A stretch of 32,000 bases of DNA from Candidatus Helarchaeota ASGARD archaeon Hel_GB_B (GTDB lineage: Archaea > Asgardarchaeota > Lokiarchaeia > Helarchaeales > HEL-GB-B), in the NCBI GenBank assembly GCA_005191425.1, contig SUPR01000004.1, positions 34,729-66,728 on the forward strand, in the 5' to 3' direction. Shown one piece after another: positions 1 to 32,000 of this stretch. Position 1 is the first letter of the stretch. The number at the start of each line of letters is the position of its first letter. The notes beneath the pieces were generated by a model that was given only the letters and a program-made list of their open reading frames with translations, searched no databases and was not told the origin of the DNA. The translations under genes were made by a program, and so were the position numbers.

Positions 1-148
1 ATATGTTTATCATTATAACTATTTTTGTTTAATTTATCTTGATTTTTAAAGTTTTAAAAATAAAAACAAACCTGCAGAAGCAACTAATGTCCCTATTTAG
101 AGAAAAAACAGAAGAAGTGATGTTTTTATACTAAAAATTTTAAATTGA

Positions 149-454
149 TTAACCAAATAAGGCGCCTAACCCTTGTACTTCCTCAGGTTTTTCTTCTTCT
201 TCTTTTTTCTCTTCCTTTTTTTCTTCAGCTTTTGCTTCAGTTGTTTCTGCAGGCGTAGCCGTAGCTGTAGGGGCTGCAAGTACCGCACTTTTTATAGCTT
301 CATCGATATTTACACCTTCTAAAGAAGCGATTACTGCTTTAATTTGAGCTTTATTTATTTGCGCTCCTGCAGCTGTTAAAATTTTTTCAATTTTATCTTC
401 TGTTATTTCATTTCCAATTTGATGCAAAATTAAAGATGCATATATATACTCCAT
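149..454 (-). CDS. rpl12: 50S ribosomal stalk protein P1 (archaeal L12)
   Basis: MEYIYASLILH N-terminus, Ala/Glu-rich hinge, C-terminal GLGALFG motif; last gene of the L11-L1-P0-P1 operon. Confidence 0.97.
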   Translation of the reverse strand: MEYIYASLILHQIGNEITEDKIEKILTAAGAQINKAQIKAVIASLEGVNIDEAIKSAVLAAPTATATPAETTEAKAEEKKEEKKEEEEKPEEVQGLGALFG

Positions 455-472
455 AATTTTTTACCTCCATTT

Positions 473-1537
473 TTAACCAAACATATTACCTAAATTTATA
501 GATGATTCATCATCTTTCTCTTTTTCGGGTTCTGAATCACCGAAAAGGCCCCCTAACCCCGGACTGGTTTCATCCTTTTTTGTGGAATCTTTTTCAGATA
601 CCTCTTTACTGGATATTTCTGATGAGCTTTTAGATAATGAATCAACTAACTCTTTTGGTAAAGCATCGGGGTTTATTTTAATAATTTCTTTGGCGATATT
701 TATAGCTTTAACATTTGCTATTGCTAATATTTCATTTATAAAATCTTTTATTATAATTCCTGCTTGAATTACTAAACTGCTTGCTTGAGAATAAGCCTTT
801 TGGATAATTGGTATTATAGTATCTGGTGTAGCATACCCAATTTGAACGGCTAGATTATGGCCACACCTTATAGCAGTGGAAATATTATTTACTATTCCCT
901 CAAAATCAATGTTTAGATCCTCTTTTGTATAAATTTCTCCATCATACGCAGTATACAAATCTAGTCCTAATTCAATGGGACGAATATCAAGTCTTGATAA
1001 TACAATAGCAAGCATAGGTGATATTACTTCACCCTTTTTGACCACTATTGCATCTTCTTGAATCCATACAGTACCACCTTTAATACGTGTTTTCAACCCT
1101 ACTTCATTAAGTTCAGTAATTACTGGGCCTGGTGAAAATCCTGTGTCTCCTTTTTCAATTAAAATGTCTATTGGTGCTATTGTCCCACTTTTAGCAGGTG
1201 CCATAGACCGGTTTTTTTCAATTTCTAATTTTAATTTAAAAGGATTTTCTTTTGTATAAACTAAGGCAGTAGAACCTTCTAGATAATCCTTCAATTTTGA
1301 GACATTTTCACGCTGGACTTCATCCAATGCAATTTTTAATAAGTTATTTTTAACAATTTTAATCCCAATCTTGCCTCTAAGGTTCTTTCTAATTTCTTGT
1401 AGCATTTTTGACCCAATTTGGGAAATATGGGCAAATCCAATTACTGGATAGTTCGTCAGAATATCTTTTATTTCTTCTACTTTTTTTATTTTATATTCCG
1501 ATATTTGCTTCAATTTTTGTTCCATCATTTTGATCAT
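473..1537 (-). CDS. rplP0: 50S ribosomal protein P0 (L10)
   Basis: KNNLLKIAL, GDTGFSPGP, three stalk-binding helices, acidic tail; operon position. True start may be a nearby downstream Met. Confidence 0.97.
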   Translation of the reverse strand: MIKMMEQKLKQISEYKIKKVEEIKDILTNYPVIGFAHISQIGSKMLQEIRKNLRGKIGIKIVKNNLLKIALDEVQRENVSKLKDYLEGSTALVYTKENPFKLKLEIEKNRSMAPAKSGTIAPIDILIEKGDTGFSPGPVITELNEVGLKTRIKGGTVWIQEDAIVVKKGEVISPMLAIVLSRLDIRPIELGLDLYTAYDGEIYTKEDLNIDFEGIVNNISTAIRCGHNLAVQIGYATPDTIIPIIQKAYSQASSLVIQAGIIIKDFINEILAIANVKAINIAKEIIKINPDALPKELVDSLSKSSSEISSKEVSEKDSTKKDETSPGLGGLFGDSEPEKEKDDESSINLGNMFG

Positions 1538-1544
1538 GCCCTCA

Positions 1545-2216
1545 TTATATTTTTACTTTAACTGAATGGCCCATTGTTGTTTTTATAAAAATGCTTTTAA
1601 TATTTTTAAGACCTTTTTCAAGATTATTTTCTAAAAATGTAATGACTGCTAAAATATTTTCTGTGATTAGATCATCGTCCATATCTTCTTTTCCTACAGG
1701 GCAGTTAATTTGGAGTGATTTTCTCATTTTTAATCTAATTGTCTTTTTATATTTTTCTATGAGTGGTTTGATATTTGTGGTAGGTGGGACGATACCCGAA
1801 CCTTTTGGCGGGCCTAAGGGCATTTTTCCTTGAGGTCCTAGCACAGGTCCCAAGCTTTTTGCTATTATTGGCATTACTTCTACACTAGCTATAAAGAAAT
1901 CGAATTGCTTTGCAATTTTTTTTGCTTCTTTTTTATTCTTTTGTAGTTCTAATAATGCATCCTTGTCTAAAACAGTAAGTCCTTCTTGCCTTGCACGTAA
2001 AGCAAAATCACCACTCGTTGTACAAACGCAAATCTTAATATCCTTTCCTGGGCCATGTGGCAAGATTATTTCTGTATTTATCCTATTTTTTGGTTGTTTT
2101 AAGTCAATTTCTTTTAGATTAATTGATAAATCTAATGTTTGAACGAAATTTCCTTTATTTCGATTATTTTTTGCTTCTTTTACAGCTTTTTTGATAATAT
2201 CTGAATTAACTGGCAA
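1545..2216 (-). CDS. rpl1: 50S ribosomal protein L1
   Basis: FVQTLDLSINLKEID, LGPVLGPQGKMP, IKTTMG motifs; operon position. Confidence 0.96.
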   Translation of the reverse strand: MPVNSDIIKKAVKEAKNNRNKGNFVQTLDLSINLKEIDLKQPKNRINTEIILPHGPGKDIKICVCTTSGDFALRARQEGLTVLDKDALLELQKNKKEAKKIAKQFDFFIASVEVMPIIAKSLGPVLGPQGKMPLGPPKGSGIVPPTTNIKPLIEKYKKTIRLKMRKSLQINCPVGKEDMDDDLITENILAVITFLENNLEKGLKNIKSIFIKTTMGHSVKVKI

Positions 2217-2250
2217 TTATTACATCTCTTTATTTTTTTCAAATAATATT

Positions 2251-2739
2251 TTATTTTATCATTTCATCGTATTTATTATCATTAATTTCTTTAATAATTT
2301 CTTTTGCTACTTTTCCATCAACCGTTATTCCACAAGATTGACATGTTCCAATAATAGTCTTGACTCTTTTTTTAAGATCTTTTCCGAATAAAACTTTTTC
2401 CTTCATTTTTGCAATTTCTACAATTTTTGAAAATGGAATATTACCTACTAAATCGGTGCCTGCGGCGCCACTTCCTTTTTCGGTCTCTTTTACTTCTTTA
2501 ATGATCAAAGCACTTGTCGGTGGCATACCAACTTCGACTTCAAACTCCTTGGTTTCTCTATCTACAGTGATATTTACTGGTACTTTTAACCCTTTGTATT
2601 CGCTTGTTATTTCATTAATTTTCTGGACCACTTGATATAAATTGACTCCTGTAGAACCTAAAGCAGGCCCAATTGGTGGCCCAGCACTTGCTTTACCGCC
2701 TTCAACTAATGCCGAAACTTTTACTTTTTGTCCAGCCAT
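2251..2739 (-). CDS. rpl11: 50S ribosomal protein L11
   Basis: GGKASAGPPIGPALG, VPV, PPTSALI, GTCQSCGITVDG motifs. Confidence 0.97.
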   Translation of the reverse strand: MAGQKVKVSALVEGGKASAGPPIGPALGSTGVNLYQVVQKINEITSEYKGLKVPVNITVDRETKEFEVEVGMPPTSALIIKEVKETEKGSGAAGTDLVGNIPFSKIVEIAKMKEKVLFGKDLKKRVKTIIGTCQSCGITVDGKVAKEIIKEINDNKYDEMIK

Positions 2740-2968
2740 TGTATATTAACCTGATAATTATGATTATTTTTAAATTTTTAATTTAACTAAATAATTTTGT
2801 TTAAATTTTTAATAGTAATATTTTAACTATTTTATTAGCTAAGTGGGATTAATCATTATATCAAATTTTTTAAATTTTTTCAAATTATATTCATTTAGAA
2901 TCTTTTTCAAAATATTAAAATTTAATCAATAATCATAGTTTTTAATTAAAAAAATAAAATTCAGAATT

Positions 2969-3481
2969 ATGGAGATATTAAAAATGAAAATAGGAATAAT
3001 ATCTGATACGCATGACCATATAATTAATACGAATAAGGCTGTAGATATATTTAATTCACGAGGTGTAGAACTTGTCATTCATGCTGGCGATATAATTTCT
3101 CCCTTTATGGCTCCAAAGTCCTTCAAAAATTTAAAATGCCCGATGAAAATGGTCTATGGGAATAATGACGGCGATCTTTTATTTTTAAAACAAAAATTTA
3201 GTGAAATTGGAGTAGAAATTGAGCGTGAATTTTTAGAACTTGATCTACAAGGTAAGAAGATAATTGCTTTTCATACCATAAATCCTACGATACTAAATGC
3301 AATGATCAAATCTGGTGTATTCTCTTTAATTATTTATGGACATACTCACGAAAAACAAATTAAAAAAGAAAAAAATACGCTAATAGTAAATCCAGGAGAA
3401 TGTTGTGGTTATTTAACTGGTAATCCAACAATAGCAATAGTCGATTTAGATACTTTAACTGGAGAAATTATTGAAATTTAA
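2969..3481 (+). CDS. YfcE/MJ0936-family metallophosphoesterase
   Basis: IISDTHD, HAGD, GNND, GHTH, NPGE calcineurin-like metal motifs; start may be the second Met (MKIGIISD). Confidence 0.9.
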   Translation: MEILKMKIGIISDTHDHIINTNKAVDIFNSRGVELVIHAGDIISPFMAPKSFKNLKCPMKMVYGNNDGDLLFLKQKFSEIGVEIEREFLELDLQGKKIIAFHTINPTILNAMIKSGVFSLIIYGHTHEKQIKKEKNTLIVNPGECCGYLTGNPTIAIVDLDTLTGEIIEI

Positions 3482-4666
3482 TTACGGTGCGATCAATTTT
3501 GCGATGAAAAAGCCTTGACATTGGTGTTCTGTTGGTAGGAATCGTTGACATAATTTCATATCTAATCTTGAATTAGATATTATACCCGGACTTCCTATAT
3601 AAATAGGTTGATTTACTAATTTACACCCAAATTTTTTAATCATATATTCAATGTTCAATTCATTTTCTTCTAACGTAAATGTACAAGTGCTATATACTAT
3701 AGTCCCTCCAGGTCTAATATTTTTAATTGCAGATTGAATAAATTTCTTTTGATACCTTGCAAAATTTTCAACATCTTTTTTTGTAGTAAAGTTGGCAAGC
3801 TTTGGCCGTGTACCTAAAGCTGAACATGGCGGGTCAATTAGAATTTTATCCGCTTCATATCCTTCAAGCTTAGTTGAGTCAATCTTTTTTAATTCGATAT
3901 TTTTAATACCTAATCTTTTAATATGTTCTTTGATACGATCTAACTTTTTATTCGATCTATCAATAGCAAGAATGCGTCCTTTATTTTCCATTAATTGCGA
4001 TAAATGCGTGGCTTTTCCACCTGGAGCTGCACACAAATCTATAATAAAATCATTTTTTTTAGGGCTTAAAATTTTTGATGTAATAATTGCGGGAAGTGAT
4101 TGGTCGTAAATCAATCCTTTTTGAAAAACTTTAAGGTCTTGAATTGAAATTCCTGAAAAAATAGATTCAATATTTTTAGCTATTAATCCATGACCCATTA
4201 TAGATAAATCATTTGATGATATAATTGATTTTACATTAGCAACTGGGATTAAAAAACCATTAAATTCTGAAATGACCGTTAAAACTTCACCTTCACCAAA
4301 TTTATCATATCTTTTTATTCCAGGTCTAAATAGATTTGCTCCTTGACTGATACTTTCCCCAGTAAATTTATCAACAAAAATTTTTTTCTTTAATATTTTT
4401 ATTCTCTTCTTTTTAGGACTTAAATCATAATATATAATTTCAGGAATTTCTATCCCATTAGCTTGAAACTTTTTAAAATTTAGTCCTTCTTTTTTTAATA
4501 AACTTATTAATTCATTTGCATTAATTTTTAAGGTATTTACTCTAACCGTATAAAGGGGACTAGGAACGGTCAGAGATTGTAATATCTTTAAAGCATTCGT
4601 TTTATACAATCTTGAAAGTATATAAAATATATCATAATGAAATTTAGAATAATAAATTTTTTTCAA
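3482..4666 (-). CDS. RsmB/NOL1/NOP2/Sun-family RNA m5C methyltransferase with PUA domain (NSun6-like)
   Basis: VRVNTLK, PUA-like segment (GANLFRPGI...GEVLTV), DLCAAPGGKATH, DPPCSALG, VYSTCT; TTG start. Confidence 0.88.
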   Translation of the reverse strand: MKKIYYSKFHYDIFYILSRLYKTNALKILQSLTVPSPLYTVRVNTLKINANELISLLKKEGLNFKKFQANGIEIPEIIYYDLSPKKKRIKILKKKIFVDKFTGESISQGANLFRPGIKRYDKFGEGEVLTVISEFNGFLIPVANVKSIISSNDLSIMGHGLIAKNIESIFSGISIQDLKVFQKGLIYDQSLPAIITSKILSPKKNDFIIDLCAAPGGKATHLSQLMENKGRILAIDRSNKKLDRIKEHIKRLGIKNIELKKIDSTKLEGYEADKILIDPPCSALGTRPKLANFTTKKDVENFARYQKKFIQSAIKNIRPGGTIVYSTCTFTLEENELNIEYMIKKFGCKLVNQPIYIGSPGIISNSRLDMKLCQRFLPTEHQCQGFFIAKLIAP

Positions 4667-4696
4667 TTTAGCAGACCAGTTATATATTGTTATTTT

Positions 4697-5395
4697 TTAC
4701 CAACCATATTCTCCTCTCAAGGGAACGAATGCAACTCCACCCAAACTTTGTTTTTTAATATTTTTTTCATTTTTAATTACAAGAATAAGTTGTTGAAATC
4801 CATAAATTGCTCCCACAGGAATAATAAGTCTTCCACCATTCATGTCAAGTTGCTCTATTAATGGCGGTGGAATTTTAGGCCCAGCAGCTGTGACATTAAT
4901 AGCATTATATGGTGCATATTCTTCAAGTCCAAGTGTACCATCACCTTCAATTATAGTGACTCGATCAGAATATCCTGCAGCTTCCAAATTTTTCTTCCCA
5001 AATTCTGCCACTGAATGAATTCTCTCAACAGAATAGACATGCCCCAACTTTTCTCCAGAATTCAATTTTTCTGTGGGCGCTACAATTTCCGCGCAAATAG
5101 CAGCATGATAACCACTTCCTGCTCCAATTTCTAACACTTTCGCTCCTAACCTTAAAGCGGGTTCTAAAGCTTCACACATTATAAAAGCCATATGGGGCGC
5201 GGAGATTGTTTGCCCAGAACCGATAGGTAATGGAGAATCAACATAAGCTTTATCTACCAATTCTCTTGGTAAAAACTTTTCTCTTGGTACTTTAAGAAAA
5301 GCTTTAATTACTGTAGGTGAATTTGCATAACCAGTTCGCTGATAATATCTTAATAATTCCTGTTTTCTCTTTTCTAAATCCAAATTTAACACCAA
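4697..5395 (-). CDS. pcm: Protein-L-isoaspartate O-methyltransferase
   Basis: VPREKFLP, GQTISAPHM, LEIGAGSGY, GDGTLG, LIIPVG, VAFVPL; start at TTG 5395 or TTG 5383 (the latter follows a GGTG SD-like motif). Confidence 0.95.
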   Translation of the reverse strand: MVLNLDLEKRKQELLRYYQRTGYANSPTVIKAFLKVPREKFLPRELVDKAYVDSPLPIGSGQTISAPHMAFIMCEALEPALRLGAKVLEIGAGSGYHAAICAEIVAPTEKLNSGEKLGHVYSVERIHSVAEFGKKNLEAAGYSDRVTIIEGDGTLGLEEYAPYNAINVTAAGPKIPPPLIEQLDMNGGRLIIPVGAIYGFQQLILVIKNEKNIKKQSLGGVAFVPLRGEYGW

Positions 5396-5468
5396 ATTTT
5401 AAAACAATTTTAACAGTAAATTTAATTGTATATTATTTGCAAATTTTTTATAAAAGATATGATAAAAT

Positions 5469-5900
5469 ATGGTAGAAAAAGTTATTGAAGAATTTTTTGT
5501 AAAAGGTCATCCAAATATTCTAGGTAAACATAAAACGACCATTGAATTTACTAAAGATAATACCCTTACTAAAAAAGGTGATTGTATAATTGGAGTTTCC
5601 AGCGAAAAAGGACTTAATGATTTTAAAAGTTCATTTAAAAAATTGGCAAAACATAAAAACTCAAGGATAATTTGTAAATTAATCTTAGATAATTATTCTG
5701 AACTAATTGAAGGCAAAGGCGCACCTAATCTAACATTTAATAATAAGGAGGACATTGTGATTAGAAAAAGTAATTTCATTTGTGATAGGACTATTATGAT
5801 TGGTGCAAATAAATCAGCTATTGATATTGACCGTAGATTAATAAAATTATTACAAAACTCGGACACAAGGATGAAAGTTGTTTTTGAAGTAAGCTTTTAA
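5469..5900 (+). CDS. DUF371-family archaeal protein
   Basis: GHPNILGKHKTTIEFTKD, GDCIIGV, VIRKSNFICDRT, ANKSAIDIDR; 4-nt tail-to-tail overlap with the trm5 gene. Confidence 0.85.
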   Translation: MVEKVIEEFFVKGHPNILGKHKTTIEFTKDNTLTKKGDCIIGVSSEKGLNDFKSSFKKLAKHKNSRIICKLILDNYSELIEGKGAPNLTFNNKEDIVIRKSNFICDRTIMIGANKSAIDIDRRLIKLLQNSDTRMKVVFEVSF

Positions 5901-6976
5901 ATGATTTTAATATCAAAAGCAAATTGCGATTTTTTAGGTGATATATCTTTAACCTTTTTATAAAAAATAGTTTCCTTTAATATCCTGTTATTTCTTTTAA
6001 TTTCATCTGTTATTTTGTTTGTAATATCCGAAATTTTTTGTTCATTTGAAATAAATTGATAATAATTTATAATCCCACCATTTTTAGAAATTAATTGGCA
6101 TGCATCTTTTAAATAATTAAATGATGTTTTTGGTAAATTCATTATTACCCTATCGGCAAAATTTTTAAATTTAGTAATATTATTACTAACGTTTCCCAAT
6201 ATCAATTTAATAGAATGAACTTTGTTTAGAATTATATTTTTTTCAAAATAATTTATAGCATTAGGATTAATATCAAAAGCAATAATTTCTACATCTCTTT
6301 TTTTTGCAATTTGTATAGAATAAGTACCTACTCCAGCAAACATATCTATAATTTTTTCATTATTTCTCACTTGTTTTACAACTCTTAGCCGTTCGGTGCT
6401 TAATCTAGGACTAAAATAAACCTTTTTAACATCTAACTCAAATAAACATCCATTTTCTTTATGTATAGTAATTGGGTTATCAATCCCACCAATTAATTCT
6501 AATTTCCTTATCCTGAATTTCCCTGATACAATACTTTTTTTTGAATAAACTGTTCTTATACTTTTAAATGTTTTAATAATAGCATTTCCAATTAATTTAT
6601 CATATTTTTTAATTACTTCTGGAATTTCAATTATAGCTATATTTCCAATAGTATCAAAAGATTTTGGAAGAAATTTAATATAATTTGGATCTACTTTTTG
6701 TAATAAATAATCTCTAAAATTAGAAACTCTTTTTTTTCTTTTTTTAAAAGAATAATTTGTGATAATGAAATAAGGATCAATATCTTTAATTTGTTTTTTC
6801 TCCCTTGAAGACAAATCTCTAGTAATAGGAATTAAAATTTTATTATTAATTGTTTCAATTTTATATAATTCATTAAATAAACCCAAACTTTTAATAACTC
6901 TCCTAATATTCTCCCCTTTTTTAATATTTGCTGTTAAACATAAAGAATTATCTAAATCTTCATTCAAGAGTTTCAA
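5897..6976 (-). CDS. trm5: Trm5/Taw22-family tRNA G37 (wyosine pathway) SAM methyltransferase
   Basis: FDTIGNIAII, HKENGCLFELDVKKVYFSPRLSTER, DMFAGVG, DINP, RVIMNLP; TTG start. The exact aTrm5 subtype cannot be assigned. Confidence 0.88.
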   Translation of the reverse strand: MKLLNEDLDNSLCLTANIKKGENIRRVIKSLGLFNELYKIETINNKILIPITRDLSSREKKQIKDIDPYFIITNYSFKKRKKRVSNFRDYLLQKVDPNYIKFLPKSFDTIGNIAIIEIPEVIKKYDKLIGNAIIKTFKSIRTVYSKKSIVSGKFRIRKLELIGGIDNPITIHKENGCLFELDVKKVYFSPRLSTERLRVVKQVRNNEKIIDMFAGVGTYSIQIAKKRDVEIIAFDINPNAINYFEKNIILNKVHSIKLILGNVSNNITKFKNFADRVIMNLPKTSFNYLKDACQLISKNGGIINYYQFISNEQKISDITNKITDEIKRNNRILKETIFYKKVKDISPKKSQFAFDIKII

Positions 6977-7163
6977 CCTGATAAATAACTTTTTGGTTAT
7001 TAAAATTATTCTAAATCGTCATTAAATTTTTAAGAGGTCAACACAATTAAAAGATATTAATTTGTAATTTTTTTATAAAATCATAAATTTATAGATAATT
7101 TAAATTATATTTTGTCATTACACGAAACAAAGACTTTTAATTTAATTTAGACCGTGAATAAAA

Positions 7164-7403
7164 ATGGGTAGAAGACGAAAACAGAAAGTACAAAAGCGAG
7201 TAAGAAAAACATTACCAAAAGTATTTACATGCCCTGAGTGTGGTAAAGTTACAATAACTATAGAAATTCATAAAGATAAAAAGATAGCATATTTAAAATG
7301 CGGAAATTGCAAATTAGAAGCAAAAATTGAAGCAAACTATCTTTCTGAGCCTGTGGATATCTATGGCGATTTTTTAGATAAATATTATGAAGAATATGCT
7401 TAA
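7164..7403 (+). CDS. elf1: Transcription elongation factor Elf1
   Basis: Basic N-terminus MGRRRK, FTCPECG...CGNC zinc ribbon, LSEPVDIYGDFLD tail. Confidence 0.93.
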   Translation: MGRRRKQKVQKRVRKTLPKVFTCPECGKVTITIEIHKDKKIAYLKCGNCKLEAKIEANYLSEPVDIYGDFLDKYYEEYA

Positions 7404-7412
7404 AAAAATACT

Positions 7413-8558
7413 CTAATGTTTTTTAAGACACTCATTTAACTTTTCTCTATAGCTTTCGGCTTTATCTTGCTCGTTCAATTTCTCACTAATCTTCAAAGCT
7501 CTTCTATAATATCTTGCAGCATTTCTGAAATCATTGTTTGAATAGCATTGTCTTGCTAATTTTAAAATATTTGACCGCTCTAAATTTATTTCTTCAATTG
7601 AAAAAAACATTTTTGATGTTTTTTTAACTAAAAACCACTTGTTATAGACAAATAAACCTAAAAGACCACATAAAAAGACAATTGTTAGAATTAAATAAAA
7701 TGGCCAGACAATAATGTTATCTTGTAGGGCTAATGCATTAAAAATATTTACCCATAGTCTTAAATTATCACCAATAGAATACCATTTAACTCCAATAGAA
7801 GGATTAATCGAGTCACTAAACATTTCTGTAGCTCCACATGTAATAATTAATGATCTACCTACTTGAAATCGTAACAACCAATAAGGGGGAGAATATATTT
7901 TATGTAAAGAAGAGAAATAATAATAAGACATTGTAGGTCCATAAGCACCATCATATTTTAAATAAGGCGCTGTTATATTAATGCATGAAGACCTTATAAT
8001 TACATTTGATATTTTAGAACCCAATATAGAGTTTGAAAATTGAAGATAATTGATTTTTATTAAAGTAGGTTCTCCATTATAATTTTCTGATTGGTCTTCA
8101 TCAACTATGTCAGCAGTTGTAAATTCTATTGGAATACTTAAATTTCCTAAAATATTGTTTAAAAGAAATGGCTTTCCTCTCTTTTGTAAATTGCTTTGAT
8201 GATAATAATCTGACATGATTAAAAGACATCCACCCTCTTTCGTCCAATTTATTATCGATTCAACTTCAAATAAGGTAAAAGTAGTGCCATTTCCTGGATT
8301 TGGAATTACTAAAATATCATAATTCTTTAATATTGTATAATTTAATTGCGTTCCATTTTTATTTAATTTGACAATAAAATTACCCGATTGATTTAGGTAA
8401 TCTAAGGCACTTACAAAATTACCATTAGAATATGTGAAATATTGATTGTGTGATTCATCAAAAAGAACCATTAATTTTGAAGAATTTAAAGAATTAGAAT
8501 GGGGAATAAGTGTAAATATTTGAATTATTAAAAGAATGATTATTATATTGATGCTCAT
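7413..8558 (-). CDS. Single-pass membrane protein: signal peptide, GIFT/DUF4350/GldG-like extracellular domain, TM helix, cytoplasmic TPR/MIT-like tail
   Basis: Hydrophobic MSINIIIILLIIQIF at ATG 8558 (ORF track extends to 8639); VLFDESHNQ...YDILVIPNP...EGGCLLIMSD; TM WPFYLILTIVFLCGLLGLFVY; helical 60-aa tail. Confidence 0.65.
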   Translation of the reverse strand: MSINIIIILLIIQIFTLIPHSNSLNSSKLMVLFDESHNQYFTYSNGNFVSALDYLNQSGNFIVKLNKNGTQLNYTILKNYDILVIPNPGNGTTFTLFEVESIINWTKEGGCLLIMSDYYHQSNLQKRGKPFLLNNILGNLSIPIEFTTADIVDEDQSENYNGEPTLIKINYLQFSNSILGSKISNVIIRSSCINITAPYLKYDGAYGPTMSYYYFSSLHKIYSPPYWLLRFQVGRSLIITCGATEMFSDSINPSIGVKWYSIGDNLRLWVNIFNALALQDNIIVWPFYLILTIVFLCGLLGLFVYNKWFLVKKTSKMFFSIEEINLERSNILKLARQCYSNNDFRNAARYYRRALKISEKLNEQDKAESYREKLNECLKKH

Positions 8559-8723
8559 ATATTTCTTTGTCAATTCTATCACTATTTTAAAATATGATGA
8601 ATAAATTAATTCAAAATATTTAAAGTTATTTTGATTCATTTAATATTAATTTAACTTTAATTTTTTTCAGTAAATTAAAAAATATTTTTTACAATAGGTA
8701 AAATAATATAAATAACCTATTTG

Positions 8724-11700
8724 ATGGAATTAAATGAAATGTTTGAGGAATTGCAAAAAGAAGTACAACATTATTTTGATAATTTAATTAAAGAAGTCAA
8801 TGAATGTTATAAAATTGCGCAAAAAGCCAGAAGTAGAGGAAAAGACCCTTACGAAGGAGTAGAAATTCCTCCAGCTGAAGATGTAGCATCTCGAGTTGAG
8901 GAATTAATTGGTCCAAAAGGTGTAAAAAACAGAATTCAAGAATTACAAGAAAAAGGACTGGACAACGAAAAAATAGCCTTTAAAATAACTAAAGAAATAA
9001 TTGATAAAAAATTTATAAAAGATATTGACAAGGCTGAACTTGCAAAACTGGCAATCCGCGCAGGTCTTTGCATTTTAACTTCCGGAATAACCGCAGCACC
9101 AATAGAAGGCTTAGTAGATGTTAAAATCAGGAAAAATAAAGATGGCACTGAATATATTGCAATGTATTTTTCAGGCCCAATAAGAGCAGCAGGTGGGACT
9201 GCAGCAGCTCAAGCTGTCATGTTAGGCGATTATGTCAGAAAACTAATTAAGTTAGATAGATATAAACCAAGTAATGACGAAATAGAACGTTATTTAGAAG
9301 AAATAATTTTGTATAAAAGATTGAGAAATCTCCAATTTCCTATTAAAGCTAAGTCTATTAGGTCAGCTGCTAAAAACTGTCCAATAGAAATTACTGGAGA
9401 ACCTACTGAAAAAGAAGAAGTAACAGGTTATAGAAATATATGGCGAATTAATACGAATAAAGTTAGAGGTGGTGCATGCTTAGTACTTAATGATGGTATT
9501 ATTGGAAAAGCTCATAAACTTATGAAAATAGTTGAAAAATTTGATTTTAAAGGTTGGGAATGGTTAAAAGATTTACAAGAAAAAGAAGAAGAAATGGAAT
9601 TAAAAGAAGATTCTGATCCTATTAAACCTAAAGACAAATTTATTGCGGGGATTATTGCTGGTCGTCCAATATTTTCTCATCCCTCTAGAAAAGAAGGTTT
9701 CAGAATTAGATACGGACGTGTTAGAAATACTGGTCTAGCTGCAGTTGGACTAAATAAATACACAATGAAAATTACTGGGAATTTTTTAGTTCAAGGAACG
9801 CAATTTATTACCGAACGTCCTGGAAAAGCTTCCATTAGTATTGCAGTTGATTCAATAGAAGGCCCAATTGTTAAAATTTTTGACGGCTCAGTCATAAAAA
9901 TAGAAAATGAGATCACTTATAAAAAATATATGGATAAAATTCAGAGAATATTATATTTAGGTGATGTCCTTATTGGTTTTGGAGAATTCTTGGAAAATAA
10001 CCACATTTTAATACCTTCAGGCTATACAGAAGAATGGTGGTGCGCCGAATTTAAAGAAGTATTAAAAAAATACTATAATAATCAAATTGAGGAACTGTCC
10101 ACTAAGTTAAAAATAGATTCGGATAGACTTTCTACCTTATTATCAGATCCATTTTATAATTTTCCAAATGAAATTGAAGCAATTAAAATATCTGAAATTT
10201 TAGGGCTCCCAATTCACCCAAAATATACATTTTTTTGGGAATATATCACAAGAGATGATGTAATTAAACTCCGAAACTGGTTGCTGACCGCTAAATATAT
10301 TGATAATAATAATACAAATAAAAATAATAAAATTTCATCAATAAAAAATATGGAATTAGACTTAAAATCTCATTCAGAAGAGAAAAAAATCCTAGAAATA
10401 TTAGGAATTGAACATTTTGTTAAAGGTGACAAAATAATAATTGCCAAATATTCTTACATTATTCAAAAAATTTTTAATTTAAATGATCCAGAATCAAACT
10501 TTGAATTTATTCTACCGACAAAAAAGAATCATTTTGTAGGAAATTTTTTAAAATACAAAATTAGAGCAAAAGCTCCTTATAGAATAGGAGGAAGAATGGG
10601 GCGCCCCGAAAAAGCAGATGAAAGAGTAAAATTCCATACTTTATTCCCCGTAGGTAATGAAGGTGGAAATAGACGAGATATAATTAAAGCGGCAGAAAAT
10701 AAAATAATATCTTTGGAAATTGTAAATAGAAAATGTCCAAAATGTAACCAAGAGACTATTTATTACATTTGCCCAAAATGTCATATCCGAACAAAAATTA
10801 TAACAAAATGCACTAATGTGAATTGTGGTAAAGAAGTCAATTCCGATTATTGTCCATATTGTAAAAGTCCTGTTAAAACTTATGGATATAAAAAAGTCAA
10901 TTTAGCTCAAATTTTAAAAACAGCAAAATCTAATATAGAGGAAGAAATCCCTGCCTATATTAAAGGTGTTAAAGGGTTAATGAACAGACACCATATTTTT
11001 GAGCCTCTTGAGAAAGCTATCTTGAGAGTAAAATGGAATTTATATATATTTAGAGATGGAACAATTAGGTTTGATTCGGTCGATGCTCCATTAACTCATT
11101 TTACACCTAAAGAAATAGGGCTTTCTCTTGATAAGCTAAAGAAATTGGGATATTCTAGAGATATTTATGGTAATAAGATTGAAAATTCAGAACAAATAAT
11201 CGAATTAAAACCTCAAGATATAATAATTCCATATAATGGTGCGGATTTTTTAGTAAAAGTAGCTAACTTCATAGATGAATTATTAATAAAATTCTATCAT
11301 CTAAATCCATACTATAATATTGATACAATTGGTGATCTCATTGGGCAAATAGTAATTGGGTTAGCTCCTCATACATCAGCGGGCATAATTGGAAGAATTA
11401 TCGGTTTTACTAAAAGTAAAATTTGCTATGCACATCCTTATTGGCATGCTGCAAAAAGAAGAAATTGCTTTCCTGGAGATACTACTATATTAATTAACAT
11501 AAATGGAGTTCCTAAAAAAGTCTCCTTATATAAATTATATCATGAATTATTTGATAATGAAATTTTCTCCAATTCTGTTTTCTCAAAAAATTTACCTAAA
11601 AAGGATATTAAAGTTTATTCTTTTGATTTAGAGAGTAAAAAAATAGTATTGACTGAAATTATTGATGTAATAAAAAGTCCGGCGCCAGAGCACCTAATTG

Positions 11701-12788
11701 AAATAATTTTAGAGGATAATCGGGCATTTATTACAACTTATGACCACCCAATCATCGTCTATGCTAATGGAAAATTTATCGAGAAAAAAGCGCTCGAAAT
11801 TAACTTAAGAGATAAATTTTTAGTTTATAATAAAAATTATTTTGGGAGCACTGAAAATCTAACCTATAATTCTTTAAATACTAATGAATTAGAATTTTTA
11901 GAAGTTCGGGAGAAAAAGGTGATTAAATCTAATTTTTCATTTGTATATTCATTAAATGCTAAAAAGTATCATACAATATTTGTTAATGATAATATTATGA
12001 CTCATCAATGTGATGGCGATGAGGACTCTATTATATTATTATTAGATGCTCTTTTAAATTTCTCAAGGTTATACCTTCCTACTACAAGAGGGGGAATGAT
12101 GGATGCTCCTCTTGTTATTTCGATTATTCTACGTCCAAAAGAAGTTGACAAAGAAGTATTCAATTTGGAAACAATTGAGCATTTTCCACTTGAATTTTAC
12201 GAAGCCACATTAAACTATACCCCACCTAAACAATTATTAGATAAAATTGAGATAATCAATGATAGGCTTGGAAAACCTGAAGAATATTTTAACATTCATT
12301 ATACTATACCAAATTCAACGATAAGTTCTAGTCCTACTGTTACAGCTTATAAAAAATACGAAAAAATAAAAGATAAAGTCAATGCGCAATTAAGTCTTGG
12401 AATTAAAATAGATGCTGTTGATGTCGTAGATGAAGTAAATAGACTATTAAATACACATTTTATACCTGATATAATTGGAAATATGAGGGCATTTACAACT
12501 CAGCAAATTAGGTGTCCTCGATGTAATTTAAAATTCAGACGAATACCGTTATCAGGAGTATGTCCTCAATGTAATAACAAATTAATTTTTACTGTTCATG
12601 AAGGAGGAATCGTAAAATATCTAGAAATAGCTAAAGAATTAGCTAATAAATTTAAATTAAATGATTATATTAAACAAAGACTGGAACTTATTGAGAATGA
12701 TATTAATTCTTTATTTAAAAATCGAAAAAAATCCGTTTTAATTACTAAGTTTTTTAATAATAAAGCTAATAATAATAAAAAATCATAA
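8724..12788 (+). CDS. polC: DNA polymerase II (PolD) large subunit DP2, intein-containing
   Basis: GPIRAAGGTAAA, IIAGRPIFSHP, GFRIRYGRVRNTG, RMGRPEKA, FRDGTIRFD, HAAKRRN/CDGDED catalytic region, C-terminal Zn finger CPRC...CPQC, PIP-like KSVLITKFF. Confidence 0.98.
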   Translation: MELNEMFEELQKEVQHYFDNLIKEVNECYKIAQKARSRGKDPYEGVEIPPAEDVASRVEELIGPKGVKNRIQELQEKGLDNEKIAFKITKEIIDKKFIKDIDKAELAKLAIRAGLCILTSGITAAPIEGLVDVKIRKNKDGTEYIAMYFSGPIRAAGGTAAAQAVMLGDYVRKLIKLDRYKPSNDEIERYLEEIILYKRLRNLQFPIKAKSIRSAAKNCPIEITGEPTEKEEVTGYRNIWRINTNKVRGGACLVLNDGIIGKAHKLMKIVEKFDFKGWEWLKDLQEKEEEMELKEDSDPIKPKDKFIAGIIAGRPIFSHPSRKEGFRIRYGRVRNTGLAAVGLNKYTMKITGNFLVQGTQFITERPGKASISIAVDSIEGPIVKIFDGSVIKIENEITYKKYMDKIQRILYLGDVLIGFGEFLENNHILIPSGYTEEWWCAEFKEVLKKYYNNQIEELSTKLKIDSDRLSTLLSDPFYNFPNEIEAIKISEILGLPIHPKYTFFWEYITRDDVIKLRNWLLTAKYIDNNNTNKNNKISSIKNMELDLKSHSEEKKILEILGIEHFVKGDKIIIAKYSYIIQKIFNLNDPESNFEFILPTKKNHFVGNFLKYKIRAKAPYRIGGRMGRPEKADERVKFHTLFPVGNEGGNRRDIIKAAENKIISLEIVNRKCPKCNQETIYYICPKCHIRTKIITKCTNVNCGKEVNSDYCPYCKSPVKTYGYKKVNLAQILKTAKSNIEEEIPAYIKGVKGLMNRHHIFEPLEKAILRVKWNLYIFRDGTIRFDSVDAPLTHFTPKEIGLSLDKLKKLGYSRDIYGNKIENSEQIIELKPQDIIIPYNGADFLVKVANFIDELLIKFYHLNPYYNIDTIGDLIGQIVIGLAPHTSAGIIGRIIGFTKSKICYAHPYWHAAKRRNCFPGDTTILININGVPKKVSLYKLYHELFDNEIFSNSVFSKNLPKKDIKVYSFDLESKKIVLTEIIDVIKSPAPEHLIEIILEDNRAFITTYDHPIIVYANGKFIEKKALEINLRDKFLVYNKNYFGSTENLTYNSLNTNELEFLEVREKKVIKSNFSFVYSLNAKKYHTIFVNDNIMTHQCDGDEDSIILLLDALLNFSRLYLPTTRGGMMDAPLVISIILRPKEVDKEVFNLETIEHFPLEFYEATLNYTPPKQLLDKIEIINDRLGKPEEYFNIHYTIPNSTISSSPTVTAYKKYEKIKDKVNAQLSLGIKIDAVDVVDEVNRLLNTHFIPDIIGNMRAFTTQQIRCPRCNLKFRRIPLSGVCPQCNNKLIFTVHEGGIVKYLEIAKELANKFKLNDYIKQRLELIENDINSLFKNRKKSVLITKFFNNKANNNKKS
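11466..12008 (+). mobile_element. Mini-intein (181 aa, no homing endonuclease) in PolD DP2
   Basis: Starts CFPGDT after KRRN, block B TTYDHPI, ends THQ before the +1 Cys of CDGDED; too short for a LAGLIDADG domain. Confidence 0.95.
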
Positions 12789-12803
12789 TGCATTAATTCC
12801 TAT

Positions 12804-13658
12804 TCAGAGTTTGAAATCAGGATTTAATAGGACTTTTATTAAATCTATATCGTAAATCATTCCCAATAATTTATCATTTACGTTCATCACTGGTAATTGG
12901 TCTAGAAGGAATTTTCCCATTTTATTAGCGCAGTCATGAATTGTACTTAATTCATTAACAACTTGAATTTGTCCTTTCTTGACCATGACATCTTTTACTT
13001 GTTTATCAGGTAATTGTAATTCTTTTTTAGTGATTAATAATGTATCTGCAGTCCCCCAGCTCCACTCATAATCTTCTGTTGCAGATAAAGAACTTGCATA
13101 TTCCTCTACAATTACTTCGCTTTCTTTCATTAATTCCTCATAGCTTAAAATCCCTGATAAATTACCAGAATCATCTATACATGGAATTACTGTAATATTT
13201 GAAATTTGCATTATATATAATGCTACTTGTAATGGTGTTCCGTCCCAAATAGAAATAGTCCCTGTTTTTACAAAAGGCTTAATTGGATCTTTAAAATTTT
13301 TCTTGGCCAAAATTTTTTTAATAATTAGGTGAACTGTTAAAAGTCCTACTATTTGTTCCCCATCTAAAACTACAATAATTCTATTTTTAGTATCAGTAAT
13401 TAATTTTATTGCTTCTTTAATATCAGTATCTTGTTGGATTGTTATTGGATTTCTATTCATTAATATTGCAAGGTCTTCTTCATCTGGATTTTTAATTAAT
13501 TCTATTGGTGAAACTGTTCCTAGTAATTTTTCCGTATCTTTCTTTAAAATAGGGATTAATTTCAAATTATACTTTTTAATTAATTCAAGAGCAGAATCCC
13601 TACTTCCAGGTACATAAAGCTTTTGAAATTCAGTCCTCATTATATCCTTAACAAGCAA
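12804..13658 (-). CDS. Four-CBS-domain protein
   Basis: VKDIM, LMNRNPITI, IPCIDDSGNLSGILS, VKDVM, QLPVMN..KLLGMI; TTG start preceded by GAGGT. Confidence 0.9.
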   Translation of the reverse strand: MLVKDIMRTEFQKLYVPGSRDSALELIKKYNLKLIPILKKDTEKLLGTVSPIELIKNPDEEDLAILMNRNPITIQQDTDIKEAIKLITDTKNRIIVVLDGEQIVGLLTVHLIIKKILAKKNFKDPIKPFVKTGTISIWDGTPLQVALYIMQISNITVIPCIDDSGNLSGILSYEELMKESEVIVEEYASSLSATEDYEWSWGTADTLLITKKELQLPDKQVKDVMVKKGQIQVVNELSTIHDCANKMGKFLLDQLPVMNVNDKLLGMIYDIDLIKVLLNPDFKL

Positions 13659-13875
13659 ACTTCTGACCTCATTAACAGTTTTACAAGTAAATAATATTTT
13701 AAATTTATATTTTTTTTAAATTTAAACTAAATTTTGGATTGTATTAAAATAAAAATCTCTCAATATTTACTTTTATTAAATATATAATATAAAAACCTTT
13801 TTTAATTGAGATTTTACCACTAATTAAAGATTCTATTAAACAACTTTTTAAAATAGATACATAATTTTTGATAAA

Positions 13876-14178
13876 TTACTTAAATTCACACGAACAAGGT
13901 TTATTTTTACATTTTGGACAAACCTGATTATATTTTTTTATTGAACTTTCTTGTAAATCTATACCAATAATATTAGCTAATGAGCATAACCATGCAAAAA
14001 CATCTGCAAATTCCTCACTTATATTACTAAAGTCTTTATTAATATCTATCTTATTTATTGCTCTTGAAAGCTCCCCAACTTCTTCTACCAACCACATAAA
14101 TGTTTTACTAATTCCTCTTTTTTTGTCTCGTTCGAAATACAAATCATACATTAACTTTTGAAAATCTTTTATTTTAAT
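13876..14178 (-). CDS. MazG-like nucleotide pyrophosphohydrolase with C-terminal Cys cluster
   Basis: TFMWLVEEVGEL, EEFADVFAWLCSLAN, CPKC..KPCSC. ORF track starts at 14151, but the frame extends to ATT at 14178 behind a GGTGA SD. Confidence 0.85.
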   Translation of the reverse strand: MKIKDFQKLMYDLYFERDKKRGISKTFMWLVEEVGELSRAINKIDINKDFSNISEEFADVFAWLCSLANIIGIDLQESSIKKYNQVCPKCKNKPCSCEFK

Positions 14179-14288
14179 TATAATTCACCCTAAATATTAC
14201 TAAATTAAGACTTGTTTTGAATATTTAATAAAAAACTTTAATAAATTTATTTAATTATTATTAGTATAGAATATTTGGTGAAATAATT

Positions 14289-14474
14289 ATGTCAAAAAAG
14301 AAAGGAAGACGCGCACAGAGACGTCAGTCAGAGGGCCCAATGCCTTTTGCAGGTGCAGGGCTTATTAGATTTTTTCAAGATGAGAGTACTGGTATTAAAG
14401 TAGGCCCTGTAACAACTCTAATAATATCTTTGATTTTGCTGATCGGCGTTGGCGTTGCACATGTTTTTCTATAG
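14289..14474 (+). CDS. secG: Preprotein translocase Sec61beta subunit
   Basis: GPMPFAGAGLIRFFQDESTGIKVGP followed by one C-terminal TM helix; GGTGA SD 7 nt upstream. Confidence 0.9.
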   Translation: MSKKKGRRAQRRQSEGPMPFAGAGLIRFFQDESTGIKVGPVTTLIISLILLIGVGVAHVFL

Positions 14475-14524
14475 GATATTTTAATACCTAAATTTTTCAG
14501 GAATTATTAAATAAAAAAATTAAA

Positions 14525-15142
14525 TTATTCTTCAAGAGATTTTTTCAATTCGTCAATTTGTTCCTGTAATTGTTTCTTTTTAGTAGAAACAGGTTCCGTT
14601 GAAGGGACTTCAGGGATAATACCCGCCGTTTCTAGCTGGTCTTCCATTTCTAATCTATTTAATTCTCGTTCCACATCTAAATCTTCCAATTCATCTCCAC
14701 CGATTGCCGTTTCAAAAATATCGCCAACTCTTTCTATCTCAGCAATACTTTCTTCTGTTTCTAGACTAATTTCCAGAGCTCTATCAGATGAAACAATTTT
14801 TCTCGCTGCTTGTAATTCTTTACTAGCTAATTCCATCGCAGAAGTAAGCGTCTGGATATCAGCAGCTTCTTCAAGCGCTATAATACGGTCTTCTAATCTA
14901 TTTGTAAAAGCAGTATAACGATTAGCCATCTTTTGAAATTTTGACCACCGCGCTAAATATTGTTTTGCAGATTTTTTATTTCCGGCTTTTAAGAATTGCC
15001 TTGCCCGTCTATGGCTATCCGCGGCTCTTTTTACAAAAACTTTTTGTCTTAATTCTAATTTATTGATTGATGCTCTTAACTCTGCTATAGCATCCTCTTT
15101 CTTAGGCTTTTTACCCGGGAATAATTTTTTAAAAACACTCAT
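14525..15142 (-). CDS. ESCRT-III protein, Vps20/32/60 (Snf7) class
   Basis: Amphipathic MSVFKKLFPG, basic N-half/acidic C-half, ELEDLDVERELNRL, MIM2-like IPEVPSTEP. Confidence 0.88.
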   Translation of the reverse strand: MSVFKKLFPGKKPKKEDAIAELRASINKLELRQKVFVKRAADSHRRARQFLKAGNKKSAKQYLARWSKFQKMANRYTAFTNRLEDRIIALEEAADIQTLTSAMELASKELQAARKIVSSDRALEISLETEESIAEIERVGDIFETAIGGDELEDLDVERELNRLEMEDQLETAGIIPEVPSTEPVSTKKKQLQEQIDELKKSLEE

Positions 15143-15298
15143 AATTATTGACCATAATTGTTGTTATTATTCTATAAGCTTTTTTTTAATTAATAACTTT
15201 GGCATTATCAATTTTCAATTTAAAGAATTAATTCCTTTTAAACAACTATTAATTCATAAAGTAATAAAAATATTCGTAAGGATGTTTACAATTTAATA

Positions 15299-15322
15299 TT
15301 ATTAGTCGGGTTATTAGTCGGG
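15299..15322. repeat. Perfect 12-bp tandem repeat TTATTAGTCGGG x2 upstream of the Snf7-class gene
   Basis: Read directly; followed by TATAAAAG. Confidence 0.8.
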
Positions 15323-15440
15323 TATAAAAGGAAAAATTGAATTCTAAGAATTTTAAATTTTAATGTTTTTGTTATTTTGATTTATTCCTTAGGATATTAT
15401 TAATTTTTGACCTTATAATCTTTTATATAATATATTTTTT

Positions 15441-18212
15441 TTAAATTTCAATCATTGAGGCATTGATAATTTCATTCATTAATTCTTTTAATTCGTCTAG
15501 TTTATTATTATCTGTTGATACGCCTATAAGTGTTGCTATATTATTTGTTTTTGATTTTGTTGCTGTGAGGGCAATTTTACAGTCTTCTTTTTCAAACAAT
15601 ATAACCGGTATCTCTACTTGAATATTTATATTATTACAAATCCAATTTTTGTTTTTCAGAAATTTATAAGCTTTTTTAAGGAATTCATTTGGGTTTTCTT
15701 TAATTTCTTTTGAAATATCTGTGGAAAATGTTTGTTCTTTGAAATTAAATAAGTATTGATAAAATTTGTAAGTAATGAACCTCTTATTATATGCCATTAA
15801 TGCTGGAATAGGTAGATTAATTTCAATGTTTTGAATTTGGTCAATTTTATTTTCTTCATTAATTTCAAGTTCTGTTCCTAATATTGTTTTTTCAATTTCG
15901 GAATCTGAAATTGAGCTATCTTCCATTTCAGCATTAAAATCTATAAATTTAGATGTTTCTCCACCAACAACTTTAGGTAATTCTTCGTTATCTTTTTGAT
16001 TATTTTCTGTTGTATTTAGACTTTTTTCTTTTTCCAGAGTTTCAACTGGTATTACTGGCTGATCCATTGCATCTATGATATCTGGGAGTGATTCACGTCC
16101 TGCATGCTGACTGCACCTTGGTCTTACATGTAAAACAAAACATCTTGAAGTACTTATTGATTCATCAGCAATTAAACCACTACCCACAGCCATACTCCTA
16201 AAAAAGCTAGATTTTTCTACATCTTTAGGTATATCTCCTGGGATCCGCGTAACTAGTGCATTGATGTCGGTCTTATAAGTTAATAAGTGTGATAGAAGAA
16301 TATCTAATTGTGATAAAATTTGTGAGTTAGTAGCAGCTGGCTGTTGGGTAACTAAAACAAGACCGCATCCTGGTTTTCTCCCCAATTTTGCATATTGAAT
16401 TAATGGTTCTGATGCAGCTGTTTTTCCACTTGAAGGTATTAAAAGATGAGCTTCATCAATTAATAACCATGTTACTGGAATTTCATTTATTCCAGTCTCA
16501 ACTTTTACAGATCTATCAACTTTTGCTGCATCTAATCTCCTTGAAATCCTTAATCTCTCTTTTAAAATTTTTCGTGCTAAAATTCCTATTATTAAAGATC
16601 TTAGCCCCTCTTCTAAAAAACTAACATCAATTACAGAAATTTGGTTAGGTACTGAAAGATCACTTAATTTAGTACCTGTATTTGAAAATATACCCCAATC
16701 TCTTGCTATTTCAAGTCGCGAAATAACAGCTCTTCTAGTCCTCACATCAAAACCTTGTGATTTTGAAGTTAACATTCGAGATTCATTTATACAATCTATT
16801 AGATCAGCTAAAGTAAAATAATCTCCCATTCTAGGGACTGGAATTCCAAATTCGTCAATATATCCTTCTCTTACTTGGTTTATTGCTTTTTCAATTAGAA
16901 TTCCTCTCGGACTAAATCTATCAATTCCAAATGTATAACACCAATCATCTGCAGTTAATTCACTTGGTAAAAGAGAAAAAGCCTCATCACGGGTAGCTTC
17001 AGAACATGAATTGTAAAAACCTAATGGAACAAAAATTTTCACTTTTTCTGCAAATGACTTTGGTTCTAAACCCCATTTTTTTAATACATCTACCTCTTTA
17101 CTTGTCCAATTTCCAAATTTCATACTCCAAAAAATTCCCATTGGATCGACAATTATAGTCCCAATTCCTATATTTGTCTTGGCCAATTCCTCGGCTATAA
17201 CTCCCATTGTATATGATTTCCCAGAACCTCGGTGACCACAAATGAAAATAACATGTGGTTTTACACAATCTAAATATATATCTCTCCCAAAATGACCTAA
17301 ACTCTGTTCTGGTTTTTCACAAACTTTACCAATATATAATAGACCTCGATTTCCAATTTTTTTATGAAAACTTCTAGACCTCCCCAAAATTCCCACGTTT
17401 TTTTCTTCATCAATTAAAATTTCAAGTTCCTCGCTTATTATAGGTGTATAATCACCAAATAAATCATGTTTCCAGTTTTCAATTTCACCAATTGCATAGG
17501 CTGTGGCTATATACAAATCTTTAGCTGTCTTTAATTCTGAAATCATGTTGTCTAATATATATCTTCTCAAATCAAGAGAAGTAGGATAATACTCTTTTTC
17601 ATACCCTGATATTTCCCAAATAAAATAATCTAATGAATCATCCTTGGACAAATCATCAAACGGTTCAACAAGCGTATATGCAGGCGCTAAGTAATCTGGA
17701 TTTCGAGTCAAAAGATACAATAGAATATAAAACTTAAAATCATTGATTGATTCTAACTTTTCTTCAATGATCTCTAAAATCTTATTTTTGTATCTTTCAT
17801 CTATTGTCCTTTTATATACAAAATACAAAATTTGAAAATTAATAAATTTTAATTCGTCAAGGTTTATATTAATAACATCTTCTTGGAATTCTTTAACATA
17901 ATTACTAACTTCTTTTAAATTCTTTAATTCTACAAGTCTATAATATAACAAAATCAAATTAATACTATTTTCATCTAAATTTTTTCTATCTATAGTTTGT
18001 AAGTCATTTCTAGGCCCCTTTGAAAAAATGTTTTTCTCAATTCTTGAAAAAATATCTTCACCATATTTTTCATCGATAGCTAATTTATATAAATTAATAT
18101 ATGCCAGTGAAAGTAGTATCCTTTCATTAATATCGTCTGGATCAGGCTCATAATTCCATAATTGATTGGTAATTTTTTGAATTATTGTATAATTTAACAC
18201 TTTATCACACAT
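15441..18212 (-). CDS. HerA/FtsK-superfamily (DUF87/COG0433-like) P-loop ATPase with helical N-terminal domain and C-terminal alpha/beta domain
   Basis: Walker A GHRGSGKS, IIVDPMG, Walker B LLIDEAH, GRKPG Arg-finger region, VTQQP sensor; about 250-aa helical N-terminus, acidic linker before the C-terminal domain. Confidence 0.85.
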   Translation of the reverse strand: MCDKVLNYTIIQKITNQLWNYEPDPDDINERILLSLAYINLYKLAIDEKYGEDIFSRIEKNIFSKGPRNDLQTIDRKNLDENSINLILLYYRLVELKNLKEVSNYVKEFQEDVININLDELKFINFQILYFVYKRTIDERYKNKILEIIEEKLESINDFKFYILLYLLTRNPDYLAPAYTLVEPFDDLSKDDSLDYFIWEISGYEKEYYPTSLDLRRYILDNMISELKTAKDLYIATAYAIGEIENWKHDLFGDYTPIISEELEILIDEEKNVGILGRSRSFHKKIGNRGLLYIGKVCEKPEQSLGHFGRDIYLDCVKPHVIFICGHRGSGKSYTMGVIAEELAKTNIGIGTIIVDPMGIFWSMKFGNWTSKEVDVLKKWGLEPKSFAEKVKIFVPLGFYNSCSEATRDEAFSLLPSELTADDWCYTFGIDRFSPRGILIEKAINQVREGYIDEFGIPVPRMGDYFTLADLIDCINESRMLTSKSQGFDVRTRRAVISRLEIARDWGIFSNTGTKLSDLSVPNQISVIDVSFLEEGLRSLIIGILARKILKERLRISRRLDAAKVDRSVKVETGINEIPVTWLLIDEAHLLIPSSGKTAASEPLIQYAKLGRKPGCGLVLVTQQPAATNSQILSQLDILLSHLLTYKTDINALVTRIPGDIPKDVEKSSFFRSMAVGSGLIADESISTSRCFVLHVRPRCSQHAGRESLPDIIDAMDQPVIPVETLEKEKSLNTTENNQKDNEELPKVVGGETSKFIDFNAEMEDSSISDSEIEKTILGTELEINEENKIDQIQNIEINLPIPALMAYNKRFITYKFYQYLFNFKEQTFSTDISKEIKENPNEFLKKAYKFLKNKNWICNNINIQVEIPVILFEKEDCKIALTATKSKTNNIATLIGVSTDNNKLDELKELMNEIINASMIEI

Positions 18213-18555
18213 TCTTATTTTTTTAACATTAATTTCTTATTATAATATTAATTATCATAATCATATTATAAAATTTAATTTTTAATAAATTCTCTTTAAA
18301 AAAAATTTAGATTTCCCAAAATAAAAAATTTCGTATTTTTTTAAATAATTATTATGGTAAACTTGATTAATTGACTGATTCTCTGGTTAATTTAATAACA
18401 ATTGAAAATATTTTTGAAAAATTGTGTTCACTGTTTTTAATTAAAGTTGTTTATTGTATTAAAAATTTCATTATTATTTAAATTCTTTTTATTTATATCG
18501 ATTAATTCTAAATTGAGTAAAAAAAGGTCATAAACAAGGTACATAAATTTTAAAA

Positions 18556-19158
18556 CTATTTTTCCTCTTTTAGTCTTTTAATTTCCTTTTCAAGTTCAGC
18601 TATTCTTGATGGTGTTGATGGTAATGCCATACCTGTTTCTACTGAAATTTCTTGGTCAATTTCTGCCAAAACTTTATTGGTTTCTTGGGGTGAAACTTCT
18701 GTCTTTACGGTAATATTTTGAATTCCATCTTGTGCCATGTCTTGGGCTATATCGAACCCTTCAATTTGAGAATCAATTTGGTCTATAATCTGTGTAACAT
18801 TCTGGATATTAACTGATGAACGTAGTCCATTTAATGCTCTATGGATTCCGCTCAAGATTTTAGCCGTTTCAGCAGTTGCTTGGGTCTGTTTTAATTTCAT
18901 TAATAAACCCATGATATGTAGACGATAAGTATCAACTCCTAATGCCCATTTTTGAAACCTTACCGTATTTTCTGCATATAATTTAGCAGCTGCATCGTTT
19001 CCTTGTTCTCTATATTTTCTTGCCCTTGCTCTATTCTGAAGACTTTCCTTTTCCAATGTTTTCCTTTGATAATCTAATTTCCTACAAAATACATCAATCT
19101 TAAATATCAAATTCTTAAGATTATTTCCTTTTAACCAGTTAATGAATTTTGACGCCAT
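18556..19158 (-). CDS. ESCRT-III protein, Vps2/24/46 (CHMP1/Did2-like) class
   Basis: AAKLYAENTVRF resembles CHMP1 helix 2; C-terminal LPSTPS plus MIM1-like AELEKEIKRLK. Confidence 0.88.
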   Translation of the reverse strand: MASKFINWLKGNNLKNLIFKIDVFCRKLDYQRKTLEKESLQNRARARKYREQGNDAAAKLYAENTVRFQKWALGVDTYRLHIMGLLMKLKQTQATAETAKILSGIHRALNGLRSSVNIQNVTQIIDQIDSQIEGFDIAQDMAQDGIQNITVKTEVSPQETNKVLAEIDQEISVETGMALPSTPSRIAELEKEIKRLKEEK

Positions 19159-19831
19159 TTTTTAAACCAGAATTAATATTTTCACTAACTATTATTAATA
19201 ATTAATCATTAATAAAAAAACCTTTGGTATTATCTACATTATTATTTATATTTTTTATTTAGACCAATAATCGATAAAAAATATTATTACCTATAAATTT
19301 TCTCGAAATTTATTGTGAATTTAGTTCTAATCAATATTTAGTTTTAATCAATATTTCAATAAGAAAAATTTAAAACATTTTTTCCATCCTTTTTTAGAAA
19401 ACATAATAATTAAATAACTATTATAAATATTTAATCTGTTTAAATTAGCAATTTATAGTAATCTTATTGTTTAAATACAATTTTAACCATAAAAATAATA
19501 ATTTTAAAAGAAATATTATTCATAATTTTTCGATAAAAAATAAAATTTGATTAATAATTAATTTAATAGTTGTCTTATTAAAGGTAGATTTGAGCAATTT
19601 ATAAAGGCTTTTATATTTTTTAATTAAATTTGTATTACGGACAAATTATTTATTGATAACGCTTATTTGCAGTATTTATGAATTAGAAAAATACTTTTAA
19701 TTTATAGAGTTAGTAATTTAGTTAATGATAAAACTTGATAAGGTTTATTATTTTAAATTAATTCTATTAAATAGTAGGAATCAAAATAAATCAAACTTAA
19801 TTGATAAATTCAAAATAATTGGTGCCTTTAA

Positions 19832-21016
19832 ATGAGTAAGATATTATTTCAGAAAGCAATGGAAATAGCAAAAAATGCGATTGCTTTAGACGAAGAAGGT
19901 AATTATGATACAGCGATTAAAAGGTATTTAGAATCTGCAGATATATTAATGCGATATATTCAATTATCAACGAATCCCGAAATGAAACGTATTTGTTATG
20001 AACGAGCTCAGGAATATATTAGACGTGCAAGTGAGTTAAGAGAGGCGACTCCTTCTCGGCGTCGAAAGGTATCAAGACCAAGAGGTAAAAGAAAAGATGG
20101 AAAGGCCCCTAAAAGTTCTGAGCCCTTAACTGAAGAAGAAGAAAAATTAAGAGATGCTATTTCTGAAACAATTGTTGTTGAAAAGCCAAATATAAAATTA
20201 TCAGAAGTAGCTAACTTAGAAACTGCAAAACAGGCATTAAGAGAATCTATTATATTACCCATTTTAAGGCCAGATCTTTTTAAAGGTGGAAGACAACCTT
20301 GGAAGGGGATATTATTATATGGCCCGCCCGGATGTGGTAAGACTTATTTGTCCAAAGCAATTGCCACTGAATGCGATGCGACTTTTTTGAATGCTGATGC
20401 CGCATCTTTAGTATCAAAGTGGCTTGGTGAATCTGAGCGTCTGATAAAAGAATTATTCTCATTGGCAAGAGAGGAAGCGCCATCTATTGTTTTTATTGAT
20501 GAGGTTGATAGTATTGCCACTGCACGAGGCGCTAAAGAAATGGGCGGTGAGAGACGAATAAAAACGCAGTTATTAATTGAAATGGACGGGATGAAAGCAA
20601 AAAAAGATGAACGGATAATAATTCTAGGTGCAACAAATAGACCATGGGATCTTGATGCAGCATTTAGAAGAAGATTTGAAAAGAAAATATATATTGGTCT
20701 TCCAGACGTTAAAGCTAGGGAACTAATGTTTAAGTTAAATACTAGAGAAGTTGAAATTGCACCAGACATAGATTTTAGTGAATTTGCAAAATTAACTGAA
20801 GGTTATACCGGGTCTGATATTTCACTCTTATGTCGTGAAGCTGTAATGATGCCTATCAGGGAAATCGATTTAACCCAAGATATTACTCGTATTGACAAAG
20901 TCCGACCAGTATCAAGAGATGATTTTATTGCAGCAATGGAAAAAATCAAACCAGTTGTTTCTCCCGAAGAATTAAAACAATACGATGAATGGACACAAAA
21001 TTATGGAATGGAATGA
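19832..21016 (+). CDS. vps4: Vps4 AAA+ ATPase (MIT + AAA)
   Basis: N-terminal MIT (AIALDEEGNYDTAIKRY), GPPGCGKT, VSKWLGESE pore loop, FIDEVD, ATNRPWDLDAAFRRRFEK, C-terminal YDEWTQNYG. Confidence 0.96.
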   Translation: MSKILFQKAMEIAKNAIALDEEGNYDTAIKRYLESADILMRYIQLSTNPEMKRICYERAQEYIRRASELREATPSRRRKVSRPRGKRKDGKAPKSSEPLTEEEEKLRDAISETIVVEKPNIKLSEVANLETAKQALRESIILPILRPDLFKGGRQPWKGILLYGPPGCGKTYLSKAIATECDATFLNADAASLVSKWLGESERLIKELFSLAREEAPSIVFIDEVDSIATARGAKEMGGERRIKTQLLIEMDGMKAKKDERIIILGATNRPWDLDAAFRRRFEKKIYIGLPDVKARELMFKLNTREVEIAPDIDFSEFAKLTEGYTGSDISLLCREAVMMPIREIDLTQDITRIDKVRPVSRDDFIAAMEKIKPVVSPEELKQYDEWTQNYGME

Positions 21017-21023
21017 ACTTAAT

Positions 21024-21845
21024 ATGGAAGAAGGTATAAAAAAGAAAAAAGAACAAGAAGAGGAAAAAGGTGAAGAAAAATCAGTTGAAGACCTAGAAAA
21101 TGAATTAAAAAAACTACAACAAAAAATAAATGCAAGCACTGGAATTGCTAAGCGAAAATTAGCTAAAAAAATAGAAAATAATTCAAAAATATCTGAACAT
21201 AAGAGTGTTAACCTCAGTACAAATATGATATCTTTGTCTGAAACGGAAATAAAGAAAGAAGATGAACGAGGAACTCAAATTAAAAAATTATGGGAAATTT
21301 ATAAATGGGCTGATAACCATGAAAAATTTCCTTGGATGTATTTTATACCTGACAAAAAGTCTAGCGGAGATAATTGGAAAGAAAACTTCGAAGCATGGAA
21401 AAATGATTGGGTAAAATTCACTATTGATTGGGCACGTGTCTATATATTTCATATTCTTGATATGTATGAAATAGTTAAAGAAAAACCATATATTTTTCTT
21501 AATGAACGAGAAAAAGCAATCAATATTATTTTTAAAAATCTTGTTGATATGAAACGAGGAAAAAATAAATTAGCCCAATGGATTGGTAAAGATAAAAACA
21601 AGATCCGAATATATTGGAGAAGTCTAGATGAATGGGCTAATTTGTTATATGAATGGGCAATTAATGGTGGAGGAGATATTTTTACATTAATCGATTTAAA
21701 AAAAGCAGGTGAAGAGATTCCTGGATTCGATACATTACCAGATGAGGATATAAGAGAAATAATCAATATTCTAGTTAGGCAAAAAAAAGCCAGATGGATT
21801 GACAAACAATTAATTAGAGTAAAAATATTGGTTAAAGGACTTTAA
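21024..21845 (+). CDS. vps25: ESCRT-II Vps25-like protein with charged N-terminal extension
   Basis: FPWMY (PPxY-like), WKNDW, YWRSLDEWANLLYEWA, IFTLIDL, LVRQKKARW winged-helix pattern; likely ATG 21024 (ORF track starts 20985, overlapping vps4). Confidence 0.88.
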   Translation: MEEGIKKKKEQEEEKGEEKSVEDLENELKKLQQKINASTGIAKRKLAKKIENNSKISEHKSVNLSTNMISLSETEIKKEDERGTQIKKLWEIYKWADNHEKFPWMYFIPDKKSSGDNWKENFEAWKNDWVKFTIDWARVYIFHILDMYEIVKEKPYIFLNEREKAINIIFKNLVDMKRGKNKLAQWIGKDKNKIRIYWRSLDEWANLLYEWAINGGGDIFTLIDLKKAGEEIPGFDTLPDEDIREIINILVRQKKARWIDKQLIRVKILVKGL

Positions 21846-21858
21846 TTATTTGTATGAA

Positions 21859-22581
21859 TTAGCCACCAAGACCTGGAAAATAATATCTTTTACCAGTAGC
21901 ATAAGATAAATCAACCTTGGCTATATTATTATCTATTAAAGTTTGCAAAACTCTTTCAATGCGATCTTGGGTCCAATTTGTATTCATTAAGATCTCTTCT
22001 AATGTTATATAACCTTTTTTTGATGCCAAATTTAATATTATACTTTGATCTGGCGTTAATTCTACTGGAATAAATTCTACAATTTTTATTCCAGAATCTA
22101 ATTTTTTAATTCCTGGAATGATGTCTGCATTTTCGAGTATATTTATTGCTTTAATTACATCCAAGGCAGATACCACATCATTTGGTCTCCCTTCATTGAT
22201 CATCAACACTACTTCTGCAAGAGTCATTATTCCACCGGTCTCAAGTATTTTCTTTTTAGCCATATTTAAAATTTGGACACTTAATTGATTATAAAATTGT
22301 CCTTTCCCCGTGATTTTTTCTATCATATTTGGTTTGACTTTAAATTTTTCACTAGGTATTTCTGACATACCTATTTCTAGCCTAATTTTCTTTAATTTTT
22401 CTTGATATTCTGGGTTTTCTACAATTAAATCTCCATATTTATTTTCAAATTCTTCTATTTGTTTTCTTAATTCTTTAACTGAATTCAACATTAATTCCAA
22501 TTCTTTAACCATATATTCAGGTGATTTTTTTTTGATTTTGGCCCTTAATTCAATATCTTTTTCAATCTCCCGTAAACCCAA
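21859..22581 (-). CDS. vps22: ESCRT-II Vps22/36-like (EAP30 domain) protein
   Basis: FYNQLSVQI, GGIMTLAEV, DVIKAINIL, PVELTPDQSIIL, WTQDRIERVL, YYFPGL; TTG start with AGGTGA SD. Confidence 0.92.
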   Translation of the reverse strand: MGLREIEKDIELRAKIKKKSPEYMVKELELMLNSVKELRKQIEEFENKYGDLIVENPEYQEKLKKIRLEIGMSEIPSEKFKVKPNMIEKITGKGQFYNQLSVQILNMAKKKILETGGIMTLAEVVLMINEGRPNDVVSALDVIKAINILENADIIPGIKKLDSGIKIVEFIPVELTPDQSIILNLASKKGYITLEEILMNTNWTQDRIERVLQTLIDNNIAKVDLSYATGKRYYFPGLGG

Positions 22582-22641
22582 TATAGAATCACCTAATTTT
22601 ATTTAATACTACTTTTATCATATTGTAATTTTAATATAGAA

Positions 22642-23601
22642 TTAGAGGTCTTGAAGGCGCCTCTTAAAGTCTTGGGCCCATCTAACCACATCAAATTCCA
22701 ATTCACTATTTTCATCAGAATCCAGTATTTCATTCGGATTTTTTACTGATAATTTTTCTCTCCATTGATTGGCTGCTTTATATACCCAGTAATCCTTTCC
22801 AAAACCTGGAAATTTTTCTATAATTAATAAAATATCATCTAATATAGGCATGATTGAACTAACTTTTGCCATATCTAATTTTGTATAATCTGAAATTGTA
22901 ATAAAATGTGCCACAAGATCCGAACTCATTGTAGCTATCTTAGCTTTAGAAACACTTGCAATTTCAAGCGGTGAAATTTCAACAATTGATTTCTCGGAAA
23001 ACCTTAATTTTTGAGTCGCAAAAGGAAATCGTTCCGCAATTTTTTCTCTCTTTAAGAATTCTTCCATATTATAATCTATTTCTTTTAATTCTAACTGAGC
23101 TTTAAATGCATCTCTCATTAAAGACCGTAATTGCCTTTTATAAGTGGGCGGGTCTAATTTTCCCTCTTCAAAATTCTTAATTACACTGTTCAATGTGGCA
23201 ATACACGAATAAAATTCAGCTTCTATTTTTAGTCGGTCGTCTTCAGTAATCTTTTTTCTAATTTTTATTTTTGATTTATCCAATTTTGAAGTTTTCTGGG
23301 CAGTTTTTCGCGTTTTTTCTATATTTTTTGGCTCTAGATCTATTTTCTTTTGTACTTTATTTATTGAATTATTTTGGCCTTTTTTTTCCTCCTTTACAAA
23401 TTGCTTTTCTTCCAGATTTTTATTATCTACTTCTTTTGTTTTAACTTTATCTTTTATTATTTCTTTTGTAGTTACTGTTTTTCGTGCCAATTCCGATTGT
23501 AATAATGCTAATTCTTCTTCCAACTCTTCTATGGTCTTATCGTCTGCTAATTTATCTTCTTCTATCTTCCTTTTCTCTAATAAACTCATATCAGCAACCA
23601 T
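22642..23601 (-). CDS. vps28: ESCRT-I Vps28-like protein (both N- and C-terminal domains) with charged N-terminal extension
   Basis: AEFYSCIATL...TYKRQLRSL (headpiece helices); LVAHFITISD..KL, IMPILDD, QWREKL, ELEFDV (C-terminal four-helix bundle). Confidence 0.88.
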   Translation of the reverse strand: MVADMSLLEKRKIEEDKLADDKTIEELEEELALLQSELARKTVTTKEIIKDKVKTKEVDNKNLEEKQFVKEEKKGQNNSINKVQKKIDLEPKNIEKTRKTAQKTSKLDKSKIKIRKKITEDDRLKIEAEFYSCIATLNSVIKNFEEGKLDPPTYKRQLRSLMRDAFKAQLELKEIDYNMEEFLKREKIAERFPFATQKLRFSEKSIVEISPLEIASVSKAKIATMSSDLVAHFITISDYTKLDMAKVSSIMPILDDILLIIEKFPGFGKDYWVYKAANQWREKLSVKNPNEILDSDENSELEFDVVRWAQDFKRRLQDL

Positions 23602-23685
23602 TAAATCTATTTATCTCTAAATTAATAATATAATAATCTAAGTTAAAAAATATTTTAAAATTAAAAAAATTTCTTGAAAAAATTT

Positions 23686-24462
23686 TTAACTCGATTTAAG
23701 CTCTTCAAGTTTCTTATTTATCAAATATAGATTTTTTGTATATTTTTTATATAATCTAGAATATTCTCCTGAACCTATCTCTGCATTATCAAATTTTTCC
23801 TCAAGCGTCTGAAGAAGATCTTCTATTGCTATTTTTTCACTTTCCAAATCGATAATTTGTTTTTTAATTGGATCTGAAGGTAATAATATGCTTTCTAAAT
23901 TACTTGTACCCTCATCTGGGACATTATGGACGTCCAGTTGCCCTCTTAAATGTGCAACAACTTCATCTCTTTGAGTTAATCCATCTCTCAGTGAATTAAT
24001 TTCAGATTCAAGTCTCTTCACTTCTCTCTCTAATTTTTCCTCTTTACTTGATGGAATATATGAAACTGGTTCATGTTCTGGTTCTTTTTTTGCTTGAAGA
24101 TTCCTATTTAAAAGGGAGGCTAATTTTGGGGGTACACGTGCATATAACCCTTTTATTGAATTAATTACTTGATAAACATGATAATCTGGTCTCCAATATG
24201 TTAAAATTCGAAGATGAACTTGACCATTCTCATCAACTTTTGGATGTTCTGTTGGGGTTATCATTTTTACTGTAGGTGGCTTTTTAGGAAAAGCGTCAGG
24301 TATTCTTATTTCCAACTCGAAATTTGTATTTTTATATTCACCTCTACCCGGAATACTACCCCTCCAAATTTTTAAATTACCACCTACTGGCTCAAATTCT
24401 TTCGCGCGTTTATATAATAATTCTGCTTCTTTTGCCAATATAAAGTCAAGCTGTTCTGACAT
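23686..24462 (-). CDS. vps23: ESCRT-I Vps23/TSG101-like protein: UEV domain, coiled coil, steadiness box
   Basis: UBC fold lacking the catalytic Cys (HPKV...GQVHL); heptad segment; AIEDLLQTLEEKF..AEIGSGEYSRLY steadiness-box-like. Confidence 0.88.
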   Translation of the reverse strand: MSEQLDFILAKEAELLYKRAKEFEPVGGNLKIWRGSIPGRGEYKNTNFELEIRIPDAFPKKPPTVKMITPTEHPKVDENGQVHLRILTYWRPDYHVYQVINSIKGLYARVPPKLASLLNRNLQAKKEPEHEPVSYIPSSKEEKLEREVKRLESEINSLRDGLTQRDEVVAHLRGQLDVHNVPDEGTSNLESILLPSDPIKKQIIDLESEKIAIEDLLQTLEEKFDNAEIGSGEYSRLYKKYTKNLYLINKKLEELKSS

Positions 24463-25207
24463 GTAATCACATCTTTTTACATTACTATTATACTATATAT
24501 TTTGAATTTTGACTCTAATATTAGTTAGAAATTTTTAACTTATTATCATTACTATTTTTTTAAATTATTAAATCGGACTTTTCCGACCATTATGACCATT
24601 ATATAATTTTTAACTTAAATTTAAATTATTATTCTATTGAAAATATAAAGGAAATTTGTTTCATTTACTTATTTTAAAGATTTTTTTAAAATTACATTAA
24701 TAATATAATTTTATTATTTCTAATAAACATTTTTAGAATTCTAAATTTTAAAAATTCTTATATTCCATTTAAATAAATTTAACTCCACTCTTGCTTGAAA
24801 ATCTTTTTGTAATTTATCAATATTTCATTAATAATTTACACATATATATTTTTTATTGCCAATTTTTTTAGTTAAATATTATTAGAAATAAATTGAGCAT
24901 TCTAACCTTAATAATGTAAAGTTAAACAAACAAAATCCAAAATATTTAAGATATTAATTTTTTAATTTTCTATTTTTTCTTAATAATTTCAATCAACTAA
25001 TTTCAATTTTAAAATTTTGTTTGGTAAATTACTTTAATTAATAAATTAACAATTAAAAATTAGATTTTTCCTATTAAGTTATAATTTTCAAACAGGAAAC
25101 TTTTTCAAATGTTATATTCAAATATTGAAGTCATTGATGTGTGTGGATTAATCGCATTTATATTAAACTAAAATTTTTAAGGACGAAGTCTACTTTATCA
25201 TAAATGG

Positions 25208-25636
25208 TTAATGAGAGGGTGATTTTGGTTTTACTATTTTCTTTAGTACTGAATATATTTTTGCTTCTAAATTATTTTCAAGTGTTATAATGGTCTGATT
25301 TAAATTTTTAATTGAATTTTCTAAAATATCAAATTTTTTTTGATTTTCTTTAATAGATTTTTCAATTTTATCTTGAATTGATGACACTCCCTCTTTTAAA
25401 GCGGAAAATGAAATCGTCTCTTCAGCTAATAATTTTTTTAAACTTTTCAGTTCTCTTTCTACCGATTCCATCATTTTCAAAACCTCATTATTAATGTCTG
25501 ATCTATTTTTTGCCATTTCTTCATTCAAAATATTTAGGCCCTTGACTATTTCTTTAACTGCATCAATTGTAGGAACTGGCCCAACAGGTGTATCTAATGC
25601 GTCAATTTCAATCTCAATTTTTTCATTTTCAGACAA
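25208..25636 (-). CDS. Hypothetical coiled-coil protein
   Basis: 142 aa, TTG start with GGATGAG upstream, N-terminal DTPVGPVPT followed by continuous heptads. Confidence 0.7.
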   Translation of the reverse strand: MSENEKIEIEIDALDTPVGPVPTIDAVKEIVKGLNILNEEMAKNRSDINNEVLKMMESVERELKSLKKLLAEETISFSALKEGVSSIQDKIEKSIKENQKKFDILENSIKNLNQTIITLENNLEAKIYSVLKKIVKPKSPSH

Positions 25637-25812
25637 TTTTTTAACTCATCCTTTAGATAAACTTTTCTACCCGTAATCTTAATTCTATTAATGAATAATT
25701 AATTTATTTTAATATTTAAATTGTTTTTATTAATCAACAAAATTTTTAATCTTTTATTATTTATTCATATTGATTTCTTAATATATTTTATTCAATAACA
25801 AAAAGAATTAAA

Positions 25813-26043
25813 ATGGACGTTCGTTTTATAGACAAAATTAAGATAATTGGAGAGTGGAATTGGGAAAAATTATCACGTTGTATTGTGTGTAATTTGCCTA
25901 TAGAAAATAATGAACCTGCCCTCATGTGTCCATATTGTAGAAATTGGGCACACAAAGACCATCTACTCGAATGGATAAAAATAAAAGGTAGATGCCCTTT
26001 TTGTAAGCGCCGACTAAACCGCAGTGATTTGATTGAAAAATAA
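25813..26043 (+). CDS. Small RING-finger protein (putative E3 ligase, archaeal srfp type)
   Basis: CIVC-x12-CPYC-x4-HKDH-x3-W-x6-CPFC cross-brace pattern; next to ubiquitin and E2. Confidence 0.88.
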   Translation: MDVRFIDKIKIIGEWNWEKLSRCIVCNLPIENNEPALMCPYCRNWAHKDHLLEWIKIKGRCPFCKRRLNRSDLIEK

Positions 26044-26071
26044 TAAATAACTATAAATAATGATTAAAAAG

Positions 26072-26320
26072 TTAATTTTTCGGGGAACCCCCTTCGGTCC
26101 GTGCAATTAAATAAAGTTTATCGTAATCATTTATCCCAACATCTGCTAAGCTCTGGTTTTCATTCCTAATTTCAGTACCTCTAAATGCTAATACAAAAAT
26201 CGATGTAGGAATACGTTTTCTTTGTGAAATTTCTCGCTTTAAATCAACAATTCTCGTATTTGGAGGTACTTGAATTTCCATTACATCTCCACCAATAGCA
26301 CTAACAATCCTAATAATCAT
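26072..26320 (-). CDS. Ubiquitin-like modifier precursor
   Basis: Beta-grasp pattern (IVDLKREI, LAFRG, SLADVGI, LYLIAR), RTEGG followed by an SPKN extension. Confidence 0.93.
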   Translation of the reverse strand: MIIRIVSAIGGDVMEIQVPPNTRIVDLKREISQRKRIPTSIFVLAFRGTEIRNENQSLADVGINDYDKLYLIARTEGGSPKN

Positions 26321-26527
26321 ATTTATACACTTTCTATCTAATTTATTAATAAACCATATTAATTCTTAATTATCTTTTAATAATTACTAATTTTATAGTT
26401 TTGGATATTATTTTTTCTATTTATTAAATTGGTCAAAATTTCATTTAATTTTTAAAAATAGAGTATATTAATTTGGCGTCATTACATTTTAATTAACAAA
26501 ATAATTTTGCATTAAATTCATGTTTCT

Positions 26528-26980
26528 CTATAAATTATCCCATCGAGCATATTTCTCCAAATAATATTTTACTTCTTCTTCATATCTTTTATGATTTGTT
26601 TTCATCTGATTTGCTGCTTCTGAATTTAAAGGAGAATTTGGATTTGGAAAATTTAACAAGTTTCTTAATGCTTCAATTAGCCCTGCAATAGACATAGTCG
26701 GCGTCCAATCTTTTCCCATTGCTCCAACACATACTCTTTTTTTGTATATATTTGGATGCCAAATTGGCGTTAACCACTTTACTCTAGGTGATTCATAAGG
26801 AAATTTGCGAGTAACAGTTATTTGAATCTTAAAAACGCCTCCCTCATACATACCTGTGCCTAAGATAAACCCTTCCCACATTGTTAAATCTCCACCTATT
26901 GGCTTAAAACTGGGTTCCTCTTCCTCTAATATCTTAGCTTCATAAGCTAATCTTGCATAAAAGTCTTCATCGCTTAACAT
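26528..26980 (-). CDS. Ubiquitin-conjugating enzyme E2
   Basis: YEGGVF, FPYESPRV, WHPNI, catalytic Cys84 (RVCVG), WTP, PNPNSPLNSEAA. Confidence 0.96.
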   Translation of the reverse strand: MLSDEDFYARLAYEAKILEEEEPSFKPIGGDLTMWEGFILGTGMYEGGVFKIQITVTRKFPYESPRVKWLTPIWHPNIYKKRVCVGAMGKDWTPTMSIAGLIEALRNLLNFPNPNSPLNSEAANQMKTNHKRYEEEVKYYLEKYARWDNL

Positions 26981-27976
26981 ACTTGATTCCGTTATTTGAT
27001 TTTTTTCTTAATTCTTAATTATAAATTATTTAATTAAATAATTCAATCCATAATTAATAGGATTATAATTTTTCAATCATTCTTGTAATAATTTTTTAAT
27101 ACATGTTTTTTAAATTTTCAACTTATTATCTTTTCTCGTAATATCTTTTGAATTTTATTATAGAATTGTCATATCTAAAGAGTTGAGATTCTATTTTAAA
27201 CTATGATAATCTTTAGGCTATTAATACTATATGTTTCCTTTGTGATCTGATTTTAAATTATATAATATTTTTAATAAAAATATATAAATGTTCAGATCAT
27301 ATAATCTTATCAAAAGCAACCCATAAGCAGAATTAATATCCTTCTATAAATAATAATTAATGAATTGTTAAAAAAGTTGATTAATTTAAAATAGTTTTGT
27401 ATTTAAAAAGATAGATAAACCATCTCTATCCTTTTTATTTTAATGAAAGAATCTCATATCTTTATAATATTTGGCTAATATTAGTTAAAAACTGATCATT
27501 AATTTTTAATCTATTAATAGATTAACAATTCTTATTAATAGATTTCGATACCTTTTAGACCATATATTTACTACTATTTACCATTGATAAATTTTCCCAA
27601 TTGAAAAAATCATTTTAAATTTTTATAATGCTTTAAAATCTTATTGAATTATTTCTTATAACGATTTAAAAATTAACAAAATATTTATCACGTAAATATT
27701 TTCCGCTGACTTAATATAAAAAAAAGTGTAAGAAAATCTTTACTTTACAAACCCAGTCCCCAAAAGTACAGTATTTATAATAAACTATAGATATAATTTA
27801 GATAAATCTATGAATAAATTAATATATTTAAAGGATGAAAAATTAGTGGCAATAATTATGTGATTAATTCGACAATAATTAATATGCTATATTTGCCTCT
27901 TAATATTATTAACCACTTGATAACAATAATAAATTCTTTAATATAAATGTGATTAAGTTTTATATGGTTTGAGAAA

Positions 27977-28300
27977 ATGGAAAACAAAAAAGTGTTTACC
28001 GAAGAGGAAATGAAGCGACTTAAAAAAGTGTTTACCGAAGAGGAAATGAAGCGACTTAAAAATGTGTTTACCGAAGAGGAAATGAAGCGACTTAAAAATG
28101 TGTTTACCGAAGAGGAAATAAAGCAAATTTTAGATGAATTAACTGACAGGGAAATAAGGAGTATCATTGATGGATTTATAAGAGTCTCTTCCAAATCATG
28201 GTGGGTGTCTTTAGAGGAAGATATTGCAAATGCAGAAGTGGAATATTATAATCAGACCGAATTAGATGAAGATACTTGGAATTTTATTATAAATGAATAA
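27977..28300 (+). CDS. Hypothetical acidic protein with 12-aa tandem repeats
   Basis: K(K/N)VFTEEEMKRL x3 plus degenerate copies; stop codon 2 nt before the next ATG. Confidence 0.6.
   Translation: MENKKVFTEEEMKRLKKVFTEEEMKRLKNVFTEEEMKRLKNVFTEEEIKQILDELTDREIRSIIDGFIRVSSKSWWVSLEEDIANAEVEYYNQTELDEDTWNFIINE
27986..28124 (+). repeat. 36-bp in-frame tandem repeat, 3 full copies plus 1 partial
   Basis: AAAAA(A/T)GTGTTTACCGAAGAGGAAATGAAGCGACTT at 27986, 28022 and 28058, partial at 28094; no spacers. Confidence 0.95.
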
Positions 28301-28302
28301 AA

Positions 28303-29913
28303 ATGGTTGATTATAACAAAAAATGCAATGTTAATAAAAATATTGTTTTTTACAATAATTTTAATACTAAAAAAATTAAAGAATCAATTTTAAATGCTTT
28401 AATAGAAATAGTTAATGAATTATATGAGTCAAATAATATTTCAACTTATGAAAAATATTTAGTTCCACTAAAAAATTTAAGAGACGATACGCATTTAATA
28501 TATTTGGCGGAATATCTTAAGAAAATCAACTGTAAAACAATAATCAAAGAGAGCAATTATATAGATAAAGTATATTTAAATGATTTCTCGCAATTTTATG
28601 TAAGATGTTTTCCCCATTATAAAAAAACTTGCTCAAGATTGCATTTTTTTAATTTAGAAATTACTGAAGATGATTTTTACGATAATTATCTCTTAGGAAA
28701 AAACCTTCAAGAACATTATTTGGGATTTTCTATTATTAAACCACTTCCATTTTTTCTGGGTCGGACATGTGTCAAACCATATTTTGATCCTAATAATAAT
28801 TCGACTTTTTTTATACAACAAAAATACGAAGTAAATTTATGTGGTAAACCATTACATATAAATTCATTAATATTTCATGATAAAGATAAAGCAACAGCAG
28901 CATGCTCAACGGTTGCTCTCTGGATTTGTTTTCAAATGACCTCTCATTTATTTAAAAATCATTTACCATTACTTTCTCCATTGGAAATTACTAAACTTGC
29001 ATCTAAATCTACAACATCACCAAATAGATTAATTCCGAACAAAAGTTTAACCACGCTTCAAGTAGTTTCAATAATAAAAGAACTTAATTTGGAGTTAGAG
29101 CAACGAAAAGCTAGAAATAAGGACATTTTTTCCTTTATTTATGCATATATTCATTATAAAATTCCAATAATTCTTCTTATTGAAAGGTATAAAAATAATA
29201 GAAGGATTGGTCATGCTGTTATTGTTTCTGGAATTATTTTTAATAATTATCAAGAAAACAAATTTTTAAAAGGAAAAATTAAACTAAAAGCCCATTTCAT
29301 TAATGAATTATTAATACATGATGATAAAATTGGCCCATATATAAAAGTAACTCTTGAAATGAAAGAAAATTCATATAATCATTATTATACAATTCATATA
29401 GGTAATAATGAATATAAAATAAACAATATAATTGTTCCTGTTTATCATAAAATTAGAGTAGCACTTGAAGATATTTTATATAATAAATTTTTTATTGAGA
29501 TTAATAATTTATTTAATGAAATTTTTTCCCAAAACTCTAAAAATAATAAGAATATAGTGTCAACAATTATGTGGGATATTTTTTTGACTGATATCAATGA
29601 ATTTAAAAAAGATATTGCAAATCTCAATATCGATACTCAACTAAAAAAATCAATACTCATTTCGCCCTATCCAAAATATTTATGGCGTGCAATTATGTAT
29701 AACTACAAAAAAGATAAAATAATTCCAATATTTGAATTTCAAGTTGATGCAACTGACCTACCAAAATCCATATTTATCTATAAATCATTTTTTTATGGAA
29801 AATATAATATATTTTTTAAGCTTGGATATACAGTTGAAGGTTTAAAAAATAAAAAATATACTGATTTAGTGGAAAAAATAAAAGATCGCCTAATAAAACC
29901 CATAAAAAATTAG
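28303..29913 (+). CDS. Hypothetical protein with papain/C39-like cysteine peptidase signature
   Basis: AAC201STVALW, IGH304AVIVSG, LIHD340DKIGPY; N-terminal YIDKVYLNDF..FYVRCF...RLHFF block. Confidence 0.6.
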   Translation: MVDYNKKCNVNKNIVFYNNFNTKKIKESILNALIEIVNELYESNNISTYEKYLVPLKNLRDDTHLIYLAEYLKKINCKTIIKESNYIDKVYLNDFSQFYVRCFPHYKKTCSRLHFFNLEITEDDFYDNYLLGKNLQEHYLGFSIIKPLPFFLGRTCVKPYFDPNNNSTFFIQQKYEVNLCGKPLHINSLIFHDKDKATAACSTVALWICFQMTSHLFKNHLPLLSPLEITKLASKSTTSPNRLIPNKSLTTLQVVSIIKELNLELEQRKARNKDIFSFIYAYIHYKIPIILLIERYKNNRRIGHAVIVSGIIFNNYQENKFLKGKIKLKAHFINELLIHDDKIGPYIKVTLEMKENSYNHYYTIHIGNNEYKINNIIVPVYHKIRVALEDILYNKFFIEINNLFNEIFSQNSKNNKNIVSTIMWDIFLTDINEFKKDIANLNIDTQLKKSILISPYPKYLWRAIMYNYKKDKIIPIFEFQVDATDLPKSIFIYKSFFYGKYNIFFKLGYTVEGLKNKKYTDLVEKIKDRLIKPIKN

Positions 29914-30115
29914 ATAAAAAATGATTACGAATTAATTTTTTTAAAATATCGATTTAAATTAAATTATTATTATCAATTCTGTAATTTCTTTAATCAAAAT
30001 GAAAAGTTTAGATTTATTAAAATCCATTAAAGGTAAAACTTTTTTAAAAAGGAACGCTTTTCTAAAATGTTAATAAGAATTTATTTTTTTTTACAATTAA
30101 AGGAATAGTTTTAAA

Positions 30116-31405
30116 ATGAATATGAGCTATGACTACAAAGGAGATAAACAAATTTTAGATGAAAATACTCTTGATAAAGAATTAAAACGTTATGCAAGGC
30201 AGATTATGCTCGAGGAGTGGGATCAAGATAAAGTTTCAAACGCTACCATTTTTATTGCAGGTGTTGGTGCTTTAGGTACAATTGCAGCTATGAATTTAGC
30301 TTTAATGGGAGTAAAAAATTTGATACTTTGTGATTATGATACTGTCGAACTCTCAAATTTATCGCGACAGGTTTTATTTTTCGATGAAGATATTGGAGCG
30401 TTTAAAGTTGACGCTGCAAAAAAGAATTTATATCGATGGAATCCAGATTTAGACATCAGGATTTTTAATTCCCGACTTCAGGAAATCGATAAGAAAGTGT
30501 TTGAGGGTTCTGATATTATAATTGATGGACTTGATACATTTTCTGCGAGAAGATGGTTAAATTCTATGGCTGTAAGCTTAAACAAGCCACTAATTCACGG
30601 GGGATTATTTGGGTGGTTTGGAAATGTCCAAATAATAATTCCTGGTGAAACTGCGTGTTTAGAATGTCATCCTCTTATACCTCAGAAAAGATTACAGAAA
30701 CCATGTACACCGCTTGGTAAGGTAAGGTCTGCAGAACGCAAGGAAATTGTTGAGTCAGATGATAAAAAGATCCCATCAATTTTAACGGTCGCGTCTATTA
30801 TTGCCAGTATTCAGGTCCAAGTAGCATTGAAAATAATTTTGAATATACCTCTTTCTCATGATAATTACATTTTTTATGATGGGCTTTCTAATTCCTTTAC
30901 TAAAATGTATCTTGCGAAAAATGAGAATTGTATTATATGTTCTAATAAATATAAAACTAAGGGAGTGGAATTATCTATTTCTAATGATGATACTGTGAGG
31001 ACCATTAAAGATCGAATAATAATGACGTGGGATATAAGTGAACCATTTAATTTTATGTTTAGAGGTAAAATTTTAGAGGATTCAACAAAGATTAAAGATT
31101 TACAAATGAAAAATAGAGATGTTTTTTACGTTTGGAATAAATATATACTGCAGCCTATGAAATTTTATGCCATTTTTTCGGACGAGATTGAGCCCATCAG
31201 AATCGAACTCCCCTTAAAACCCAAGATTCTCCAAATAGTAGTCGACCGTGGGTATATTACGCGGACTAAACAAAAAATATTAGAAAAAGCAAAAAATTTA
31301 GACCAAACTGTAAAATTTTACAAAACAAAAAAATTAGATGACGGAAAATATCTTATACGATATAAAATTTTTAAAAAGTCAAATAATTCTAAAATTATTA
31401 GGTGA
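30116..31405 (+). CDS. Ubiquitin-activating enzyme E1-like (ThiF adenylation domain, catalytic Cys, Zn motifs, C-terminal ubiquitin fold)
   Basis: RYARQ, GVGALG, DYDTVELSNLSRQ, DGLDTFSARRWLN, ACLEC, KPCT, NCIIC, then a Ubl-like DTVRTIK...FRGKILED segment. Confidence 0.93.
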   Translation: MNMSYDYKGDKQILDENTLDKELKRYARQIMLEEWDQDKVSNATIFIAGVGALGTIAAMNLALMGVKNLILCDYDTVELSNLSRQVLFFDEDIGAFKVDAAKKNLYRWNPDLDIRIFNSRLQEIDKKVFEGSDIIIDGLDTFSARRWLNSMAVSLNKPLIHGGLFGWFGNVQIIIPGETACLECHPLIPQKRLQKPCTPLGKVRSAERKEIVESDDKKIPSILTVASIIASIQVQVALKIILNIPLSHDNYIFYDGLSNSFTKMYLAKNENCIICSNKYKTKGVELSISNDDTVRTIKDRIIMTWDISEPFNFMFRGKILEDSTKIKDLQMKNRDVFYVWNKYILQPMKFYAIFSDEIEPIRIELPLKPKILQIVVDRGYITRTKQKILEKAKNLDQTVKFYKTKKLDDGKYLIRYKIFKKSNNSKIIR

Positions 31406-32000
31406 TTGAATTGGTGTTACATAAACAAAAAATTCCCTTTTTTGCATCAGAAAAAGGCGAACGCCTTAAAGTACCAATATCTACCGGTAAAAAGTTTGAA
31501 ATGCGGGTATTATTTAATGAGATTAATGAACCTGGAAAATGGATTTCTGAGGATAATTCTGAATTTTTATTATTATTAACTTCAAATGGTTTTTCAGTTA
31601 ATAAATTAGAAAAAGGGCCTATTACATATAATATTATTAAGAATTTTGACATTTTTGTTCTGGGTTCAAATCGTTTAGGAGAAATGAACATCACTGCTGG
31701 TGAATTCAGGGCAATAGCCCAATTTGTTTCTGATGGTCGGGGTGTTTTATTTGTCGGTAATGAATACATTGGTGGAGATGAAAATTATAATAATTATCTA
31801 TTCCAAGTTTTTGGCGTATGTTTTAAGTCTACTATTAAAGATTCCAAGGAAAAAATTCTATCTACATCCGCTCTAGAAAATGCACCTTTAATTAATATTT
31901 TTGTTGACCACCCAATAACGTCAGATGTAAATGAAATTTTTGCTCAAAGAAATGCATCGTTGAGTATTGACCTTAGAAAACAGGTTGAACCACTTGCATT
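31402..32000 (+). CDS. Partial gene (runs off window), GIFT/DUF4350-like domain; not in the ORF track
   Basis: GTG overlaps the E1 TGA (GTGA); frame open to the window end: MRVLFNEINE (ATG 31501)...FDIFVLGS...EFRAIAQFVSDGRGVLFVGN...HPITSDVNEI. Confidence 0.7.
   Translation, partial: MIELVLHKQKIPFFASEKGERLKVPISTGKKFEMRVLFNEINEPGKWISEDNSEFLLLLTSNGFSVNKLEKGPITYNIIKNFDIFVLGSNRLGEMNITAGEFRAIAQFVSDGRGVLFVGNEYIGGDENYNNYLFQVFGVCFKSTIKDSKEKILSTSALENAPLINIFVDHPITSDVNEIFAQRNASLSIDLRKQVEPLA

Follow-up and report, generated by a model that had tools for sequence, protein, structure and literature searches.

A HerA-like ATPase encoded within the ESCRT-III gene pair of Asgard archaea, a probable partner of the ESCRT machinery

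The ESCRT locus of Hel_GB_B

The window, i.e., the whole stretch of 32,000 nucleotides of the Helarchaeota genome Hel_GB_B analysed here, carries a cluster of ESCRT genes, in which a gene for a HerA/DUF87-family ATPase is placed between two genes for ESCRT-III proteins. The genes and features discussed below are as follows.

14525..15142, minus strand: ESCRT-IIIB (Snf7- or Vps20/32/60-like), 205 aa; Pfam Snf7, E = 1e-17; downstream of the ATPase gene
15441..18212, minus strand: HerA/DUF87-family ATPase, 923 aa, or perhaps 919 aa if started at the GTG at 18200
15444..15824, minus strand: C-terminal alpha+beta domain of the ATPase (C-domain), aa 797-923; AF2 pLDDT 92.6
15825..16082, minus strand: acidic low-complexity linker, aa 711-796; 23 D/E against 7 K/R, pI 4.05
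16083..17426, minus strand: ATPase core, aa 263-710; Pfam DUF87 and HerA_C
16338-16352, minus strand: TQQP sensor, VTQQP, aa 621-625
16368-16385, minus strand: GRK arginine finger, LGRKPG, aa 610-615
16446-16466, minus strand: Walker B, LLIDEAH, aa 583-589
17214-17237, minus strand: Walker A, GHRGSGKS, aa 326-333
17448..18212, minus strand: N-terminal domain (N-domain), aa 1-255, 12-helix alpha/alpha toroid in the AF2 model, pI 4.6
18556..19158, minus strand: ESCRT-IIIA (CHMP1/2/3- or Vps2/24/46-like), 200 aa; Pfam Snf7, E = 4e-18; upstream of the ATPase gene
19832..21016, plus strand: Vps4 (MIT, AAA and Vps4_C); Pfam and NCBIfam CdvC; divergent from ESCRT-IIIA
20985..21845, plus strand: Vps25 (ESCRT-II); Pfam ESCRT-II, E = 1e-12; its first 32 nt are shared with the end of Vps4
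21859..24462, minus strand: Vps22/36-like (EAP30), Vps28 and UEV-Vps23 (ESCRT-II and ESCRT-I); Pfam EAP30, VPS28 and UQ_con/UEV/Vps23_core

The order proposed in the original prediction, ESCRT-IIIA, ATPase and ESCRT-IIIB on the minus strand, is thus confirmed, as both flanking genes encode Snf7-family proteins, CHMP1/2/3-like upstream and Vps20/32/60-like downstream. ESCRT-IIIA had CHMP1B (8v2q, at 1e-12) and CHMP2A as its best PDB matches, and its orthologs occupy the same position beside the ATPase gene in relatives; ESCRT-IIIB matched 9fn1 (4e-17), the Heimdall AB_125 ESCRT-IIIB (9ftl, 5e-12) and yeast Snf7 (1e-7). Two Snf7 genes in total were found in the genome, which is 94% complete, both of them flanking the ATPase gene. 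The spacers separating the latter from ESCRT-IIIA and ESCRT-IIIB measure 343 bp and 298 bp, respectively, in line with the gaps of about 300-340 bp given in the original prediction, and spacers of this length are peculiar to the source genus. Both are AT-rich and an oligo-T run follows ESCRT-IIIA, so the three genes may have separate transcripts here. No RNA dataset containing the locus or the ATPase gene was listed; all matches were to DNA runs of metagenomes from hydrothermal vents and marine sediments. The absence of NurA, Mre11 and Rad50 from the vicinity, also claimed beforehand, held for the 20 ORFs of the window that were scanned for these domains.

Catalytic core and accessory domains of the ATPase

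Although the ORF was confirmed at its full length, translation of the ATPase perhaps begins at codon 5, a GTG, which would make the protein 919 aa long instead of 923 aa. This start is suspected because a database copy (P0004) identical to the ATPase at 100% has 919 aa, and because a genome of the same genus (G126) has no ATG at the upstream start position. Judging from its sequence, the protein is a P-loop enzyme from the FtsK-HerA superfamily (HerA branch) with the full set of catalytic motifs. Pfam matches to the DUF87/HerA central domain (50.6 bits; cut-off 23.2) and HerA_C (28.7 bits; cut-off 22) were obtained, and the nearest solved structures in a PDB profile search were all HerA proteins (9x1l, 4e-11; 8xau, 6e-11; 4d2i, 2e-8). 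The two Walker motifs, GRK and TQQP are invariant across 36 orthologs, among which 60+ residues of the core are identical, and the HMMER alignment pairs LGRKPG and VTQQP with GRK...SQRPS of HerA 9x1l and 8xau. The core is basic (pI 8.6). There was no Pfam match to FtsK_SpoIIIE (PF01580) at E≤0.01, nor did Pfam find an AAA, MIT, UEV, ubiquitin-binding or winged-helix domain in the protein; a transmembrane segment was likewise absent (top 19-residue hydropathy, 1.42). By analogy with other HerA/FtsK proteins, we infer that the ATPase assembles as a hexameric ring with a central pore.

The N-domain was modelled by AF2 with a pLDDT of 83 as 12 helices across residues 8-252, and its top structural matches were all alpha/alpha toroids, comprising the thioester domains of CD109, A2M and C3, GH76 and LanC (Z 10-11.7, 220-235 residues aligned). 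An MIT-like or Bro1-like domain was rejected, as neither appeared among these matches. An ESM Atlas fold search with the N-domain returned just noise at TM<0.3, and neither the N-domain nor the C-domain had a match in ESM Atlas feature searches. The stretch joining the N-domain to the core, ~45 residues that were modelled poorly, contains two short strands (264-278). An acidic linker is shared by 34 of the 36 orthologs; its length ranges from 37 to 113 aa. In the C-domain, R811 and Y815 are invariant. Its fold resembles a 'TrmB C-terminal domain' cluster in AFDB (TM 0.79, E 5e-7) as well as PGM domain IV (Z 10.2) and the KA1 and adaptin-appendage platform domains (Z ~8) in PDB, a broad tie at Z 7-10 that favours no single function; Pfam at E≤1 yielded scattered chance matches only. 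HMMs of the two domains matched the ATPase at 2.6e-78 (N-domain) and 1.5e-43 (C-domain). The architecture described in the original prediction therefore survives for the most part: a 923-aa ORF, intact Walker A/B, GRK and TQQP motifs, an acidic linker and an extra C-terminal domain were all recovered from the translation and the models. The N-terminus is helical as claimed, while the stated lack of a HAS barrel upstream of the core applies, in the model, to a complete barrel, which does not fit, and not to a remnant, which may persist.

With archaeal and bacterial HerA of the HerA-NurA system (PDB 4d2i, 9x1l-9x1p), the ATPase has DUF87 and HerA_C in common; Walker A/B, the GRK arginine finger and the Q sensor align, and a ring translocase would be expected. 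Nevertheless, its scores lie far below the cut-offs of the HerA equivalogs (NF040819, 46.7 bits against 970; NF040937, 37.5 bits against 800), the N-domain is modelled as a toroid where HerA has its HAS barrel, and the acidic linker, the C-domain and the ESCRT-III operon setting have no parallel in HerA. HerA pairs with NurA, whereas the ATPase has no such partner; the source genome has two separate HerA-NurA pairs, its NurA matches being confined to contigs C98 and C139, where each adjoins another DUF87/HerA paralog. FtsK/SpoIIIE belongs to the same superfamily and provides the proposed analogy of a DNA pump tied to a membrane-constriction machine, but the ATPase, with neither the FtsK_SpoIIIE match nor a transmembrane segment, is not an ortholog. 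Vps4/CdvC, encoded in the same locus beside ESCRT-III, is a hexameric ATP-driven motor, as the ATPase is taken to be. The two differ in that Vps4 belongs to the AAA+ proteins and binds ESCRT-III tails through its MIT domain, while the ATPase carries a RecA-like P-loop domain of the FtsK-HerA type and no MIT domain. Since Vps4 is also present, the ATPase is an addition to the module and not a replacement.

Gene order and phylogeny across Asgard lineages

We define here an Asgard ESCRT-III-embedded HerA-like ATPase clade, which corresponds to no published family, by the succession of N-terminal toroid, HerA-like core, acidic linker and C-domain in a protein encoded beside ESCRT-IIIA and/or IIIB; the source ATPase shows all of these features. 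Sequence comparisons place it in a distinct Asgard clade with the added toroid and the C-terminal alpha+beta domain. The N-domain HMM matched all ESCRT-linked orthologs but none of the 10 Thor-type and none of the 53 non-Asgard homologs, and none of these homologs has an ESCRT gene within 10 kb; the C-domain is also found in the Thor-type homologs. Proteins bearing the N-domain form one clade (SH-aLRT 93), the monophyly of which was not rejected by the AU test (p 0.375), and in the tree the source ATPase groups with the linked sequences of Hel, Jord/Frey, Wukong and 'Hod'. Three sequences from Thermoplasmatota are also nested in the clade. The nearest sequence family comprises DUF87-winged-helix ATPases of Methanofastidiosa, Theionarchaea, Iainarchaeia/other DPANN and Hadarchaeota, which form the sister clade and are 44-50% identical to the ATPase over the core (~254-710). 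These proteins start ~10 residues before the core and so lack the N-domain, and they carry a TrmB/MarR winged helix, the counterpart of the FtsK gamma winged helix C-terminal to the motor, where the Asgard ATPase has its C-domain. When the Asgard C-domain was compared by hhalign with the C-terminus of the non-Asgard homologs, which includes the winged helix, no match was obtained. The winged helix has been lost from the Asgard clade, and no module recognisable as DNA-binding was seen in its additions, which are either acidic or neutral. The sister-clade genes have neither ESCRT neighbours nor a shared conserved neighbour; among the non-ESCRT homolog loci no common partner gene was found, as the biggest neighbour clusters are lineage-specific and cover at most 11 of 76 loci.

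The clade's gene is kept inside or beside the ESCRT-IIIA/IIIB pair across several classes. An ESCRT-III gene on the same strand adjoins the ATPase ortholog in 21/21 genomes from seven GTDB families (f1, f2, f20, f21, f26, f32 and f33), which represent Helarchaeota, Jordarchaeia/Freyarchaeota, Wukongarchaeum and 'Hodarchaeota'-labelled lineages. ESCRT-III genes lie on both flanks in 14 of the 21, four others being cut by contig ends, and the spacers in relatives are mostly 5-117 bp. In an eighth, 'Heimdallarchaeota'-labelled family (f18), seven of ten loci show the ATPase followed by a 342-aa helical protein and then a Snf7 gene (Pfam 2e-16), which is ESCRT-IIIB. The helical protein is homologous to a 345-aa helper encoded by an extra gene in the Jord/Frey loci; two queries for this helper in the source genome found nothing. 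The search for orthologs in ESCRT loci of other Asgard genomes, which the original prediction had called for, thus gave a positive answer for every genome of seven families and for most loci of an eighth. No NurA was found in 40 ortholog loci by ESCRT queries and neighbour clustering. A 1169-aa frame in Hel_GB_A (L036) that appeared to fuse ESCRT-IIIA to the ATPase is explained by a string of N in the scaffold and is no genuine fusion.

The surroundings vary among lineages: Vps4 and Vps25 adjoin the three genes in some of them and are absent from the Jord/Frey loci, and MazG/CBS follow in Hel only, which indicates that the IIIA-ATPase-IIIB trio itself is the conserved unit. Where the trio is broken, the ATPase gene stays with one ESCRT-III gene, IIIA alone in f26 and IIIB in f18. 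In lineages devoid of the ATPase, on the other hand, IIIA and IIIB stand in tandem, 0-45 bp apart, so the ATPase gene occupies the interior of an operon. Adjacency of the two ESCRT-III genes in relatives had been named beforehand as a sign of chance insertion; as it was seen solely in these ATPase-less lineages, it points instead to an accessory gene gained or lost within the IIIA-IIIB operon. From the gene orders compared, the placement within the ESCRT-III gene pair is no chance insertion. The ESCRT-linked ATPase is present in ~33 of 400 Asgard species genomes and absent from the large Loki-type families and the sister family f3, a patchiness indicating that it is dispensable for ESCRT function. 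No ESCRT-IIIA/IIIB motif distinguished carrier from non-carrier lineages; both the WLxGG N-terminus and the MIM-like tail of IIIA are found whether or not the ATPase is present.

Possible roles beside ESCRT-III

A functional link between the ATPase and ESCRT-III, resting on the conserved gene order, appears well supported, and we consider it likely that the two work together in some form. Our preferred reading, to which we assign a probability of roughly 45%, is that a HerA-branch ring motor, with DNA as its favoured substrate, was added to the Asgard ESCRT-III module in an accessory role. The N- and/or C-domains would dock the ATPase to the ESCRT-III polymer, to adaptors or to the membrane neck, and ATP-driven threading of a polymer through its pore would take place at sites of ESCRT-III remodelling. 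DNA might be cleared or moved at the constricting neck or loaded into ESCRT-made vesicles, much as FtsK/SpoIIIE acts at the septum. DNA is favoured because those HerA and FtsK proteins that have been characterised work on it, because the sister clade has a TrmB/MarR winged helix and because the core is basic. A further hint is that Asgard ESCRT-III and Vps4 bind chromatin according to a review (PMC12993045). Even so, action specifically as a DNA translocase together with ESCRT-III is a tentative proposal. Of the role originally predicted, a translocase working with ESCRT-III, the link is upheld by gene order, and DNA clearance or vesicle loading still derives from family membership. Complex prediction with the N-domain against ESCRT-IIIA and IIIB gave a score of 0.00, which speaks neither for nor against binding. 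It is attractive, if doubtful, to picture the ATPase as a second, non-AAA+ motor of the module and a counterpart of FtsK, docked by the toroid and the C-domain and driving DNA, chromosomal or plasmid-borne, through the neck or out of it. Genome handling would then be coupled to ESCRT-III scission in division, in the severing of protrusions or in DNA-carrying vesicles, by a motor that was not inherited by eukaryotes. FtsZ occurs in 383 of the 400 Asgard genomes, including all carrier families, and is uninformative as a discriminator; ESCRT-driven cytokinesis, and hence division-coupled DNA clearance, cannot be assumed.

Alternatively, the ESCRT-III-coupled motor may act on protein, as a second remodelling or extraction ATPase or a neck scaffold ring beside Vps4, with ESCRT-III subunits, ubiquitylated cargo or an adaptor threaded through the pore. 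The conserved gene order fits this explanation equally, and the locus is a ubiquitin-ESCRT cargo-sorting cluster. VirB4 and other protein-secretion ATPases fall within the FtsK-HerA superfamily, so a protein substrate has precedents. The DNA-binding winged helix of the sister clade is replaced in Asgard by the acidic linker, the toroid and the alpha+beta domain; alpha/alpha toroids often bind ligands or proteins, and the C-domain has among its fold neighbours some that bind peptides (adaptin-appendage platforms) or lipids (KA1 domains). Those fold matches, however, tie too broadly to single out a function, the closest sequence families are all HerA-type DNA enzymes, the ATPase has no MIT, UEV or ubiquitin-binding domain by Pfam, and Vps4 is already present in all carrier genomes. 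We therefore regard a protein motor as unlikely.

The ATPase could also be a passenger, i.e., a HerA-family enzyme unrelated to ESCRT (for DNA repair or chromosome maintenance, for example) whose gene was inserted a single time within the ESCRT-III pair of an early Asgard ancestor and then retained by operon inertia. The monophyly of the linked clade would permit such a single founding event, and the patchy distribution with frequent loss, the Thor-type and non-Asgard homologs functioning with no ESCRT neighbour, and the long spacers in the source genome are all compatible with it. What renders it improbable is that the trio persists while its surroundings are rearranged between classes, that broken trios keep the ATPase with IIIA or IIIB, and that the N-domain is confined to the linked form. 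Moreover, the chance of lying ≤3 kb from either ESCRT-III gene in a 3.5-Mb genome is ~0.3%, and gene order this deep presumably seldom persists in archaea without selection.

HerA-family ATPases are frequent in defence systems, and the generic HerA, mad8 and terminase-like matches in PADLOC and PHROGs (E 1e-18 to 1e-7) would suit a defence motor or a virus-derived packaging ATPase, but we hold this to be very improbable, as the NCBIfam anti-phage HerA score is 22.5 bits (NF042943; cut-off 800), neither Sir2, DUF4297 or a nuclease nor any other effector is encoded next to the ATPase, no integrase, repeat or composition break surrounds it, and its constant position among housekeeping genes from class to class is not what a defence island would show. 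Homology to the anti-phage ATPases Sir2-HerA (8xau) and DUF4297-HerA (8ziq, 9c1m) was detected at E 6e-11 to 6e-8, over the C-terminal half of the ATPase core.

HerA, FtsK and DUF87 are unmentioned in Makarova 2024, Hatano 2022, Souza 2025, the Lu 2023 preprint and a 2026 review, in which an unlabelled arrow of a synteny figure may nonetheless stand for the gene. On the comparisons made here, the ATPase is probably an unrecognised partner of the ESCRT machinery inherited by eukaryotes. As the proteins are soluble and their domains are modelled with confidence, assays with already-purified Asgard ESCRT-III are straightforward. ESCRT-III and Vps4 have been treated as a complete two-part scission machine, of which the Asgard version serves as a model of the pre-eukaryotic state. 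If a conserved extra motor does belong to the IIIA-IIIB operon, the archaeal ESCRT machine has a part missing from current reconstitution work, and perhaps a further activity, for instance the handling of nucleic acids at the neck, and the old proposal of HerA-type pumps as the archaeal answer to FtsK would be revived in a directly testable form.

The ATPase gene in the ESCRT locus

The window lies on contig C128 of the source genome, a 3.5 Mb, 94%-complete Asgard genome, and the three genes of concern are encoded on its minus strand:

14525-15142, minus strand: ESCRT-IIIB, downstream of the ATPase; matches Vps20/32/60-like proteins and the Heimdall AB_125 ESCRT-IIIB
15441-18212, minus strand: the ATPase, a 923-aa ORF
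18556-19158, minus strand: ESCRT-IIIA, upstream of the ATPase; CHMP1/2/3-like

Both ORFs flanking the ATPase belong to the Snf7 family (Pfam), and their identities bear out the transcription order ESCRT-IIIA, ATPase, ESCRT-IIIB that had been read from the sequence; these were the only Snf7 genes found in the genome. Genes for Vps4, Vps25, Vps22/36, Vps28, UEV-Vps23, an E2 and an E1-like protein adjoin them. The Vps25 ORF begins 32 nt ahead of the Vps4 stop in a different frame (window 20985-21016), and this overlap suggests that the two genes are translationally coupled. In the E1-like ThiF ORF (30116-31405, plus strand), Pfam detected a ubiquitin-family domain (residues 282-337; 1.5e-6), such that the E1 and the Ub-like fold form one polypeptide. 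Two ORFs adjoining the ESCRT/ubiquitin cluster, 7413-8639 (minus strand, 408 aa) and 28303-29913 (plus strand, 536 aa), gave no Pfam match at E<=1e-4, and ORF 25208-25636 has a sub-threshold match to Sec10_N (25.7 bits; cut-off 27.4).

The closest database proteins to the ATPase are labelled Helarchaeota or Promethearchaeota. As the database copy is 919 aa long and the first codon is not ATG in the same-genus genome G126, the true start is probably a GTG four codons into the ORF. The Pfam search placed a DUF87/HerA central domain at residues 312-549 (50.6 bits; cut-off 23.2) and HerA_C at residues 572-644. All four motifs of the original prediction (Walker A, Walker B, GRK and TQQP) were found in the translation, and are invariant among 36 orthologs. 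Against PDB, the family profile retrieved HerA structures only (9x1l at 4e-11, 8xau, 9c1m and 4d2i), and the alignment spans Walker B, the arginine finger and the sensor. The catalytic core is thus shown, at the sequence level, to be an intact one of the HerA family. It is basic, and hydropathy along the ATPase sequence revealed no membrane-spanning hydrophobic segment. The source genome additionally encodes two separate canonical NurA-HerA (DUF87) pairs (C98:22046-24206 and C139:61485-63648), indicating that the ESCRT-linked ATPase is an extra paralog rather than the repair helicase. Contigs C135 and C140 hold two more DUF87 matches, each in a very long ORF (1379 and 1443 aa).

Gene order across Asgard archaea

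The ATPase protein and the Snf7 model served as queries against 400 Asgard species genomes. We fetched 20 kb around 40 hits and added another 80 loci taken from a wider collection; the ESCRT proteins of the window were then used to screen the ORFs of these loci. Whether orthologs sit in ESCRT loci of other Asgard genomes, as the original prediction would have it, was answered positively: an ESCRT-III gene adjoins the ATPase gene on the same strand in 21/21 genomes of seven GTDB families (f1, f2, f20, f21, f26, f32 and f33), labelled Helarchaeota, Jordarchaeia/Freyarchaeota, Wukongarchaeum and 'Hodarchaeota'/Promethearchaeota. ESCRT-III genes occupy both flanks in 14 of these genomes, and in four more a contig end truncates the locus. 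In the three genomes of f26, ESCRT-IIIA and the ATPase remain beside Vps4/Vps25, with ESCRT-IIIB 18 kb off. The spacers between the ATPase and ESCRT-III genes measure 5-117 bp in the relatives; those in the window (298 and 343 bp, AT-rich) are peculiar to this genus. An apparent ESCRT-IIIA-ATPase fusion in Hel_GB_A proved to be an artefact of scaffold Ns.

In f18 ('Heimdallarchaeota' label), the ATPase is followed by a 342-aa helical protein and then Snf7 in 7/10 loci. This protein is homologous to an extra gene between the ATPase and ESCRT-IIIB in the Jord/Frey loci (BLASTP 3e-6 over 290 aa); neither of two queries detected the gene in the source genome.

L132:12179-13207 and L039:6933-7970, both plus strand (f18 and Jord/Frey f21 loci): helper protein of about 345 aa, helical, no Pfam match, directly downstream of the ATPase and before ESCRT-IIIB

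The remaining neighbourhood varies from class to class, the contact between the ATPase and ESCRT-III being the conserved part. Only about 33 of the 400 Asgard genomes carry the ATPase. Genomes without it, including those of the sister family f3, encode ESCRT-IIIA and ESCRT-IIIB in tandem, 0-45 bp apart, so the ATPase gene lies within an otherwise tightly coupled two-gene operon. The tightness of the ancestral pair is evident from f3, the nearest ATPase-less family, in which the stop and start codons overlap (G128, L163:405-1648; ESCRT-IIIA 405-1028, ESCRT-IIIB 1028-1648). Full Asgard ESCRT-III/ATPase loci were also recovered under the labels of unrelated taxa, namely Deferrimicrobium (L077, DATKTP010000243.1), Thermoproteota (L088, JAPDJY010000048.1) and Bathyarchaeia (L110, DATKZI010000013.1), which are probably mislabelled bins.

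Accessory domains and relatives of the core

The two ends of the ATPase lacking a domain assignment were modelled from alignments of 36 orthologs. The N-terminal domain is predicted to form 12 helices over residues 8-252 (pLDDT 83), and its good structural neighbours are all alpha/alpha toroids: the CD109, alpha-2-macroglobulin and C3 thioester domains, along with GH76 mannanases, epimerases and LanC. The matches (Z 10-11.7, 220-235 residues aligned, about 4 A) are consistent with the alpha/alpha-toroid fold class, albeit such Z scores in helical proteins are no proof of homology. The fold is not that of an MIT bundle. Since the poorly modelled junction from toroid to core comprises only about 45 residues, and non-Asgard homologs start about 10 residues ahead of the core in the domain HMM comparison, the family appears to have no separate HAS barrel. 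The linker (residues 711-796; 23 D/E vs 7 K/R) is variable in length and acidic in 34/36 orthologs. Residues 797-923 gave a confident alpha+beta model (pLDDT 92.6), the top match being the AlphaFold cluster 'TrmB C-terminal domain' (TM 0.79, E 5e-7); in PDB, phosphoglucomutase domain IV was matched at Z 10.2, and the KA1, adaptin-appendage platform and BamC domains followed at Z about 8 with little to separate them. These matches indicate a fold class, not a function.

Homologs of the core are widespread. A 730-770-aa form occurs in about 76/89 genomes of f31, probably Thorarchaeia judging from an Atlas cluster label, and an 800-aa form in Methanofastidiosa, Theionarchaea, DPANN groups, Hadarchaeota and others; Methanofastidiosa, Theionarchaea and others are the nearest non-Asgard relatives. 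An ESCRT gene lay within 10 kb in 0/10 Thor-type and 0/53 non-Asgard loci, and these did not share any other conserved neighbour either. Domain HMMs detected the N-terminal domain in ESCRT-linked forms only and the C-terminal domain also, weakly, in Thor-type homologs. Non-Asgard forms carry instead a C-terminal TrmB/MarR-type winged helix, which has no profile similarity to the Asgard C-terminal domain; in database proteins P0077, P0060, P0064, P0118 and P0089, the same core is followed by a winged helix of the TrmB/MarR/TFIIE type around residues 640-740. FtsK is laid out in a parallel way, with its motor and gamma domain, and the non-Asgard family appears to be uncharacterised.

An exception outside the 53-locus set is L090 (DAOVFL010000017.1, Bathyarchaeota label), an 11-kb contig encoding Vps4, a Snf7-like protein, an unknown gene, a Vps25-like protein, a Zn-ribbon protein and a 770-aa ATPase that has the C-terminal domain (E 5.5e-20) and lacks the N-terminal one. 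Either this is mislabelled Asgard DNA, or the ESCRT linkage reaches beyond Asgard.

In the core tree, a single clade (SH-aLRT 93) holds the proteins bearing the N-terminal domain, and the Thor-type group and the non-Asgard group each have a clade of their own (support 100). Three Thermoplasmatota proteins (L138, L148 and L154), one of them 1246 aa long with a DUF835 domain, nest within the ESCRT-linked Asgard clade, a placement that could stem from transfer out of Asgard or from a long-branch effect. The AU test did not reject strict monophyly of the proteins with the N-terminal domain (p 0.375). Sequence comparison has shown the architecture to be specific to this clade and the gene order to be kept across classes.

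Possible role of the ATPase

The original prediction envisaged a DNA translocase coupled to ESCRT-III. Its link to ESCRT-III is well supported by the conserved gene order; the pumping of DNA is only what we infer. The ATPase would act as a hexameric ring working together with ESCRT-III, and DNA seems the best candidate for its substrate because, to our knowledge, all close families that have been characterised work on DNA, because the sister clade has the FtsK-like motor-plus-winged-helix layout, and because the core is basic. According to a recent review (PMC12993045), chromatin is bound by Asgard ESCRT-III and Vps4, and this also argues for DNA. Against it count the loss of the winged helix and the gain of acidic or neutral modules in the Asgard clade, the small share of Asgard genomes with the ATPase, and the presence of FtsZ in all carriers. 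The rivals are that the ATPase is a protein-directed motor or that it is a conserved passenger of the locus; a defence or mobile ATPase is poorly supported.

Full-text literature searches combining HerA, FtsK or DUF87 with ESCRT and Asgard retrieved nothing relevant. The gene is unmentioned in the text of the principal comparative and structural studies of ESCRT, namely Makarova 2024 (PMC11188069), Hatano 2022 (PMC9192718), Souza 2025 (PMC11804906), the Lu 2023 preprint and a 2026 review, albeit it may appear as an unlabelled arrow in their figures. The ATPases described here constitute a HerA-family clade of new architecture in a new, conserved ESCRT-III context.

Follow-up and report, generated by a model that had tools for sequence, protein, structure and literature searches.

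We propose that two adjacent open reading frames (ORFs), at 27977–28300 and 28303–29913 of the window (the whole 32,000-nucleotide stretch of archaeal DNA analysed here), represent a mobile cassette of a protease and its gating partner that has been inserted at this position, providing a regulated protease able to serve ubiquitin-like (Ubl) tagging as an accessory. We put the probability of this reading at roughly 60%. It is based on the observation that the ubiquitin (Ub) operon of related genomes lacks the gene, on the conservation of the partner protein, and on a co-folded model in which the partner tail shares an interface with C201 and H304 of the peptidase.

The cassette in its operon

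The neighbours of the cassette in the window were confirmed as E2 (UQ_con), Ub, RING, UEV/Vps23 and E1, and the peptidase gene shares the orientation of E1 and stops 202 bp short of it, exactly as originally described (Table 1). The gap between E2 and E1 spans ~3.1 kb and consists of an AT-rich spacer and the cassette. In all six relatives of the same order, each of which carries the matching UEV-RING-Ub-E2-E1 operon, E2 adjoins E1 with no cassette between them, at distances of −25 to 285 bp, the 285-bp spacing being that of a genome of the same genus; the operon linkage that would be expected of a deubiquitinase (DUB) belonging to the host Ub system was thus found in 0/6 same-order relatives. 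Across 60 relatives the gene was detected in three (G001, G003 and G029), each time in a different and unrelated context. The cassette was inserted into the E2–E1 spacer of a conserved Asgard Ub–ESCRT operon in the lineage of the window.

The GC content of the cassette is 23.2% vs 31.9% in E1, and its dS against L001, an 86%-identical relative, is 0.30, compared with 0.07 for E1 and 0.008 for the downstream gene. In L001 the gene for an IS transposase abuts the cassette on the spacer (E2) side. Within the 1-kb spacer of the window we found no tRNA, Rfam match or further ORF, and we saw no target-site duplication or terminal repeat at the cassette, nor any convincing repeats, direct or inverted, on its flanks. 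The spacers of the cassette gave no meaningful alignment to the 285-bp E2–E1 spacer of the same-genus genome, the matches between these AT-rich sequences having the appearance of chance. The cassette was probably acquired by horizontal transfer, and the alternative raised in the original prediction, that of a horizontally acquired passenger, is supported.

Table 1 Features of the cassette and its flanks in the window
Feature	Position	Strand	Remarks
E2 (UQ_con) of host Ub operon	26528..26980	-	Orthologs adjoin E1 in six relatives
AT-rich spacer, GC 18.6%	26981..27976	.	Between E2 start and cassette
Small partner gene, 107 aa	27977..28300	+	C-terminal ~60 aa homologous to the ~55–65-aa partners upstream of nearly all family members
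36-nt tandem repeat, 3.9 copies, 98% match	27986..28124	+	Inside partner gene
Papain-fold cysteine peptidase gene	28303..29913	+	536 aa; open frame
Lys194, near-invariant Gln position of the family (7 residues before Cys)	28882..28884	+	Gln in 116/121 members
Cys201 codon TGC (nucleophile position)	28903..28905	+	Invariant; first residue of helix 201–217; in predicted partner interface
His304 codon	29212..29214	+	Invariant; on strand 300–313; residues 301–305 in predicted partner interface
Asp340 and Asp341 codons	29320..29325	+	Both invariant; end of strand 333–340; residue 342 in predicted interface
E1 (ThiF domain and C-terminal Ub-like domain) of host Ub operon	30116..31405	+	

Fold and catalytic residues of the peptidase

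The AlphaFold2 model of the peptidase (pLDDT 86, pTM 0.88) comprises three domains, an N-domain (residues 1–163), a papain-like core (~164–385) and a C-terminal helical/beta domain (386–536). The core displays the order of catalytic residues characteristic of clan CA, with a cysteine at the N terminus of a helix, a histidine on a β-strand and then an aspartate, and C201, H304, D340 and D341 are unchanged throughout a 43-sequence alignment of homologs; the third residue of the triad is either D340 or D341. Model and alignment bear out the papain-like Cys-His-Asp protein that had been recognised in this ORF, with C201 at a helix start, H304 on a strand and D340 following.

The fold search likewise confirmed a papain-like α+β fold for the core, the best structural match being staphopain C (Z 12.4, rmsd 3.2, 169 aligned). 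The Ubl-specific C78 proteases are among the closest folds, namely ZUFSP (Z 11.2, rmsd 4.7, 206 aligned), UfSP2 (Z 10.2, rmsd 3.7, 184 aligned) and Mug105 (Z 9.9, rmsd 3.5, 175 aligned), but their scores (Z 8.4–11.2 for the C78 enzymes) are not above those of unrelated papain-fold peptidases such as staphopain, streptopain and C39, with the C39 domains of ComA and PCAT1 reaching Z 9.3–9.7. Altogether, 29 chains score Z ≥ 8 against the peptidase, those among the best 50 matches being papain-fold enzymes, and Foldseek returned papain-fold matches with E-values of 1e-5 to 1e-3. USP, UCH, OTU and Josephin enzymes do not appear among the best 50 VIA matches, a ranking that leaves room for them further down. 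The N-domain, which folds alone with a pLDDT of 82.6, has no convincing fold match (best VIA Z 4.9, Foldseek E 0.4), although this does not imply that its fold is novel.

The family's near-invariant glutamine seven residues before the cysteine, probably the oxyanion-hole residue, is a lysine in the window, and the oxyanion-hole Gln typical of clan CA is therefore missing. Among the 121 family members compared, lysine at this position is confined to four members of the window's archaeal subclade, in which the family motif FQEQD has become FHDKD. The lack of a Gln upstream of the Cys had already been remarked upon, as had the Asn/Ile/Lys-rich composition (I 12%, K 12%, N 10%), and both hold. Replacement of the glutamine may have altered or weakened catalysis in the archaeal subclade. 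The peptidase is under purifying selection, and the dN/dS of 0.22 against its closest relative, together with retention of every invariant residue, argues that it is still functional. We infer that the enzyme is an active peptidase.

A conserved partner with a predicted active-site tail

The small ORF, which did not feature in the original prediction, ends with its stop codon 2 nt ahead of the peptidase start. In alignment, the window partner is colinear with its bacterial counterparts, and its conserved tail ends ...ELDEDTWNFIINE. The N terminus is extended by the tandem repeat, each 36-nt copy of which encodes a repeated 12-aa unit (KVFTEEEMKRLK); the partner of L001 is shorter, at 95 aa. 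An equivalent upstream ORF is found in 70/73 GTDB loci, with the consensus tail [VIL]DPxxLxEP[FIY]T[LVI] at the end of 59 of these 70, and the metagenome loci carry an upstream ORF with a consensus-type end in 63/74 cases. The four archaeal-type loci all have the gene as well, as does G029. The most conserved part of the partner is its extreme C terminus, which lies at a constant distance from the end of the protein; in the archaeal subclade of the window this tail is altered, the window partner having N-E vs T-L in the family. No Gly-Gly motif was found in the partner proteins, and neither fusions nor extended precursors turned up among the homologs.

Co-folding of the peptidase with its partner gave an ipSAE of 0.78 (0.70, 0.79 and 0.78 in the individual runs) vs 0.01 for the best control. 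A value of 0.78 is reached by 58/80 solved complexes and by 2/110 mismatched pairs, a calibration that is only rough here because the co-fold used custom alignments. The runs share at least 84% of their contacts, with a partner pLDDT of at least 75, and the modelled interface involves residues 201–202, 301–305 and 342 of the peptidase and residues 99–107 of the partner, so that C201, H304 and D340 all lie within or beside one interface. The model suggests that the two proteins bind with the partner tail in the cleft.

A widespread family that recurs beside Ubl operons

At a cut-off of E ≤ 1e-3 the family comprises 5,992 clusters (about 6,000, counted at 50% identity), and at E ≤ 1e-30 it comprises 3,303. 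Its members are spread over many bacterial phyla, and between 88 and 95% of the ESM Atlas neighbours of the peptidase are bacterial; similar proteins do occur in bacteria, as the original prediction stated, and bacterial homologs dominate the family. This diversity points to a probable bacterial origin of the window's subclade, in a FastTree phylogeny whose deep branches and root are unreliable. The window peptidase has no match in Pfam (even at E ≤ 1), NCBIfam, PADLOC or PHROGs, and a PDB sequence search returned a single chance match (E 2.8). PF13529 (Peptidase_C39_2) matches 7/43 homologs weakly, with one long-form homolog just over the cut-off (24.7 vs 24 bits). Nothing points to an origin in phages or plasmids, since no homolog was found in phage records and only four plasmids carry one. 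Apart from the partner, no neighbour is common to more than 8/76 GTDB loci, and the contexts vary, with an integrated element that has a resolvase, restriction genes (type I as well as MmeI-like) and IS elements among them.

The commonest recurrent neighbours are Ubl–E1 operons. A ThiF/E1 operon lies within 5–7 kb of the cassette in 8/76 GTDB loci and in at least 9/80 metagenome loci, only 41 of the latter having a flank of at least 4 kb, while restriction systems, despite their far greater genomic abundance, are found in ~5/76. Overall, ~11% of ~156 sampled bacterial cassettes, plus one on a Pseudomonas plasmid, adjoin diverse Ubl-E2-E1 operons, and ~90% of the bacterial homologs lack a neighbouring E1, E2 or Ubl gene. 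The linked cassettes are distributed over four or more clades of the tree, and the operons beside them (Bub-type and others) represent no fewer than four types, including Type I Bub operons regulated by CapH/CapP as well as related Ubl-E2-JAB-E1 operons. One bacterial example is the locus of Methylotenera versatilis 7 (L091). On the P. aeruginosa plasmid NZ_OX638702.1, at 242–249 kb, multiubiquitin, ThiF, DUF6527, a small ORF and a long-form peptidase follow one another on a single strand. Of four genomes checked whose cassettes lack a nearby Ubl operon, three have no DUF6527 anywhere. The adjacency appears far above its chance frequency, which we put at <1% as an estimate and not as a computed control, and because the cassette often adjoins such bacterial operons a link to ubiquitin-type tagging is possible.

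The recurrent neighbourhood of the cassette with Ubl operons is new here. We found nothing specific on the cassette in the literature on Ubl and CapH/CapP systems, and the accessible part of a recent preprint on Bub operons, according to which the biological role of bacterial Ubl operons remains to be settled, contains no mention of the cassette or of its Ubl neighbourhood (bioRxiv 10.1101/2024.11.21.623953). The position between E2 and E1, the shared orientation with E1 and the bacterial Ubl neighbourhoods would also fit a more direct role in the Ub system than that of an add-on.

Discussion

In the mechanism that we favour, the two ORFs would act as a single mobile two-gene cassette, in which the helical partner docks on the C-terminal helical domain of the peptidase and brings the conserved tail at its C terminus up to the catalytic Cys/His. 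The tail could then gate or plug the active site in the manner of a cognate inhibitor or a product-like ligand. Such a cassette would move among unrelated genomic contexts, most of them bacterial, and because it was inserted into the E2–E1 spacer in the lineage of the window it would represent an add-on to the Asgard Ub operon rather than an ancestral Ub maturase. Its most likely role is that of a regulated protease accessory to Ub-like tagging, as either a deconjugase or an effector, given the repeated occurrence of the cassette next to bacterial Ubl-E2-E1 operons of diverse kinds. Most copies would be stand-alone modules that resemble conflict or toxin–antitoxin systems. A closer tie to Ubl conjugation is possible but clearly less probable, namely that the cassette is an unrecognised accessory module recruited repeatedly, by Type I Bub operons, at least three other types and the Asgard Ub operon, with the peptidase acting as a cysteine deconjugase or effector gated by a partner tail that mimics the tail of the modifier.

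The role originally assigned to the peptidase, that of a dedicated cysteine DUB or Ub maturase of the Asgard Ub system, which would trim off the SPKN of the Ub precursor or edit conjugates, with the partner as its regulator or as a mimic of the Ub tail, now seems rather unlikely and is for the most part unsupported. It would fit the E1-oriented gene between E2 and E1, the C78 proteases among the closest folds, the recurrence of the family by bacterial Ubl-E2-E1 operons (once immediately following the Bub genes, on their strand) and the modelled interface, in which the partner tail takes part along with the Cys/His, reminiscent of a Ub tail in the cleft of a DUB. However, the gene is missing from the operon of every same-order relative and its other copies occupy unrelated contexts, and the wider check of co-occurrence with Ub loci across genomes went the same way, with most bacterial homologs unlinked to Ubl genes. 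The Ub precursor of G004, a genome that is 82% complete and in which no copy was found, carries a 15-aa extension after GG, and the Ub of G002 and G005 is mature-ended, while in G029, which does have the cassette, no orthologous E1 was found with the window query. The window's own genome encodes at least eight JAB/MPN proteins over the Pfam cut-off, which could mature Ub. Furthermore, the C78 fold scores are matched by those of staphopain, streptopain and C39, and the modelled interface uses bulky tail residues (T-L; N-E here) and not Gly-Gly.

At the opposite extreme, the cassette might be a pure passenger of a toxin–antitoxin-like or defence type with no connection to Ub, which entered an AT-rich, insertion-prone spacer by chance and which shares defence islands with the Ubl operons. 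The layout of a small upstream gene abutting a larger one, the patchy distribution and varied contexts of the family, the faster divergence of the cassette than of its flanks and the IS at the corresponding spacer in L001 are all consistent with this, as are Bub operons in mobile elements and defence loci, reported in the preprint (bioRxiv 10.1101/2024.11.21.623953). We nevertheless consider it unlikely, given that Ubl–E1 operons outnumber restriction systems as neighbours and that this association spans several clades and operon types; PADLOC and phage matches are also lacking, and plasmid matches are limited to four. That the partner is instead a substrate or protein tag, which the peptidase processes, attaches or removes via its C terminus in the manner of Pup or Ubl termini, is very unlikely. 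The strong conservation of the extreme C terminus at a fixed distance from the end, and the interface it shares with the catalytic Cys/His in the model, would suit a tag, but there is nothing beyond the tail motif to cleave off, no extended precursor was seen, the cassette encodes no ATP-dependent activating enzyme and ~90% of loci have no nearby E1. Least probable of all is a pseudo-enzyme in the archaeal subclade, catalytically impaired and kept for binding, as the subclade-specific change of Gln to Lys might imply; the Cys, the His and both Asp are kept, dN/dS is low, and the change of the partner tail in the Lys194 subclade suggests a remodelled rather than a dead site.

For studies of the Asgard Ub–ESCRT system, our findings sound a note of caution, in that the sole papain-type ‘DUB candidate’ inside the operon is a lineage-specific mobile insertion and provides no evidence for cysteine DUBs in the ancestral Asgard Ub toolkit. 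They also bring to light a family of thousands of clusters that lacks a model in Pfam, NCBIfam, PADLOC and PHROGs and yet has a clear architecture, that of a protease with a predicted active-site plug. If the Ubl link is functional, the cassette could supply an effector or regulator so far missing from bacterial Ubl operons, and would illustrate the pairing of Ub-like tagging with an enzyme of papain fold in prokaryotes.

Comparison with known systems

The cassette displays individual features of several characterised peptidase systems. The peptidases of Bub operons (the JAB domain of BubCD, BubE/DUF6527 and Cap3; bioRxiv 10.1101/2024.11.21.623953) share neighbourhoods with the cassette. They are metallo-JAB enzymes or Ser-His β-sandwiches, in contrast to the cysteine papain fold of the cassette, and, unlike them, most cassettes sit in loci with no Ubl operon.

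The C39 and C39-like peptidases (PF13529; the double-glycine leader peptidases of ABC exporters) share the clan and the catalytic order of the window peptidase. However, neither the window nor the recurrent neighbours of the 76 loci include an ABC-transporter fusion or neighbour, the window peptidase is three times the size of a C39 domain, and the partner lacks a Gly-Gly.

The C78 Ubl-specific proteases (ZUFSP/ZUP1, UfSP1/2 and Mug105) likewise have a papain-fold core. The catalytic order of ZUFSP is Cys...His...Asp, as in the window peptidase, and the recurrence of family members near Ubl-conjugation operons is a further C78-like trait. In contrast to the C78 proteases, with which no sequence similarity was detected, the window peptidase has no recognised Ub- or UFM1-binding element, and the archaeal relatives do not preserve its linkage to Ub.

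A further parallel is with staphopain (MEROPS C47) and staphostatin. Staphopain is a protease made in the cytoplasm whose adjacent gene encodes a small inhibitor that occupies the cleft, and the window pair similarly combines a papain-fold protease of cytoplasmic synthesis with a small protein encoded beside it, for which occupation of the cleft is predicted. The conserved adjacent small gene and the predicted active-site binding are those of a protease/inhibitor or toxin–antitoxin-like pair. The PDB sequence search revealed no sequence relation between the window peptidase and staphopain, and the former, unlike staphopain, carries two additional domains and lacks both a signal peptide and a secretion context. 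Staphostatin is a β-barrel whose gene lies downstream of the protease, whereas the window partner is helical, has its gene upstream of that for the protease and, according to the model, would bind by way of its C-terminal tail.

Results

The peptidase gene between E2 and E1 is a genuine ORF whose product has no assignment in Pfam, NCBIfam, PADLOC or PHROGs. An AlphaFold2 model built from an alignment of 43 homologs is confident (pLDDT 86, pTM 0.88) and displays a helix (201-217) that begins at C201, a strand (300-313) that holds H304 and a strand (333-340) that ends at D340; C201, H304 and D340/D341 are invariant in the same alignment. In a structure search, residues ~164-385 matched papain-fold peptidases, among them staphopain C (Z 12.4, rmsd 3.2, 169 aligned), ZUFSP (Z 11.2, rmsd 4.7, 206 aligned) and UfSP2 (Z 10.2, rmsd 3.7, 184 aligned), as well as streptopain, IdeS and C39 domains. 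For the N-terminal domain, modelled separately, no convincing structural match came up. The papain fold and the Cys-His-Asp placement of the original prediction are thus borne out, as are, by annotation, the neighbouring genes it named. Its caveat that a Gln is missing before the Cys is also correct: 116 of 121 family members have a Gln at the seventh position ahead of the Cys, and in the window's archaeal subclade, but nowhere else, all four members have Lys there (FQEQD to FHDKD).

With sequences clustered at 50% identity, a profile search for the family reached 5,992 clusters at E<=1e-3 and 3,303 at the stricter E<=1e-30; almost all matches run the full length, about 500-560 aa. Named genomes with members belong to Bacteroidota, Pseudomonadota, Thermodesulfobacteriota, Planctomycetota, Cyanobacteriota, Nitrospirota, Armatimonadota, Bacillota and other phyla. 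One long-form clade of about 650-740 aa (P0027-P0029, P0031, P0032, P0034-P0038, P0040 and the members at L147 and L148) carries an extra ~170-aa C-terminal domain, with conserved motifs IW.IDE.G and GHP.LT...PARI.GEL, that the window protein does not have.

Coordinates of features in the window and in compared loci
Feature	Locus	Position	Strand	Remark
UEV/Vps23-like	window	23686-24462	-	
RING	window	25813-26043	+	
Ub	window	26072-26320	-	ends GG-SPKN
E2	window	26528-26980	-	
Partner	window	27977-28300	+	stop 2 nt upstream of peptidase ATG
Tandem repeat in partner gene	window	27986-28124		36-nt unit, 3.9 copies, 98% match
Peptidase	window	28303-29913	+	536 aa
E1	window	30116-31405	+	C-terminal Ub-like domain
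Downstream gene	window	31402-31998	+	overlaps E1 stop; runs off window
Span compared with L001	window	28303-31998		
Span compared with window	L001	1081-4774		
IS transposase (DUF772)	L001	2-460	-	
Ubl operon (Bacteroidales)	L056	9708-12417		
Long-form member	L147	6908-9088		
Long-form member	L148	6869-9028		

In every locus inspected individually, a small ORF stops a few nucleotides short of the peptidase start. This partner is present at 70 of 73 GTDB loci, 59 of which share the C-terminal consensus [VIL]-D-P-x-x-L-x-E-P-[FIY]-T-[LVI]-stop, and 63 of 74 loci in the metagenome sample have an upstream ORF with a consensus-type end. No other neighbour is common to more than 8 of 76 loci, and the two genes therefore form a self-contained cassette. 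The last ~60 residues of the window partner are colinear with the bacterial partners, and its tail is an archaeal variant ending ...ELDEDTWNFIINE. Its N terminus is lengthened by the tandem repeat, which encodes four copies of the 12-aa unit KVFTEEEMKRLK; the expansion looks recent, as the version in the closest relative is shorter and more diverged.

When the peptidase was co-folded with residues 44-107 of the partner, both proteins with their own alignments, the ipSAE was 0.78 (runs 0.70, 0.79 and 0.78) against 0.01 for the best control; the mark used, which 58 of 80 solved complexes and 2 of 110 mismatched pairs reach, is only a rough calibration where own alignments are used. Between runs, 84% or more of the contacts recur, and the partner pLDDT is at least 75. 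The modelled interface comprises, on the peptidase, residues 201-202 (the catalytic Cys), 301-305 (H304) and 342, loops 247-254 and 267-274 and the C-terminal helix 387-410, and on the partner the whole tail 99-107. The model supports, without proving, a binding mode in which the C-terminal domain would be the partner's docking site and the conserved tail of the partner would reach the catalytic centre. The archaeal subclade with Lys for Gln also has an altered, acidic-ended partner tail; this covariation fits the predicted tail-in-active-site arrangement and, as a single evolutionary event, is weak evidence.

All six same-order relatives have an orthologous E1 and the operon order UEV - coiled-coil - RING - Ub - E2 - E1 - downstream gene, with E2 adjoining E1. 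The E2-E1 spacer is 285 bp in a same-genus genome; the distance of 3.1 kb in the window is made up of a 1-kb spacer (18.6% GC) and the cassette. Only 3 of 60 same-class relatives have the peptidase gene, each in another context. The same-genus genome carries its cassette on other contigs, and the identical peptidase is seen beside an aspartyl-tRNA synthetase-type gene and a DUF6788 gene; the copy in relative G003 lies near a GH20 enzyme, ArsA and a Ras-like GTPase, and the bacterial-type copy in G029, in which the window E1 query found no orthologous E1, is near sugar-kinase and thioesterase genes.

The E1 Ub-like domain (residues ~282-337, PF00240 E 1.5e-6) belongs to a full-length form conserved in several same-order relatives. 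The downstream gene, with only weak DUF7408 and IFT52-GIFT-like matches, directly follows E1 in all of the six same-order relatives but G003, where it lies about 1.6 kb further on; possibly it is a component of the Ub operon that has yet to be characterised.

Only the metagenomic near-relative contig L001, whose E1 is 98.8% identical, shares the window arrangement. Its peptidase has 86% amino-acid identity (dS 0.30) and its partner 61%, whereas dS is 0.07 for E1 and 0.008 for the downstream gene; such unevenness between two near-identical strains suggests allele exchange or recombination at the cassette. The peptidase dN/dS of 0.22 denotes purifying selection, with all invariant residues kept. 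We presume that the protein is an active enzyme; a pseudo-enzyme in the archaeal subclade, for which the Gln-to-Lys change speaks, is barely credible. In L001 an IS transposase gene abuts the cassette on the E2 side, and copies of it occur in the window's genome on contigs C146, C67 and C127 (98% and 87% identity, with partial ~73% matches on C127). Mobile DNA seems to be drawn to the spacer between E2 and E1. The cassette has a GC content of 23.2% against 31.9% for E1. It was inserted, in this lineage specifically, into a spacer prone to insertions and is not an ancestral operon component; the direction of its horizontal transfer we infer.

Among clustered neighbours at 76 bacterial loci, the most frequent recurrent one is a ThiF/E1 protein with an HTH regulator. 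By annotation these neighbourhoods hold several kinds of Ubl-conjugation operon: Type I Bub (Multi_ubiq + Prok-E2_E, JAB-ThiF, DUF6527; L088, L091), Multi_ubiq / unnamed small protein / ThiF (L057, L149), tandem-UBL / DUF7665 / ThiF (L056) and Ubl(-GGSS) / E2-like / JAB / ThiF (L071, L076, L124, L152, L178, L181), the last with a Multi_ubiq variant (L175, L228). By profile, ThiF is a neighbour at 8 of 76 GTDB loci and at 9 of 80 metagenome loci, only 41 of those 80 having at least 4 kb of flank; L201 is one further metagenome locus with Ubl-operon genes. The eight GTDB loci are spread over four or more distinct clades of a FastTree tree, the deep branching of which cannot be relied on. Since bacterial genomes have few ThiF-family genes, we would expect ThiF within 5-7 kb at well under 1% of random loci, by our own estimate rather than a computed control. 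Restriction genes, which genomes hold in far greater number, occur at about 5 of the 76 loci.

HTH and Peptidase_M78 pairs resembling CapH/CapP frequently accompany these Ubl operons. On the P. aeruginosa plasmid NZ_OX638702.1, CapP and CapH on one strand are followed on the other, in this order, by multiubiquitin, ThiF, DUF6527, a 55-aa ORF and a 726-aa long-form family member, with flanking IS elements; at L149 and L089 the HTH, M78 peptidase, partner and peptidase genes share a strand in that order, divergent from the Ubl operon. The L056 operon is of unfamiliar make-up (tandem UBL, DUF7665, a 152-aa protein and a 444-aa ThiF protein) and adjoins CapH/CapP-like genes and a cassette; L057 has a near-identical cassette beside a different Ubl operon.

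No Ubl operon lies close to about 90% of cassettes, and DUF6527 is absent altogether from three of four genomes examined that hold such cassettes; the cassette is therefore not dependent on Ubl systems. In the 1.9-Mb genome of locus L092, the cassette and a DUF6527 (BubE) gene lie about 55 kb apart on contig C1 (about 1.70 and about 1.757 Mb).

Discussion

We propose, with a probability of about 0.6, that the two genes are a mobile cassette of a protease and its gating partner, which entered the Asgard Ub operon as a lineage-specific insertion and is not the operon's dedicated maturase. The original prediction put forward a candidate cysteine-type deubiquitinase or Ub maturase, with a horizontally acquired passenger as equally plausible; an enzyme of that kind dedicated to this operon we consider unlikely. 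Most of what that prediction itself named against such a role was found. Speaking against it are the absence of the gene from this position in the six same-order operons, the other contexts of the three carriers' copies, the divergence from L001 and the pattern of Ub extensions, which occur with or without the peptidase gene. In the window and the close relatives' Ub genes at L039-L043, the residues after the Ub Gly-Gly vary: nothing follows in G002 and G005, T follows in G001, SPKN in the window, FLQLAF in G003 and a 15-aa hydrophobic extension in G004, a genome 82% complete in which no copy of the peptidase gene was found. The window's genome (93.7% complete) also encodes JAB/MPN proteins, eight or more of which pass the Pfam cut-off.

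Given how often Ubl operons recur beside the bacterial cassettes, it is plausible, if tentative, that the cassette has an accessory part in Ub-like tagging: the peptidase could be a cysteine deconjugase or, in a version in which the partner gates it, an effector that partner removal would release. Any such link to Ub is putative. A passenger that is purely a conflict module, devoid of any Ub link, strikes us as likewise unlikely. That the partner is a tag or substrate is highly improbable. The study that defines Bub operons leaves their biological role open and, in the parts covered here, does not mention the cassette (bioRxiv 10.1101/2024.11.21.623953).

Membership of C78, C47, C10 or C39 is not assignable to the window peptidase by sequence; structurally, the C78 Ubl proteases are as close to it as the C47, C10 or C39 enzymes. 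The closest system in its working is that of staphopain and staphostatin, in which a papain-fold protease has a dedicated, co-encoded active-site blocker, blocking being predicted for the cassette. However, the window peptidase has two domains more than staphopain, and its partner, unlike staphostatin and unrelated to it, is helical, encoded upstream and predicted to be bound by its tail.
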